Assembly (NCBI GenBank): GCA_903855135.1
Contig: CAINYB010000014.1
Span: forward strand, 1 to 55,654
DNA length: 55,654 nucleotides
Origin: an uncultured bacterium
GTDB lineage: Bacteria; Patescibacteriota; Patescibacteriia; UBA1558; GWA2-36-10
Direction: 5' to 3'
This document shows positions 1-55,654 of the stretch, one piece after another. The translations under genes were made by a program, and so were the position numbers. Under the pieces are notes generated by a model. The model had not been told where the DNA came from. It worked only from the letters and a program-made list of their open reading frames with translations, and ran no database searches. The number at the start of each line of letters is the position of its first letter. Within the stretch, counting starts at the first letter, position 1.

Positions 1-1
1 A

Positions 2-295
2 GTGAAGACTTTAAATGATAATACAGATTGTTACAGTGGCTCTAAAGTTGGTGATTGTTTGATTTTATATAAAGGTAAGACTTATGCTACTCGTAATAAT
101 ACTTATGATGAAATTTTATTATTTGATAGTTCTGTTTATTTAGATGCTAATCAAGTTAATGAATTTTATTTTGAAAGAATATCTGGCTGGTTATCTACTA
201 CGACTGGCGAATTAACTGAACAAGCTTTAGTTTTGACTAGTAATATCGGTACACAAACCATTGTTAGCACTACGCCAGTTGGCTTAGTGTATTAA
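2..295 (+). CDS. C-terminal part of a probable pilin-like protein (5' truncated by window edge)
   Basis: Open frame from the window start, directly upstream of three prepilin-like genes; no N-terminus visible. Confidence 0.45.
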   Translation: MKTLNDNTDCYSGSKVGDCLILYKGKTYATRNNTYDEILLFDSSVYLDANQVNEFYFERISGWLSTTTGELTEQALVLTSNIGTQTIVSTTPVGLVY

Positions 296-306
296 ATTAA
301 AAATAT

Positions 307-2343
307 ATGTTTAAAATAAAAAAAATTCAAGGTTTTAGTTTAGTTGAGCTTATTGTAGCGATTGGCATTTTTAGTGTCTTGGCTTCTGGCGTGACTTATG
401 TAGTGACTAATAGTTACAGTAATTTTTACGGAGTTGGTGATAAACAAAAAATTGCTGAATTTGCTCAAGAGGGTCTAGAAGCGGCTCGTAAAATAAAAGA
501 CGATTCTTGGTCTTATTTTATCGCTAACGTCGGATCAAATAAAGGTGTATCAAAAAATGCTAGTGGTGTGTGGGAATTTTCTGGTAGCTCTAATATTTCT
601 GGTGATTTAACCAGGGTTATTTTATTATCCAATGTCAGTCGTGACAGCCAAAGTAATATTATAGAATCAGGTGGCACTGATGATCCGCTGACAAAAAAAG
701 TGACGGTCACAGTTTCCGGCACTGGCATTAGTGATTATGTCATCAGTACTTATTTAACCAATTGGGGGGATAAATACTGGACACAAACTGACTGGTCTGG
801 TGGTGTGGGTGCACAATATTGGTCTAGTAGCACTCAAGCCTATACCTCTACTACCATGGACGGCATTTCTACAGCTGGGGCTTTAAAATTACAATATACA
901 CCAGGAGCAGATACTTGGAATTGGCAAGATTTGACAGATTATGCTTCTACTACATTTACTGGCGGGGCTTATGATACAGCTATTGATGATGTTAACGGAC
1001 ATTTATACTTTACAGGTAGTTCTTCTAGTATTTACAAGTATAATATTAGTGGAATCAGAACTCCAGTTTTTTCTGCACCAACAGGTTTAACTGTTCAGGC
1101 TGGTAGAGCAGCTGCCTTAAATCCAGTTTATCCACATTTATACATCGGTGGCAACACAGGGGTTATCCAAACAGTGAGTACGAGTACTTTTTCTGTCACA
1201 AGGACTTATACACCGGCTACTAATTTAAGCTGGCTTTATTCTATAGTGGTTAATGCAGCTGGCAATCATATGTATGCGGCTGGTGCACAGGGTGCAGTAT
1301 TTAGTTTGGATATTGATTCTGCTGGTAGGTTGACTTGCGTAAATTGTACAAAATGGTGTGACTCAGTAAAATATCCTGGGTGCACGCCAAATTTAGATAT
1401 GCCACAAAAGTTTGCTAATAATGATACGATTAGTGCTATGTGGCTTGATGAAGCAAATGATAAATTATATTTTGTTAGTGATGACCCAACTTATTCTGTT
1501 CAATATCTTAGGGTTTCTAATCCAGCGAGTTTAACAGCGGGGGATTATCGTTATAGCTATTCTCCAAATGTAAGAGAGCTAAAATATTTTGGTACTAACC
1601 CTTCTGGTCAAAGGCGTTTTTTAGTGGGTTCAGATAACAATTCGTCTGGCGATGAATTTTTTATTCTTGATGACACTGGTTTAGCCTTTTCTAAAGTCGC
1701 TGGTTTGGATTTAAGCGCTAGCGCTGGTAAGGCAGTATATATAAAAGATATTGCCTATACAAATAATAACCAGGCTTTTGTGGTTGGTGCTGATTCTGAT
1801 AGTGCACCTTATGTTTGGTTGTGGGTGATTAATGGTATAACTGGCTTAGCAACCCCAAGCCTTTCAGCTGCACCTACAAACAATACTACTTATGGTAATA
1901 GTACTCTTTATTATCATCCTATGGCTTATAGCAATACTTATGGTGGTATATTTGCGGGCTGGACCTATAATGGCTCGGCTACTGCTAGAGCAACTTTTAT
2001 AGAACAACAGCTTGTTCCCGGGGTAGGTGTATATACTGCGTCTGGTAATTTAGTTTCTTCTAGCTTTGATTTAGGTTCAGCTGATAAAGATTTACATACT
2101 TTAACAGTAAATCAAAATATTCCTTCTGGCTGTAGTATTAATATTACTTTTTCCGCTGCTGATAATAGCTCTTTTACAGGAGCTACGACTCAAGTATTTA
2201 CTAGTACAGCCTCTACTTATACTACAGCTTTTAATACTAATATGAGTGGCCAAAGATGGCTTAAGTACCAAGTAGATATGGTTAATTGCAATAGTAACAC
2301 AGAAACACCGACACTCTATGATTTGAAATTAAGTTATCGTTAA
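307..2343 (+). CDS. Type IV prepilin-like protein with large beta-rich C-terminal (adhesin/propeller-like) region
   Basis: Class III signal peptide QG|FSLVELIVAIGIF; S/T/G-rich beta-type body. Confidence 0.85.
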   Translation: MFKIKKIQGFSLVELIVAIGIFSVLASGVTYVVTNSYSNFYGVGDKQKIAEFAQEGLEAARKIKDDSWSYFIANVGSNKGVSKNASGVWEFSGSSNISGDLTRVILLSNVSRDSQSNIIESGGTDDPLTKKVTVTVSGTGISDYVISTYLTNWGDKYWTQTDWSGGVGAQYWSSSTQAYTSTTMDGISTAGALKLQYTPGADTWNWQDLTDYASTTFTGGAYDTAIDDVNGHLYFTGSSSSIYKYNISGIRTPVFSAPTGLTVQAGRAAALNPVYPHLYIGGNTGVIQTVSTSTFSVTRTYTPATNLSWLYSIVVNAAGNHMYAAGAQGAVFSLDIDSAGRLTCVNCTKWCDSVKYPGCTPNLDMPQKFANNDTISAMWLDEANDKLYFVSDDPTYSVQYLRVSNPASLTAGDYRYSYSPNVRELKYFGTNPSGQRRFLVGSDNNSSGDEFFILDDTGLAFSKVAGLDLSASAGKAVYIKDIAYTNNNQAFVVGADSDSAPYVWLWVINGITGLATPSLSAAPTNNTTYGNSTLYYHPMAYSNTYGGIFAGWTYNGSATARATFIEQQLVPGVGVYTASGNLVSSSFDLGSADKDLHTLTVNQNIPSGCSINITFSAADNSSFTGATTQVFTSTASTYTTAFNTNMSGQRWLKYQVDMVNCNSNTETPTLYDLKLSYR

Positions 2344-3630
2344 ATGTTAATAAAAAAACAAAGACAGAAATTAGCAGGTTTTTCTTTAGTAGAGACAATT
2401 ATCTATTTAGCGATTGTTGGTATTTTGTTAGTGGCAGTTTTAAATTTTCATTTTTCTTTATCAGGTACGAGCGCGAAATTATGGGCTAAAATTAATGTCT
2501 CTGAAAATCGTCGCTTTGTTTTGCAAACCATTGATTATTTAGCTCGTAATGCCACTGGTTTATTAAAAGATGTGAATGGTGACTGCACAACTTCTAGCAC
2601 TTTAGCTTTTTATTTTGATGATGATACTTATCTACCTGGTACTTGTGTCAGTTCTGGCGGAGGAGTGAAAATTACCAGTGAGAGTAATAGAGTAAAATTA
2701 ACTTGCTATTCAAATATTACGAATAATGGACAATATAATGCTTGTGATGCTACAGCTGGTAATAGCTATTGGCTTAGCTCGCCAGATGTTAGTTTATCTG
2801 GCCAAGGTTTATTTTTTGCAACAACGACTGCTACTTCTACTGCTGGCACGATGATGAATATAGAGGCTAATTTGACATTAATAAATATTTCGAATAATCA
2901 AACTGAATTATTAGCTACTTCCACTGCTACTTCGACTATTACTTTAAAAAATCAACAGCCAGATGCTCTAGTTGCTTGGTGGCGATTAAATGACATTGGC
3001 GACGCTGCTACAGACAGTAAAAATAATTATGATGCTAGCACTTGTCGTGGTTTATCCAGTCAGCAAACTGCTCTAGTAAACTCGTCTGTTTATGCGGTAG
3101 ATTTTGAAAATGATGATGGTGCGAATTGTGCTATTGATGATGCAGACGGCTTAAATGTTTCTGGACAGTTTACTTTGAGTGCTTGGGTCAAGCCAGAATC
3201 TTTTGTCGCCGGAAACTATGATTATATTATTGCTAAACATGATCCTACTACCGCTCATCAAGGTTATGCTATGTGGATCAGAAATAATAATTTATCTTGT
3301 GGTATTTGTGATAACTCTTCTTGTGTGGAAAAAACAGAAACAATGGCACCTTTAGCTACTACTCATACCTATCATTTGGCTTGTACTTATAATCCAGATA
3401 CTGATCAAATGAAGCTTTATGTTTTTGAAGAAGGCATAGGAGGAGTAGGCACCACAACTAGCGCGATCACAGAAAATTTAGTTAATTATGATGGTGCTTT
3501 ATATTTAGGTGCCAATTCTGAGGGCATTTCATATTTTGACGGTGTTATTGATGAAGTAAGGCTTTATAGTCGAGCTTTATTAGATCAAGAGATTTGGGCC
3601 CTGCAATCACAAGGTGCAACTGCAAATTAA
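2344..3630 (+). CDS. Type IV prepilin-like protein with C-terminal LamG/concanavalin A-like domain
   Basis: AG|FSLVETIIYLAI; LVAWWRLND, FTLSAWVKP, FDGVIDEVRLYSRAL. Confidence 0.85.
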   Translation: MLIKKQRQKLAGFSLVETIIYLAIVGILLVAVLNFHFSLSGTSAKLWAKINVSENRRFVLQTIDYLARNATGLLKDVNGDCTTSSTLAFYFDDDTYLPGTCVSSGGGVKITSESNRVKLTCYSNITNNGQYNACDATAGNSYWLSSPDVSLSGQGLFFATTTATSTAGTMMNIEANLTLINISNNQTELLATSTATSTITLKNQQPDALVAWWRLNDIGDAATDSKNNYDASTCRGLSSQQTALVNSSVYAVDFENDDGANCAIDDADGLNVSGQFTLSAWVKPESFVAGNYDYIIAKHDPTTAHQGYAMWIRNNNLSCGICDNSSCVEKTETMAPLATTHTYHLACTYNPDTDQMKLYVFEEGIGGVGTTTSAITENLVNYDGALYLGANSEGISYFDGVIDEVRLYSRALLDQEIWALQSQGATAN

Positions 3631-3633
3631 TTT

Positions 3634-5079
3634 ATGTTAAGAAAAATTTTACAATCTCAAGGTAGTATTGCTTTAATTCTAGTAATTATGATTACTAGTT
3701 TGACTTTGGTTTCTGCTGTGGCTTTGACCCTGGTAAATGTTTCGGAAAGAATGGCTAACTATCAGCTAGAAGAAAACGAAGATGTTTTAAATCAAAAACA
3801 AGCCTGTTTAGATGATGCTTTAGCGAGAATTAGTGCGAATAATTATGCGACCGGCACTTATGCTTTAGATCTTACGAATGTGCATTGTTATTACCAGATT
3901 TCTGAAACTGCCACAGGATTAAAAACTGTCACCACCACCGCCTCTAGTCTTTCTAGTGTTGGTGCTTGGAGCCAAAGCTTAAGGGCAATTGTGAATGTTT
4001 CTAGTACGCCCATTAGTATTAGCTCTTATCAAGATATTGTTGGTCCGACTTGGAATAACTCTGCTTGGTATCAAAGAATTAGAATTTCTGTCCAGCCAAA
4101 TAAAGTAGCTGGCGATTTATATAATTTTCCAGTTTATGTTAACTTAGCTGACTTGGGAGTAAATTTTTTTGATAATGTCCAAAGCGATGGTGGAGATATT
4201 GTCGTGACTCTAGGAGACGGTACTACCAAATTATTACGTGAATTAGTAGCGATTGACACTGGAGTCGCTGATACAGGCGAATTACATTTTTTAGCACCAT
4301 ATTTAAGCTCTTCTGTTGCTACTGATTTTTACATTTATTTTGCTAATGCCGTGGCTAATGAAACTAATGATGAGGGTATTTGGTCAAATTATCAAATGGT
4401 GCAACATCTCACTCAAAATCCAGCCGGCACTGCTCCTCAGATGCTTGATTCCACAATTAATAGTAAAGACGGAACATCGGGTGGTACTATGACTAGTGGT
4501 GATTTGGTGGACGGTAAAATGGGCAAGGCCTTGGATTTTGATGGCGTTGATGATTATGTTGTTGTGCCTTACTCTATGACGCAAACGCAGGCTACTTTTA
4601 GCACCTGGTTTTATCCACGTCAGTATGGTGGCGCTATTTGGCAAGAATTTCGGGGTCCGATGGGGCGTGATTTAAGCTGGCGCATTTATAATTTTACTTC
4701 CAGTGCCATTTATTTGGTCGTGTATAATGGCACGACTAATGTTGGTGGTAATACTGATGCTGGTGAGACGCCAGCTTTAGACGCCTGGTCGCAATTAACT
4801 TGGACTTTTGACGGTGTTAATAAAGTAGTTAAGATTTATCTAAATGGTGTATTAGTTAAGACATTAGAAAGCAGTTCTTTTCCTTCGCATTTGTATAATT
4901 ATGATAATACGATGTTTATCGGTCTAGGTGATCACACTGGGTATTATGAAATGGATGGCTTAAGTGACGAAGTTCGTTTTTCTGATAAATTAAGAGACAA
5001 CAGTTGGATAGCCACTGAATATAATAATCAATCAAGTGCTAGTACTTTTTATAGCACAAGTACTATAGAAGTGTTATAA
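3634..5079 (+). CDS. PilX-like minor pilin with DUF2341-like and LamG domains
   Basis: QG|SIALILVIMI N-terminus without E5; NFPVYVNL..DGGDI, DFYIYF; ALDFDGVDDYV, DEVRFS. Confidence 0.75.
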   Translation: MLRKILQSQGSIALILVIMITSLTLVSAVALTLVNVSERMANYQLEENEDVLNQKQACLDDALARISANNYATGTYALDLTNVHCYYQISETATGLKTVTTTASSLSSVGAWSQSLRAIVNVSSTPISISSYQDIVGPTWNNSAWYQRIRISVQPNKVAGDLYNFPVYVNLADLGVNFFDNVQSDGGDIVVTLGDGTTKLLRELVAIDTGVADTGELHFLAPYLSSSVATDFYIYFANAVANETNDEGIWSNYQMVQHLTQNPAGTAPQMLDSTINSKDGTSGGTMTSGDLVDGKMGKALDFDGVDDYVVVPYSMTQTQATFSTWFYPRQYGGAIWQEFRGPMGRDLSWRIYNFTSSAIYLVVYNGTTNVGGNTDAGETPALDAWSQLTWTFDGVNKVVKIYLNGVLVKTLESSSFPSHLYNYDNTMFIGLGDHTGYYEMDGLSDEVRFSDKLRDNSWIATEYNNQSSASTFYSTSTIEVL

Positions 5080-5086
5080 TGAACTT

Positions 5087-6826
5087 ATGTTTTTACGCAG
5101 TATCAACAATTTAACTTCCGAGCAAGTGATTGGTCTAGATATTTCTGATGCTTCCATGGAAGCAGTGATTTTGGAGCCCAAAAAAAAAGCTTGGCAAGTA
5201 TATTCTTATGCACGTTTTCGTTTGTCTCCTGGAGTGATAGAAAACGGTGAAATTTTACAGCCAGACAAGCTCAAAGAAGATTTGAAAAAAATGTTTACTT
5301 TGGGCAAGCCACATGCTATGCGCTCCAGTAGTGTATTATTATCTTTGCCGGACGCTAGAGTTTTTACTAGACTTTTGTCTTTACCAAAAAATTTAAGCAA
5401 AAAAGATTTGATTTTAGCAGCTCATAATAAAGCCGCTGAATATATTCCTGAAGATAAAGAGAATTTATTAGCCACTTTAAAAATTTTGGTTCCGCAAAAT
5501 GGTCAAAATGAAGTTTTTTATGCCGCTGCTCCCAAGGGTTTAGTGATGGAGTGGGTAAAATTACTTGAAGATTTGGGTCTAGATATTATTGGCTTTACTT
5601 TAGAGTCTATCAGTTCTTTTGCTGGTCTAGAGGATGCTTTAAAAAAAGAAGAGACATTATTATTAGATATTGGTGCGCGTCATACTAATGCTGTTATTTT
5701 TGATCATGAGGGCATTAGAGACTCGATCAATATCCCTATTGCGGGCAATCGTATTACTCATGCAATCTCAGAAAAATTAAATATTTCTCACACGCTAGCT
5801 GAAGACAAGAAAAAGAATATTGGCATGGATCCTGGCGTTGATCAAGGTCAAGTGATGTGGGTGATTCAGGGACAGATGCAGTCAGTGTCTGATGAATTAA
5901 AAAAATTCGTTAATTTTTATGAAGAATCACATGGTCGCCAAGTGAAAAAAATGATTTTAATCGGTGGTAGTGCACAGATGAAGGGTTTAGGAGATTATTT
6001 TGCGGGTAATTTAAATTTACCGCTTTTGCCAATGGCTAGTATTGTGCCAGCTAAGTTTTTACCAAAATATTTAGAGTCAGCTAAATATATCAATGCTTTT
6101 GGTTTAGCTAAATTATCTTTTGCTAAAAATTTAGATATTAGTTTTTATCAAACTGAAAGAGTGGATTTACAACAACGTGTCACTTGGAATAATTTTAATC
6201 TTTGGTTTAAAGTAATTATCAAAAATATAGCCTTTGCTTTTAGCTTATTAAAAAAATGGTATATTAGTGTACCTTTGGTTTTGTTGATTTTAGGTGGGGT
6301 ATTTTTTTGGCAACAAGATAATATTTTGAATCTTGGTAAAACTAGTAATCAGATTTTGAGCCAAGATATTGTCGTGAGTACAGAAAATTTAAATCAAGCT
6401 AATTTTATTCCTGCTCAAGAAAAAAAAGTAAACATTTTTCTCAAAATCAACACTACTGGTTTGGATTATTTAGCAGCTGAGCAAAGCATTAAACAACAAG
6501 CTATTACTAAGGCTATTGGTCAAGCGAGCCTTAACTTAGCAGCTAATAATTTTTTGATAGAAGAACCAGTAAAAATAAATATTGTTAATTTATCACCCAT
6601 TCAAACTGCATTTAAAACAGGAGATAGTTTGCAGATTTTGGCAGAGTATACTTTTTTATATTTTGATACTACTCCAGTGAAAAATATTTTATTAAGTAGT
6701 TTAGCTAGCAAAAAAGCTGCTAAAATTAGCCAAATGTCTATGCAGGATTTAGCGTTTGATAATGTCATTGTTGATCAGGCTAGTTCTAATGTGAGCTTAA
6801 AAGTAAGCGCAAGTTTTGTAAAATAG
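5087..6826 (+). CDS. pilM: Type IV pilus assembly protein PilM with C-terminal TM and extracytoplasmic extension
   Basis: IGLDISD, LLDIGA, LIGGSA actin-like ATPase motifs; hydrophobic stretch WYISVPLVLLILGGVFFW. Confidence 0.8.
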   Translation: MFLRSINNLTSEQVIGLDISDASMEAVILEPKKKAWQVYSYARFRLSPGVIENGEILQPDKLKEDLKKMFTLGKPHAMRSSSVLLSLPDARVFTRLLSLPKNLSKKDLILAAHNKAAEYIPEDKENLLATLKILVPQNGQNEVFYAAAPKGLVMEWVKLLEDLGLDIIGFTLESISSFAGLEDALKKEETLLLDIGARHTNAVIFDHEGIRDSINIPIAGNRITHAISEKLNISHTLAEDKKKNIGMDPGVDQGQVMWVIQGQMQSVSDELKKFVNFYEESHGRQVKKMILIGGSAQMKGLGDYFAGNLNLPLLPMASIVPAKFLPKYLESAKYINAFGLAKLSFAKNLDISFYQTERVDLQQRVTWNNFNLWFKVIIKNIAFAFSLLKKWYISVPLVLLILGGVFFWQQDNILNLGKTSNQILSQDIVVSTENLNQANFIPAQEKKVNIFLKINTTGLDYLAAEQSIKQQAITKAIGQASLNLAANNFLIEEPVKINIVNLSPIQTAFKTGDSLQILAEYTFLYFDTTPVKNILLSSLASKKAAKISQMSMQDLAFDNVIVDQASSNVSLKVSASFVK

Positions 6827-6921
6827 TTTTTGTTATTGGCAGAACTTTAAAAAAATGGTATACTATAAATATATTTAAATAGAAGCTCCTTGAAGCTCTC
6901 TTTAATTGGTTAATAAAAAAT

Positions 6922-7419
6922 ATGAAAAAATTTTTTAATCTCAAAGGTTTCACTTTGATCGAGTTGATCATCGTGATTGCGGTGATCGCTTTATTAGCGG
7001 CCGCAACATTTGTTGCTGTTGATCCGGCCAAGCGTATCGGTATGGCACGTGATACGCAACGTTGGGCTGATGTGACTGCTATAGCAGATGCTATTACGCA
7101 ATATGTAGCAGATAATGCTGGCACTTATCCTACTTCAACTGCTGTAGCAGGGACTTATTATGTTGTAATGGCCTCTAGTACAGTTGGTCTCTCTGGTTCA
7201 ACTTGCCAAAACGTATCAGAGGATTCTAATATGGGTGTACAGTTAGATTCGAGGTTAATACCAACTTATTTGCCTACAATGCCAGTTGATCCTAATGGTG
7301 TAGCGGATTCTGGTAAAAACACAGGCTATTATTTTATGAAAAATGCAGCCGGACGTACTATTATCGGTGCTTGCAAGGAAAGTGATTATGCCACTGCTTC
7401 TATTAAAGTGCAAAGATAA
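6922..7419 (+). CDS. Type IV major pilin-like protein
   Basis: KG|FTLIELIIVIAVIALLAA; YLPTMPVDP motif; Cys pair. Confidence 0.9.
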   Translation: MKKFFNLKGFTLIELIIVIAVIALLAAATFVAVDPAKRIGMARDTQRWADVTAIADAITQYVADNAGTYPTSTAVAGTYYVVMASSTVGLSGSTCQNVSEDSNMGVQLDSRLIPTYLPTMPVDPNGVADSGKNTGYYFMKNAAGRTIIGACKESDYATASIKVQR

Positions 7420-7433
7420 AAATTATCTAACTT

Positions 7434-7943
7434 ATGAAAAGAAATTTTAACATCAAAGGTTTCACTTTGATTGAATTAATTGTTGTTGTAGCTATTATTA
7501 GTCTTTTGGCTGCTTCAGCATTTGTGGCTATTAATCCTGGTAAAAGAGTCGGTAACGCTTCAGATGCTAAAAGATGGTCAGATGTGACGGCGATTGCTGA
7601 TGCTATTTCTCATTATGCCGTAGATTATAACGGTGCTTTGCCTAGTGCAGTTAGTTCTGCTGCTGCTGGCACTACTTATTTGATTGCTGTTGCTGGAGAT
7701 GTGAGCGGTTCAACAAAACACTGTGATTCTTTAGACTCACCCCCTTATGCTAAAAGAGATATCTCTTCTGGTATTATACCAACATATATGCCTACAATGC
7801 CGATTGATCCAGATGTTACAACAAATCTTGCTAATACTAGTAGTACCTCTTATTATATAGTTAAAGATTCGGCTGGGCGCATTAAAATTGGAGCCTGCAA
7901 TGAAAGCGATTATGCCACGGTTTCAATTGTTGTGCAACGTTAA
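7434..7943 (+). CDS. Type IV major pilin-like protein (paralog of the upstream gene)
   Basis: KG|FTLIELIVVVAIISLLAA; YMPTMPIDP; GACNESDYA C-terminus shared with the upstream pilin. Confidence 0.9.
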   Translation: MKRNFNIKGFTLIELIVVVAIISLLAASAFVAINPGKRVGNASDAKRWSDVTAIADAISHYAVDYNGALPSAVSSAAAGTTYLIAVAGDVSGSTKHCDSLDSPPYAKRDISSGIIPTYMPTMPIDPDVTTNLANTSSTSYYIVKDSAGRIKIGACNESDYATVSIVVQR

Positions 7944-7960
7944 ATTAAGTTAAATTGAAT

Positions 7961-7995
7961 AAAAAGTCATCTTTTAGGGGTGGCTTTTTTGTTTG
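7961..7995 (+). terminator. Intrinsic terminator after the pilin cluster
   Basis: AAAAGTCATC..GGTGGCTTTT stem followed by T tract. Confidence 0.7.
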
Positions 7996-8046
7996 TTTTG
8001 GGTTATAATGGGCTTATATTATAATATTTTAATCATTGTAAATCTT

Positions 8047-9696
8047 ATGTCCAAAAAGAAATGGTATATTTTAGGAGGAGTCATTTTGCTGGTTTTGTTA
8101 GTTTTACCTCAATTTTTTAAGAAAAAAGTACCAACTTATACTACTGCCAAGGCAGCGGAACAGACTATCAAGCAAACAGTTGAAGTCACTGGTCAAGTAG
8201 AATCAGCCGATGATATTCAGTTGAATTTTAAAAATAGTGGTTTAGTGCGTGCAGTTAATGTCAAGGTGGGTGATAAAGTAAAGTCTGGTCAATTGCTAGC
8301 TGCTTTAAGAGCGGATAATGTTGGTGCGCAAATAGCAGATGCTCAAGCAGCTGTAGATATTGCTCAAAGTGAATTAGATAAATTATTAGCCGGTGCAAGC
8401 TCAGCTGATCTAAATATTACTCAAGAAGAAGTAAACAGTGCCAATTTAGCTTATCAGGCTGCTTTGACTGATTTAGTAGAGTTAGAAAGTACCAGAGATA
8501 GAGAATTAGCTAATTTAAAAGCAATAGCCATAAATTCCATTAATGAAAAGGTAAGCGTGGCTCAATATGCTTTAGACGTAGTTGAGGATGCTATTATTGA
8601 TAGTGATGCTGATTATTATTTGTACGTTTTTAATCAGACTACTTTTTCGACAGCCAAGGTAAATTACGCGATTGCTAAAAATAGTTTAGATAATTTTTAT
8701 GTGGTTTTAGGTAATAATCTAGATTTAAATAGTCAAGAAGTTTTATTGGCTACTTTAGATAACTTAGACAATGTTTTGAACCAGACCTTAGTTAGCGTCA
8801 ATACTGCTTTTGACACTATGTTAGTTACTATTGAAAATAGTAACTATACAAGCACTGTTATTTCTGGTTTTAAGACAAGTTTAAACACTCAGAGCACATC
8901 TTTAAGCTCTGCCATTTCTGCTGTGCAGACAGCTTCAGCGAATTTACGCACCAAAGATTTGTATTATCAAAATCAAATCGTCAGTTCGAATAATAGTATA
9001 CAAGCAGCTCAAAAAAATTTAGATTTAGCTAAGGCAAAACTTGCTTACAAAAAAGAGCCACCAAGAGATTTTCAGATTAGCGCTGCTCAGGCTAACGTCA
9101 GACGAGCGCAAGCAAATTTGAATCGCTATTATAGTGAGTTAGGCGATTCGATGATTAAAGCACCAGTAGATGGCACGGTGACAAAAGTCAATGTTGATCC
9201 GGGGGAAATTAGTTCCATGACCAATTTTGCTATTTCCATGATCGGTGTCAGTAATTTACAAATCGAAGTTGATGTGCCAGAATCTGACATTACTAAATTG
9301 GCCATTAATGATCCAGTGGAAATTACTTTAGATGCTTTTTCTAGTACCCAAAAATTTGCTGGTGTAGTGAGTTTTATTGACCCAGCAGCCACAGTGATTA
9401 ATGAAGTGATTTATTATAAAGTCAAAGTTTCTCTCAATGAACAAAATGAATTGATCAAATCAGGTATGACCGCTGACTTGTCTATTTTGGCTGAACAAAA
9501 AGATAAAGCTTTGGTTATCCCAGCTAGAGCAGTTGTATATAAAAATGATAAAGCTTATGTACAAGTTTTAGTAAATAATCAGCCACAAGAAAAGGAAGCA
9601 GAGGTTGGTCTAAAAGGTGATGATAGTTTAGTAGAGATTTTAAGTGGTTTACAAATAGGTGAAGAAGTAATTACTTTTACTACACCAGCAAAATAA
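8047..9696 (+). CDS. MacA/HlyD-like periplasmic adaptor subunit
   Basis: N-terminal TM; VKVGDKVKSGQLLA and IKAPVDGTV lipoyl half-motifs; long coiled coil; ATG 8047 preferred over TTG 7993. Confidence 0.9.
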   Translation: MSKKKWYILGGVILLVLLVLPQFFKKKVPTYTTAKAAEQTIKQTVEVTGQVESADDIQLNFKNSGLVRAVNVKVGDKVKSGQLLAALRADNVGAQIADAQAAVDIAQSELDKLLAGASSADLNITQEEVNSANLAYQAALTDLVELESTRDRELANLKAIAINSINEKVSVAQYALDVVEDAIIDSDADYYLYVFNQTTFSTAKVNYAIAKNSLDNFYVVLGNNLDLNSQEVLLATLDNLDNVLNQTLVSVNTAFDTMLVTIENSNYTSTVISGFKTSLNTQSTSLSSAISAVQTASANLRTKDLYYQNQIVSSNNSIQAAQKNLDLAKAKLAYKKEPPRDFQISAAQANVRRAQANLNRYYSELGDSMIKAPVDGTVTKVNVDPGEISSMTNFAISMIGVSNLQIEVDVPESDITKLAINDPVEITLDAFSSTQKFAGVVSFIDPAATVINEVIYYKVKVSLNEQNELIKSGMTADLSILAEQKDKALVIPARAVVYKNDKAYVQVLVNNQPQEKEAEVGLKGDDSLVEILSGLQIGEEVITFTTPAK

Positions 9697-9700
9697 AAAA

Positions 9701-10408
9701 ATGATCGAGCTAAAAAATGTTAATAAAGAATTTACCAATGGTGATAACACGACCATTGTCTTGCAAGATGTAAATTTTGTCATAGAGAGAGGTGAATTTG
9801 TGTCTATCATGGGTCCCTCTGGATCTGGTAAGTCTACTTTGATGCATATTTTGGGTTTCTTAGATACTTTAAGCACCGGTAAATATTTGTTTTTTGATAA
9901 AGATGTGAGCAAGCTATCAGAGGATGAGCTAGCAGTTTTGCGTAATAAAAGTGTGGGCTTTGTTTTTCAAAATTTTAATTTATTACCAAAAACTACGGTT
10001 TGGGAAAACGTGCGTTTGCCTTTACTGTATGCCGATAATAAACCAAACTTTGCCATCGTTGATCAAATGATTGAAAGTGTTGGCTTAGCACATCGTCGTA
10101 ATTATTTTTCTAATCAGTTATCTGGCGGAGAAAAACAGCGCGTCGCTATTGCTCGGGCTTTGGTGAATGCGCCAGACATTATTTTTGCTGATGAGCCGAC
10201 TGGTAATCTTGACTCAAAGTCAGGTTTGCAAGTGATGTCTATTTTGCAAAATTTAAACAACGAAGGTAAAACTATTATTTTGGTGACTCATGAAATCAAT
10301 ACCGCTGAGCATGCAAAACGCATTATTAAAATAAGAGATGGCAGAATTGTCGAAGATACAGATAAATTTGAGCGTAAATTAGCTGACAATTTGAAAGATC
10401 TAAAATAA
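9701..10408 (+). CDS. ABC transporter ATP-binding protein (MacB/LolD-like)
   Basis: [38 protein letters not shown]. Confidence 0.95.
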
Positions 10409-10410
10409 AA

Positions 10411-11649
10411 ATGAATTTATATAAATTTAAATACTCATTAAACCCGGTTCAGGTTTTGTGGCGCAACAAAACTAGAACTTTTTTAACTTCTTTAGGCATC
10501 ATTATTGGTATTGCTTCAGTGATTATCATCATTTCTGTGGGTGCTGGTGCCCAAAGTTTGATTTTAAATCAAATCAAAGGTATTGGTTCTGACTTACTTG
10601 GTATTTTACCTGGTGCTTCTGATGAAAGTGGTCGGCCAGCGGCGACGATGGGTGTGTCAGTCACGACTCTTACTTATGATGATGTCAAAGCCATGGCAAA
10701 ATTACCAGAGGTTTCTTATGCGACCGGCTATTCTCGTGGTGTCGGCACAGTCACTTGGCAAAATCGGACGACAGATACAAATTTTGTTGGCGTCACCAGC
10801 GATTATACTAAAGTAGAGGCTGCTGATGTGGTGAGTGGTCGTTTTTTTATTCCTGAAGAAGATTTAGGTGTCACAAAAACGGCGATTTTGGGCTGGCAAG
10901 TCAAAGAAGATTTGTTTGGAGACATCGATCCTTTGAATGCAAGCATCAAAATAAACAAAGAAACTTTTCATGTAGTAGGGGTGATGGAAAAAAGAGGTAC
11001 GGCCGGCTTTCAAAACCAAGATGATCAAGTATTTGTGCCGATAGAAACAGCGCAGAAATTATTATTAGGCGTAAATCATCTCGGATTTGCGCGAGCAAAG
11101 ATCGCTGATGGTGTAGATACTGCCATTGCTGAAGATGCAGTCAAATCTTTATTAAGAGAACGTCATGATATCACTGATCCAGCAGAAGATGATTTTACTG
11201 TTGGCACCTCTGAACAAGCAATTAGTAGTTTAAAAAGTATTACTGATGCTTTGAATTATTTTTTAGCAGCGGTGGCTGCTATTTCCCTTTTGGTCGGTGG
11301 CGTTGGCGTGATGAATATCATGTTTGTGGCGGTTTCCGAACGCACCAGAGAGATCGGTTTACGTAAAGCAATCGGTGCTAAGCCAAGTGATATTAGTTGG
11401 CAGTTTTTGCTAGAAGCTATGCTTTTGACTTCATTTGGTGGAGTGATCGGCATTTTATTTGGTATTTTATTTTCCTGGCTAGTTAGTCTGGTTGCTCAAG
11501 GTTTGGGCTATGATTGGGATTTTGTGGTTTCTGCTTTTTCCATTATTTTAGCTTTTGTGTTTATCGGTATAGTAGGTCTAGCTTTTGGCTGGTATCCCAG
11601 TCTGAAGGCTTCTAAGCTTAATCCAGTTGAAGCTTTGAGGTACGAATAA
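10411..11649 (+). CDS. ABC transporter permease (MacB/FtsX-like)
   Basis: LTSLGIIIGIASV; VGGVGVMNIM..V.ERTREIGLRKAIGA; ASKLNPVEALRYE. Confidence 0.95.
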   Translation: MNLYKFKYSLNPVQVLWRNKTRTFLTSLGIIIGIASVIIIISVGAGAQSLILNQIKGIGSDLLGILPGASDESGRPAATMGVSVTTLTYDDVKAMAKLPEVSYATGYSRGVGTVTWQNRTTDTNFVGVTSDYTKVEAADVVSGRFFIPEEDLGVTKTAILGWQVKEDLFGDIDPLNASIKINKETFHVVGVMEKRGTAGFQNQDDQVFVPIETAQKLLLGVNHLGFARAKIADGVDTAIAEDAVKSLLRERHDITDPAEDDFTVGTSEQAISSLKSITDALNYFLAAVAAISLLVGGVGVMNIMFVAVSERTREIGLRKAIGAKPSDISWQFLLEAMLLTSFGGVIGILFGILFSWLVSLVAQGLGYDWDFVVSAFSIILAFVFIGIVGLAFGWYPSLKASKLNPVEALRYE

Positions 11650-11651
11650 TT

Positions 11652-12899
11652 ATGCAATACAGAGAAGCTTTTAAAATCGCTATCAGGGCTTTAAAAATCA
11701 ACAAAGGTAGATCTTTGTTGACTATTTTAGGTATTGTGATTGGTATCGCTGCTGTTTTAGTAGTGATGTCAGCGGGAAATAGTATCCAAAAGTTTATTTT
11801 TGCGGAAATGGATAGTTTTGGTAGTGACTTAGTACAGACCGAAACTAAAGTGCCAAGCACTAAACATGCCTCTTCAGCCAATGCAACTGCTATGGTTCAA
11901 GGTGTGGTAATAACTAGTTTAAAATTAACCGACAAAGAAGCTATTTTAAAATTACCAAATATTAAAAAAAATTATGCCGCTTTTATCGGCCAAGAGATTT
12001 TGTCTTGGGACAATAAAATAAAAAGCTCCATGGTAATGGCAGCTAGCGCGGAAATGCTAGATATTGATGCCCTTGATATTGATACTGGTAGATTTTTTAC
12101 TGAAGAAGAAGATAATTCTTTAGACAGAGTAGTAGTCTTAGGTAGTAAGATGAAAGAAAAATTATTTGGTCAAAGCGAGGCCGTTGGACAGAACCTTAAA
12201 ATTCGTAAAACTAATTTTAAAGTAATCGGCGTCACTAAACCCGCTGGTGGTTCTTTGTTTTTTGATCGTGATCAAATAGTTTATATTCCTATTCAAACTG
12301 GGCAAAAATTATTATGGGGCATAGACCATGTCAGTATGATTGCTTCGCAGATGGAGGATCCGAGCAAAGACGCAGAAACTGTAGCTGATATAAATGCACT
12401 ATTGCGAGAGCGCCATGATATCACTGATCCAGACAAAGATGATTTTGCGGTTGCTTCTATGGATGATGCAAAAGACTTAATTAATACTATTTTTGGTGGC
12501 GTGCAGTTATTATTGATTGCTTTGGCTGGTATTTCTTTGGTAGTCGGTGGTGTTGGTATTATGAATATTATGTATGTTTCAGTGTCAGAGCGTACTTTTG
12601 AGATTGGTTTACGTAAAGCCTTGGGCGCAAAATACAAAGACATTATGCAACAGTTTTTGACGGAAGCTGTCGTTGTTACTTTTTTAGGCGGTTTAGTAGG
12701 GGTAATAGTAGGGATAATTTTAAATTATTTAGTATTTATTTTAGCTGATTCTAAAGGCTTTACCTGGGAATTATCATTACCATTTTCAGCTTTATTTACT
12801 TCACTTAGTTTTGCGGTTATTTTAGGGATTATTTTTGGTTTATTTCCGGCTCAAAAAGCAGCCACGCTGGAGCCAATTAACGCCTTGCGACAAGAATAA
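11652..12899 (+). CDS. ABC transporter permease (MacB/FtsX-like), second paralog
   Basis: LTILGIVIGIAAV; VGGVGIMNIM..V.ERTFEIGLRKALGA. Confidence 0.95.
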   Translation: MQYREAFKIAIRALKINKGRSLLTILGIVIGIAAVLVVMSAGNSIQKFIFAEMDSFGSDLVQTETKVPSTKHASSANATAMVQGVVITSLKLTDKEAILKLPNIKKNYAAFIGQEILSWDNKIKSSMVMAASAEMLDIDALDIDTGRFFTEEEDNSLDRVVVLGSKMKEKLFGQSEAVGQNLKIRKTNFKVIGVTKPAGGSLFFDRDQIVYIPIQTGQKLLWGIDHVSMIASQMEDPSKDAETVADINALLRERHDITDPDKDDFAVASMDDAKDLINTIFGGVQLLLIALAGISLVVGGVGIMNIMYVSVSERTFEIGLRKALGAKYKDIMQQFLTEAVVVTFLGGLVGVIVGIILNYLVFILADSKGFTWELSLPFSALFTSLSFAVILGIIFGLFPAQKAATLEPINALRQE

Positions 12900-12933
12900 A
12901 TTTTTTTGGTTAATTTATTTAATATATTATTCA

Positions 12934-12960
12934 GAGCTCCCCCGCGTAGCGGGGGAGCTC
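12934..12960. repeat. GC-rich palindrome, CCCGC-N3-GCGGG family
   Basis: GAGCTCCCCCGC-GTA-GCGGGGGAGCTC, perfect 12 bp stem. Confidence 0.9.
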
Positions 12961-13001
12961 ATGTAAATATTTCTCTAATGTTAGCCAATATTTAGCTATA
13001 T

Positions 13002-13028
13002 TTAGCACTCCTTGACTAGGAGTGCTAA
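13002..13028. promoter_or_regulatory. CIRCE element (HrcA operator)
   Basis: Exact TTAGCACTC-N9-GAGTGCTAA upstream of hrcA. Confidence 0.97.
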
Positions 13029-13040
13029 ATGCTTTATAAT
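13012..13040 (+). promoter_or_regulatory. Sigma70-type promoter of the heat-shock operon
   Basis: TTGACT (13012-17), 17 nt, TATAAT (13035-40). Confidence 0.85.
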
Positions 13041-13047
13041 ATTATTT

Positions 13048-13710
13048 ATGGATGAAAGAGCGCAAAAATTATTAAGAGCAATTATTGATTTTTATATCAA
13101 AAACGCTCACCCAGTCGGCTCCCAATTTTTAGCTGAACACGAAGACTTATTAGTCAGTTCCGCTACTATTCGTAATGAAATGTTGGCCCTGGAAAAACAA
13201 GGCTTTATTTTTCAGCCTCATACTTCAGCTGGTCGTATTCCTACTTTGGTTGGCTATCAATATTATTTAGATAATTTATTGAATATTGAGTCTTTGCCAG
13301 AAGCAGAAGAAAAAGAATTAAAAATCGCTTATAAAAAAGACACACGCGAATTAGCCAAAGTGTTAGCCGAAAAAACAAATTTAGCAGTGATTCTAGCCTT
13401 TGATGCCAATGATTTATATTTTACTGGTTTATTTAATCTTTTTTCTCAGCCAGAATTTGCAGATTACAAGATGATGCTTTCCATGAGTCAGGTGATTGAT
13501 TCTTTAGAAAAAGCCATGGCCAGTATTTTTTATCAAATAGATAAGCCAAAAATTTTATTAGGTGAAGACAATCCTTTTGCAGAAACTTGTTCGGTAGCAG
13601 TCACGCCATTAAATGGAGAACCAAAAAGATTGTTAGCTATTTTAGGGCCAGTGCGCATGGACTATAATCGCGTTTTAAGTTTATTAGCAAGTTTAGTTAA
13701 AATAAGTTAA
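13048..13710 (+). CDS. hrcA: Heat-inducible transcription repressor HrcA (short form)
   Basis: PVGSQ, SSATIRNEM, QPHTSAGRIPT, LGPVRMDY; CIRCE upstream; start moved to ATG 13048. Confidence 0.95.
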   Translation: MDERAQKLLRAIIDFYIKNAHPVGSQFLAEHEDLLVSSATIRNEMLALEKQGFIFQPHTSAGRIPTLVGYQYYLDNLLNIESLPEAEEKELKIAYKKDTRELAKVLAEKTNLAVILAFDANDLYFTGLFNLFSQPEFADYKMMLSMSQVIDSLEKAMASIFYQIDKPKILLGEDNPFAETCSVAVTPLNGEPKRLLAILGPVRMDYNRVLSLLASLVKIS

Positions 13711-13713
13711 ATT

Positions 13714-14184
13714 ATGCCAAACAAAAAAATAGACGAAATAGAAAATTTAAAACAACAAGCTGCTGAAAATTTAGCTGGCTGGCAAAAAGCTTTAGCTGAT
13801 TATCAAAATTTGCAGAAAGAACACGAGAAAAAATTAAGTAACTTAAAAACATTTTTAAGCTTAGATATTGTTGGCCAACTTTTACCAATTTTTGATAATT
13901 ATAAAATTGCCTTAAACCATATTCCGGATACAGAAAAGCAACAAGCTTGGGCTATTGGCTTAGAGCATATTTTTAAACTGTGGGAGGTATTTTTAAATGA
14001 ACAAGGAGTAAAAGAAATAGAAGCTTTGGGCAAAAAATTTGACCCAGAATATCACGAAAGTATTGGTCAAGTAGAAAATAAAGCTTTAGCTGATCAAGAA
14101 ATCGTGGAAGTAAAGCAAATTGGTTATAGCTATCAAGATCAAGTGCTAAGGCCAACAAAAGTAATAATTAATAATTTAACATAA
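13714..14184 (+). CDS. grpE: Nucleotide exchange factor GrpE
   Basis: ADYQNL, LLPIFDN, FDPEYHE, GY..QVLRP; context. Confidence 0.93.
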   Translation: MPNKKIDEIENLKQQAAENLAGWQKALADYQNLQKEHEKKLSNLKTFLSLDIVGQLLPIFDNYKIALNHIPDTEKQQAWAIGLEHIFKLWEVFLNEQGVKEIEALGKKFDPEYHESIGQVENKALADQEIVEVKQIGYSYQDQVLRPTKVIINNLT

Positions 14185-14210
14185 TTAATTTAAGAAAGGA
14201 GAACAAACAT

Positions 14211-14599
14211 ATGTCATTAATACCTTGGAGTCCATTTTTGGACACGTTTGAAAATTTGGAAAACACCAACTTTCTACCCGCTATTGATGTCTATGAAAAC
14301 AAAGACAATGTAGTGGTAGAAGCGACTTTAGCCGGTATCAAGCCAGCTAATATCAATATTTCTGTCAAAGATGATGTCTTTACCATCGAGGGTCAACGTG
14401 AAGAAACTTCAGAGATCGAAGAAAAAAATTATTATCGTAAAGAAGTACGTACTGGTTCATTTCATCGCTCTGTGATCTTGCCGGCTTCAGTGCAGGCTGA
14501 TAAATCAGAAGCAGTCTTTGAAAATGGTTTATTGAAAGTCACTTTGCCAAAAGAAGAAAGACAAAAAACTAAAAATATAAAAATTGAAATTAAAAAATA

Positions 14600-14600
<1 letters not shown>
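14211..14600 (+). CDS. Hsp20/alpha-crystallin small heat shock protein
   Basis: PAIDVYE, GSFHRSVILP, AVFENGLLKVTLPK; SD AAGGAG. Confidence 0.95.
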
Positions 14601-16835
<2,235 letters not shown>

Positions 16836-16847
16836 AATTTAATTTAA

Positions 16848-16870
16848 CCGCCCCCGCAACGCGGGGGCGG
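16848..16870. repeat. GC-rich palindrome, CCCGC-N3-GCGGG family
   Basis: CCGCCCCCGC-AAC-GCGGGGGCGG between dnaK and dnaJ, no T tract. Confidence 0.9.
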
Positions 16871-16882
16871 CTTAAAATACAA

Positions 16883-17986
16883 ATGTCCAAAGATTATTAT
16901 AAAATTTTAGGCGTCAATAAATCAGCATCAGCTGATGAGATTAAAAAAGCTTTTCGTAAGCTTGCTCACGAGCATCATCCTGATAAAGCTGGCGGTAATG
17001 CGGAAAAGTTCAAAGAACTTAATGAAGCTTATCAAGTTTTAGGCGATAGCCAAAAACGTGCGCAGTATGATCAGTTTGGTAGCGCTTACAAAAATCAAGC
17101 CGGCGGTGGTGCTTATGGCAATCCTTTTGGGCAAGGTTTTGATTTTTCTGGTTTTTCTCAAAATGGTCAAGGCATGGATTTTGATTTAGGTGATATCTTT
17201 GGTAGTTTTTTTGGTGGTGCTGCCGGTGGTGGCAGACAAGCTTCACATCGTGGTAGTGATTTAGAATTAAATATCGAAATTACTTTGAAAGAAGCAGTTT
17301 TTGGCGTCAACAAAAAAGTCCAAGTAAAAAAACAAAACAAATGTGAAGTTTGTCATGGCAGTGGCGCGGAAAATAATGATTCTTTTATGCAATGTAATAC
17401 TTGCCAAGGTAGTGGCAAGATTATCACTACTATTTTAGGACAATTTCGTACGCAAACTATTTGTCCAGATTGCCAAGGCAAAGGTAAAAAAATAAAAAAT
17501 AAATGTGGTGCTTGTCATGGCCAGGGTCTAAAAACAGAAATAGAGGAATTAAATATCGAGATACCAGCCGGTATCGATGATGGTCAGTCAATCCGTATGT
17601 CTGGCAAGGGCGATGCGGGCCAAAGTAATGCTGCGGCTGGAGATTTGTATATCAACGTTTTTGTGACACCAGATAAATACTTACAAAGACAAGGTGATGA
17701 TTTATTGAGTGAAATCACTATTACTTTTACAGAGGCAGTTTTAGGAGGAGAAGAATTAGTAAAAACTATTGACGGTGAAGTAAAATTAAAGATTCCAGCT
17801 GGTACTAAAGCTGGCGAGCGTATCATTTTACGAGACAAAGGCGTACACAAGCTAAAAGGCCGTGGACGCGGCAATCAAGTGGTTTTGGTGAATATCGATG
17901 TACCGACTAATTTAAGCCGTAAACAAAGGCAATTATTAGAGGAATTAGATCAAGAATTTAAGACTAGTAAGAAGAAATGGTTCTAA
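16883..17986 (+). CDS. dnaJ: Chaperone DnaJ
   Basis: J domain HPD, G/F region, four CxxCxGxG repeats. Confidence 0.98.
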   Translation: MSKDYYKILGVNKSASADEIKKAFRKLAHEHHPDKAGGNAEKFKELNEAYQVLGDSQKRAQYDQFGSAYKNQAGGGAYGNPFGQGFDFSGFSQNGQGMDFDLGDIFGSFFGGAAGGGRQASHRGSDLELNIEITLKEAVFGVNKKVQVKKQNKCEVCHGSGAENNDSFMQCNTCQGSGKIITTILGQFRTQTICPDCQGKGKKIKNKCGACHGQGLKTEIEELNIEIPAGIDDGQSIRMSGKGDAGQSNAAAGDLYINVFVTPDKYLQRQGDDLLSEITITFTEAVLGGEELVKTIDGEVKLKIPAGTKAGERIILRDKGVHKLKGRGRGNQVVLVNIDVPTNLSRKQRQLLEELDQEFKTSKKKWF

Positions 17987-17995
17987 ATCGTTGCC

Positions 17996-18024
17996 TTGAC
18001 TAAACTTGAGCTTTAGTTTATAAT
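17996..18024 (+). promoter_or_regulatory. Sigma70-type promoter upstream of the tRNA region
   Basis: TTGACT (17996-18001), 17 nt, TATAAT (18019-24). Confidence 0.8.
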
Positions 18025-18047
18025 CTAGGCTGTTATTCAGGTAATAG

Positions 18048-18222
18048 GCCGAGATAGCTTCCCTCGACTTCGCTCGGGACTGGTGAGCTACAGTTTTGCC
18101 ACCGCCCATTCGACTACGCTCTCTTCGAGTCTGAGCGACGAGGTCGTCAGACCTCGGAGTCGATGACAGGGCGGGGTGTCGAGCTAAAGCTCTCCATAAA
18201 CTGTTAAAGGAAAAGTTTGAAT
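18048..18222 (+). pseudogene. Degenerate tRNA-Thr copy interrupted by two hairpin-element insertions
   Basis: GCCGAGATAGCT (18048-59), TGGTGAGCTACAGTTTTG (18081-98), TAAACTGT (18197-204) and GTTTGAAT match the intact tRNA-Thr in order. Confidence 0.8.
18101..18174 (-). repeat. Approx. 74 bp nested palindromic element, copy 1 (inverted relative to 30291-30363)
   Basis: Reverse complement matches 30291-30363 except 2 substitutions and a 1 nt indel. Confidence 0.93.
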
Positions 18223-18227
18223 ATCAT

Positions 18228-18303
18228 GCCGAGATAGCTCAGTTGGTAGAGCTACAGTTTTGTAAACTGTGGGTCGCAGGTTCGAATCCTGTTCTCGGCT
18301 CCA
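18228..18303 (+). tRNA. tRNA-Thr (anticodon TGT)
   Basis: Cloverleaf GCCGAGA/TCTCGGC, ACAGT-TT TGT AA-ACTGT, GGTTCGAATCC, encoded CCA. Confidence 0.97.
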
Positions 18304-18460
18304 CTCGATTCGCCTTTTGCTTCGCAAAAAGCTCACTCGTGGTCGCCGGTGCTTTTTAAGCACCTATGACCGTTTTCTTTTAGAGAATCGAGTGTCTTGC
18401 CATTCGGCCCTGAAGGGCTCAGGCCCTGAACGGGAGCGAGCGTAGCGAGTCGAAAGGCAA
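18301..18460. repeat. Structured GC-rich trailer made of stacked hairpin elements
   Basis: CACTCGATTC (18302-11) pairs with GAATCGAGTG (18385-94); inner TTTTGC-TTC-GCAAAA and GGTGCTT/AAGCACC; CCACTCGA..CTCGTGG also at 28005-28043. Confidence 0.7.
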
Positions 18461-18491
18461 ATAATTTAAATAAATTATTAATCATAATCAG

Positions 18492-18647
18492 ATGTCACAA
18501 GATTTTTTAGCTAAATTAGAATGTACTGTTTGTCACAACATTAATTACCATTCTCATCGCAATAAAAAGATTTTAAAAGAAAGATTGCAATTGAAGAAAC
18601 ACTGTACTAAATGTAAAAAACATACAGACCATAAAGAAACAAAATAA
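18492..18647 (+). CDS. rpmG: 50S ribosomal protein L33 (Zn-binding type), not in the ORF track
   Basis: MSQDFLAKLECTVCHNINYHSHRNKKILKERLQLKKHCTKCKKHTDHKETK (51 aa). Confidence 0.95.
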   Translation: MSQDFLAKLECTVCHNINYHSHRNKKILKERLQLKKHCTKCKKHTDHKETK

Positions 18648-18661
18648 TTGTTTTTCATATT

Positions 18662-18694
18662 GAACTATGTTATGATAACCATATAGCATAGTTC
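18662..18694. promoter_or_regulatory. Inverted repeat, probable operator upstream of the HTH/LAGLIDADG-like gene
   Basis: GAACTATGTTAT-N9-ATAGCATAGTTC (11/12 match), ending 7 nt before the ATG. Confidence 0.55.
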
Positions 18695-18701
18695 GATTTT
18701 T

Positions 18702-19364
18702 ATGAATAAAAAAGAAAAAGCGGTTATTTTAAGAAAGCGTGGCCAATCATTAGCAGAAATAGCTGAAATTTTAAAAATTTCCAAAAGTACAGCTTCTTTA
18801 TGGTTAAAAAGCATTGGCATTTCTAAAGCTGGTAGATTACGTTTACAAAATAGGATTACAAAAGCCAGGGTTAAGGGTGGCCAGGTAAACCACGTAAAGA
18901 AATTAGGCGATATAGAAAAAATTACTGAGTTTAGTCAAAAATTGATTAAGAATTTAAAATTTTCAAAAATTGACTATAAAATATTTTGCGCACTTCTGTA
19001 TTGGTGTGAAGGAAGTAAAGGCGGTAATTCTGTACGTTTTATTAATTCTGATCCATATTTGATTAAAACTTTTTTATTATTTTTACGTCTTGGGTTTCAG
19101 ATTAGTGAAGATAAATTTAGGGTTTGTTTACATCTGCATAAATATCACAAAATAGAGGAAGAGATCAAATATTGGTCTAATATTACAGCAATACATGGCA
19201 GTAAATTTTTAAAAATTCATCAAAAAGCAAATACAGGGAAAAGACTAAAGGATAATTATCATGGTTGTGCTTCTATTCGTTATTATGATGTGTCAGTTTT
19301 GAATGAGATAAAAATTTTGTATAAATTATTATTTATAAATAATGGGGGAGTAATTCAGTGGTAG
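18702..19364 (+). CDS. HTH + LAGLIDADG-like (homing endonuclease-related) protein overlapping tRNA-Trp
   Basis: GQSLAEIAEILKISKSTASLWLK HTH; ALLYWCEGSK..VRFINSDP LAGLIDADG-like motif; stop TAG lies in the tRNA D-arm. Confidence 0.7.
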   Translation: MNKKEKAVILRKRGQSLAEIAEILKISKSTASLWLKSIGISKAGRLRLQNRITKARVKGGQVNHVKKLGDIEKITEFSQKLIKNLKFSKIDYKIFCALLYWCEGSKGGNSVRFINSDPYLIKTFLLFLRLGFQISEDKFRVCLHLHKYHKIEEEIKYWSNITAIHGSKFLKIHQKANTGKRLKDNYHGCASIRYYDVSVLNEIKILYKLLFINNGGVIQW

Positions 19365-19417
19365 AATGTTGGTCTCCAAAACCAATCACGAGGGTTCGAT
19401 TCCTTCCTCCCCTGCCA
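19344..19417 (+). tRNA. tRNA-Trp (anticodon CCA)
   Basis: GGGGGAG/CTCCCCT acceptor, TTGGT-CT CCA AA-ACCAA, GGTTCGATTCC, encoded CCA. Confidence 0.96.
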
Positions 19418-19475
19418 GTAAGTTTTTTATCGAGTGACCGAGACGCTGTCTGGTAACGATAATTGCTTACAAAAG

Positions 19476-19501
19476 AAAAAACGCCATTTTGGCGCTTTTT
19501 T
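19476..19501. terminator. Possible bidirectional terminator after tRNA-Trp
   Basis: A tract, CGCCA-TTT-TGGCG, T tract, between convergent units. Confidence 0.55.
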
Positions 19502-19638
19502 GTTTGCTTAAATTTTAAATCAAAGAAACAATTTTATCTTTTAAAATTAATTTACTTTGAATAGAGGAAAGTAATTCTCTTTTTTCTAGGATACTACCTT
19601 ACGCTTACCACGTCGCACGTGGAGCAAAAAAGCAGTCC

Positions 19639-20223
19639 TTAGCGGCTGCTTTCTTTTTTTATTTCTAATAATAATTTTTGATGACGTTCTTTTAATTTTA
19701 CGAAAAGGTTTTCATGTTTTAATTTCGGTTCAGCAATCTTAATAAAATATTCTAATTTTTGAATCAAGATTTTTTCCATCTCAGGATTATTACCGAAACG
19801 ATAGTAATTACTATTATCTAAGATATCAGCACATTTAATCATTAGAGCTTCTTTACCAGCATATTTGGTTCTCTTAAACATTTCCTGGTATTGTTTTTTC
19901 TTGTCTTTAATTTTTGTTTTAAAAGAAACCGCAGATACTAAATTACTGATTTTTTTCCCAAATTTTTTTTCAAGATCTTTAATCGTTATTTTTGAGTCTT
20001 CTAATAAATCATGTAATGTTGCTGCAGCAATTGTCGTGGCAGGTGATCCGTTTTCTGCTAGCGAACAAGCTACTTTTAGGCTGTGAAAAATTACTGGCTT
20101 TTCATTAAAGCCACTTTTTGAATATTCAGTCATTAAAAAAATCATAGCATTTTCAATGATTTGACTGTCTTTTTTTGAGTATGCTTTTCCCATAATTTTG
20201 TCTAAACAATTTATATTGTACAC
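19639..20223 (-). CDS. HD-domain hydrolase, RelA/SpoT HD (Mesh1/small alarmone hydrolase)-like
   Basis: PVIFHSLKVA, AATLHDLLED, FGKKISNLV, IKCADILDN; alternative start ATG 20193. Confidence 0.8.
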   Translation of the reverse strand: MYNINCLDKIMGKAYSKKDSQIIENAMIFLMTEYSKSGFNEKPVIFHSLKVACSLAENGSPATTIAAATLHDLLEDSKITIKDLEKKFGKKISNLVSAVSFKTKIKDKKKQYQEMFKRTKYAGKEALMIKCADILDNSNYYRFGNNPEMEKILIQKLEYFIKIAEPKLKHENLFVKLKERHQKLLLEIKKESSR

Positions 20224-20364
20224 ATTTTTAAGATAATTATCAATTTTTGATTAAAAATTGACTAAAATGTCAATTTATGTTTATATATATCGAAATATAC
20301 CTCTTGATTGAGGGGTGTATGAACCTTAAAAAAACGAATGAAAAAATACGAAAGGAACAAGGTC

Positions 20365-21108
20365 ATGAAAAAGATTGAACTGATCGGCCTAGAGAATATC
20401 CCCTTGGTAAACAAGGGTGACGATTTGGGTCGGTTAATCATCAAGTCCGCTGTTGAACAGGGGATTGATTTTCGTCAGGGAGACATCGTCGCTGTTGCTC
20501 AGAAAATCGTTTCGAAAGCAGAGGGGCGAACCGTTGATTTGGCGATGATCGAACCATCTGTTCAGGCTCGTGAGCTTGCTGGTCAAACTGGTCGTGACCC
20601 TCGGCTCTGCCAGGTCTATTTGAATGAGTCGAGTGCTGTTCTGCGGATCAAGGGGCGAATGATTATTACGCGTCACAAGTTGGGATTTGAATGTTCCAGC
20701 GCGGGCGTAGATCGTTCAAATGTCGCTCCTCACGCAGCGGGCATCGTTGTGTTGTTGCCTGAAGATCCTGACGAAAGCGCTCGTAAAATTCGCCAGGCCA
20801 TTCGTGATCGTTTTAGAGTCACTGTCTCTGTGGTGATCACAGATTCACTTGGTCGTCATGATCGAGAAGGATCAATTGGTTTGGCGATTGGCGTGGCGGG
20901 GATTAGCCCCATAGAGGTCAGGCATCAACAAGATCTTTATGGCAATGAGGCTAAAACTGGCATTGCCATCGTTGATGAAGCATCAGCAGCAGCTTCCTTG
21001 ATCATGGGTCAGGCGGATGAGAATCTGCCGGTGGTCGTGGTCAGGGGCGTTCGCTATACCGTGGACGATCAAGCGTCAATCCAACAACTTCTGATTTTGG
21101 GAGACTGA
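20365..21108 (+). CDS. CofE-family (F420-0:gamma-glutamyl ligase-like) protein
   Basis: IPLVNKGDDL, AQKIVSKAEGR, AGVDRSN, LPEDPDESAR, ITDSLGR, MGQADENLPVVVVRG; ATG 20365 preferred. Confidence 0.88.
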   Translation: MKKIELIGLENIPLVNKGDDLGRLIIKSAVEQGIDFRQGDIVAVAQKIVSKAEGRTVDLAMIEPSVQARELAGQTGRDPRLCQVYLNESSAVLRIKGRMIITRHKLGFECSSAGVDRSNVAPHAAGIVVLLPEDPDESARKIRQAIRDRFRVTVSVVITDSLGRHDREGSIGLAIGVAGISPIEVRHQQDLYGNEAKTGIAIVDEASAAASLIMGQADENLPVVVVRGVRYTVDDQASIQQLLILGD

Positions 21109-21110
21109 TC

Positions 21111-22337
21111 ATGAATTTCTTGACTTTGAACAGAGGTTGCTTGGATCCTAATGAGCAACCATTCGAGATCGTCGAAAGGAAGGGTTTGGGTCATCCCGAT
21201 TCTTTGGCCGACGGTCTGGCTGACGCTATTTCAATTGCCTATTCCAAATACTGTTTGGATAGGTTTGGTGTGGTGCCGCATCACAACTTGGACAAGGTCT
21301 ACATCGGTGGTGGGCATTTTCTGCGAGACTACGGTTCTCGGACGATGCTCGCGCCGATTCAGCTCATCGTGAATGGTCGGATCAGTAATTCGATGGATGG
21401 ATCGGAAATTGATGTTCAGAGTATTCAGCGTGAAGCTGCCTCTGAATTTCTCGCGCCTTTGATGCCGCATTTGGATGTCGAACAGCACCTGGAGATACAT
21501 CCGAATGCAACGCAACATACGCAACGGGATTTCTGGTTTTCTCCTCGATCACGAGAAGACCTTCACGAGTTGTCTCGTCTCAAGGCAAACGACACGTCTC
21601 TGTGCGTTGCTTATGCGCCTTTGTCTGTTTGCGAACTTTTAACCATTGTCTTAGAGCAAGCCTTCTGGAATGTTCAAGAAGATGGGGGTAGGGTTCCTCG
21701 TTGGACTGACATCGGGCAAGATATCAAAGTGATGGTTCTGCGTAACGGCAGACAGATTGATGTCACGGTTTGTGCGCCTTTCATGAGCAACTCCATGAGT
21801 TTTTATGAGTATTACCTCCAACGTGTATCCGAGACTGAGTCCTTGTTGCAACAACTCGCAGAGAGTGTCGTTGGCAACAAGTATCAGGTCAAGGTGGAGG
21901 TGAATACTGCGGGCCGTCTTTACATGCTTGGTGTGGGTAGCTGCATTGAGTGTGGTGAAGAAGGCATCGTTGGACGAGGCAATTCCTCTGGAGGTTTCAT
22001 CGCCGCTGGCAGGCCTCATTCCATGGAAGCTGCTTTCGGGAAGAATCCGGTCTATCACACTGGGCGTGTTCTGGGATATCTGACGCAGAAGTTGGCTTGG
22101 GCCATCTATCGTCAGACTGGCGTTCCCAATGTCATTCACGCCTTGACGATCAACGGTGGAGGCTTGGTTCCTCCGGATAGATTGGTGATTAGTACGGCTC
22201 AGGAAGTTTCTCGTACAGCGATCGCTGATATTGTTGAGCGAGAATTTCTGAACACTGATTACCTTTCTGAGGTTTTGCGAATGCCGGCGGTATTCAGAGC
22301 TCTGAATTTCGTCGCTCAAGATCTGCAAAGGAGGTGA
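21111..22337 (+). CDS. Archaeal-type methionine adenosyltransferase (SAM synthetase) homolog
   Basis: EIVERKGLGHPDSLAD, HHNLD, ANDTS, GQDIKVM, VGRGN, SMEAAFGKNPVYHTG. Confidence 0.9.
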   Translation: MNFLTLNRGCLDPNEQPFEIVERKGLGHPDSLADGLADAISIAYSKYCLDRFGVVPHHNLDKVYIGGGHFLRDYGSRTMLAPIQLIVNGRISNSMDGSEIDVQSIQREAASEFLAPLMPHLDVEQHLEIHPNATQHTQRDFWFSPRSREDLHELSRLKANDTSLCVAYAPLSVCELLTIVLEQAFWNVQEDGGRVPRWTDIGQDIKVMVLRNGRQIDVTVCAPFMSNSMSFYEYYLQRVSETESLLQQLAESVVGNKYQVKVEVNTAGRLYMLGVGSCIECGEEGIVGRGNSSGGFIAAGRPHSMEAAFGKNPVYHTGRVLGYLTQKLAWAIYRQTGVPNVIHALTINGGGLVPPDRLVISTAQEVSRTAIADIVEREFLNTDYLSEVLRMPAVFRALNFVAQDLQRR

Positions 22338-23278
22338 TTACATTGGATCAATACAAGTGTGCCGTTATCTCTGGAGGAGTTTCGGTAAACTTCGCCAGTG
22401 ACATGCCACTTCTTGAACTGTTTAACCAATCTGGTTACACTAGGCATTTCCCGGATTTTCATTGCGTCGATCAGCACCTGTCAACACCCTATCTGGTTCA
22501 TTACCGAAACAGAGAAGAGATGACAGTCGAATACAGCGGATCGACAGCAATTCTGAACTTCCCTTGGGAATTGATGAGAAAGGGCGAAACGATTCTGTAT
22601 GCAGCCTATCCCTTTGTCGAACGTCAGTTGCAAGGACTCGGCATCGTAACGGCTCATGCTGCTGCAGTTACGTTTGGTCAGGATGGAATCATGATCATCG
22701 GTAAGATTGGTGCTGGTAAGACTTCTACTGCCATGGAATTGTGCAGGAAGCGTGGCGCCAAGCTCATTGCCAATGATTTGTGTTTGGTCGGTGGTGAAGA
22801 TGAATGTCGAATTGTGGGAGGAACGAAAGACTTCCATGTCCGACTGGAATCTGCTCGACGTAACCTACCTGATCTGGTTCCTTTTTTCTCTGAACGTCCT
22901 GGCCTCGATTCCTGGTCGAACAAGGTTGTCTTTGACCCAGTCAAACTTGGCATTCAACTGCAAGACGAACCCGTGCCCTTACGCAAGGTGGTGCTTGTTC
23001 ACGTTGATCAAAGCCAGAAACGTTTAACGGTTCAACCGAAGAGCGATTTGGTTTTGCGACTATTGTTGAACGAGAACTTCTCGCGTTACATCAGGTCCAC
23101 AACCACAACCTTACTGGGTGGTGATTCCTATGATCTTCTGGGGTACATTCCTTCGATGGATTCCCCAGAGCTTTTCGAGAGACGTAGAAGGCTCATCAAC
23201 CATATCCTCGTTGATGTGGGAGTAGTCTATGTTTCCGGTAAGGTGGAGGAAGTGGTCGATGCGGTTGCTCGACTTTAG
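22334..23278 (+). CDS. HPr kinase-related P-loop kinase
   Basis: HAAAV, GKIGAGKTS, LIANDL; GTGA overlap with the upstream stop; SD AAGGAG. Confidence 0.7.
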   Translation: MITLDQYKCAVISGGVSVNFASDMPLLELFNQSGYTRHFPDFHCVDQHLSTPYLVHYRNREEMTVEYSGSTAILNFPWELMRKGETILYAAYPFVERQLQGLGIVTAHAAAVTFGQDGIMIIGKIGAGKTSTAMELCRKRGAKLIANDLCLVGGEDECRIVGGTKDFHVRLESARRNLPDLVPFFSERPGLDSWSNKVVFDPVKLGIQLQDEPVPLRKVVLVHVDQSQKRLTVQPKSDLVLRLLLNENFSRYIRSTTTTLLGGDSYDLLGYIPSMDSPELFERRRRLINHILVDVGVVYVSGKVEEVVDAVARL

Positions 23279-23325
23279 CCAAGATTGGCTTCATTCGTTG
23301 AAAAGTGTCCACAAACGTGGACAAG

Positions 23326-23357
23326 GACCGCGGTTGACAAAACTGCGGTCTTTTTTT
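23326..23357 (+). terminator. Intrinsic terminator ending the high-GC triad
   Basis: GACCGCGGTT-GACAA-AACTGCGGTC followed by T7. Confidence 0.85.
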
Positions 23358-23362
23358 ATAAT
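23334..23362 (+). promoter_or_regulatory. Consensus sigma70 promoter embedded in the terminator
   Basis: TTGACA (23334-39), 17 nt, TATAAT (23357-62). Confidence 0.8.
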
Positions 23363-23421
23363 TATACAAATTCATCATATAACATATTTTGGTCTAAATT
23401 AATCAGAATATAAATAAATAT

Positions 23422-24561
23422 ATGAAAGTGTGCGTTGGAATACCTTCCTACAATGAAGCGGATAGAATATCTTTTGTGGTTTCACAAATTGATAAAGGTT
23501 TGAAGTTGTTGCGTGAAAATTTTCCACAAATTAATGATTGTGTAATTTTGAATGCAGATAGTTGCAGTAGTGATGATACTATAAAGAGATTTAATAACAC
23601 AGACACTTTATTTATAAAAGATTCAGTTTTAACTAAGGGTGAACCAGGCAAGGGCAAGAACGTCCTTGCTATTTTAAAATACGCTTTAGAAAATTCTTGT
23701 GATGTGGTTCTGACTATTGATGCGGACTTAGAAAGTATTACGCCAGATTGGATGTTAAAATTTACGGAATTAGTAATAAACAAAAAAGCAGATTTTGTTT
23801 ATCCGGAATATAAACGTAACAGGTTTGAAGGTAGCACAACGAATCATCTGGCATATCCTTTAATTTATGCTCATTTTGGTAAAGACATTAGACAGCCAAT
23901 TGGTGGAGATTTTGCCATGAGTTCAGAATATGCTCAATACATATTAGAACAGCAAGTGCCAATAGACGCTTATAAGTTTGGTATAGATATTTTTTTATCT
24001 ATGAATGCGGCTAGTGGAGAATTTGTTGTTCAGGCTGCTTAATTAGGTAAGAAAATACATAAACCAAGTTTTCCAAGAATGAGAGAAATGTTTCCACAAG
24101 TTGCATCTGCTGCGCTGGAGACTTTACTTCTACATAAGAGATCTTTAAAATTTGATGACGTTGATAAATCAGATATTAATATAACAGATAAATCAATTTT
24201 TTCGCATTCTAAAGAAGCAAAAATGATCTTAGAAGAAGAGTTAGGTAAATGCTCTAAAGATTTTTTAAGTTCACTCAAATGGTTGGATGAGCGAACTTTA
24301 CTTAATTTACAAGCTATTTTACCAAAGAATCATTTGAAGTTTGATTCTAGTCATTGGGTTAATGTTTTAGGAGATTGGGTTTCTTTTGCTTCGAACAATT
24401 CAATAATGGATATGCAAAACTATTCTCAGGAACTTTTACCATTTTTTGTAATTAGAGCTGTAAACTTTTGGAATGAAAGTAAAAATAAAACAGCTAATTG
24501 GGTCGAAAATGAAATTCGTATGCAGGCTTTAGATTTAAAAAAATATTTTGATCATAAATAA
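23422..24561 (+). pseudogene. GT-A glycosyltransferase (mannosyl-/glucosylglycerate synthase-like) split by an in-frame TAA at 24040-24042
   Basis: VGIPSYNE, GKG, IDADL, IRQPIGGDF, FGIDI; same frame continues QAA*LGKKIHKPSFPRMREMFPQV. Confidence 0.8.
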
Positions 24562-24563
24562 TT

Positions 24564-25421
24564 ATGTATTTTTCAGTTTTATTAGGAAATCCAGTTGAAC
24601 ATAGTATTTCTCCAAAATTATTTTCTCTTTTAGCAGATGATTTGGGGATTGAGTATGCTCACATAAAAATGAATGTTCCATCTAAAAATAAATTACCAGT
24701 ATTTTTGAACAGCTTAAAAAACATTGGTTGTTATGGAATTAATATAACTTTACCTTATAAAATAGCCATTATGGGCCATGTTGATGCTATTGAGAAAGAA
24801 GCTAAGCAAATGGGGGCGGTGAATGCTATTTATTTTAAGAATGGGAAATTTATTGGTTTTAATGCAGATGCTCCCGCTGCTTTAATGGCGATTGAAAAGA
24901 AATTGAAAACAATCACAGCTAGAGATAAAGTTTTAATTTTAGGTGCCGGTGGGGCTGGTAGAGCAATTGCTTTTGAGATCAGAAAAAGAACTTCTCATAT
25001 TATTATTGTAGATAAAGAAATTAAGAAGGCAAAGGAATTGTCTGACAATTTAGAGAAATCAAATAATATCTTATATAAGAAATTTAATAATAAAGATATA
25101 ATTTCTTTAATTAAAGATTCTGATTACATCATTAACGCTAGTCCAGTGGGCATGACTCCGAACATTGATGGTATTCCTGTAGATTTTTCTTCTATAAAAT
25201 CTCTAAAGGGTAAGTATTTTTTTGATGCAATATTCAATCCTTATGAAACTAAATTTTTAAAATTAGCAAAGAAAAAAGGAGCAATGACCTGTTCTGGTAT
25301 GTACATGATGATTTTCCAAGCAGCTTATGTTTTAGAAAAATGGATCAATAGAAAAGTTAAAATTAATGACTTGGAAAAAATTAATAGTATTTTGATAGAT
25401 TATTTAAAAAATCATGCATAA
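24564..25421 (+). CDS. Shikimate dehydrogenase family protein (AroE-like)
   Basis: GNPVEHSISP, NITLPYK, GAVN, GFNAD, LGAGGAGRA, INASPVGM. Confidence 0.88.
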   Translation: MYFSVLLGNPVEHSISPKLFSLLADDLGIEYAHIKMNVPSKNKLPVFLNSLKNIGCYGINITLPYKIAIMGHVDAIEKEAKQMGAVNAIYFKNGKFIGFNADAPAALMAIEKKLKTITARDKVLILGAGGAGRAIAFEIRKRTSHIIIVDKEIKKAKELSDNLEKSNNILYKKFNNKDIISLIKDSDYIINASPVGMTPNIDGIPVDFSSIKSLKGKYFFDAIFNPYETKFLKLAKKKGAMTCSGMYMMIFQAAYVLEKWINRKVKINDLEKINSILIDYLKNHA

Positions 25422-27228
25422 AATTTCAATTATTAATGATGAAATTTCTCAAGACATCAATGATGTTATCAAATTTTGTAAAAATAATAATCTTGATGTC
25501 ATAGAATTAAGATCAATTAATGGTAAAAATTTAATTGACCATGATTTTACTTTTCTAAAAAAAATTGCCAAAAAACTTTTAGCAAATAACATAGATGTGA
25601 TCAGTATAGCATCGCCAATTCTGAAATGGAAAAATGAGAAAAAGCATACCATTACTAAAGATGTTAGAATGCATAATTTTTCCGGAAAGAGTACTAACTA
25701 TGAAAAAGTTTTTGAGATTTCGAAAGTATTTAACGCCAAGTATATTAGGATTTTTTCTTATCTCAAATATGATAATTTCAAAATTGATGATTTAGATAAA
25801 GATTTTGAACAATTAATTAGCTTAGCTAAAGAGTATAAAGTAAAATTATTGTTGGAGAATGAGCCAGTTTGTAATATAGACACAATTGATAAATTAGAAA
25901 AAGTTATTAAACGTTTTAATAATCCATATCTAAAAATTTTATTAGACATTGGAAATTTATATGAAATGGACTTTTCAGTGTCTAAATTGGATATTAGTAA
26001 AATTGTTGATTCCATTGAATATCTTCATATCAAGGATTTTTCAACAAAAGAAAAAATTTATAAGATTTTAGGAGAAGGGGACATAAATTACAAAAAACAT
26101 ATCTCTGATTTATTGGAATTATCTTCTAAAAAGAATTTTGTATTTTCTTTGGAGACTCATACTAAGGAAAATAAATATAAGAACTCTGAACAATCGTACA
26201 TAAATTTAAAAAAAATAATCAAAACAAAGAAAAATATAAAATATGGAATTATTGGCTGTGGTAGAGTTTTTGCTAAACACGCTAAATCTATAAAATATAC
26301 GGAAAATGCTTTTTTAGACGGAGTTTATGATATTGATAAAGTAAAATCAAAAAGTGCTGCAAAGGAATTTGATTGTAGTTTTTTTTCAGATTTAAATGAA
26401 TTGATAACTAACGTAGATGTTGTTAATATTTGTACCCCTCACAATACCCATGTTGGTTTGATTACATCTGTTTTAAAGGCAAACAAAAAATGTCTTTGTG
26501 AAAAACCGGTAGTATTAAATGACAAAGAATACAAAACAATTATTAAGATAAAAAATAGCAAAAAGAATTTATTTGTTGTTTACCAGAATAGATTTAATCA
26601 AGCCATTCAAAAAATTGATGAGCTGATTAAGAAGAATGCATTAGGAAAACCTTTGTACATTTTTGGCAATGTCCGTTGGTTTAGACCAATAGATTATTAT
26701 AAAAATAATTGGCAAGGCACAATTAAAAAAGAGGGTGGAATTTTATTTAATCAGGGTATACATTTGATTGATATCTTAATGCGTTTTGGCAAAATAAGTA
26801 ATCACAAGAACATTAAGATAAAAGATGCTGTAAAGAGAAAAATTTATCATAAAAAAATAGAAACTGAAGATATGTTTGTTTCTCATTTCGAAGCAAATAA
26901 GATTCTTTTTAATTTGGAAGTTACCGTTTCTTCTATTCCTGAAAATTTAGAGAGTTCTATTTTTATTATTTTTGAAAAAGGTTCGATTTTAGTATCTGGT
27001 GATGCGTTGAATGAGCTGAAATTTGTGAAAACTCCATATTTTTCCACGGATTCATTTGTCGAAAATATTCGTGATGTTTATGGTAATGGTCATAGAAAAT
27101 TAGTAGAGTCTCTTACAAATTATTTATTAAATAATACTGTGGATGATAAATTAACTCATTTTGAAGAAGCTTATCAAAGAGTAGCCTTTATTAATAAATT
27201 ATATGAACATGAAAAAACCAATCGTTAA
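25414..27228 (+). CDS. Fusion of xylose isomerase-like TIM barrel (sugar phosphate isomerase/epimerase) and Gfo/Idh/MocA oxidoreductase
   Basis: LLENE, LDIGN, LHIKD, GEGDI, SLETH; then GIIGCGRV, ICTPHNTH, LCEKP, QNRFN, NQGIHLID. Confidence 0.85.
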   Translation: MHKISIINDEISQDINDVIKFCKNNNLDVIELRSINGKNLIDHDFTFLKKIAKKLLANNIDVISIASPILKWKNEKKHTITKDVRMHNFSGKSTNYEKVFEISKVFNAKYIRIFSYLKYDNFKIDDLDKDFEQLISLAKEYKVKLLLENEPVCNIDTIDKLEKVIKRFNNPYLKILLDIGNLYEMDFSVSKLDISKIVDSIEYLHIKDFSTKEKIYKILGEGDINYKKHISDLLELSSKKNFVFSLETHTKENKYKNSEQSYINLKKIIKTKKNIKYGIIGCGRVFAKHAKSIKYTENAFLDGVYDIDKVKSKSAAKEFDCSFFSDLNELITNVDVVNICTPHNTHVGLITSVLKANKKCLCEKPVVLNDKEYKTIIKIKNSKKNLFVVYQNRFNQAIQKIDELIKKNALGKPLYIFGNVRWFRPIDYYKNNWQGTIKKEGGILFNQGIHLIDILMRFGKISNHKNIKIKDAVKRKIYHKKIETEDMFVSHFEANKILFNLEVTVSSIPENLESSIFIIFEKGSILVSGDALNELKFVKTPYFSTDSFVENIRDVYGNGHRKLVESLTNYLLNNTVDDKLTHFEEAYQRVAFINKLYEHEKTNR

Positions 27229-27877
27229 AGTTTTGATACCAGGGATACCTTTAAAAACTAAATTTGGCGGTTTAGGTTATTGTAGTATTGTTTTGATAAT
27301 TGATGGCGATAAAAGAATATTATTCGATACAGGGCACTATAGTGTAAGGAACAATATATTAAAATATATTAAGTTGTACAAAATCAATACTTTATTTTTA
27401 TCACATTTACATTTTGATCATTGTTTAAATGCTGATTTATTTTCAGAGTTTAATATAGACATATATGTGCATCAAAAAGAATTAGATCGTTTGAAATCAA
27501 AGAAAATCTCTGATGTGTATACTTTTTATTTTTTTAATCAAATTGTTAAAAATAAAAAAATTAAAATTTTCAAGAAATCTTTTTATCTATCACCAAATGT
27601 TTTAGCGATTGAGACTCCTGGCCATACTTCTGGGCATTCTTCTCTTGTTGTTAATAATTTAAATAAGTCATTTATTATAGCCGGAGACGCTTTAAAAACT
27701 TATAAAGATTTTACATCTAAAACAAAAAAGAATGATAAAACAGCAGAGGATCAAGTGCAAATGAGAAGGACTTTAGAATATATAAAAGACAATTTTGATA
27801 TTATTATTCCAGGACATGATGTTATGATAGAAAATGGCAAAAGAGTCAAGTCTAATGCTGATTTTTTTGAGTTTTAA
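27209..27877 (+). CDS. Metallo-beta-lactamase fold hydrolase
   Basis: LFDTG, SHLHFDHC, TPGHTSGH, AGDA, IPGHD. Confidence 0.9.
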   Translation: MKKPIVKVLIPGIPLKTKFGGLGYCSIVLIIDGDKRILFDTGHYSVRNNILKYIKLYKINTLFLSHLHFDHCLNADLFSEFNIDIYVHQKELDRLKSKKISDVYTFYFFNQIVKNKKIKIFKKSFYLSPNVLAIETPGHTSGHSSLVVNNLNKSFIIAGDALKTYKDFTSKTKKNDKTAEDQVQMRRTLEYIKDNFDIIIPGHDVMIENGKRVKSNADFFEF

Positions 27878-28004
27878 AACTCCTTTTTGTACTGTCGCAT
27901 TTGTCGCATTTTGACCTACTGAGATACTTAATTTTAGATTTATAAATCCATCTTAAAACCCTTGTAAACTTTGTTATATTTTGGTTCTAGACCGACTGAC
28001 ACTG

Positions 28005-28052
28005 CCACTCGACTCATCTCGCTTTAGCGAGATTCGCTCGTGGCCTTCGGCC
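28005..28052. repeat. CCACTCGA..CTCGTGG hairpin element related to the tRNA-Thr trailer
   Basis: CCACTCGACTC-ATCTCGCT TT AGCGAGAT-TCGCTCGTGG, then GGCCTTCGGCC. Confidence 0.65.
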
Positions 28053-28202
28053 GTGAGATTAAGTCGTTTTAGTGGAGAAAATATATAGTAAAGACAAATG
28101 CACCTTATTGGGTGTTTTTTGTTTTGAAAAATTATATTTTAATATACAAACAATGTTTTAAGTGTTATAATATGTGTATATTAATATTTATTTCTAAAAT
28201 TT

Positions 28203-30224
28203 ATGCAAATGAAAAAGCAAAATACTATGTGGGTGATTACCCTGAGTGTTTTTTTGGTTATTATTTCAGTTGGTGCTTTCTGGCTTAATAAAGTAATAGC
28301 CGCTTCAGCTAAAGATACTCCCCATCAAGCAATTGTGAAGGTGAATACTTATACACTAGACAAGTATAATAATCTTTCTTTGTTTGCTAGTGGCTCTGGT
28401 ATTATTTTTGATGCCAGTGGTCTGGTTTTGACTAATTATCATGTGACGACGATAGAGGAAGAGTTTGATAATACCCAAAAGGAAACTTCATTTCAAATTT
28501 GTTTGACCCAAGATCCTAATCTAGAGCCCAATTGTAATTGGATCGGGCAATTAGTTGCTAAAGATAAAGATTTGGATGTGGCTATTTTACAAATTAAAAA
28601 ACAAAATAGCGATGCTTCAGTAGCAGAAGTTTTTCCTTATCTTGATTTAGACAAATTAAATGCTAGCGTCACTAACGATAAAATTACTGTTTTGGGCTAT
28701 CCTGGTATTGGCGACGAAACTATTACTATCACCGAAGGCATTATCAGTGGCAAAGTAAATAAATATAATAGTGATTGGTTAAAAACTGACGCTGTCATTT
28801 CCTTTGGTAGTTCTGGTGGAGCCGCTATTAATAAATATGGCTACGTCATCGGCTTGATCAGCCAGGCGCATTCTGATTTATTAGGTAGTCTTGGTTATTT
28901 GATAAACATATCTTCTTTACGTAATTGGATTGAAGCCAATAGGGCTAAAGTCAGCCAGCCAGCCTCTTTTGAAAATCGCATTTATGACATCTCCGCTAAA
29001 CAGAAGGCTATTAAAAATGTTAATACTTTCCAAAACGATAAACCCGCTTTTAGTATTACTAAGCCAGCTGATTGGGATTTTTCTTATAAAAATGAAAATT
29101 CTTTGCTGATAAATAAAAAAACTGATGATGATAGCGGTGCGGCCACTGTCGTAGTTTCACCATTTCCAATTTCAATGTCACCTGATTTTGTCATGACAGC
29201 TATTAAGAAAAAATTAGTTGATCTCGGTGCTTTATCTTTATTAAGTATTAATAAAGATGAGGATATAGTGATTAATGGTTTGACTGGCAAAAAAATTACC
29301 TTGTCTATAATGGGAGAAACGGAGAGTATTTATTATTTTGTTTTAGATAATTATCTTTTAGAAGTAAACTATGATTATGGCTATGCTGAAAAAGATAAAA
29401 CGATCATTGACGTGATAATTAATTCTTTAAGTGGTACAGCGGAGCAAGCTATTGCACCAGTATTGCAATACGAAAACAATAGTCCTAAATTTTATTTAAG
29501 CTCCACCCCAGATTGGCCGATCTTAGCGCTTAATACCAAAGAAGATGTAGCAGAGTTATATAATATCAGTGAGCCTAATTCATATATTAGTGTTGACGTC
29601 ACTAAACTGGATAGTTCACAAAAGGCTTTTAATAATGATGATTATTTGGCTTATATTAAGAGCATGATGGAAACAGTAAATTCAGCTGGAGCTATGCTGG
29701 ATATGAAGTTTGAGATTATAGAATCTAACGCTCATTATAAATTGAGTGATGAATTGACTGATACCGTGATGATTCATGGAAAAATTAGCAAACTAAGTAC
29801 CGGTGCAATTTTAGCTTTTGATACTGACTATAGCGTTCGTTCTGGTGATTATTATATTGATATTGATTTGTCGATGTTTACAGATGATGAGGCTAAATTT
29901 CAAACTGTGCTTACTAACACACAGCCTATCTTAGCTTCATTGTCATTGACTGGATTCAAAGATTTAAGTCCAAAGCCAACAGCAGAGGTAATAGCGGTAG
30001 CTACGACAACGCCAAGTTTATTGGCTAAAATCTGGGAGTATAAAATGTTTTTGTTAATAGCTTTGATTTTATTAATTGTTATTATTTTAGTGATAGTTTT
30101 ATTAAAGATAAGAGCAAAGCGTAAAGCGCAGGCTCTGGCAACAGCTCAAGCCGTGATCCCTCAAGCGGCGGTTATGCCAACAGTTACTGTTGATCAAAAT
30201 AATATTAATAACCAATTACAGTAA
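28203..30224 (+). CDS. Membrane-anchored trypsin-like serine protease
   Basis: GSG, LTNYHV, DVAIL, GYPG, GSSGG catalytic motifs; N- and C-terminal hydrophobic helices. Confidence 0.88.
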   Translation: MQMKKQNTMWVITLSVFLVIISVGAFWLNKVIAASAKDTPHQAIVKVNTYTLDKYNNLSLFASGSGIIFDASGLVLTNYHVTTIEEEFDNTQKETSFQICLTQDPNLEPNCNWIGQLVAKDKDLDVAILQIKKQNSDASVAEVFPYLDLDKLNASVTNDKITVLGYPGIGDETITITEGIISGKVNKYNSDWLKTDAVISFGSSGGAAINKYGYVIGLISQAHSDLLGSLGYLINISSLRNWIEANRAKVSQPASFENRIYDISAKQKAIKNVNTFQNDKPAFSITKPADWDFSYKNENSLLINKKTDDDSGAATVVVSPFPISMSPDFVMTAIKKKLVDLGALSLLSINKDEDIVINGLTGKKITLSIMGETESIYYFVLDNYLLEVNYDYGYAEKDKTIIDVIINSLSGTAEQAIAPVLQYENNSPKFYLSSTPDWPILALNTKEDVAELYNISEPNSYISVDVTKLDSSQKAFNNDDYLAYIKSMMETVNSAGAMLDMKFEIIESNAHYKLSDELTDTVMIHGKISKLSTGAILAFDTDYSVRSGDYYIDIDLSMFTDDEAKFQTVLTNTQPILASLSLTGFKDLSPKPTAEVIAVATTTPSLLAKIWEYKMFLLIALILLIVIILVIVLLKIRAKRKAQALATAQAVIPQAAVMPTVTVDQNNINNQLQ

Positions 30225-30234
30225 AATTTAATTT

Positions 30235-30264
30235 AAAACACCCCGGCATCCGCCGGGGTGTTTT
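30235..30264 (+). terminator. Intrinsic terminator (possibly bidirectional)
   Basis: AAAACACCCCGGC-ATCC-GCCGGGGTGTTTT. Confidence 0.85.
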
Positions 30265-30290
30265 GTGTAATAAATTTATCAAAAAGAAAA

Positions 30291-30363
30291 CCGCCCTGTC
30301 ATCGACTCCGAGGTCTGACGACCTCGTCGCTCAGACTCGAAGAGAGCAAAGTCGAAGGGCGGT
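30291..30363 (+). repeat. Approx. 73 bp nested palindromic element, copy 2
   Basis: CCGCCCTGTCATCGACTCCGAGGTCTGACGACCTCGTCGCTCAGACTCGAAGAGAGCAAAGTCGAAGGGCGGT. Confidence 0.93.
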
Positions 30364-30385
30364 GTAGTGTGACGAGAGCGAGGCG

Positions 30386-30685
30386 TCAGGTGCGCATTTT
30401 CTCCGCCGGAATGAAACGGCGCATGGTCGGCCAGACTTCACAATCTAGACCTAGGTTGAGTTTTTGTAGCTCAATCACAATGCTATCAGCTTCTTCAGTG
30501 TCAGTGGAAGAAACAGCGATGTAAGGAGCGTCGGTTTGCTCACCATCGGCATAAAAAGGAGCAATGTTGTGTGGCGTGATGATGCCGTCTTTCGTCAGCT
30601 TGAGGTTGTGCAGAGCTTCGCCTATGATTATGAAAGCGTGTTCACGCGTTTCATTGTCTGAAGTGAACACATGAATGTTCGGCAT
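30386..30685 (-). CDS. Small protein, possibly tautomerase/MIF superfamily
   Basis: Strong SD AGGAGG; starts MPNIHVFT (Pro after Met); apparent doubled beta-alpha-beta pattern; elevated GC. Confidence 0.55.
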   Translation of the reverse strand: MPNIHVFTSDNETREHAFIIIGEALHNLKLTKDGIITPHNIAPFYADGEQTDAPYIAVSSTDTEEADSIVIELQKLNLGLDCEVWPTMRRFIPAEKMRT

Positions 30686-30770
30686 GCTATCCTCCTGTGG
30701 GTTTGAATGATTTTCATAGCAAAATTACTATATAATATTAATTTTGTCAATATTATCAAATAATCCAGTA

Positions 30771-30797
30771 TAATACCCCCGCGGAGCGGGGGTATTA
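30771..30797. repeat. GC-rich palindrome, CCCGC-N3-GCGGG family
   Basis: TAATACCCCCGC-GGA-GCGGGGGTATTA. Confidence 0.9.
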
Positions 30798-30831
30798 ACT
30801 AAAGAATATTTATCTTAAAAATGAGTTTATC

Positions 30832-30860
30832 TTGACAAAAATTGAATTTTCCCGTATAAT
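30832..30860 (+). promoter_or_regulatory. Sigma70 promoter of typA-rlmN
   Basis: TTGACA, 17 nt, TATAAT. Confidence 0.85.
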
Positions 30861-30883
30861 TTTGGACTATAAAACATTATTAT

Positions 30884-32665
30884 ATGGAAATTAGAAATAT
30901 TGCTATTATTGCGCACGTCGACCACGGTAAAACTGCTATTACTGATGCTTTGTTGCGTCAAACTGGTATGATCAAAGACGCTAACAAAAGTATGGATTCT
31001 AATGCCTTAGAACAAGAGCGTGGTATAACTATTTATGCCAAAAATGCTTCTTTTTTTTATAAAGACACCAAGATAAATATCGTTGATACTCCAGGTCACG
31101 CTGATTTTGGTTCTGAAGTTGAGCGTGTCTTGCGTTCTATTGATTCTGTTATTTTAGTAGTGGATGCTCAAGAAGGTCCCATGCCACAGACTAAATTTGT
31201 CTTGAAAAAGTCTTTAGATCTAGGTTTGAAGCCAATCGTGGTGATTAATAAAATCGATAAACCAGCTGCCAGAATTCCTGAAGTAGAAGAAATGATTTTA
31301 GAATTATTTATGGACTTGGGCGCCAATGATGAACAATTAAATTTTACGACAGTTTATTCTATTGGCATTAAAGGTATTGCTAAAAAATACATGGAAGACG
31401 AGTCAGATAATCTTGATCCATTATTGGAAACTATTTTAGAGCACGTCACTCCCGCCGAGCAAGACACTACTAAAGCTTTACGCATGCAACCATTTAATCT
31501 TGGCTACGATGATTATTTAGGTCGTTTAGCTATTGGTCGTATTTATGAGGGTGTGATCAAGAAAAACCAAAAAGTTTTTGTGAAAAATAATGCTGGTGCA
31601 GTTCGCATAGGCAGTATTACTAAAATTTATACTTTTTCTGGTTTTGAAAGAGTGGAGATAGAGCAAGCTGAAGCTGGTGATTTAGTGATGATCGCTGGAA
31701 TTTCCAATATCGATATCGGCGAAACTATTTGTGAAAATGAAACCCAAGAGGCTTTGCCGGCCATTCATGTTGATGAGCCAACGATTGCTATGCACTTGTT
31801 AGTCAATAATTCTCCTTTTTCCGGGCAGGATGGTAAATTGGTGACTAATAGTCAGATTAAAGAAAGATTAAAAAAAGAATTAGAAATTAATGTGGGTTTA
31901 AAGATTGATTTTTCTTCTTCAGAATATTATCGTATTTATGGTCGTGGTGAAATGCATATCTCTATTTTATTAGAAACTATGCGTCGTGAAGGCTATGAAT
32001 TCCAAGTTTCCCAACCACATGCTATTATTAAAGATATTGCCGGTAAAAAGCACGAGCCTTTTGAGGAAGTCACCATCGATGTGCCAAGTGAAGCTGCTGG
32101 CATCGTGATCGACAAAATGTCTCGTCGTAAAGGCTTGATGACTAAGATTCAGACTGAAGCAATGACACGCTTGATTTTTGAAATTCCTACTAGAGGTTTA
32201 TTAGGCTACAGGGGTGAATTTATTGTTGATACTCGCGGTGAAGGTATTATGGCTTCACAAGGGCTTGGTTTCAAACCTTATGTTGGTCATATGGATCATA
32301 AAAATACTGGTTCAATGGTTTCGATGGCGACTGGTAAAGCTTTAGCTTTTTCTTTATACAATTTACAAACCAGAGGCCAGCTATATATCGGACCAAACAT
32401 TGAAGTTTATGAAGGTATGGTGATCGGTAACACTGCTAAAGGTGAAGAAATGGTAGTCAATCCTATCAAAGGTAAGCAATTAACCAATATGCGTGCTTCT
32501 GGTACCGATGATGCGATTAATTTAGTCGCTCCGATTGAGATCACGATTGAACGTGGTTTAGAGATTATGGCTGATGATGAATATTTAGAAATTACTCCTC
32601 ACAATGTCCGTTTGCGTAAACAAGTTTTAAGGGAAGTAGACAGAGTTAAAAGTCGTAGAAAATAA
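30884..32665 (+). CDS. typA: Translational GTPase TypA/BipA
   Basis: RNIAIIAHVDHGKT, ERGITI, DTPGHADF, GRGEMH, KQLTNMRASGTD. Confidence 0.97.
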   Translation: MEIRNIAIIAHVDHGKTAITDALLRQTGMIKDANKSMDSNALEQERGITIYAKNASFFYKDTKINIVDTPGHADFGSEVERVLRSIDSVILVVDAQEGPMPQTKFVLKKSLDLGLKPIVVINKIDKPAARIPEVEEMILELFMDLGANDEQLNFTTVYSIGIKGIAKKYMEDESDNLDPLLETILEHVTPAEQDTTKALRMQPFNLGYDDYLGRLAIGRIYEGVIKKNQKVFVKNNAGAVRIGSITKIYTFSGFERVEIEQAEAGDLVMIAGISNIDIGETICENETQEALPAIHVDEPTIAMHLLVNNSPFSGQDGKLVTNSQIKERLKKELEINVGLKIDFSSSEYYRIYGRGEMHISILLETMRREGYEFQVSQPHAIIKDIAGKKHEPFEEVTIDVPSEAAGIVIDKMSRRKGLMTKIQTEAMTRLIFEIPTRGLLGYRGEFIVDTRGEGIMASQGLGFKPYVGHMDHKNTGSMVSMATGKALAFSLYNLQTRGQLYIGPNIEVYEGMVIGNTAKGEEMVVNPIKGKQLTNMRASGTDDAINLVAPIEITIERGLEIMADDEYLEITPHNVRLRKQVLREVDRVKSRRK

Positions 32666-32667
32666 AG

Positions 32668-33669
32668 ATGAATTTAGATAATCTATACAAAGTATTAAAA
32701 GATGAGCCTAAGTTTCGTTTGAGTCAGGCTCAAGTTGCAATTTGGCAAAATTTAGTGAGTGACTGGTCCCAAGTCACTACTTTTCCGGCTGCTTTAAAAG
32801 AAAAATTAAATGAAGTTTGTCCTTTGCAGATCGAAGCTGATGTCCATGTCGCTAAAAAAGAAAATAGCACCAAAGCTTTAATTACTTTAGAAGATGGTGC
32901 TAAAATAGAAACTGTTTTATTATCTCACGCTGATGGTCGTCAAACTGTCTGTGTTTCTTCACAGGTCGGCTGTCCTTTGGGTTGTAAGTTTTGTGCGACT
33001 GGTACTTTGGGTTTGACTCGTGATTTGAACTACAATGAGATTTTGATGCAGGTTTTGTTTTTTGCGAGAATATTAAAAAAAGAAAACTCCCGAGTTTCTA
33101 ATGTTGTCTTTATGGGCATGGGCGAGCCATTTTTAAACTATGACAATGTCTGGAAAGCAGTCAAGTATCTCAATGATAAACAAGCTTTAAATATCGGGGC
33201 TAGAAAAATATCTATTTCTACTTCTGGTATTGTGCCAGGCATTGAAAAGCTCGCTAAAGAAAAATTGCAAGTGAATCTCGCTATTTCTTTGCATGCCTCA
33301 AATGATAAGTTACGCAGTGAGCTGATGCGTATCAACAAAAGATTTCCTTTGGCTCAAGTTTTAAAAACCGTGGATGATTATATCAAACAAACTGGTCGTA
33401 AGGTAATGTTTGAATATTTGATGCTCAGGGGTGTCAATGATAGCTTACAGCACGCTGAAGAATTAAGTCGTTTGATGGCCAAACATCTTTATATGGTGAA
33501 TTTGATACCATATAATCCGACTGGAGTTTTTAAGCCATCAGATAGAAGGACGATAGACAGTTTCCGTCGTTATTTAGAGCAAGCTGGCGTCGAAGTGAGT
33601 CAACGATTTACTTATGGTCAAGATATTGATGCTGCTTGTGGCCAATTAGCCAATAAAGCCAGCAAATAA
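32668..33669 (+). CDS. rlmN: Dual-specificity RNA methyltransferase RlmN (radical SAM)
   Basis: CVSSQVGCPLGCKFCATG, FMGMGEP, ISLHA, DIDAACGQL. Confidence 0.96.
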   Translation: MNLDNLYKVLKDEPKFRLSQAQVAIWQNLVSDWSQVTTFPAALKEKLNEVCPLQIEADVHVAKKENSTKALITLEDGAKIETVLLSHADGRQTVCVSSQVGCPLGCKFCATGTLGLTRDLNYNEILMQVLFFARILKKENSRVSNVVFMGMGEPFLNYDNVWKAVKYLNDKQALNIGARKISISTSGIVPGIEKLAKEKLQVNLAISLHASNDKLRSELMRINKRFPLAQVLKTVDDYIKQTGRKVMFEYLMLRGVNDSLQHAEELSRLMAKHLYMVNLIPYNPTGVFKPSDRRTIDSFRRYLEQAGVEVSQRFTYGQDIDAACGQLANKASK

Positions 33670-33698
33670 AAACAAGGTTGTCCGGATCTTGTTTTTTT
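33668..33698 (+). terminator. Probable intrinsic terminator after rlmN
   Basis: AAAAACAAGGT..ATCTTGTTTTT plus T tract. Confidence 0.6.
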
Positions 33699-33728
33699 GT
33701 TAAGCTAAATATATAAAGCAGTTTCGCG

Positions 33729-33818
33729 TATCCCCGCTAGTTTACTCCGTACTTGATACGGGGCGGGGATAAGGTATCTTGAATAGAGTATAAATTCCCC
33801 CGCCTTCGGCGGGGGAAT
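33729..33818. repeat. Two GC-rich hairpin elements, the first nested
   Basis: TATCCCCGC..[CCGTA-CTTGA-TACGG]..GCGGGGATA (33729-71); ATTCCCCCGCC-TTC-GGCGGGGGAAT (33794-818). Confidence 0.8.
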
Positions 33819-33841
33819 AGGTAGTGTTAAATAATAACTTT

Positions 33842-34729
33842 ATGGAATTTAGACCAGAGCTAGAAAAAAGCGAAAAAAATCCAAAACAGGAAGTAGAACA
33901 AGCCTTTGCTGATTTTGAGATTGACCTTGAAGGTATAGACGCTAGTGTTTTAGAGCGCTTGATAGAAATACATAGTGAAGAAGACTCGCATTTTTATGAT
34001 GCAATTGAAATGGCGAAAATGCTTGATAAAAATTGGGAGCATTTAGGTTTAGAAGCTACAGACAAGAAGAAAATGTTAGTTTGCGCTTTATTACATGATG
34101 TTGGTAAGGCTGGTCCAGAAAAAGCATCACCAGAAGCGCGTCAGCTTTGTTTGTGGTTATTTCACAAACAACACCATGTACAAAGTGAGATTGACCTTAG
34201 AGAGCTAAAAGTAATGGATTTTATTAATACCAGTGATTATCCTGATCCAAGCCGAGCCAGAAGTTTATTAACTGCTAAAGATGGTTTGAATATTGTAAAT
34301 TTGGATAATTTAACGATGATTGATTTTTGGCGCATGCATGTTGATTGGACTTATGATATTTTGTCTCAACATTTGAGTCCAGAAGTAGACGAAAAAGTAG
34401 TCGTGATTGCCGCTTCTCATCATTTATTGGATGGTAAAAATCCAGCTGAATTAGCAGAGGATGAAATTCCCGAAGAATCACAGTGGTTAGAAGTGACAGA
34501 AGAGTATCAAGTTTTAACTTTGGTAGATAAATATCAAGCCTTTCGTCAGCGTAGCGCTGTGTCTCATGAAGAAGCTATTGCTTTTTTATTAGCGATGATT
34601 GAAAAAAGTAAATTAAGCGATATTTTAAGAGATAGCTATCGAAAAATTGTGGCTAAGTTTTCAGAAACAGGTTTTATAGCTAATTTTCAAGCTGCTCATG
34701 AAGAAGTACAAGCTAAATATCACGCTTAA
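33842..34729 (+). CDS. HD-domain phosphohydrolase
   Basis: ALLHDVGK, MHVDWTYDIL, ASHH, VDKYQA. Confidence 0.8.
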   Translation: MEFRPELEKSEKNPKQEVEQAFADFEIDLEGIDASVLERLIEIHSEEDSHFYDAIEMAKMLDKNWEHLGLEATDKKKMLVCALLHDVGKAGPEKASPEARQLCLWLFHKQHHVQSEIDLRELKVMDFINTSDYPDPSRARSLLTAKDGLNIVNLDNLTMIDFWRMHVDWTYDILSQHLSPEVDEKVVVIAASHHLLDGKNPAELAEDEIPEESQWLEVTEEYQVLTLVDKYQAFRQRSAVSHEEAIAFLLAMIEKSKLSDILRDSYRKIVAKFSETGFIANFQAAHEEVQAKYHA

Positions 34730-34736
34730 ATCTTTA

Positions 34737-34765
34737 TTGACAAAAATACGTTTTTATGCTATTAT
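34737..34765 (+). promoter_or_regulatory. Sigma70 promoter with extended -10
   Basis: TTGACA, 17 nt, TG-C-TATTAT. Confidence 0.65.
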
Positions 34766-34806
34766 TACATAATTTAGTGGCGAAAAAGCCCATAAATTAT
34801 AAGCAT

Positions 34807-36336
34807 ATGAATAAAATATTGTTTAATTTTAGCCAAAAATTAACTATTACATCTTTAGTGATAAAGGTAGCTTTTTTGTCTGTTTTAGTCTTTTCTTTAC
34901 CACAAAGCGTCAAAGCGACTGAATCTTTAGAGATTTATAATATCGAGATGTCAGTTGACGAAGGTGTGGCGGTGATTTCTTGGCGTACCAATATTAATGC
35001 CACTGGTCGTATTGACTATGGCTTGACCACTGAATACGGTCTTTATATTGATGATACTTCAGCTGACTCTCGTCAACACGAAGTGCATTTAGCTGGTTTA
35101 GAGCGTGATGTGCGCTATCACTTTATGTTGACTTCTCAAGCCAACGGTGAAACTGTTTATACTTATGATAGTATTTTTGATACCGAAGACTTTAGTGATG
35201 GAGAAGCTCCTGTTCTTAGCCGTATCAATCGTCCCTATACTACTGGTACCAGAGTAGTTTTACAATGGGAAACTGATGAGTTGGCTACTTGTAAAGTGTA
35301 TTATGGTACTACTACAGAGTATGGCAAAACTAAAAGTATTTCTGGTAAAAAAGAAATTTTTCAAATCATTATAGATAAATTAGAGCCAGATACTGAATAT
35401 TATTATAAAGTTGAAGCCAAAGATAAATACGGTAACACCAGTTCCAAAATTAATAGTTTCAGAACTTTAGTTAACGATGAAGAAGATAGAGAAGTTTTAG
35501 CTGTTTCTCGTATCACACCGATCACTAATAATGATGAAGGTATTTCTTATACCGCTACTGATGTCACTTGGCGTGCCAATAAATTATCTTCTGGTACCGT
35601 TTATTATGGCACCTCCCCAGATAGATTAAATAAAAAAGTAAATACTGAAAATACTTGGTTGAAAATTGACCAAAGTGTTCATTTGACTAAATTAAAATCA
35701 GATACTTTGTATTATTTCCGTATCGAAGCTAAAGATATTTTTGGTAAAAAAGTAAAATCGCCAATCTTTAGTTTTAAAACTAAATACTTAGCAACGGAAA
35801 TCAAGCCAGCTAGTGTCAATGTCAAAAAATTGTATACTAAAGCTTCAGGTTTATTTAAAACTACCGGTAATCAAATCTTTGCTATTTTGAATAACCAAAA
35901 ATACCGTATTTCAAATTCCGAGATTTTGAAACGTTATGGATATTCTACTAAAAATATTAAAACAACTACTCCGCAAGCTTTAGCTAATATCAAAGACGCT
36001 AAACTTATCAAAGACGCGGTGACGAATAAAGTCTATTATTTGGCTAAAAAAGGTCCAGACAAATATTTAAAACTTTCTATACCAAATCCAACAGTGTTTA
36101 GTTCATATAAAGCCAATAAATGGAGTGATATAGTGACAGTGGCTAGTGAGGATTTAGCTAATTACAATGATGTAAAATTAGTAAAAACTAAAAACAGCAA
36201 AGCTGTCTATTTATTAGTTGGTGGTGTGAAAAAACCATTTACTTCAGCTAAAGAGTTTGAAAGTCAAGGCTATAAATGGTCAGATATTTTAGAAGTCAGT
36301 CAAACTCATTTAGATACTTATCAAACAGCTTCATAA
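34807..36336 (+). CDS. Secreted protein with three fibronectin type III-like domains and C-terminal surface repeats
   Basis: Signal-like N-terminus; W.T..A...YG.T / L..DT.YY motifs x3; KLIKD/KLVKT..VYLL repeats. Confidence 0.8.
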   Translation: MNKILFNFSQKLTITSLVIKVAFLSVLVFSLPQSVKATESLEIYNIEMSVDEGVAVISWRTNINATGRIDYGLTTEYGLYIDDTSADSRQHEVHLAGLERDVRYHFMLTSQANGETVYTYDSIFDTEDFSDGEAPVLSRINRPYTTGTRVVLQWETDELATCKVYYGTTTEYGKTKSISGKKEIFQIIIDKLEPDTEYYYKVEAKDKYGNTSSKINSFRTLVNDEEDREVLAVSRITPITNNDEGISYTATDVTWRANKLSSGTVYYGTSPDRLNKKVNTENTWLKIDQSVHLTKLKSDTLYYFRIEAKDIFGKKVKSPIFSFKTKYLATEIKPASVNVKKLYTKASGLFKTTGNQIFAILNNQKYRISNSEILKRYGYSTKNIKTTTPQALANIKDAKLIKDAVTNKVYYLAKKGPDKYLKLSIPNPTVFSSYKANKWSDIVTVASEDLANYNDVKLVKTKNSKAVYLLVGGVKKPFTSAKEFESQGYKWSDILEVSQTHLDTYQTAS

Positions 36337-36375
36337 AATTTATTTGATGCAAAAATTTTTTTAAATAAACAAGTT

Positions 36376-36410
36376 AAGACTAGCCCCGCGAAGCGGGGCT
36401 AGTCTTTTTT
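36376..36410 (+). terminator. Terminator built on a CCCGC-GAA-GCGGG hairpin
   Basis: AAGACTAGCCCCGC-GAA-GCGGGGCTAGTCTT then T tract. Confidence 0.85.
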
Positions 36411-36445
36411 TATTTTATATTGTATAATGCATTTACAATTAAATA

Positions 36446-36550
36446 AATTATCAAGAGTGCGGTGAGAGTTTTGGCTCTGCGACCCGCCAGCAACCATCTT
36501 TTTATAAAGAACGGTGCTAAATCCAACCCAAGCTTTTGGGGTAGATAATG
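36446..36550 (+). ncRNA. SAM-I (S-box) riboswitch
   Basis: TTATCAAGAG..GAGAG..TGGCTCT..GA..CAGCAACC..GGTGCTAAATCC..AGATAAT; ATTATC/GATAAT P1; upstream of metK. Confidence 0.92.
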
Positions 36551-36563
36551 AAGATCACATTAA

Positions 36564-36594
36564 CTTTCCTTAAGATTTTGGGGAAAGATTTTTT
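36564..36594 (+). terminator. Riboswitch expression-platform terminator
   Basis: CTTTCCTTAA..TTGGGGAAAG followed by T tract. Confidence 0.7.
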
Positions 36595-36614
36595 AATTAT
36601 TAAGGAAAAATTTT

Positions 36615-37622
36615 ATGCTCAAAACAGCAGAAAATGTATCTTGGGGACACCCAGATAAAGTGTGTGATCAAATTTCTGACGCTATTTTAGATGAGTGTCT
36701 CAAGCAAGATCCAAATAGTCGTGTAGCTGTCGAAACTATGGGTGGCCATGGTAAGCTTTTTATTTTAGGCGAAGTGACAACTTACGCCGACTTTGATCCA
36801 GAAAAAATCGCAAGAGAAGTTTATCGAGAAATTGGCTATGAAGACGAGTTAGAGATCAAAGCTTATTTAGTGAAGCAAAGTTCAGACATTGCTCAAGGTG
36901 TTGATCTCGGTGGTGCCGGTGACCAAGGCATCATGGTCGGCTATGCAACTAATGAGACAACAGAGCTTTTGCCTTTAGAACATGTTTTAGCTACTAAACT
37001 CATTCGTCATTTAGAGGAGCTGAGAGCAGACAAAAATAATCAACTGGCGCAATTTTTATTACCAGACGCTAAAGCGCAAGTGACGCTTGATGGAGAGAAA
37101 ATAAAAACTGTAGTTTTATCTACTCAACATCGTGATAATATCAGCACAGAAGTTTTGCGTGATTTAGTGATCAAAGAAGTGATTAAGCCGATTATTCCAG
37201 CTTATGAGCAAGTGTTTATCAATCCAACTGGCATTTTTTTACAAGGTGGCTTTAGTGCGGATACTGGTTTGACTGGTCGTAAAATCACTGCTGATAATTA
37301 TGGTCCACAAATCCCAGTCGGTGGGGGAGCTTTTTCTGGCAAAGATGCAAGCAAAGTCGATCGCTCGGCCGCCTATATGGCGAGGTTTTTAGCCGTTGAA
37401 TATTTAAAGAAATATCAAGCCAAAGAAGTGCTAGTAAAACTCGCTTATGCTATCGGCAAAAAGGAGCCAGTAATGTCTACAGCCATGGTAGATAACAAGC
37501 TGATAGAAATCACAGGGTATGATTTATCTCCGCAAGGCATTGTTGATTTTTTACATTTGAAAGAGCCACAATTTAAAAATCGTGCTCGTTTTGGTTTTTT
37601 TCAAGATTTTTTAATAACTTAA
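36615..37622 (+). CDS. metK: S-adenosylmethionine synthetase (bacterial type)
   Basis: GHPDKVCDQISD, GAGDQG, DAKAQVT, DTGLTGRKI, GGGAFSGKD..KVDRS. Confidence 0.97.
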   Translation: MLKTAENVSWGHPDKVCDQISDAILDECLKQDPNSRVAVETMGGHGKLFILGEVTTYADFDPEKIAREVYREIGYEDELEIKAYLVKQSSDIAQGVDLGGAGDQGIMVGYATNETTELLPLEHVLATKLIRHLEELRADKNNQLAQFLLPDAKAQVTLDGEKIKTVVLSTQHRDNISTEVLRDLVIKEVIKPIIPAYEQVFINPTGIFLQGGFSADTGLTGRKITADNYGPQIPVGGGAFSGKDASKVDRSAAYMARFLAVEYLKKYQAKEVLVKLAYAIGKKEPVMSTAMVDNKLIEITGYDLSPQGIVDFLHLKEPQFKNRARFGFFQDFLIT

Positions 37623-37792
37623 TATTTTAGCTAATATTAGCCAATATTTTTTTATACAAAATAAACTATTTGACAGACTGATAATTTTAGTTCTATGCTT
37701 TCTTTGATTTTGCTAGGGAATATTCACAAAAGATCAAAAATGTGCTAGTATATTAAGGTAATTATTAATAATTAATAAGTAAAAGAAACAAT

Positions 37793-38074
37793 ATGGGAAA
37801 AATGACAAAAACAGAAATGCTTTCAGCCTTGTCAGAAGTGACAGGTTTGAGCAAAAAAGATGTCAAAACTTTGTTAGACGCCATGACTGAAATGGCTTAT
37901 AAAGAAGTTAAAAAGAGTGGCGAATTTTCTTTAGCAGGACTTGGTAAATTAGTTAAAGTTAATCGCAAAGCCAGAGAAGGCCGCAATCCAGCCACTGGTG
38001 AAACTATTAAGATCCCAGCTAAAACTGTTGTTAAATTCCGTGTAGCTAAAGCTGCTAAAGAAGCAGTCTTGTAA
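37793..38074 (+). CDS. hup: HU family DNA-binding protein
   Basis: MTKTE, GLGKL, RKAREGRNPATGETIKIPAK..VKFR. Confidence 0.95.
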   Translation: MGKMTKTEMLSALSEVTGLSKKDVKTLLDAMTEMAYKEVKKSGEFSLAGLGKLVKVNRKAREGRNPATGETIKIPAKTVVKFRVAKAAKEAVL

Positions 38075-38116
38075 AAATTGTCACCCTCGCATAAGCGGGG
38101 GTTGATTCTTATTTCT

Positions 38117-38148
38117 AAAAAACACCCTAGATTATTCAGGGTGTTTTT
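38117..38148. terminator. Bidirectional terminator between convergent genes
   Basis: AAAAACACCCT..AGGGTGTTTTT. Confidence 0.8.
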
Positions 38149-38162
38149 GTTTAGATCATTTT

Positions 38163-40268
38163 TTATCTCTTATATAAAAAAACTGTGTTTTTGCCGACAG
38201 TGAAATAGCTATCAGCATTTTCCTTGGCCTGTGTAATGGCAGATTTGGCGCTGTGCCAGTAGTTTGGCACCACAAAGTATAAACGACCAACTTGCGCTTT
38301 ATCCATTGCTCTGGTGGCTGTTTCTTTATCAGCCTTAGTTTCTATCATGCTTAAAAATTCTTGATAGATATTTTCATTGCCAACGGGCATGGAGTAATAA
38401 AAATTATTTTGATAATAATGTTTAAAGCCGTATTTATCGATAGCAGCGGCACCAAGCATTTGATTAGCCAAAACTATATAGCTTTCATCGCCAGCACTTT
38501 CTGCTATCAAAACTACAGTTTCTAGATCATCGGCCGTGACATTGAAGCTTTGGCTGTTTTTATATCTATCATAGAGAGGATAGCTAAAATAGGTACTAGT
38601 CAAAATAATAATGACACTGACAGTAATTAAGAAAATTTTATTTGGATGTAAGAGTGGTTTTTTTAAGCTGGTGCGCCAAGCAAAAAACCAAGTAGTTAAA
38701 AGTAGAGGAATACTGCTTAATTTAAATAACAAAATAATTCTTAATAAATAATCATTTTGTTGATAATCTATTTGTTCACTAAAAGAAATAAAGAGCAAAG
38801 CAATGAGATAATTTAAAGCTAAAAAGCTTAATAGTAAATAATGCTTAGTGAAAAATAGATATTTATGTTTTTTAAAGATTAAGTAAGCCGATAAAATAAA
38901 GAAAATAGTAAAGATTAAGTCAGCATTTTGACCTAAATTATGCGCAAAATCTAAGGCAAAATTATAGCTTTGTGCCCAATGTAATTTTGGCCAAGTAATT
39001 TGTGGTACATGTAAGCTAAAAATATTAGTCCACGATTTTTGAGCTAAATATTGATAAAGTGCAAAAAATAAAGGTAAACTGATAGTAGCACTTAAATATA
39101 TGCCAAGATTACCGATTTTTTTAGTAAGCGGACTAAATTTAGTTTTTTCCCACCATAAAAATAAGACTAAAATAAAACTGGAAATACCACCCAAAGGATG
39201 AATAGTTAGGAGTGCGAGGCTAAAAAAAGTAGCAAATGGCAAGTAGCGTCGATTTTTTTGCAAAAGTGGGAGTAAAAAAATAAAAACAGCTGATAATAAA
39301 AAAGCTAAATTTTGCGGCGTAGTCATGATGGCAAAATTAAAGCCAAAGATAATGCTGATTAAAATACTGCTCAAAGTTATTTTAGTTGACCACTTGAGAC
39401 CGTATTTTAAGCCATAGTATAAAGTATATGGCCAAAGTAGAGCAAAGCTGACTGGCACTAAATATTGATTGATTTTGACTAAAGATATTTGCCACAAGTC
39501 ACTTAAAAATAAAGTCCAGGCATATTGGCCGATATATAAAAATAAATGTGGTTTTAAAGTGCCAGTGTCTTTGATGACTTGCAAAGCACTTTGATGTAAA
39601 AATTGATCATAGCCAAAACCCAAAGGATAAAGTAATAAAGCGATGCTACTGATGACAAAAAAATGTAAGCTAACTAAAAATAAAGTTTTTTGGCTTTTTT
39701 GACTTTGTAAAATCCAGGTAATTAATAAAATAGAAGCAATACTTAATAAAATCCAAAATTTATAGCTTAATAATTCCCAGGGTGAGCGAATGAGCCCGGT
39801 GCTCGCTTTTTTAGTGACATACCAGAGCATTAATAAGTCTGTCCAAAGGATAGCGAGCGGAATAATTATTTTTGGTAGTTTGCGTAAAGACCAAGTGCTA
39901 AAGTCTAAATTTGGCAGAAAATAATGATTGATAGTTTTTTTCCAGGAGCTAAATTCCGTGGTGATGGTCACTATAGCCAGTGAGCTCAAGAAAGTCCAAA
40001 TATTTATTAGCCAAAAGTGATAAAATAGGCTATAAATTAAACTAAAAGTAAAGAGGATGCTTAAAAAGCCAAAAATGTTTTTTAAACTGCCAGGTACAAA
40101 GTCAAACCAGGTGTCACCAATTTTTTTAGCATTAAAAGCTAGCCAGAATATGCCAGCAATTAAACCTAAAATTGGCCAGTGTAAATACTGCCAATTAGTT
40201 ATAATCACAGCCAAAAGGATGGCTTGCCAGGCAAAATGTTGTTGGCGGCTAAAAGTAATCATTGCCAT
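38163..40268 (-). CDS. Large polytopic membrane protein (possibly GT-C fold)
   Basis: Many TM segments, GYDQFLH loop, C-terminal soluble domain; start moved to ATG 40268 to avoid overlap. Confidence 0.65.
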   Translation of the reverse strand: MAMITFSRQQHFAWQAILLAVIITNWQYLHWPILGLIAGIFWLAFNAKKIGDTWFDFVPGSLKNIFGFLSILFTFSLIYSLFYHFWLINIWTFLSSLAIVTITTEFSSWKKTINHYFLPNLDFSTWSLRKLPKIIIPLAILWTDLLMLWYVTKKASTGLIRSPWELLSYKFWILLSIASILLITWILQSQKSQKTLFLVSLHFFVISSIALLLYPLGFGYDQFLHQSALQVIKDTGTLKPHLFLYIGQYAWTLFLSDLWQISLVKINQYLVPVSFALLWPYTLYYGLKYGLKWSTKITLSSILISIIFGFNFAIMTTPQNLAFLLSAVFIFLLPLLQKNRRYLPFATFFSLALLTIHPLGGISSFILVLFLWWEKTKFSPLTKKIGNLGIYLSATISLPLFFALYQYLAQKSWTNIFSLHVPQITWPKLHWAQSYNFALDFAHNLGQNADLIFTIFFILSAYLIFKKHKYLFFTKHYLLLSFLALNYLIALLFISFSEQIDYQQNDYLLRIILLFKLSSIPLLLTTWFFAWRTSLKKPLLHPNKIFLITVSVIIILTSTYFSYPLYDRYKNSQSFNVTADDLETVVLIAESAGDESYIVLANQMLGAAAIDKYGFKHYYQNNFYYSMPVGNENIYQEFLSMIETKADKETATRAMDKAQVGRLYFVVPNYWHSAKSAITQAKENADSYFTVGKNTVFLYKR

Positions 40269-40307
40269 CAGTTTAACATAATTTCCGTTTTTTGTTAAAA
40301 TATAGCT

Positions 40308-40808
40308 ATGGGATTCACAGCACAGCAAATTAGGCACTATTTTTTTTATTTTTGGTTATTTTTAGCCATTATCTTATTATTCTTTTTATTAAACCAAAAC
40401 ATTAAGCTTGGGGACAAATGGTCTTATGATTTGGATTTAAGTCAAGTCAATACCAGGGATTGGTATGGAGCGTATCCAGAAACCAGAACAACTTATATAA
40501 AAGACAAGTATTTACAGGTTTTAGCTGAGCCATTATATTGGCAGATTTATTTACCCAAAAAATATAAAACTGTTTTGTGGCGAGCCAAAATCATCAATAC
40601 TAATCAACAGCCAGTTTCGATTGGTTTAAAACAAGCAGATGGTTCTTGGGAGATGCAAGAAGTAAAAACTGATCAATTTACTTTAGAGTTTGCTTTAAAA
40701 AATGCCTTAATTAAAAATAATCGCTTAGAATTTATCATGTCTTTACCGGAAATATCTACTGATAAGCAGATATTTATAGAAAATATAAATTTAGAGTTTA
40801 ATAAATAA
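40308..40808 (+). CDS. Hypothetical single-TM protein
   Basis: N-terminal hydrophobic helix, host-like composition. Confidence 0.6.
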   Translation: MGFTAQQIRHYFFYFWLFLAIILLFFLLNQNIKLGDKWSYDLDLSQVNTRDWYGAYPETRTTYIKDKYLQVLAEPLYWQIYLPKKYKTVLWRAKIINTNQQPVSIGLKQADGSWEMQEVKTDQFTLEFALKNALIKNNRLEFIMSLPEISTDKQIFIENINLEFNK

Positions 40809-40825
40809 ACCTATGCTAAAATTCC

Positions 40826-40896
40826 CTCCCGCAACGCGGGAGCATATGAGTGACTTTAGGAGAGTGCGCTAGCTATTTTCGCCCGCGCAGCGGGCG
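40826..40896. repeat. Pair of CCCGC-N3-GCGGG palindromes
   Basis: CTCCCGC-AAC-GCGGGAG (40826-42); CGCCCGC-GCA-GCGGGCG (40880-96). Confidence 0.85.
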
Positions 40897-40917
40897 GATA
40901 ATAAGAAGTAAGTATTT

Positions 40918-41091
40918 ATGCAAAACTATAAATTAATCATCAAAGATTTCTTTAAAGTCGCTTTATGGCTCTGGGTAGTTTTAGTTTTGTTAGAGATTTT
41001 ATTTCCGGGAGCGATTAATCGCTTTTTAAATTTAGAATTATATTTTTACTTGCTAGTAATATTTTTTATTATAATGCGTTTTGTGGTATAA
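40918..41091 (+). CDS. Small two-TM membrane protein (57 aa), not in the ORF track
   Basis: MQNYKLIIKDFFKVALWLWVVLVLLEILFPGAINRFLNLELYFYLLVIFFIIMRFVV. Confidence 0.6.
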   Translation: MQNYKLIIKDFFKVALWLWVVLVLLEILFPGAINRFLNLELYFYLLVIFFIIMRFVV

Positions 41092-41232
41092 TAAAGTTGT
41101 CAAGAAATTATTGGGGGATAATATGGAGCAAAAGAGTAAATAAAACAAAAATGAACAAAAAGAAAAAAGTTGCTCGTAAAAAACACCGTAAATTAAGAGG
41201 CAAAGAAATTTTATTTGTCCGTTATTAATATT

Positions 41233-42558
41233 ATGACGATAAATAAAAATAAAATGTATGTAGTGACAGTTGATATGGGCTACGGTCATCAACGCGCTGC
41301 TCATCCATTGGCACCAGCTGCTCAAAATGGCATTATTAACGCTAATCATTATCAGGGTATTAGCAGAAAAGAGGAAAAATCTTGGAGTGGTGGGCGTAAA
41401 TGGTATGAAATAATTTCTCGTTTCAAAGACGTGCCGATTTTAGGTGATTTTGTTTTCTCTATGATGGATGATTTTCAAAAAATTGAGCCTTTTTATCCAC
41501 GTCGTGATTTATCTAAAAACTCTAGCCAACAAAAATATTTTTTTAAACAAGTTAAACGTGGTTTGGGAAAAAATTTGATTGAACAATTAAATCGCAAGCC
41601 TTTGCCATTGGTGACTAGTTTTTTTGTACCAGCTTATTTTGCGGAATATCACGGCTATAAAGGGCCTATTTATTGTATTGTTTGTGATGCGGATGTGGCT
41701 CGTGCTTGGGCACCATATTATCCAAAAACTAGTCGCGCTATTTATCTAGCGCCAAACAAAAGAGTCAAAGAACGTTTATTGCTTTATGGTGTAAAAGAAA
41801 AAAATATTTATGTGACGGGTTTTCCTTTACCGAAAGATAATATTGGTGGCCCAGGTCAAGTAATATTAAAAAAAGACTTAAAACATCGTTTATTTAATCT
41901 TGATCCCCGTGGTATTTACCGTAAAAAATACGCTAAGCTAATTGAGGATTATTTATGCCCAGTTAAAGAAATTAAACACAATAATCATCCTTTGACTATC
42001 ACTTTTGCGGTTGGTGGCGCTGGTGCGCAAAGAGAAATTGGCGAAACTTTATTAAGAGTTTTAGCTAAAAAAATAAAAGCCAATAAATTAAATTTAAATT
42101 TAGTGGCTGGCACCAGAAATGATGTGTATTTATTTTTTCAACAAGCAGTCAAAAAATATTGTCTCAATAAATGTTCTAATGTAAAAATTATTTACGCGGA
42201 AAGTAAATATAATTATTTTAAACTTTTTAATGAAGCTTTAAGAACTTCTGATATCTTGTGGACTAAGCCATCAGAACTTACTTTTTATTGTGGTTTAGGT
42301 TTGCCGATTATTATGTCCACACCAGTTGGCTCCCAAGAAAATTATAATCGTGATTGGCTTTTGAGTATTGGTGCTGGTGTAGACTCTCAAGATCCAGAAT
42401 ATGCTGATGAATGGTTGTTTGATTGGCTAGATTCTGGCTGGCTAGCGGAAAGTGCTATGCATGGTTTTTTGGATGCGCCAAAAATGGGCACCTACCATAT
42501 AGAAAATATTGTTTTAAATAATAAAATTCAAGAAATAGAGGACATTCATTTGTTATAA
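41233..42558 (+). CDS. GT-B glycosyltransferase, GT28/diacylglycerol glycosyltransferase-like
   Basis: VDMGYGHQRAA, VTGFPL, AVGGAG, TKPSEL, SQENYN; start uncertain (41215/41233/41254). Confidence 0.65.
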   Translation: MTINKNKMYVVTVDMGYGHQRAAHPLAPAAQNGIINANHYQGISRKEEKSWSGGRKWYEIISRFKDVPILGDFVFSMMDDFQKIEPFYPRRDLSKNSSQQKYFFKQVKRGLGKNLIEQLNRKPLPLVTSFFVPAYFAEYHGYKGPIYCIVCDADVARAWAPYYPKTSRAIYLAPNKRVKERLLLYGVKEKNIYVTGFPLPKDNIGGPGQVILKKDLKHRLFNLDPRGIYRKKYAKLIEDYLCPVKEIKHNNHPLTITFAVGGAGAQREIGETLLRVLAKKIKANKLNLNLVAGTRNDVYLFFQQAVKKYCLNKCSNVKIIYAESKYNYFKLFNEALRTSDILWTKPSELTFYCGLGLPIIMSTPVGSQENYNRDWLLSIGAGVDSQDPEYADEWLFDWLDSGWLAESAMHGFLDAPKMGTYHIENIVLNNKIQEIEDIHLL

Positions 42559-42561
42559 AAT

Positions 42562-43896
42562 ATGAAAATTACAAACTTTACTATCAATTTATATAAAAGT
42601 ATCAAAGAACCATTGCAATTTTCTCCGCAACTGGTAAATATTTTGATCGGTCAAAATAATTGTGGTAAAAGTAATATTTTATACGCGATAGATTATTTAT
42701 TTGATGTTCGTGGTGTCTCGAATGTTTTAGCTTATTTTAAAGCTGATATCAAAGTTGAATTAGAATTTACTCAAGAAGAAAAAAATCAATGGTCTTTACC
42801 GGACATCAAAGCAACTTTATCTTTACAAAATGAACAGCGTAAATTAATTTTTCCACAAAAAACTATCAATTATCAGGGTAGTTTGAGAAATTTTTTAGCT
42901 AAAAAAATTAAGCACTTAAATTATGAGGCTTTTAATGATTTGACTAATTTAGATAAAGATTGGCAAAGTTTTTTGAAATACCCGAAAGCGGTCAAATTAT
43001 TTACCGCCAATCTAAATAAGCATTTTCCTAAAATAAAACTATCTAATGACGCTTTAGAGTTGGATTATGACAAAGCTGCTATCAAAGAGGGTAAACGTAA
43101 TGCCACTATTGATCATTTAGGCTCTGGTTTTAGGCGAGTCTTTGCTACTTTGCTTTATATTTTTCATCCTGAATATGAACTAGTGATTATCGATGAGCCA
43201 GAAACGCATCTTCATCCAGTGATGGTAAAAAAATTGTTATGGGCTATGCAAAATAGCCAGTTTGGACAAGTATTTTTTACTACACATTCGCCACTATTTA
43301 TTAATTCTGTCACTTTAAATCAATTATTACGAGTGATAAAAGATGATAAGAGTACCAGAGCTTTTGGTTTGCCGATGCAAAAACAGCGCTACAGCTATCA
43401 ACGTTTGATGCAAGAGTTAGATGCTGATAACACCGAGATGTTATTTGCTGATACTGTTATTTTGGTCGAAGGTGTATCAGATCGTATTTTACTACGAGCT
43501 TTGATTGATAGATTTTATACCGGTGATAAAGATGTTAAAGTTGTACAAACACACGGCAAAGGTAACGTGGGCTTATATATTGATTTATTAAAAATTTTTA
43601 AAATTAATTATTTAGTTTTATTAGACAAAGATATTTTGACTTATCAGTTAGATAATGTTTTGCAACATTTAGAAATAAAATTAAAAAGTCGTGGTTTTAC
43701 ACAGATGATCGCAGAATTAAAAAGTTATCATATTTTTGTCTTGCCAAGTGGTGCTATCGAAAGTCATTATCCAAAAAAATATCAAACCAATGACAGTAAA
43801 CCACTGAATGCTATCAATGCCGGTAGCTTGATCACTGATTATGATTTTGCTAGTAACACTATGGCACCTCTGCGAGAAATTATTGATAATATATAA
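42562..43896 (+). CDS. OLD-family ATP-dependent endonuclease (ABC ATPase + TOPRIM)
   Basis: GQNNCGKSN, GSG, IDEPETHLHP, TTHSP, LVEGVSD, LDKD. Confidence 0.9.
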   Translation: MKITNFTINLYKSIKEPLQFSPQLVNILIGQNNCGKSNILYAIDYLFDVRGVSNVLAYFKADIKVELEFTQEEKNQWSLPDIKATLSLQNEQRKLIFPQKTINYQGSLRNFLAKKIKHLNYEAFNDLTNLDKDWQSFLKYPKAVKLFTANLNKHFPKIKLSNDALELDYDKAAIKEGKRNATIDHLGSGFRRVFATLLYIFHPEYELVIIDEPETHLHPVMVKKLLWAMQNSQFGQVFFTTHSPLFINSVTLNQLLRVIKDDKSTRAFGLPMQKQRYSYQRLMQELDADNTEMLFADTVILVEGVSDRILLRALIDRFYTGDKDVKVVQTHGKGNVGLYIDLLKIFKINYLVLLDKDILTYQLDNVLQHLEIKLKSRGFTQMIAELKSYHIFVLPSGAIESHYPKKYQTNDSKPLNAINAGSLITDYDFASNTMAPLREIIDNI

Positions 43897-43911
43897 ATAA
43901 CAAGAAGCATA

Positions 43912-44025
43912 TTTCCTCCCGCGCAGCGGGAGGAAAACCGGGTACTTGAAGTTAATTTAATCACTCCCGCGCCGCGGGAGGAAAATGAGAGCTTTTAAAT
44001 TTAATCACCCTCGCAAGACGAGGGT
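43912..44025. repeat. Three spaced GC-rich hairpins (degenerate tandem array)
   Basis: TTTCCTCCCGC-GCA-GCGGGAGGAAA; CTCCCGC-GCC-GCGGGAG; ACCCTCG-CAAGA-CGAGGGT; AATTTAATCAC precedes units 2 and 3. Confidence 0.8.
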
Positions 44026-44048
44026 AGTATAAAAAATAAAATAATTTT

Positions 44049-44981
44049 ATGAATTGGTTAGTTGTTGCGATTTTTGCCTATCTTATTTTAGCACTAGTAA
44101 ATTTAGCGGATAAATTTTTGTTAGATAAGATAGTCCCAAGTGCCAAAACTTATACTTTTTTAGTGAGCGTCTTAGGTTTGATAGTATTAGTGGTTGCGCC
44201 ATGGGCCTTACATTGGCCAGGGATTTATTGGTTGATAGTAAATTTATTGGTTGGTGCTATTTTCCCTTTCGCACTATTACTTTTGTATCGGGCTTTAAAA
44301 TTAGGTGACACTTCAAAAATTATTCCCTTGATCGGTGGGGCAATTCCGATTTTTACTATTGCTTTATCGATTTTATTTTTAGGTGATAGTTTTTCTTTAC
44401 GCCAGTGGTTGGCGATTGTTTTGTTGATTTGCGGCACAGTGTTAATGGCTCTGATGCCCGCTGGACATAGTCTTTGGAGCCAGATGATGCTTTGGTTTGG
44501 TTTGGCTAAAGTAAAAAATAGAGAAGCTATCATGACAGCGATTGGTGCTGGTTTATTATTTGCTCTATTTTTCGTAGGAACTAAATATACTTATCAAGCA
44601 CAAGAGTTTTTAAGTGCTTTTATTTGGGTAAGAATTGGTACTTTTTTAGCTGGCTTAGCCTTGTTGCTACCAAAAGAGCAAAGGCACGAGATTTTCCATG
44701 GCTTGAGAAAAATTCATGGTGGCAAGGGATTTCTATTGTTTGCGAATCAAGCGATTGCCGCTATCGGATTTTTATTACAAAATTATGCCATCTTTTTAGG
44801 TTCAGTCGCTCTAGTCAATGCTTTACAGGGCGTGCAATATGCCTTTTTGTTGGTATTAGGAGCTTTGATTTCAGTCTTTTATCCAAATTTATTAAAAGAA
44901 AATATCTCTACCAAAGTTATTATCCAAAAATTTTTAGCTGTTATTTTGATTAGTATTGGTTTATATTTTCTAGCTTTTTAG
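44049..44981 (+). CDS. EamA/DMT family transporter
   Basis: About 10 TM helices in two repeats; LYRALK.GD.S.I.P. Confidence 0.85.
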   Translation: MNWLVVAIFAYLILALVNLADKFLLDKIVPSAKTYTFLVSVLGLIVLVVAPWALHWPGIYWLIVNLLVGAIFPFALLLLYRALKLGDTSKIIPLIGGAIPIFTIALSILFLGDSFSLRQWLAIVLLICGTVLMALMPAGHSLWSQMMLWFGLAKVKNREAIMTAIGAGLLFALFFVGTKYTYQAQEFLSAFIWVRIGTFLAGLALLLPKEQRHEIFHGLRKIHGGKGFLLFANQAIAAIGFLLQNYAIFLGSVALVNALQGVQYAFLLVLGALISVFYPNLLKENISTKVIIQKFLAVILISIGLYFLAF

Positions 44982-44982
44982 T

Positions 44983-46008
44983 ATGATATTTTTTATTAAA
45001 AAACATTGGAAGATTATTTTATTAATAATTTTTTTATTTTTTGTTTTTTATTTATTTAAATTTGCTAAACACTATCCAGCTAACATTAATCTACAATCAA
45101 ATCCAGATTTGTGGGGCGTTACTTTTTCTACTAAGTTTTCTAAATATTTAGCGCTAGATATTAATGACTTGTATGCTGCTATTTTGGATGATTTGCAAGT
45201 AAAACAAATTCGTTTATCTATTTATTGGGATGAAATTGAGAGCAAAGAAGGAGAGTATGATTTTTCTCAATATGATTATTTATTAGCCGAGGGTGCTAAA
45301 AGAAAAGTAAAATTTATTTTAAATATCGGTTATCGTTTACCACGTTGGCCAGAGTGTCATGCACCAAAATGGGTCATGGCTAAAAAAAATGATGAAGTGC
45401 AAACTGAAACTTTGAAAATGTTGGCTACCATCGTGAAGCGTTATCAAGATCGACCAGAGGTTATTGCCTGGCAAGTGGAAAATGAGCCTTTAGTAAATTG
45501 GTTTGGTGAATGTCCAAAATCTGATTTGGGTTTTTTGCAAAGCGAAGTAGCTTTAGTGAAAAAATTAGATAGCAGGCCAGTGATTATTTCGGCTTCTGGA
45601 GAATTAAGTACTTGGTCTAGAGAAGCTAAAGTTGGTGATATTTTAGCAACTACTGTTTATCGCGTGGTTTGGAATCCTATATTTAAATATTCTCGTTATC
45701 CTATTCCAAGTGGTTTTTATGCTTGGAAAGCAAAAAGATTAAATAAATTAGGTGATAAGATGATATTGAGCGAACTACAAGCCGAACCTTGGGTGCCAGC
45801 TAATCCTAAAAACCCTAATTTTTCTATGATTGATTTATCAAAAAAACAAATTGATGCTTCGATGAGCGTGAAACAATTTAAAGCAAATTTGCAATATGCT
45901 CAAGATATTGGTTTTAGTAAAAACTATCTTTGGGGAGTGGAGTGGTGGTATTGGCAAAAAATTCACAGTCAGCCAGAGTATTGGGAAATCGCCAAAACTT
46001 TGTTTTAA
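44983..46008 (+). CDS. Clan GH-A glycoside hydrolase, membrane anchored
   Basis: RLSIYWDEIE, WQVENEP acid/base, LSELQAEPW nucleophile. Confidence 0.8.
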   Translation: MIFFIKKHWKIILLIIFLFFVFYLFKFAKHYPANINLQSNPDLWGVTFSTKFSKYLALDINDLYAAILDDLQVKQIRLSIYWDEIESKEGEYDFSQYDYLLAEGAKRKVKFILNIGYRLPRWPECHAPKWVMAKKNDEVQTETLKMLATIVKRYQDRPEVIAWQVENEPLVNWFGECPKSDLGFLQSEVALVKKLDSRPVIISASGELSTWSREAKVGDILATTVYRVVWNPIFKYSRYPIPSGFYAWKAKRLNKLGDKMILSELQAEPWVPANPKNPNFSMIDLSKKQIDASMSVKQFKANLQYAQDIGFSKNYLWGVEWWYWQKIHSQPEYWEIAKTLF

Positions 46009-46041
46009 AAATAAAGCAGATGACACTAATATAATTCTGGA

Positions 46042-46092
46042 GTCCCGCGAAGCGGGACGATAGATATCAAATCTGCCCGTCAGGGCAGATTT
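46042..46092. repeat. CCCGC-GAA-GCGGG hairpin plus a second terminator-like hairpin
   Basis: GTCCCGC-GAA-GCGGGAC (46042-58); AAATCTGCCC-GTCA-GGGCAGATTT (46069-92). Confidence 0.8.
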
Positions 46093-46158
46093 CTTGTATT
46101 TTTATGTGCCTTTATGTTATAATTTAAGCAAATTAATTAAAAATTAAACTAAAATTTC

Positions 46159-48180
46159 GTGTTTAAAAAAATAATTTCTTCTTTTTTGTTTGTTAGCTTT
46201 TTGCTTATTTTTCCTCATAATTTATTGGCTTTTAGTCAGACTTACCAGCCACAAGAGGCGAGTATGGGTTTTCAACGCTATTTTGATACTATAAATTTAA
46301 GTCCGACTTGGTCCGATGAGATAAAAGTCAATAAAGAAGTGGTAGTAGCTGTTTTAGACTCCGGCATGGATCTCGACCACATTGACTTATTAGCTAATCT
46401 TTGGGTAAATAGCGAAGAAATAGCTTTTAATAACCAGGACGATGATAACAATAGCTATATCGATGATATAAATGGCTGGGATTTTATCGATAGTGATAAT
46501 TCACCACAGCCAAATTTTTCTACTAATTATGATCGGACAGCGGTCAATCACGGCACAGTCATTGCTGGTATTATTGCTGCAGGCAAAAATAACCTTGGCC
46601 TTTTAGGCATTGCACCCCAAGTCAAGATTATGCCTTTGCGTATTTTAGATGATTATGGTCAAGGTAATACTTTGGTTTTAGCACAAGCGATTAATTATGC
46701 GGTAGAAAATGGTGCTGATGTGGTTAACCTTAGTTTAGTGGGCCGTGCTTATGATGATGTGTTAAAAGAGGCAATCGAAAATGCTTATGATCATGGAGTG
46801 ATGATCGTAGCTGCTTCTGGTAATGAGGAAGTAAATGGTATTGATTTAAACACTGATCCACGCTATCCAGTCTGTGAGGTGGATGAAATAAATCGGGTTT
46901 TAGGTGTGGCCGCTTTAGATGAAAGTAAAAATTTGGCTGATTTTTCAAATTTTGGTTCAAACTGTATCGATATTTCCGCACCAGGAGCAAATTTTTACGC
47001 TACAGTTTTTCATGACGCTCGTTTTAATGAGTTTAGCCAATATTACAGCAGTGGCTGGTCTGGTACTTCGGTAGCGGCACCAGTAGTGACAGCAACCGCG
47101 GCTTTGATTAAACAACAGTTTCCCCAATTTAGACCTAATGAAATTTATCAACTTATAAAACAAAGTGCTAAAAGTTTAAGTGCAAACAGTAACGCGGTTG
47201 ATTTGGGTGCTGGTTTGATTGATGTCGGGGCGGCTTTAAATCTAGCGCAAAGTCAAGCTTCGGCCACGCGTAATATTATTTTAGCTCCAGATAAAGGATT
47301 AAAACCAGAAATTAAAATTTTAAATGACAAAGGCCAAGAAGAGTCTAAGTGGTTGGTCTATAATGCTAAATTCACCGGTGGTGTCAATCTCGCTATCGGT
47401 GATGTCAATGGCGACGGTGTCAAAGAAATCATCACCGCTCCTAAAGCTGGTGGAGGGCCACATGTCAGAATTTTTAATAGAGATGGCGTAGTGTTGTCAG
47501 AATTCATGGCTTATAATGCTAAATTCACCGGTGGTGTCAATCTAGCGGTCAGTGATATGGATGGTGATGGTAAAGATGAGATTATCACCGCACCTTTGAG
47601 TAATGGTGGGCCACATGTCAGAATTTTTGACTGGCAAGGTAATTTACGCCAACAATTTTTTGCTTATGAAGATAAATTCACTGGCGGTGTCAATCTCGCC
47701 GTCGGTGATCTTGATCAAGATGGAAAAAATGAAATAGTCACTGCCCCAGCTGCTAAGCATAGCCCAGAAATAAAAACTTGGAATTTTTCTGCGCAAAAAT
47801 TAAGCAGCTTTTTAGCTTACGATGCGAAAATGCTAGATGGTGTCAAAATTAGCGTCGGTGACGCTAATGCTGATGACTGGCAAGAAATCGTCACTGCTCC
47901 CTCGGCTAATCAGAAAATGGACATCAAACTTTTTAGCAGCAAAGGGCGTGTTAAGGGTCAATTTTTAGCCTATAATAGCCAATTTAAGGCTGGCGCGGAA
48001 CTGGTAGTGGCTGATCTGTCCGGAGACTCTTGGCCGGAAATTTTGACTTTAGCCCATAAAGGTTCAGTGGCGATCTTAAAAGTTTATGATTATTTAGGTT
48101 TAGAAAAAGATAGTTTTTATTTAAGTGGCACTAATGATAAAAACGGTTATCAGTTTGGTATTTTAGCTTATTCATTATAA
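46159..48180 (+). CDS. S8 (subtilisin) family serine peptidase with FG-GAP repeats
   Basis: Signal peptide; VLDSG, HGTVIAG, AASGN, SGTSVAAP; GDVNGDG..EI repeats. Confidence 0.93.
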   Translation: MFKKIISSFLFVSFLLIFPHNLLAFSQTYQPQEASMGFQRYFDTINLSPTWSDEIKVNKEVVVAVLDSGMDLDHIDLLANLWVNSEEIAFNNQDDDNNSYIDDINGWDFIDSDNSPQPNFSTNYDRTAVNHGTVIAGIIAAGKNNLGLLGIAPQVKIMPLRILDDYGQGNTLVLAQAINYAVENGADVVNLSLVGRAYDDVLKEAIENAYDHGVMIVAASGNEEVNGIDLNTDPRYPVCEVDEINRVLGVAALDESKNLADFSNFGSNCIDISAPGANFYATVFHDARFNEFSQYYSSGWSGTSVAAPVVTATAALIKQQFPQFRPNEIYQLIKQSAKSLSANSNAVDLGAGLIDVGAALNLAQSQASATRNIILAPDKGLKPEIKILNDKGQEESKWLVYNAKFTGGVNLAIGDVNGDGVKEIITAPKAGGGPHVRIFNRDGVVLSEFMAYNAKFTGGVNLAVSDMDGDGKDEIITAPLSNGGPHVRIFDWQGNLRQQFFAYEDKFTGGVNLAVGDLDQDGKNEIVTAPAAKHSPEIKTWNFSAQKLSSFLAYDAKMLDGVKISVGDANADDWQEIVTAPSANQKMDIKLFSSKGRVKGQFLAYNSQFKAGAELVVADLSGDSWPEILTLAHKGSVAILKVYDYLGLEKDSFYLSGTNDKNGYQFGILAYSL

Positions 48181-48215
48181 AAAGACAGAGATATAAAACC
48201 CTAGTATTTCCCTGA

Positions 48216-48233
48216 TCCCCGCGTACGCGGGGA
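48216..48233. repeat. GC-rich perfect palindrome (family variant)
   Basis: TCCCCGCGTACGCGGGGA. Confidence 0.8.
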
Positions 48234-48260
48234 AGGCGGGGAAGTATCCAGAATTATTAT

Positions 48261-48680
48261 ATGTATACTTTGGAACAATTTAGAGTAAATTTAAAAAAAT
48301 ATCCTATTATTAAACAGTTTATTAAGTTTGGTTTAATTGGTGTTTTAAATACTCTTATTGATTTGTTGGCTTATATTTTTTTTACGCGTATTTTATTTTG
48401 GCATTATTTAATAGCAGCTTTTTTAGCATTTGTGATTGCTGCTAGTTTTAGTTTTATTTTAAATAGTTATTGGACCTTTGAAGTCTTACAAGATAAATTT
48501 AAACAAAGATATGCAAAATTTTTTTTGGTGGCTTTAGGTGGTTTATGTTTAACGGAATTATTTTTGTATATTTTAGTAGATAAGTTTTTCTGGCATGACT
48601 TGTGGGCAAAAATTTTGACCGTATTGCTTGTAGTAAATTGGAATTTTTTCTTACAAAAATATTGGACTTTTAAAAAATAG
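48261..48680 (+). CDS. GtrA family protein
   Basis: QFIKFGLIGVLNTLID, SFILNSYWTF, NFFLQKYWTF. Confidence 0.92.
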   Translation: MYTLEQFRVNLKKYPIIKQFIKFGLIGVLNTLIDLLAYIFFTRILFWHYLIAAFLAFVIAASFSFILNSYWTFEVLQDKFKQRYAKFFLVALGGLCLTELFLYILVDKFFWHDLWAKILTVLLVVNWNFFLQKYWTFKK

Positions 48681-48690
48681 TAAAAATCAG

Positions 48691-49398
48691 ATGACAGAAA
48701 TCAGTGTAGTTATTCCTACTTACAATGAAGAAGCAAAAATCAGCGAGACCTTAAAATCAGTGCTGTCTTATTTATCCAAAAATTTTGCGAGTTTTGAAGT
48801 GATAGTAGTAGACGATGGCTCTTGTGACCATACTTTGCGAGAAGTAAAAAAATATGCAGAAGTAAAAATTTTAAAGAATTTAGTAAATCATGGTAAAGGC
48901 TATACAGTCAAAAAAGGTGTTTTAGCAAGCCAAGGTAAATTAATTTTATTTATGGATGCTGATAACTCGACAGATATTTCCGAATTAAAAAAATTACAGC
49001 CTTATAGCAATGATTTTCCCGTGGTGATCGCTTCACGAGCGATTGACCAGGCGCAAGTGCTAAAAAGACAAAATTTAATAAAAGTTTTTTTAGGTCGTCT
49101 AGGAAATAAACTCATCAAATATACTTTAGGTTTAAAGATTAATGATACGCAGTGTGGGTTTAAATTATTTCAAGCACAGACTAAGGGTTTATTTGAAAAA
49201 TTAACTATTAAGCGTTGGGGTTTTGATTTTGAATTGTTATTTTTAGCGAAAATATTTCATTATCCTGTAAAAGAAGTGCCAGTGACATGGTTTAATTATA
49301 CAGGATCTAGAGTCACTGGTATGGCTTATTTGCAGACTTTAGCACAAGTATTTCAGGTGAGAATAAATTATTTATTAAGTAAATATAAAGTAAACTAA
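48691..49398 (+). CDS. GT2 glycosyltransferase (dolichyl/polyprenyl-phosphate glucosyltransferase-like)
   Basis: SVVIPTYNE, VDDGS, FMDAD, DTQCGFKLF, WGFDFE. Confidence 0.9.
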   Translation: MTEISVVIPTYNEEAKISETLKSVLSYLSKNFASFEVIVVDDGSCDHTLREVKKYAEVKILKNLVNHGKGYTVKKGVLASQGKLILFMDADNSTDISELKKLQPYSNDFPVVIASRAIDQAQVLKRQNLIKVFLGRLGNKLIKYTLGLKINDTQCGFKLFQAQTKGLFEKLTIKRWGFDFELLFLAKIFHYPVKEVPVTWFNYTGSRVTGMAYLQTLAQVFQVRINYLLSKYKVN

Positions 49399-49407
49399 CT
49401 CTATGAT

Positions 49408-49556
49408 TTCTCCGCCTATGGCGGAGAAGAACAGAGTAAAGATTATAATTATTCCTCCGTTAGGCGGAGAAAAAGAGAGTAGATTTAATAATTATTTCGC
49501 CGTTAGGCGGAGAAAAAGAGAGTAGATTTAATAATTATTTCGCCGTTAGGCGAAAA
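49408..49556. repeat. 43 bp tandem repeat carrying a hairpin (2 exact units, 1 partial, 1 degenerate)
   Basis: CCGTTAGGCGGAGAAAAAGAGAGTAGATTTAATAATTATTTCG at 49457 and 49500, restarting at 49543. Confidence 0.93.
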
Positions 49557-49574
49557 AAGTATAATGAAAATTTT

Positions 49575-50600
49575 ATGAAAAACAGTATTTTAAATGAAAA
49601 CAAAAATATTTTAGTGCTCGGTGGGGCTGGTTTTATCGGCTCACATTTATGTGAGGTTTTAGTTAAGCAGGGGCACAATGTAGTTTGTGTAGATAATTTT
49701 GTTTCTTCCGATGTAGAAAATATCAAAGGTTTATTGGAGTTTCCAAATTTTGAATTTATTCGACACGATATAAACCAAGTTTTAGAACCAGAAACTTTAC
49801 CAGAATTAGTGAAATTTAAAGTAGAAGTATTTGGTTTTCATGAGATTTATAATTTTGCCTGCCCAACTTCAGCTAAAGAATATACTAAACTGCCAGTAGA
49901 AACAGCCACTTCAAATTCAGTGGGCGTGATCAATAGCTTGGAGCTAGCTCGCAAATATAAAGCAAAATACTTTTTAGCTTCTACATCTTCTGTCTATGGC
50001 CAAGCCCCAGTTGACTATAAGCCGGTAAAAGAAGATTATTATGGTTTATTAGATTTTTTAGGTCCGCGTGCTTGTTATAATGAAGGTAAAAGATTCGCTG
50101 AGACTTTAGTCACTACTTATCGAGATTTTTATAAATTAGATGTTCGTATTGCTCGTATTTTTTCTACTTATGGCCCACGTATGCTTGAGCACAGTGGTCG
50201 TAGAATTCCTGATTATATCCAAGAAGCTTTGAATAGTAATGAGGTAATGATTGCTGGTGATGAAAAATTATCTTATAGTTTTTGTTATATCACCGATATG
50301 GTACAAGGTATTTCAGCACTGATGAATTCGGATATCAAAGATCCAGTGAATCTAGGATCTGAACAAGTTTATACTTTAAAAGCTATTGCGGAAAAAATTA
50401 TTAAGCTACTTAATATTGAAGCGTCGATTAAACACAGGGAAGGTTTTGCTTATTTGAATCAACCAGCGATTCCAAATATTGATAAAGCAAAAACAGAATT
50501 GAATTGGTTTCCTTTGGTGCCGATAGAGCAGGGCTTGCAAGAGACTATCAATTATTTACGAGCAAAATCAATTTCTTATCAACCATTCTTAAATAAATAA
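49575..50600 (+). CDS. NAD-dependent epimerase/dehydratase, UDP-glucuronate decarboxylase-like
   Basis: GGAGFIGSHL, FACPTS, GPRACYNEGKRFAET, ARIFSTYGPRM. Confidence 0.85.
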   Translation: MKNSILNENKNILVLGGAGFIGSHLCEVLVKQGHNVVCVDNFVSSDVENIKGLLEFPNFEFIRHDINQVLEPETLPELVKFKVEVFGFHEIYNFACPTSAKEYTKLPVETATSNSVGVINSLELARKYKAKYFLASTSSVYGQAPVDYKPVKEDYYGLLDFLGPRACYNEGKRFAETLVTTYRDFYKLDVRIARIFSTYGPRMLEHSGRRIPDYIQEALNSNEVMIAGDEKLSYSFCYITDMVQGISALMNSDIKDPVNLGSEQVYTLKAIAEKIIKLLNIEASIKHREGFAYLNQPAIPNIDKAKTELNWFPLVPIEQGLQETINYLRAKSISYQPFLNK

Positions 50601-50606
50601 AATATC

Positions 50607-51521
50607 ATGAAGATTATTGTCACTGGTGGCGCTGGTTTTATTGGTTCAAATTTAGTTGATGCTTTAGTAAATGCTAATCATCAAGTTTTGATTTTAGATG
50701 ATTTAAGTACTGGCTTAAAAACAAATTTAAATTCACAGGCAAAATTTATTCAGCTCGATATAGCTGATGATAAGGTGTCTGATATTTTTTTAGATTTTAA
50801 AGCGGATATTGTTTATCATTTGGCCGCACAAAAAAATGTCAGAACTTCTTTATTGAATCCTAAAAAAGATGCGGAGACTAACATTTTAGGTTCGTTAAAT
50901 ATTTTATCAGCCGCTATTCAAAGTGAAGTTAAAAATTTTGTTTTTATTTCTACTGGTGGTGCAATTTATGGTGATACGGAGATCATTCCCACACCAGAAG
51001 ATCATCTAGAGCAGCCACTTTCTCCTTATGGTTTAGCAAAATTAACTTTTGAAAAATATCTAAAACTTTTAAGTGGCGATAAAATGAATTGGCAAATTTT
51101 ACGCTTAGCCAATGTCTATGGTCCACGTCAAGATCCACAAGGCGAAGCAGGAGTGATTGCTATTTTTTTAGATAATATTGTCAAAAATTTACCTCTAAAA
51201 ATAAATGGTGATGGTTTGCAAACTCGAGATTATGTTTATGTCAAAGATGTGGTTTCAGCGGCTATGAGTGTTTTAGATAAAAAGACAAATGGTTTGTACA
51301 ATATCGCTACTGCTAAAGAAATTTCTTTATTAGATTTAGTAGCGGATTTAAAAATTTTGAGTGCTAAAGAAATCATAGTCGAGCATCAACCAGCTATTAT
51401 CGGAGAAATACAGCGTAGTTGTTTGACTAGTTTGAAGGCTAAAGAAGATTTGTCTTGGACCGCAAAGTATGATTTAAAGACAGGCTTAAAAGAAACGTGG
51501 GATTGGTTTATCAATAAATAA
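50607..51521 (+). CDS. NAD-dependent epimerase (UDP-glucose 4-epimerase-like)
   Basis: TGGAGFIGS, STGGAIYG, SPYGLAK, NVYGPRQDP. Confidence 0.9.
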   Translation: MKIIVTGGAGFIGSNLVDALVNANHQVLILDDLSTGLKTNLNSQAKFIQLDIADDKVSDIFLDFKADIVYHLAAQKNVRTSLLNPKKDAETNILGSLNILSAAIQSEVKNFVFISTGGAIYGDTEIIPTPEDHLEQPLSPYGLAKLTFEKYLKLLSGDKMNWQILRLANVYGPRQDPQGEAGVIAIFLDNIVKNLPLKINGDGLQTRDYVYVKDVVSAAMSVLDKKTNGLYNIATAKEISLLDLVADLKILSAKEIIVEHQPAIIGEIQRSCLTSLKAKEDLSWTAKYDLKTGLKETWDWFINK

Positions 51522-51523
51522 AC

Positions 51524-52189
51524 ATGAAAATTTTCGTCATCATTCCAGCTTATAATGAGGCTAAAAATATCGGCAAAGTTTTGCAAGACTTGGCGGACTT
51601 AAAATATCAAGTAGTAGTAGTTGATGATGCTTCTCAAGATAAAACTAGTGAAATTGTTTTAAAATTTCCTAAAGTTGTTTTGTTGCGTCATCGCTTAAAT
51701 CGTTATCAAGGTGCCGCTTTAGAAACTGGTAATCAATATGCTTTAAAACATGGTGCTGACATCATCGTGCATTTTGACGCTGATGGCCAATTTTTAGTGT
51801 CTGATATCGCAGGAGTAATCAAGCCAATTATTGAAGATGATTACCAAGTAGTTTTAGGCTCTCGTTTTTTAGGTAAAAAATCAGAGTTGCCAAAGTTAAA
51901 AGAATATATATTTTTTCCTTTAGCAAGATTAGTAAACTATTTATTTTTTAATATCACCACCACTGATCCGCAAAGCGGTTTTCGGGCCTTTTCCAAAGAT
52001 GTAGCAGAAAAATTAAAAATAGAGCAAGATGGTATGGCTCATTGTAGTGAAATTTTAGCGAAAATTTTTCAGCATAAATTAAAAGTAAAAGAAGTGCCGA
52101 TCACTGTTTTGTATCATCATTTTGGTCAAAATTTTGGTGGTGGTTTAAAAATTATTAAAGATTTATTATTTAGTAAAATAAGCAAATGA
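51524..52189 (+). CDS. GT2 glycosyltransferase (DPM1-like)
   Basis: IIPAYNE, VDDAS, FDADGQ, GSRF, DPQSGFRA. Confidence 0.9.
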   Translation: MKIFVIIPAYNEAKNIGKVLQDLADLKYQVVVVDDASQDKTSEIVLKFPKVVLLRHRLNRYQGAALETGNQYALKHGADIIVHFDADGQFLVSDIAGVIKPIIEDDYQVVLGSRFLGKKSELPKLKEYIFFPLARLVNYLFFNITTTDPQSGFRAFSKDVAEKLKIEQDGMAHCSEILAKIFQHKLKVKEVPITVLYHHFGQNFGGGLKIIKDLLFSKISK

Positions 52190-52518
52190 TAGTTTTACAA
52201 ATTTTAGTCAGCATTTTTGTTTTGATAGTTTTAGGAAAATTATTTAAACAATGGCATAATGAGAAAATAACTTTGGCTAATTTTTTATTGTGGTGTTTAC
52301 TATGGCTAGCAGTTTTGCTAGTATTTTGGCAGCCAGACCTTACTTCTTATTTAGCCAATTTTTTAGGTATTGGCCGTGGTGCGGATTTGATAATTTATCT
52401 AGCAATTTTAGTGATAGTTTATTTAGTTTTTAGAGTTTTTGTGCGTTTACAAAAGTTAGAAAAAGATTTAACGAAATTAATCAGAGATGAAGCTATAAAA
52501 AATGCAGAAAAAAGATAA
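52186..52518 (+). CDS. DUF2304-like membrane protein
   Basis: Three TMs, LGIGRGADL, LTKLIR; coupled to DPM1-like GT2. Confidence 0.8.
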   Translation: MIVLQILVSIFVLIVLGKLFKQWHNEKITLANFLLWCLLWLAVLLVFWQPDLTSYLANFLGIGRGADLIIYLAILVIVYLVFRVFVRLQKLEKDLTKLIRDEAIKNAEKR

Positions 52519-53554
52519 AATTTTTATCATTATACCTAGCTATAACGGGGTAGATTATTTTCATAGTTTATTACCACAGCTAAAAAAAGAGCAATATCTA
52601 GATTTTGATTTAGAGATTGTAATTGTTGATGATGCCTCTAAAGATGATTCGGTAGAGTTTATCAAAAATAATTTTCCAGAATTTACTTTGTTGCAAAGTA
52701 AAATTAATTCTGGCTATGTGGGAGCAAATAATCTCGGTTATCAATATGCTCAAAAAGTAAAAGCAGATTTTATTTATTTATTAAACCAAGACACAGAGAT
52801 AGAGGCTGGTTTTTTACAGCCTTTATATAACTTTGCTAAAACACATAAATTTGGCACCTTACAATCAAAACTTAGACTTTATCCGGAAACAAATAAAATA
52901 AATACCTTGGGCAATGTCATTCATTTTTTGGGTTTTGGTTATGGCAGCAATGGTGGTAGTATAGATAAAAATGATCAAGAAATCATCAAAATAAATTATG
53001 CTTCGGGAGCAGGCGAGCTAGTTTCGATGAAAGCCTTAGCAGATTTAGGCTATCTATTTGACGAGACTATGTTTGCTTATCTAGAGGATTTAGATTTAGG
53101 CTGGTCATTAAAGCTTTTGGGCTATGATAATTATTTAGTGCCAGAGAGTGTGATTTATCACAAATACGAATTTTCTCGTAGCATGAAACAAGTTTATTGG
53201 TTTGAGCGTAACCGTTTGTGGGTTATGCTTAAAAATTATAAATTAGCCACTTTAGTGCTATTCTTTCCTGCTTGGTTTATTATGGAGTTTGGGCAATTAT
53301 ATTTTGCGTGGCGTAATAATTATTTAAAAAATAAAATAAAAGCCTATAAATGGATTTTTTCTAGCAAAGAATGGAGTATACTACTTGCTAAAAGAAAAAA
53401 TATTCAAGCTAAAAGAGTTATTGGTGATAGAGAGATTTTAGCTAATTTTTCGGGAAAGATTTTATTTCAAGCCTTAGCCTCACCTTTATTAAGCATTGCT
53501 AATATATTTTTTAATATATATTTTACTTTAATCCGTTATTTTATTTTTTGGTAA
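52502..53554 (+). CDS. GT2 glycosyltransferase
   Basis: VDDAS, NSGYVGANN, LLNQD, FAYLEDLD. Confidence 0.9.
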   Translation: MQKKDKIFIIIPSYNGVDYFHSLLPQLKKEQYLDFDLEIVIVDDASKDDSVEFIKNNFPEFTLLQSKINSGYVGANNLGYQYAQKVKADFIYLLNQDTEIEAGFLQPLYNFAKTHKFGTLQSKLRLYPETNKINTLGNVIHFLGFGYGSNGGSIDKNDQEIIKINYASGAGELVSMKALADLGYLFDETMFAYLEDLDLGWSLKLLGYDNYLVPESVIYHKYEFSRSMKQVYWFERNRLWVMLKNYKLATLVLFFPAWFIMEFGQLYFAWRNNYLKNKIKAYKWIFSSKEWSILLAKRKNIQAKRVIGDREILANFSGKILFQALASPLLSIANIFFNIYFTLIRYFIFW

Positions 53555-53563
53555 GTATTTTTT

Positions 53564-54706
53564 ATGAAAATTGCAGAAGTCACTTCAACTTTTCCGCCCT
53601 ATAAAGGCGGTATGGGAAATGTCGCGTATTACAATGCTTGGTCTTTGGCAACTTTGGGTCATGATGTCACAGTTTTTACACCAAAGTATAAAAAAATAAA
53701 AAATCAAGAAGAATTACCTTTTCAGGTGAAGCGTTTGCGTCCTTGGTTTAGTTATGGTAATTCTGGTGTTTTGCCACAATTGTTATGGCAATTACCAAAG
53801 TTTGACATCGTACATTTGCATTATCCATTTTTTGGTGGAGCCGAAATTATTTATTTTTTGGACAAAATCAAAGATATTAAATTAGTTGTCACTTATCACA
53901 TGGATGTAGTAGGGGATGGACTGCTTGCTAAATTTTTTAAATGGCATACAAATTATGTTTTGCCAAAGATTTTAGATCGAGCTGATAAGATCATCGTCAC
54001 CTCTAAAGATTATGTAAAGTTTTCTAATATTAAAAATCGTTTGCATACAGATAGTGATAAATTTGTGGAAATTCCTTGTGGCGTAAATCATTTTTTATAT
54101 AAACCACGTCCACAAAAAAATGAATTATTACATAAATATGATTTGTATAATAAAGATGTGATTTTGTTTGTTGGCGCTCTAGATAAAGCTCATTATTTTA
54201 AAGGAGTGAATATTTTGATCCAAGCGATGCTAGAGTTTGCAGATTCAGATGATGTCAGATGTTTGATTGTTGGCGACGGTGATTTAAAAAGTACTTATCA
54301 GAGTTTAGTGGATAGTTTGGGCTTGGGTAAAAAGATTATTTTTGCTGGTTTTGTCCCGGATAATGAATTACCGAATCTTTTTAATATCGCTGATATGTTA
54401 GTTTTACCTTCGATAGATAAATCAGAAGCTTTTGGTATCGTCGCCCTAGAAGCGATGTCTTCTGGTTTGCCAGTCGTAGCGACCGATTTGCCTGGTGTGC
54501 GATCAGTGATAGATAAGAGAAAAACTGGTTTGTTAGCTAAGCCGGGTAATGTCGAGCAATTAGCCCAAATGATTAAATATTTATTAGATAATCCACGCAT
54601 CGCTAAACAGTATGGACAAAACGGTCGTGAAAAAGTTTTACAAAAATATACTTGGGATTCAGTTGGCTATAAGCTGGATCATTTGTTTAAAGCTTGTATA
54701 AAGTAA
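53564..54706 (+). CDS. GT4 glycosyltransferase
   Basis: PPYKGG, FVGAL, KG, EAFGIVALEAMSSGLPVV. Confidence 0.93.
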   Translation: MKIAEVTSTFPPYKGGMGNVAYYNAWSLATLGHDVTVFTPKYKKIKNQEELPFQVKRLRPWFSYGNSGVLPQLLWQLPKFDIVHLHYPFFGGAEIIYFLDKIKDIKLVVTYHMDVVGDGLLAKFFKWHTNYVLPKILDRADKIIVTSKDYVKFSNIKNRLHTDSDKFVEIPCGVNHFLYKPRPQKNELLHKYDLYNKDVILFVGALDKAHYFKGVNILIQAMLEFADSDDVRCLIVGDGDLKSTYQSLVDSLGLGKKIIFAGFVPDNELPNLFNIADMLVLPSIDKSEAFGIVALEAMSSGLPVVATDLPGVRSVIDKRKTGLLAKPGNVEQLAQMIKYLLDNPRIAKQYGQNGREKVLQKYTWDSVGYKLDHLFKACIK

Positions 54707-55654
54707 ATGAAAGTAGGAATTATTTCCAATTTATATCCACCTTTTGTTCGTGGGGGCGCAGAGGTGATTGCTAGTCTAGAAGCCAAGGGTTTAAAAGATG
54801 CCTGGCAGCACGTGTTTGTGATTAGCTCAAAGCCTTATCGAGGTCAATCTTCTTTGACTCCTAGCCAAAATGAAGAAGACGGTATTTTAGTTTATCGTTT
54901 TTTTCCTTTAAATATTTTTTATTATTTAAATGATTTTAAATATCCGAGCTTTATCCGTTTGCTTTGGCATTTTTTTGATATTTTTAATATTTTTTCTTAT
55001 TATCAAATTAAAAAAATATTAGAGGCAGAAAAACCTGATGCAATTATTACACATAATCTCATGGGCTTGGGTTTTTTATTACCACGTTTATTAAAAAAAT
55101 TAAAAATAAAACATTTACACACTTTACACGATTTGCAATTAGCCACACCGTCTGGTTTGATTTTATTTAAACAAGAAAATAGTTTTCAGCATACTTTTTT
55201 CAAAATGATTGGTTACGTCAAGCTAATGCGTTATTTATTTGCTTCACCAGATATTGTTATTTCACCTTCAAAATTTTTGATGAGCTACTATCAAAAGTTA
55301 GGATTTTTTCCTAAAAGTAAAAAAGTAGTTTTACCGAATCCAATTAAAAGTATTAAAACTTTAAAGAAAAAAGCTTCTTATAATTTAGAGCTATTATTTT
55401 TAGGACAAGTGCATAGTGCTAAAGGTATTTTGGAGCTGATCAAAAGTTTTAGAGATTTACCTTTGCCAGGCGTGAGGTTAAATATTATTGGTGTGGGTCC
55501 AGATTTAAATACAGCGAAAAAATTAGCTGGCGCTGATCCAAGAATTAGATTTTTTGGTTGGCTAGCCCATCATGAAATGTTACCGATTTTAAGTCGCATG
55601 GACGTTTTGCTAGTACCGTCATTGTGTTATGAAAATTCACCGACTGTTATTTAT
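54707..55654 (+). CDS. GT4 glycosyltransferase (3' truncated by window edge), not in the ORF track
   Basis: MKVGIISNLYPPFVRGGAE.., HNL, TLHD, KG, VPSLCYENSP. Confidence 0.88.
   Translation, partial: MKVGIISNLYPPFVRGGAEVIASLEAKGLKDAWQHVFVISSKPYRGQSSLTPSQNEEDGILVYRFFPLNIFYYLNDFKYPSFIRLLWHFFDIFNIFSYYQIKKILEAEKPDAIITHNLMGLGFLLPRLLKKLKIKHLHTLHDLQLATPSGLILFKQENSFQHTFFKMIGYVKLMRYLFASPDIVISPSKFLMSYYQKLGFFPKSKKVVLPNPIKSIKTLKKKASYNLELLFLGQVHSAKGILELIKSFRDLPLPGVRLNIIGVGPDLNTAKKLAGADPRIRFFGWLAHHEMLPILSRMDVLLVPSLCYENSPTVIY

Follow-up and report, generated by a model that had tools for sequence, protein, structure and literature searches.

A gene in the window (the whole 55,654-nt stretch of DNA analyzed here, from an uncultured member of the Patescibacteriota) is predicted to be a free-standing homing endonuclease element, the product of which would act as a dimer, cut the tRNA-Trp gene at the anticodon and spread together with a probably resistant tRNA-Trp allele; we consider this reading probable. 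The gene is part of a large family found in ultra-small bacteria; its members adjoin tRNA genes and probably propagate as selfish elements that cut DNA. An earlier, sequence-only reading had proposed a free-standing homing-endonuclease-like element targeting tRNA 5' ends. The fold, the insertion and the association of the family with tRNA genes were recovered in the present analysis, while the 5'-end target was not. New are the likely target, indicated by avoidance of one anticodon stem, and a predicted operator that mimics it; the stop-codon overlap is the least important part. The coordinates of the features are collected in Table 1.

Table 1. Features of the tRNA-Thr to tRNA-Trp region, in window coordinates.
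Feature	Position	Strand	Basis
Sigma-70-like promoter (11/12), before the tRNA-Thr - rpmG - gene - tRNA-Trp run	17996..18024	+	Consensus match only
tRNA-Thr(TGT), host gene of the operon	18228..18303	+	ARAGORN, Rfam
rpmG (L33); likely left homology arm for homing (inferred)	18492..18647	+	Pfam L33, E 8e-14
Inverted repeat; RNA hairpin pairing the start codon (-18.6 kcal/mol, z -5.45)	18654..18706	+	Fold scan
Predicted operator: pseudo-palindrome GTT-N6-ACC, 10 nt, GTTC	18669..18694	+	Row L038 of motif scan
ORF, 220 aa: HTH, long helix, single LAGLIDADG-fold domain	18702..19364	+	ORF list, translation, AlphaFold, structural search
N-terminal helix-turn-helix (HTH), residues ~1-40	18702..18821	+	Pfam HTH_23, E 2e-5, at cut-off; in 110/129 homologs
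Helix of 42 residues (42-83), predicted to hold HTH and nuclease domain apart	18825..18950	+	AlphaFold
LAGLIDADG-fold domain, residues 87-215; motif ALLYWCEGSK; E103 (19008-19010), K106, N115	18960..19346	+	Structural, profile, conservation
Overlap: codons GGVIQW and TAG stop = tRNA-Trp positions 1-21	19344..19364	+	Letters, ARAGORN, translation
tRNA-Trp(CCA), sole tRNA-Trp called in the genome	19344..19417	+	ARAGORN; Rfam RF00005, 66 bits
Anticodon arm (19369-19385) and T-loop GTTC (19394-19397); type of sequence expected to be cleaved where the gene is absent	19369..19397	+	tRNA comparison
Terminator-like hairpin downstream of tRNA-Trp	19476..19500	not assigned	Hairpin scan

The ORF starts 54 nt after the end of rpmG and runs into tRNA-Trp, as had been read from the letters: the protein ends in ...NNGGVIQW*, its last six codons and stop are the first 21 nt of the tRNA, and the TAG lies inside the D-loop. 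It is the only copy of this gene in the window's genome (0.81 Mb). An assembly artefact was ruled out, as single contigs in sequencing runs X1 and X2 cover rpmG, gene and tRNA with zero differences and pieces from run X4, which belongs to a different study, match the gene with zero differences; runs X1-X3 may be the source sample of the assembly. A chance overlap was also rejected, since none of the 45 other tRNA records of this genome contains the stop of an ORF of at least 100 codons (records at contig ends not being assessable), and in all loci pooled an ORF stops inside 98 of 175 family-linked tRNAs versus 16 of 359 others, most of these 16 being shadow frames as read by eye. Against a prophage or integrase island at the tRNA stands that neither a tRNA duplicate nor an integrase was detected near the gene (ORF list, Rfam scan), and that no viral, phage or plasmid carrier was found. 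The Rfam scan returned no intron model in the region. RNA sequencing runs contain only small shares of the window.

Several neighboring features were recorded. Directly behind tRNA-Thr, window positions 18304-18460 hold a GC-rich structured repeat (fold z -3.6), which is a member of a tRNA-trailing repeat family with copies directly 3' of tRNA-Ser (contig C13), tRNA-Asp (C7) and tRNA-Ala (C22) and a further copy ~70 nt behind tRNA-Cys on C18; some X1/X2 contigs are without this repeat and may come from other organisms. Positions 18045-18215 contain pieces like the 5' half of tRNA-Thr, interrupted by a ~70-nt repeat that recurs at window positions 30291-30364 and on C1, C5 and C22. Downstream lie a stand-alone HD_4 gene (19639-20223, minus strand) and a segment (20338-23278, plus strand) in which GC jumps to ~50% and which encodes F420-ligase-like and archaeal-type SAM-synthetase-like genes.

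Structure prediction had been proposed as a check on the assignment of the protein as HTH-LAGLIDADG-like. The AlphaFold model (129 homologs; pLDDT 96.5) consists of an HTH, a 42-residue helix and an alpha/beta domain. In a wide structural search of 48,161 chains, rows 1-8 were all LAGLIDADG proteins; I-DmoI was the top match (Z 7.1, rmsd 2.2, 81 residues) and WhiA (Z 6.2-6.7) as well as intein and archaeal intron endonucleases were among the top matches, scores that are modest, as a Z under 8 may mean merely a common arrangement. Foldseek with the full model gave nothing at E 0.001, the top rows being OmpA-like. A profile of 93 C-terminal domains (A2), compared with PDB sequences, had I-DmoI as its sole match (E 0.002) and aligned EGsK and the following Asn with I-DmoI E117, K120 and N129, which we take to be the active-site (catalytic) residues. 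Among 268 homologs, E103 is conserved in 267, G104 in 268, K106 in 263 and N115 in 267, and the E-G pair is invariant in the 93 family-wide domains. No Pfam or NCBIfam LAGLIDADG model reached its cut-off in the window protein; PF14528 (LAGLIDADG_3) matched 4 of the 93 domains, all below cut-off (best E 0.005), and WhiA models were absent from the Pfam matches of the window protein and its homologs. With the HTH recognized by Pfam, the fold by AlphaFold and structural search, and the profile leading to I-DmoI, the assignment holds, and the protein is shown at the level of models and profiles to combine an HTH with a single LAGLIDADG-fold domain in which catalytic-position residues are conserved. 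As there is one LAGLIDADG motif per chain, a homodimer is predicted; LAGLIDADG enzymes with a single domain work as homodimers, which has been demonstrated for I-ShaI, an enzyme of a CPR rRNA intron (PMC11270868; this and the other papers are cited from excerpts). The nuclease is thus predicted to act as a homodimer on a pseudo-palindrome, for which the palindromic operator described below would be indirect support. The window protein differs from the Trp clade at some conserved sites (Q154E, P165H, Q168K, Y173H) and shares a long branch with its closest homolog (68% identity). Structural look-alikes were listed by the ESM Atlas in Chloroflexota (row 4) and Actinomycetota (rows 5-9, TM up to 0.81).

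In order to establish how generally the family adjoins tRNA genes, a class-level set of 100 loci including the window was compiled, 96 copies of which have an intact C-terminus. The stop lies inside a tRNA in 45 of these, at most 25 nt before one in 36 and 26-100 nt before one in 5, while 10 have no tRNA; 86 of 96 copies therefore end within 100 nt of a tRNA start, which answers the question raised by the sequence-only reading of whether the 3' ends of homologs overlap tRNAs. The downstream tRNAs carry 21 labels. On a quick tree of 97 proteins the label changes 27 times (minimum 21; shuffles 77.9), and the Trp, Ala(GGC), Val(GAC), Gln, Ile, Gly and Tyr clades cross unrelated host families, so that clades, as far as such a tree resolves them, are shown to be each tied to one tRNA identity. 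Furthermore, the best 80 of 307 metagenome loci yielded 65 distinct ones after 15 identical proteins were dropped, and the gene is followed by tRNA-Trp in 64 and by no tRNA in one; 62 of these tRNAs were called by ARAGORN, that of L264 is cut by the contig end and that of L275 has a variant T-loop. The L275 tRNA-Trp, located just after the gene stop, has a GGCAGCA T-loop in place of TTCGA and was missed by ARAGORN.

The position of the stop bears on the idea that the overlap itself is selected, with tRNA maturation generating a non-stop mRNA and tmRNA tagging setting the protein level. The genome contains rnpB, rnpA, ssrA and smpB, the stop lies within the tRNA in 43 of 62 Trp-linked metagenome genes, and a comparable mechanism has been proposed for T4 segB (PMC2330249). 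However, the other 19 of 62 stop just before the tRNA, as do 77 of 175 genes in the whole family, and close homologs differ in whether the stop is inside or before. Stops are simply the first in frame, be it at tRNA positions 8-10 or 13-15, in the D-loop or in the anticodon arm. Measured from a conserved Tyr codon, tRNA +1 lies at a tightly held distance (59-64 nt in the middle half of 62 loci; sd 7 nt), and the stop lies at a looser one (sd 18 nt, a value raised by two read-throughs). It is thus nearness that is conserved, the borrowed stop being the first in frame. The borrowed stop thus looks like a by-product of tight packing, and selection for the overlap is an unlikely explanation of the family. 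Its effect is compatible with the homing model as a side effect: it follows from the geometry that RNase P acting at +1 would separate the final 21 coding nucleotides from the rest of any co-transcript; damping by RNase P and non-stop decay of output is plausible and would not be needed family-wide.

Other arrangements were encountered among the loci. A superclade (L048, L051, L055, L060, L075 and part of L082-L095) follows an upstream tRNA (Val, intron-bearing Phe or Glu); its downstream neighbor varies or is absent, and its operator spacer of 35 fits a Val(TAC) target. Endonuclease-like ORFs of 224 and 220 aa with a different LAGLIDADG-like motif (L154, L257) and Cys-rich ones of 156 and 166 aa (L045, L158), their families being assigned by eye, likewise abut or enter tRNA 5' ends. 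At L140 the match is preceded, at a distance of 17 nt, by a complete tRNA-like sequence whose anticodon loop is abnormal.

The gene had been suspected to be inserted between rpmG and tRNA-Trp, and comparison with empty alleles, a check suggested at the time, confirms this: relatives have rpmG next to tRNA-Trp and no gene. Among 89 rpmG loci without the gene that were fetched, 65 showed tRNA-Trp, and the spacer is at most 120 nt in 42 of 63 measurable loci; zero family members were found inside the 21 longer spacers. In alignments the empty spacer varies freely in length and sequence, and the inserted gene replaces it. The gene lies outside any intron or intein and is present or absent at an allelic site. 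A profile search detected the family in 66 of the 301 genomes of the class and in 75 of the 401 of the phylum, with up to 7 copies. A single protein as query matched 3,036 clusters at 50% identity, only 2 distant loci in genome contigs, and 3 of 41 genomes of relatives, both others being paralogs before tRNA-Gly. The Trp-linked copy occurs in 10 of 301 class genomes, scattered over families, and in 1 of 25 of its own family. Broken copies are present at L043, L113, L133 and L277, and dN/dS was 0.06-0.19 in 14 chosen close pairs of intact genes. No near-identical gene was seen in distant hosts, no carrier was found in viral contigs (12 pattern matches, none confirmed), phages or plasmids, and no empty allele was found in four sequencing runs. 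A published description of the family was not found in the literature searched, which misses most subscription journals and supplements.

Purifying selection, an operator-like repeat and the union of an HTH with a LAGLIDADG fold, with WhiA in the top fold matches, would also suit domesticated WhiA-like DNA-binding regulators, i.e. old paralogs beside tRNA genes that have their own operator, tune tRNA transcription, are often lost and do not cut; old paralogs would likewise give clades tied to loci. This is quite unlikely given the near-invariant Glu, Lys and Asn at catalytic positions, the scattered presence of the Trp-linked copy and the broken copies. Furthermore, regulators of this kind would not explain why linked tRNAs avoid a particular anticodon stem or acquire anticodon introns, as detailed below.

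For the homing endonuclease reading, the likely target is the anticodon arm plus T-loop, to which three lines of evidence point. The inner anticodon stem of tRNA-Trp is GGT..ACC in 56 of 65 gene-free loci versus 4 of 21 gene-linked genome loci, and in none of the 62 distinct gene-linked metagenome loci (from the best 80 of 307), where 15 other stems occur. The presence of 15 different stems beside the gene argues for avoidance of one stem and not for descent from one odd allele. Among the 4 genome loci retaining GGT..ACC, L133 is a relic, L039 is without K106 and L042 is without a clear operator. L275 is the only gene-linked one among the listed metagenome alleles with the canonical stem, and its T-loop GTTC is lost; L227, a gene fragment at a contig end, has a canonical arm. 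Similar contrasts were obtained by hand tally for the intron-free canonical arm of tRNA-Tyr (0/7 linked versus 24/41 unlinked) and tRNA-Thr(GGT) (0/6 versus 35/48), and an anticodon-loop intron is present in 4 of 6 linked versus 2 of 48 unlinked tRNA-Thr(GGT), again by hand tally. In the tree, intron-bearing tRNA-Arg(GCG) calls of ARAGORN at L122, L125, L130 and three other copies group with the Thr(GGT) genes. They probably represent tRNA-Thr(GGT) that the program spliced incorrectly.

The window's own tRNA-Trp keeps both GGT..ACC and GTTC although E103, K106 and N115 are intact. Its outer anticodon stem is absent from the 65 gene-free loci, and six of its 8 differences from L016, the most similar family allele compared, are in the outer anticodon stem and variable loop. 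The window copy is an exception to the resistance rule, which may reflect shifted specificity, weak activity or tolerance through repression.

Comparison within genera agrees with the resistance pattern in three cases: L136 (gene, altered arm) versus L319 (no gene, canonical), L041 versus L166 and L143 versus L315. In two other cases the altered tRNA exists without the gene: that of L320 is identical to L137's, and L314 has one nearly identical to that of L143, which would be expected if the gene had been lost but also if the allele came first. Altered arms were found in 9 of 65 gene-free loci, and an intact gene at 0 of the 18 loci that had been selected for such an arm; part of the contrast could therefore be due to lineage-specific variation of tRNAs. 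The gene-linked loci were drawn from the whole phylum and the 65 gene-free loci from one class; within the class only, GGT..ACC is present in 4 of 10 linked and 56 of 65 gene-free loci (p 0.003 by Fisher's test, uncorrected for the relatedness of loci). On a 153-nt rpmG tree only 4 independent pairs were supported, with 2.3 the same way and 0.0 opposite (median p 0.5), a test that has no power and in which the gene-free rows L314 and L319 were chosen after the arm had been seen. In a phylum pattern search, 94 of the 150 listed matches (450 in total) begin with ACC, by a hand count that includes chance non-tRNA matches. In the proposed model, the altered tRNA copy that usually accompanies the gene would probably be uncuttable.

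A second indication of the target was obtained upstream of the gene. The inverted repeat holds the half-sites GAAC (18662-18665) and GTTC (18691-18694), and a TG-n-TATGAT extended -10-like motif was noted by eye at 18668-18676, where the promoter scan lists no promoter. Trp-linked genes share before the start codon the palindrome consensus RGTTAYRTAACY (by eye), followed after 10 nt by GTTC. With at most 2 mismatches this motif is present in 50 of 79 Trp-linked genes versus 11.8% in shuffles, and the spacing is 6+10 in 32 of the 50. In tRNA-Trp itself, 10 nt separate ACC from the T-loop GTTC, equal to the right-hand spacing of the predicted operator. Among other clades, exact GAAC-N30-36-GTTC was detected in 19 of 102 genes versus 0.5 in shuffles. 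Allowing one mismatch, the GAAC/GTTC spacer measures 32-33 in 9 of 10 Gln genes, against 33 expected from the tRNA geometry. It measures 35 in the 4 genes with the label Leu(GAG); 3 of them lie behind tRNA-Val(TAC), for which 35 is expected. Spacers of the Gln and Val(TAC) clades equal twice the distance from anticodon centre to G53, plus one. The best reading of the upstream palindrome is a mimic of anticodon arm and T-loop serving as an autorepression operator. This putative operator fits better than a decayed 5' half of an invaded tRNA, because the motif mirrors anticodon arm plus T-loop and persists at ~45% protein identity. Both operator and tRNA would be matched by a dimer that has the nuclease in the middle and, where each long helix ends, an HTH.

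These observations also bear on where the site of attack lies. A homing endonuclease might instead attack the tRNA 5' end, the target that the sequence-only reading had named, or the junction of rpmG and tRNA in empty alleles, its own copy being protected because the insertion splits the site; the near-fixed distance of the conserved Tyr codon to tRNA +1 and the replacement of the spacer by the insertion would agree with this reading. It was not supported by comparison and is improbable, as the empty spacer is unconserved, the predicted operator mimics the anticodon arm and T-loop and not the 5' end, and the changes in linked tRNAs are located in the anticodon arm. An RNA-level factor, i.e. 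a maturase or processing helper for tRNA introns or the tRNA itself, is very improbable even though LAGLIDADG maturases exist (PMC3984707) and long introns occur in 13 of 175 linked versus 17 of 449 unlinked tRNAs, since zero Trp-linked tRNAs have an intron, most linked tRNAs are intron-free, and the HTH with a DNA-type inverted repeat of fixed spacing points to DNA binding.

According to the proposed homing mechanism, two LAGLIDADG domains would pair on the DNA pseudo-palindrome formed by any anticodon stem-loop, and the long helix would bring an HTH to the T-loop GTTC at a distance of 16-17 bp from the centre. The break would fall at about tRNA positions 34-37 and would be repaired from the gene-carrying chromosome, with rpmG as homology arm on one side and the T arm or downstream DNA on the other, such that gene and altered anticodon arm would be copied together. 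The 7-nt anticodon loop makes the palindrome odd-centred, whereas cleavage by LAGLIDADG enzymes produces overhangs of 4 nt (PMC3943268), and the cut register is therefore only approximate. Nearness to the cut would benefit the gene, and it is proposed that for this reason the gene is packed against tRNA +1 and has often lost its own stop. The protein would repress its own gene by binding the tRNA mimic that overlies the promoter. Further damping would come from the hairpin that covers the AUG and from RNase P, which would cut the pre-tRNA and so take away the stop codon.

A broader proposal, held tentatively and at slightly less than even confidence, is that of anticodon-targeting gene drives as a whole class on Patescibacteria chromosomes. 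These would be T-loop-reading HTH-LAGLIDADG homodimers with a 42-residue ruler helix, in ~20 clades each tuned to one tRNA, that leave resistant stems behind, mobilise ORF-less anticodon introns and repress themselves through a tRNA mimic. If true, part of the phylum's tRNA sequence diversity would be scars of a selfish element, which would give a cause for the variation of anticodon stems and the spread of ORF-less tRNA introns in Patescibacteria. It would also imply frequent allelic DNA exchange in uncultured Patescibacteria cells. Furthermore, the clusters matched at 50% identity would represent thousands of small natural meganuclease candidates, the target of each being readable from the adjoining tRNA and operator.

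Parallels to known systems are partial. WhiA, a transcription factor, has two LAGLIDADG domains, a C-terminal HTH and none of the catalytic acids, which it has lost; it is vertically kept and not tRNA-linked, whereas the window protein has one domain, an N-terminal HTH and the Glu retained. Shared with the family is the joining of a LAGLIDADG fold to an HTH (WhiA/DUF199; PMC3984707). I-DmoI and LAGLIDADG_3 (PF14528) gave the best profile and fold match, with the Pfam cut-off not reached. Unlike the family, I-DmoI and I-ShaI are encoded in rRNA introns and are without HTH and long helix (PMC11270868), and the excerpted text of that paper on CPR rRNA insertions makes no mention of tRNA, free-standing genes or HTH. 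A known tRNA-intron-borne nuclease targets the anticodon region of a tRNA gene, as predicted here, but sits inside the intron and belongs to another nuclease family.

Regulatory parallels are found in phage T4. I-TevI has an operator over its own promoter that resembles the homing site and is bound but hardly cut; it is, however, an intron-encoded GIY-YIG monomer, with autorepression established by experiment there and proposed from sequence here, and AUG-hiding hairpins are described for T4 endonucleases (PMC2988022). T4 SegB is likewise a free-standing homing endonuclease in a tRNA cluster, reads a conserved T-loop motif, has an AUG-sequestering hairpin and is proposed to have its message cut between last codon and stop by tRNA processing (PMC2330249). 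It tolerates sites in its own genome through tight control (PMC2330249). In contrast to the family, SegB is a phage-borne GIY-YIG enzyme that cuts tRNA 3' ends with loose specificity across tRNAs and, in the excerpted account, without a resistant isotype-specific allele (PMC2330249).

The WHO elements of Torulaspora and Lachancea share with the family a free-standing LAGLIDADG-type gene beside an essential host gene, a linked allele resistant by sequence change (here predicted), divergent families and pseudogene decay (PMC7282813). They differ in having an intein-derived two-domain nuclease with a zinc finger rather than a single-motif domain with an N-terminal HTH, and in lying downstream of a protein gene (FBA1) in diploid yeast rather than upstream of tRNA genes on a bacterial chromosome (PMC7282813). 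WHO loci also have a duplicated host 3' fragment and tandem clusters (PMC7282813), whereas the family has ~20 target-specific clades and no host-gene duplicate was found. The gene is a member of neither WHO nor SegB and at most works like WHO, its cleavage being predicted from sequence; the family would then be a chromosomal bacterial counterpart of the yeast WHO elements, aimed at tRNA genes.

Follow-up and report, generated by a model that had tools for sequence, protein, structure and literature searches.

Three tightly coupled genes lie between positions 20,365 and 23,278 of the window, the 55,654-nucleotide stretch of a patescibacterial contig (CAINYB010000014.1, assembly GCA_903855135.1) that was analysed here. 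They encode a CofE-family ligase, an archaeal-type SAM synthetase (MAT) and a P-loop kinase, and the question they raise is what such a combination could make, and whether it has anything to do with coenzyme F420. The genes and the signals behind them are as follows.

20365..21108, + strand: gene for a CofE-family GTP-dependent gamma-glutamyl-type amide ligase, 247 aa (256 aa from the alternative ATG at 20338)
21111..22337, + strand: archaeal-type MAT gene of the kinase-linked subclade, 408 aa
22334..23278, + strand: P-loop kinase gene, PEPCK/HprK fold, 314 aa (probable true start TTG 22343)
23323..23353, + strand: intrinsic-terminator-like hairpin and T-run ending the triad transcription unit, a 13-bp stem with 6 GC pairs, then TTTTTATAATT
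23334..23362, + strand: sigma-70-like promoter predicted for the glycosyltransferase gene, TTGACA-17-TATAAT, 12/12 (a consensus match only)

An earlier note on this DNA had singled out these genes as a GC-rich unit with its own terminator, and both points were confirmed. The GC contents of the ligase, MAT and kinase genes are 0.50, 0.49 and 0.48 (GC3 0.48-0.51), against 0.25-0.34 (GC3 0.20-0.25) in the flanking genes, with sharp steps at about 20400 and 23350, and the 13-bp stem and T-run lie behind the kinase gene, where the predicted glycosyltransferase promoter overlaps them. The ligase stop codon (TGA, 21106-21108) is separated from the MAT ATG at 21111 only by 'tc', with GGGAGA upstream, so that the 2-nt gap described earlier stands. 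The GTGA overlap reported between MAT and kinase, where GTG 22334 overlaps the MAT stop codon (TGA, 22335-22337), may not be functional as a junction. An AAGGAGG box at 22328-22334 abuts this GTG and is well spaced, at 8 nt, for an in-frame TTG at 22343, and the kinase therefore more likely starts at the TTG. The arrangement is not a matter of chance, because relatives of all three genes are similarly arranged in dozens of other loci. The picture of a recent foreign island is oversimplified, since the GC contrast runs through the cluster although the AT-rich partner genes have diverged as much as the GC-rich triad.

The comparison covered 43 loci, the window included and some of them near-duplicates. 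The kinase was present in 42, MAT in 41, a glycosyltransferase in 37 and the CofE-family ligase in 33, the ligase not being near the cassette in 10 loci and the glycosyltransferase in six. Of the 40 loci that hold both MAT and the kinase, 36 have MAT immediately upstream, and the two are never more than one gene apart. The portability claimed for the triad thus fits what is seen across gene neighbourhoods, where the three families co-occur in dozens of loci; the unit itself had been drawn too narrowly, its core being four genes, with an MGS/GpgS-type glycosyltransferase added, accompanied by phosphatases and an orphan AroE. These four families stay linked in genomes of many families despite rearrangements of order and strand. 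In a phylum-wide sample of 401 Patescibacteria genomes, 10 gave strong kinase matches, all 10 contained PF01941 and eight contained PF01996. The kinase family was met solely alongside the kinase-linked MAT clade (10/10 genomes), and no module gene was found near the other CPR archaeal-type MATs in any of nine loci. The GC content of the module departs from that of its flanks in both directions, and closely related MATs differ in GC3 (0.76 versus 0.42). Counting both observations as evidence of mobility, we tentatively suggest, as part of the overall explanation given below, that the cassette moves between Patescibacteria lineages. No description of it was found in the searchable literature.

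The ligase matches PF01996 (F420_ligase) with an E value of 1.1e-65 and 221.7 bits (cut-off 25), and TIGR01916, the equivalog model for F420-0:L-glutamate ligase, with 241.9 bits, above the cut-off of 180.65; 17/17 module ligases match the latter at E<=1e-10. The match to Af-CofE (PDB 2phn/7uld, residues 3-232) has an E value of 5e-40. Sequence alone would label this protein CofE. In Af-CofE, according to PMC10861534, Phe92 stacks on the deazaflavin and Arg234 of the partner subunit also holds the head group. Phe92 aligns with Met99 of the window ligase, and the column holds M, T, N, H, V or A in 16 of the 17 module ligases and F in one. The genome, which is 96.6% complete, gave 0 matches for CofC, CofD, CofG, CofH, LLM and PNPOx (models PF01933, PF01983, TIGR03550, TIGR03551, PF00296 and PF01243). 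The earlier observation that cofC, cofD and cofG/H are lacking nearby therefore extends to the whole genome, and the three genes are no remnant of an F420 operon. F420 biosynthesis was rejected as the function of the locus, given that the genome contains no other F420 gene or F420-using family and that the deazaflavin-stacking Phe is not kept. The module ligase belongs to the same family as CofE and the FbiB N-domain, above the equivalog cut-off, and by analogy would be expected to carry out GTP-dependent activation of a carboxylate beside a (phospho)hydroxy-acid moiety; its neighbours, in contrast, are MAT, kinase and glycosyltransferase and not CofC and CofD. Chlamydiae, which also have reduced genomes, possess a CofE-family ligase with a role other than F420 metabolism, the CofE-like FolC2. 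Against the model of that protein (TIGR04132, putative folate gamma-glutamate ligase) the module ligase scores 61.3 bits, the cut-off being 350.

The MAT matches PF01941 (AdoMet_Synthase) over residues 14-336 (E 2.1e-75, 254.5 bits, cut-off 27) and MjMAT in the PDB (E 4.8e-55), and lies below all NCBIfam MAT cut-offs (best NF003362, 360.8 bits versus 481). Among the 24 kinase-linked MATs, 20-24 retain residues H28, D30, HHN57-59, D61/K62, N160/D161, D204/K206, Y271, R289, N291 and K311. PMC3853416 describes a catalytic His, methionine-carboxylate contacts by His/Asn/Asn, ribose Asp residues and a stacking Tyr; the three methionine-carboxylate contacts are kept, as is the gating-loop Asp-Leu. 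In TkMAT, according to the same paper, Asp283 contacts a ribose hydroxyl and the methionine amino group. Its equivalent is Glu in 21/24 kinase-linked MATs, versus Asp in 9/9 other CPR MATs, and the arginine of the RGNR motif is lost; because of these two changes an altered substrate is possible. The kinase-linked clade is split from the other CPR MATs with an SH-aLRT value of 99. Compared with the archaeal MATs (MjMAT, TkMAT, PfMAT and SsMAT), the module enzyme shares PF01941 and the catalytic His, HHN/N160, Asp204 and Tyr271, but forms a separate bacterial (CPR) clade with Asp283Glu, no RGNR arginine and a kinase as neighbour. Bacterial MetK (PF02773) occurs in 148 of the 401 sampled genomes, but in only one of the 10 kinase carriers, the window genome, where it is encoded apart from the module:

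36615..37622, + strand: bacterial-type MetK gene, context only (PF00438, PF02772 and PF02773 matched)

The window genome thus has two SAM synthetases, and the carrier genome G033 holds a second MAT of canonical archaeal type. Since the catalytic residues are kept and the enzyme is, by our count, the sole MAT in 9/10 carriers, the kinase-linked MAT probably makes SAM. The suggestion that it adenosylates a new molecule has accordingly lost ground: SAM synthesis is the likelier activity of an enzyme that keeps essentially all SAM-synthetase residues and is the only MAT of most carriers. A SAM-using enzyme is absent from most loci; at one locus (L050), MAT is immediately preceded by genes for a C-methyltransferase and a SAM decarboxylase.

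The kinase reaches no Pfam or NCBIfam model at cut-off and matches no PEPCK model. It scores 29 bits against Hpr_kinase_C (cut-off 33.3) and 23.4 bits against TIGR00679, HPr kinase/phosphorylase (cut-off 240). Its AF2 model (pLDDT 94.2) has E. coli ATP-PEPCK as the best Foldseek match (E 4.6e-11, TMq 0.47-0.54, TMt 0.31-0.35, 10-14% identity), with the two-domain architecture superposing despite a length of 314 aa versus about 540, whereas HprK/P superposes over the C-terminal domain only (TMq 0.24-0.26). The protein was identified neither as an HPr kinase/phosphorylase, both models being below cut-off and the fold match being limited to the C-terminal domain, nor as an ATP-PEPCK, with which it shares only fold similarity, at 314 aa versus 504-540 and with no match to a PEPCK model. 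The family comprises 207 sequence clusters at E<=1e-30, with a P-loop GxxGxGKT/S, an upstream His, (N/D)D after the P-loop and an invariant NENFSRYIR of its own. Among its nearest named structural relatives in the ESM Atlas are ScmC and HprK-related clusters (TM 0.68-0.73); unlike the ScmC/HprK-related proteins of peptide cassettes, the module kinase has no conserved peptide gene beside it. ATP-PEPCK is a kinase of C3/C4 acids, and because the modelled whole-length fold is nearer to ATP-PEPCK than to HprK, it points to a small acid as substrate and not to a protein or PTS role. The families first assigned to the ligase, SAM synthetase and kinase hold, except that 'HprK-like' describes the kinase correctly as a P-loop kinase and not in its whole-length fold.

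The partner genes around the triad are the following.

19639..20223, - strand: small SpoT/Mesh1-like HD-domain hydrolase gene, divergent from the triad (PF13328 HD_4, E 2.7e-11; TIGR00691 66.5 bits, far below cut-off)
23422..24561, + strand: MGS/GpgS-type retaining glycosyltransferase gene, split by an in-frame TAA at 24040-24042 into 23422..24042 and 24079..24561
24564..25421, + strand: orphan AroE-like gene, shikimate-dehydrogenase family (TIGR00507, 208.2 bits versus a cut-off of 200.2)
25414..27228, + strand: fusion of a xylose-isomerase-like TIM barrel and a Gfo/Idh/MocA oxidoreductase (PF01261 E 3.7e-14, PF01408 E 1.7e-23)
27203..27877, + strand: metallo-beta-lactamase-fold (MBL) hydrolase gene (PF00753 E 2.1e-21)

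Both pieces of the glycosyltransferase belong to one family with intact homologues of about 375 aa, and a related strain from another study has C at 24040, giving CAA instead of TAA; the gene is interrupted in the window genome by a recent, strain-specific nonsense mutation. For the model of the intact homologue at L001 (pLDDT 92), the best Foldseek match is mannosylglycerate synthase (2y4j_B, E 1.9e-13, TMq 0.74), and ranks 1-8 are all whole-length matches to MGS chains (TMq 0.71-0.75), followed by GpgS and MpgS. A family profile finds GpgS in the PDB with an E value of 3.3e-14. The invariant residues are E12, K76, D99/D101 (DXD), T139, D188 and H212, and a QP(I/L)GG(D/E) motif is conserved. 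PMC2581804 gives residue roles for GpgS/MGS, including the acceptor-carboxylate Thr and the metal His, and T139 aligns with the carboxylate-binding Thr of GpgS. The enzyme has the features of the MGS/GpgS type (GT78/GT81), namely the GT-A fold, MGS-like C-terminal domain, DXD, Lys-Asp ion pair, Thr and His; the scores against the GpgS NCBIfam model are 44.9-47.3 bits (cut-off 262). The enzyme resembles MGS (GT78) and those of the GpgS/MpgS two-step routes in the MGS fold, including the C-terminal helical domain, and in its catalytic and acceptor-carboxylate residues, but has only 13-25% identity to MGS, GpgS and MpgS. A phosphatase is nearly always near the module, as in the GpgS/MpgS plus phosphatase routes, whereas neither a CofE-type ligase nor a kinase or MAT forms part of the glucosylglycerate and mannosylglycerate pathways.

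HD hydrolase homologues and the AroE-like gene each adjoin the cassette in 18/43 loci. The AroE-like enzyme is an orphan, because chorismate synthase, DHQ synthase and shikimate kinase were not found in the window genome. The TIM-Gfo fusion, weakly inositol-dehydrogenase-like (TIGR04380, 91.8 bits, below cut-off), occurs in 7/43 loci, and the MBL hydrolase, weakly lactonase-like (41-45 bits with lactonase models, far below cut-off), in 9/43. Phosphatases of the HD, HAD, MBL and ComB-like types are interchangeable among loci; at L013 and L014 a ComB-like 2-phosphosulfolactate phosphatase (E 1.6e-50) lies immediately 3' of the glycosyltransferase. In four loci CofE and the glycosyltransferase flank a LarA-family hydroxy-acid racemase. 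Three loci have an adenosine deaminase and three a HIT protein near the module, and four of the 43 have radical-SAM/SPASM genes. PADLOC anti-phage models returned 0 families for the triad proteins and five of the six neighbours tested, and a single chance-level match (E 0.0021) for the HD protein.

Our tentative explanation, to which we would give somewhat less than an even chance, is that the triad is the co-transcribed core of a Patescibacteria-specific mobile accessory cassette that would make a glutamate-capped glycosylated hydroxy acid. The product is most likely a small sugar-acid compound unrelated to coenzyme F420. The module would consist of the CofE-family ligase, archaeal-type MAT, PEPCK/HprK-fold kinase and MGS/GpgS-type glycosyltransferase, with one interchangeable phosphatase (HD, HAD, MBL or ComB-like) and often the orphan AroE-like dehydrogenase. 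The kinase may phosphorylate a small hydroxy-carboxylic acid, either glycerate- or lactate-like or else shikimate-, quinate- or aldonate-like; for an acid of the latter kind the sources would be AroE, the TIM-Gfo fusion and the lactonase-like MBL enzyme. Next, the glycosyltransferase would move the sugar of an NDP-sugar onto the acid hydroxyl while gripping the carboxylate, and the phosphatase would strip the phosphate, a step known from the two-step routes to glucosyl- and mannosylglycerate. The ligase would finally couple glutamate to the free carboxylate at the expense of GTP, which would be the chemistry of the F420-0 lactyl carboxylate on a non-flavin head group. MAT would be a working SAM synthetase travelling with the pathway, its link to the kinase being the least understood step. 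The order of these steps follows family analogies. MAT and kinase are the most constant pair, yet MAT has a mere supply role in this mechanism. It also counts against the pathway that 3-phosphoglycerate does not need a dedicated kinase. Further points against it are the ligase score above the CofE equivalog cut-off, the possible change of MAT substrate, the peptide-modification relatives of the kinase, the loci that lack the ligase (10/43) or the glycosyltransferase (6/43) near the cassette, and the GC contrast within an evenly diverged cluster. A more specific version, which we regard as distinctly unlikely, is a new anionic CPR metabolite in which a sugar-(phospho)hydroxy-acid bears a gamma-glutamyl cap, that is, an F420-type tail whose head group would be a glycoside or of adenosyl/sulfonium type, with the PEPCK-fold protein as a new 2-hydroxy-acid kinase family and the Asp283Glu site of MAT tuned to the pathway. 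A 2-hydroxy-acid kinase activity ('CofB') has long been postulated, and we know of no gene assigned to it.

A SAM-derived product, which comes near the idea of the earlier note, is a rather unlikely alternative. MAT would be neofunctionalised or SAM would serve as scaffold, and the compound phosphorylated by the kinase and then glutamylated by the ligase would be of adenosyl or sulfonium type, giving a new nucleoside-type cofactor, signal or toxin, while its nucleoside part would be the target of the HD hydrolase, HIT protein and adenosine deaminase. This would suit the constancy of the MAT-kinase pair (adjacent in 36/40, never more than one gene apart), the systematic Asp283 to Glu change and RGNR arginine loss on a single MAT branch (SH-aLRT 99), the nucleoside enzymes near the module (adenosine deaminase in 3, HIT in 3 and SpoT-like HD in 18 loci) and the separate bacterial MetK retained in the window genome. 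However, the remaining SAM-synthetase contacts are kept, including the methionine-carboxylate trio and the gating-loop Asp-Leu; most carriers have no other MAT, so this one must supply ordinary SAM if the cells make any; and the MGS-type glycosyltransferase with its carboxylate-binding Thr is left unexplained, as are the hydroxy-acid enzymes. It is very unlikely that the cluster reflects no common pathway, but a housekeeping SAM synthetase placed beside unrelated accessory genes by genome compaction. The MAT does resemble an ordinary SAM synthetase, most carriers have no other, and the triad and glycosyltransferase have separate transcription signals in the window; but the same four families have remained together in genomes of many families even where gene order and strand have been rearranged, the kinase occurs only with the kinase-linked MAT clade (10/10 genomes), and other CPR archaeal-type MATs have no module gene nearby (9/9 loci).

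There is an equally slim chance that the locus modifies peptides or proteins, with an HprK/ScmC-like kinase phosphorylating a peptide or protein (possibly MAT, as a regulator) and the CofE-like ligase glutamylating it. The kinase has weak Hpr_kinase_C and HprK-related-kinase-B matches, many homologues are annotated with PF27840 (named ScmC), the ScmC/HprK-related ESM Atlas neighbours (TM 0.68-0.73) come from peptide-modification contexts, and 4/43 loci carry radical-SAM/SPASM genes. Against this, no conserved precursor-peptide ORF was found within 2.5 kb of the core genes in any non-duplicate locus group, the 493 small intergenic ORFs near core genes forming clusters solely from near-identical contigs; the PqqD family was not found among recurrent neighbours; the whole-length kinase fold is closer to PEPCK; and the conserved partners are small-molecule enzymes. 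Least probable of all is a tie to F420 after all, in which F420-0, F420 or a deazaflavin, scavenged from a methanogen or actinobacterium host, would be re-tailed or extended by the ligase and the other genes would be unrelated neighbours. The ligase's score above the TIGR01916 equivalog cut-off and its match to Af-CofE would fit, but the genome yielded no CofC, CofD, CofG, CofH, LLM or PNPOx-type F420 users, the equivalent of the deazaflavin-stacking Phe92 is non-aromatic in 16/17 module ligases, the ligase is tightly linked with MAT, kinase and glycosyltransferase in 33 loci, and PF01996 is present in 85/401 sampled Patescibacteria.

Patescibacteria have tiny genomes and almost no biosynthesis, yet this module of six to eight genes is kept together and apparently transferred between lineages; its product is therefore probably important for their lifestyle, for instance as a cofactor or solute, as a precursor of surface material or as a compound directed at the host. 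The module offers three testable enzymes, namely a CofE with no part in F420 metabolism, a family of mini-PEPCK-fold kinases and a MAT from a clade of its own. The gene name 'cofE' is used as a marker of F420 and methane metabolism in metagenomes and viromes, as in PMC10904782 and PMC12960796. Such use can mislead, because the window ligase passes the CofE cut-off in a genome with no other F420 gene, and PF01996 is as widespread as 85 of 401 Patescibacteria genomes.

The three genes of the triad are uninterrupted in the window genome and lie on the same strand, each with matches to its family, as had been supposed in an earlier note made from the sequence alone.

20338/20365-21108, + strand: CofE-family ligase (PF01996, E 1.1e-65; TIGR01916, 241.9 bits against a cut-off of 180.65)
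21111-22337, + strand: archaeal-type methionine adenosyltransferase (MAT) (PF01941, E 2.1e-75; best NCBIfam MAT model, 360.8 against a cut-off of 481)
22334-23278, + strand: P-loop kinase (HprK matches sub-threshold only, 29 bits against 33.3)
within 23323-23362: promoter-like element for the next gene, a perfect TTGACA-17-TATAAT that overlaps the triad hairpin

The 2-nt gap between the ligase and MAT genes is present. The GTG/TGA overlap described for the MAT-kinase junction also exists, but an AAGGAGG box directly abuts this GTG (22334), while its spacing is right for an in-frame TTG at 22343, which is more likely to be the kinase start. The triad does have its own terminator, a 13-bp hairpin followed by a T-run at 23323-23353. 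At 23323-23362 this hairpin and a 12/12 sigma-70 consensus promoter use common bases, the loop region of the hairpin holding the TTGACA and the TATAAT standing 3' of the T-run. In one metatranscriptome run from another study, three short contigs lie on the triad, one of them across the MAT-kinase junction, which is no more than a hint of transcription, since DNA may be present in the library and the strain that the contigs come from is a related one; the same run has zero contigs over 23324-24600, an absence of cover that carries no meaning.

The kinase-family motif [NY]ENFSR[YG]IR was scanned over one genome per prokaryotic species and yielded 16 loci. A MAT homologue adjoins the kinase in all 16 (one is a fragment), the ligase is present in most, and the loci also hold homologues of genes flanking the triad in the window, namely the HD hydrolase upstream and the glycosyltransferase (GT), AroE-like and MBL genes downstream. 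With 8 loci from a phylum sample and 18 of 33 metagenome loci, the set comprised 43 loci including the window; 14 metagenome loci under 5 kb and one on the same contig as locus L002 were left out, and the near-duplicates within the set are L094, L095 and L096 with L015, and L081 with L007. The neighbourhood comparison proposed in the earlier note, run on this set, found the triad families recurring together in other loci. The idea of a portable unit is thereby upheld, but the unit is larger than three genes, since homologues of the flanking genes recur too, the GT in 37 of the 43 loci.

Gene content of the 43 cassette loci
Kinase: 42/43 loci
MAT: 41/43 loci
Glycosyltransferase: 37/43 loci
CofE-family ligase: 33/43 loci
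HD hydrolase: 18/43 loci
AroE-like: 18/43 loci
MBL hydrolase: 9/43 loci
TIM/Gfo: 7/43 loci
Second GT2: 6/43 loci
APH-like kinase: 5/43 loci
LarA-family: 4/43 loci
HAD: 4/43 loci
Radical SAM/SPASM: 4/43 loci
Adenosine deaminase: 3/43 loci
HIT: 3/43 loci
ComB-like phosphatase: 2 loci

Of the 40 loci with both genes, 36 have MAT immediately upstream of the kinase; in the remaining four the two are adjacent in a different order or separated by one HAD gene. No conserved peptide gene was found near the core genes of the module, and the triad proteins matched neither the PADLOC defence-system models nor PHROGs.

The genome to which the window belongs, as contig 14, comprises 810 kb in 28 contigs and is rated 96.6% complete; where relatives of the window's proteins carry names, they are Patescibacteria. 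Among 401 genomes of this phylum (400 sampled plus the window genome), strong kinase-family matches (E<=1e-40) occur in 10. All 10 carriers have PF01941, found in 19 genomes sample-wide, and 8 have PF01996, found in 85; the two carriers without PF01996 are 85% and 88% complete. The carriers are spread over many families, and the window genome is the sole sampled member of its class with the kinase, so that the module is an accessory trait, rare and patchy in its distribution. Exhaustive searching with a profile gave 207 kinase-family clusters with E<=1e-30, rising to 597 when the threshold is E<=1e-10. Weaker kinase-like matches in the sampled genomes G027, G116 and G393 (E 1e-14 to 1e-17) have no module genes nearby and were set aside as another family. 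Six pattern matches came from viral contigs, none of which encodes a kinase relative. The CofE-family proteins (PF01996) of the 85 genomes belong to a phylum that is not known for F420; most score 100-190 bits and sit outside the cassette, some open frames are about 395-428 aa long, and tandem pairs occur in some genomes (G117, G104).

The GC contrast recorded in the earlier note is real: the triad has a GC content of 0.48-0.50 (GC3 0.48-0.51) against 0.25-0.34 (GC3 0.20-0.25) for the genes on either side, and the edges of the step are sharp, near 20400 and 23350. The TIM-Gfo fusion and MBL genes (25000-28000) have a GC content of 0.24-0.27 against about 0.34 window-wide, so that the window's extremes of high GC and of high AT both fall within the cluster. 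A contrast between triad and partner genes is also found in L001, L002, L003, L005 and L006, is reversed in L014 (module 0.45, flanks 0.55-0.6) and is absent in L009, L010, L012 and L016, while closely related MATs differ widely in GC3 (L013 0.76, L014 0.42, L092 0.49). These data point to movement of the cassette between hosts of different GC content. The idea that only the triad was recently acquired is weakened, since in the window's own lineage divergence from homologues is no lower for the AT-rich partner genes than for the GC-rich triad (identities to locus L071 of.75/.73/.71 for the triad,.61 for HD and.65 for AroE).

For the GT, the intact L001 homologue was modelled with AlphaFold (pLDDT 92). 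The best structural match of this model is mannosylglycerate synthase 2y4j_B (E 1.9e-13, TMq 0.74), which it resembles from end to end, the C-terminal helical domain included, followed by glucosyl-3-phosphoglycerate and mannosyl-3-phosphoglycerate synthases. A profile of 16 GT homologues likewise matched GpgS (E 3.3e-14) and MGS (E 5.8e-12). The invariant residues E12, K76, D99/D101, T139, D188 and H212 correspond to functional residues of MgS/GpgS that are described in PMC2581804, namely a ribose-binding Glu, a Lys-Asp ion pair, a DXD motif, a metal-binding His, and a Thr that hydrogen-bonds the carboxylate of the acceptor, the Thr being matched by profile alignment. With this fold and these residues, the GT very probably transfers a sugar onto a small hydroxy-carboxylic acid. 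No paper on mannosylglycerate synthase in Patescibacteria was found in the literature searched.

In the window itself the GT gene is interrupted by an in-frame TAA at 24040-24042, directly after which the conserved LGKKIHKPSF motif resumes in frame. The T is also present in contigs of two runs, possibly from the source sample, while a strain from another study (95-99% identity over these pieces) has C at this position, giving CAA, and its many further differences in the gene are mostly at three-base spacing. Judged by this comparison, the stop arose recently, as a nonsense mutation particular to this strain, in a gene formerly under purifying selection.

The phosphatases of the cassette differ between loci (HD, HAD, MBL and a ComB-like 2-phosphosulfolactate phosphatase, E 1.6e-50), as expected if the step is open to any phosphatase. 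In the L015 group a LarA-family hydroxy-acid racemase lies between the ligase and the GT, its best NCBIfam models being malate racemase and hexonate epimerase, both under cut-off. The AroE-like protein of the window passes the aroE model (208.2 against 200.2), but the window genome has no match for chorismate synthase, dehydroquinate synthase or shikimate kinase, which makes the protein an orphan dehydrogenase for some hydroxy-acid.

The ligase had raised the alternative that the triad is a fragment of an ordinary F420 operon. The LLM and PNPOx families hold most F420-dependent enzymes. Profile searches of the window genome found no match to these families or to CofD, CofC, CofG or CofH, with positive controls in known genomes, and so no other F420 genes for such an operon; the blank for PF04075 (F420H2-dependent reductase family) was disregarded, as it matched no control genome. 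According to PMC10861534, Phe92 of Af-CofE stacks behind the deazaflavin; it aligns with Met99 of the window ligase, in a column where 16 of the 17 module ligases have a non-aromatic residue. The enzyme has probably kept its chemistry, joining a GTP-activated carboxylate to L-glutamate, while the head group that it recognises is probably not a deazaflavin.

The third gene had been called an HprK-like kinase. HprK/P matches its model (pLDDT 94.2) over the P-loop domain only (TMq about 0.25), whereas the nearest structural neighbour over both domains is ATP-dependent PEP carboxykinase (E 4.6e-11, TMq 0.47-0.54), so the likeness to HprK holds for one domain but not for the two-domain fold. The family invariants, comprising the P-loop, His108, Asn147-Asp148 and many Arg residues, would suit an anionic small substrate. 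No fused or longer kinase forms were found at E<=1e-5, which is weak evidence, and prediction of a MAT-kinase complex from family alignments scored 0.00 in two runs, a result uninformative either way.

Despite its PF01941 match, the MAT gene product falls below all NCBIfam MAT cut-offs. When 24 kinase-linked MATs were set against 9 further archaeal-type MATs from CPR genomes, none of the 9 having a module gene nearby, the kinase-linked proteins proved to keep all hallmark residues: His28, His-His-Asn, Asn160, Asp204, Tyr271, Arg289, Asn291 and Lys311. According to PMC3853416, His28 is catalytic, His-His-Asn and Asn160 hold the methionine carboxylate, Tyr271 stacks, and Asp283 of TkMAT contacts a ribose hydroxyl and the methionine amino group. 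The equivalent of Asp283 is Glu in 21 of the 24 kinase-linked MATs and Asp in all 9 others, and the final Arg of RGNR is lost in the kinase-linked group. An SH-aLRT value of 99 supports the branch that sets this group apart in a quick tree without an archaeal outgroup (33 + 9 rows; near-duplicates, L055 and short ORFs excluded). Of the 401 sampled genomes, 148 have a bacterial MetK (PF02773), but of the 10 carriers only the window genome does (36615-37622). The simplest reading is that the kinase-linked MAT would make SAM and would usually be the only enzyme of the cell doing so. Only 2 of the 19 PF01941 genomes also hold PF02773, so that over half of the sample lacks a SAM synthetase by these two models. 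The window MetK is short (335 aa; PF02773 117.6 bits against about 230 in many other Patescibacteria), resembling the MetKs of about 315-345 aa in part of the sample.

Taken together, the enzyme families are known ones, and the cluster is interpreted as small-molecule biosynthesis built on glycosyl-hydroxy-acid chemistry. The product may be a glycosyl-hydroxy-acid with a glutamate cap, a reading that leads but is held tentatively, at somewhat below even confidence. In such a scheme the acid, possibly provided by AroE, TIM-Gfo and the lactonase-like MBL enzyme, would be phosphorylated by the kinase and glycosylated by the GT. A phosphatase would then strip the phosphate, following the pattern of GpgS/GpgP and MpgS/MpgP, and the free carboxylate would be capped with glutamate by the CofE-like ligase; MAT would supply SAM. 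The most constant pair of the cassette, MAT and kinase, is the one that this scheme explains least, and for this reason a SAM-derived product is kept as the main rival, distinctly less probable than the capped glycosyl-hydroxy-acid, and the latter is not put more firmly. No description of this combination of enzyme families was found in the literature searched, nor is it a system in the family libraries, and there is a real chance that the cassette yields a new class of metabolite.

Some loci and the window have further genes close to the cassette. Directly upstream of MAT in L050 are genes for a SAM decarboxylase and a C-methyltransferase. Four loci have radical-SAM/SPASM genes within a few kb of the cassette, among them L016 (8882-10240), L009 (10918-11946) and L091 (4611-5651); in L016 a B12-binding radical SAM gene sits between ligase and GT. 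Just upstream of the window's module, between tRNA-Thr (18228-18303) and tRNA-Trp (19344-19417), a gene at 18702-19364, whose last bases overlap the tRNA-Trp gene, encodes a 220-aa HTH protein with a weakly IS630-transposase-like N-terminus (15.8 bits).
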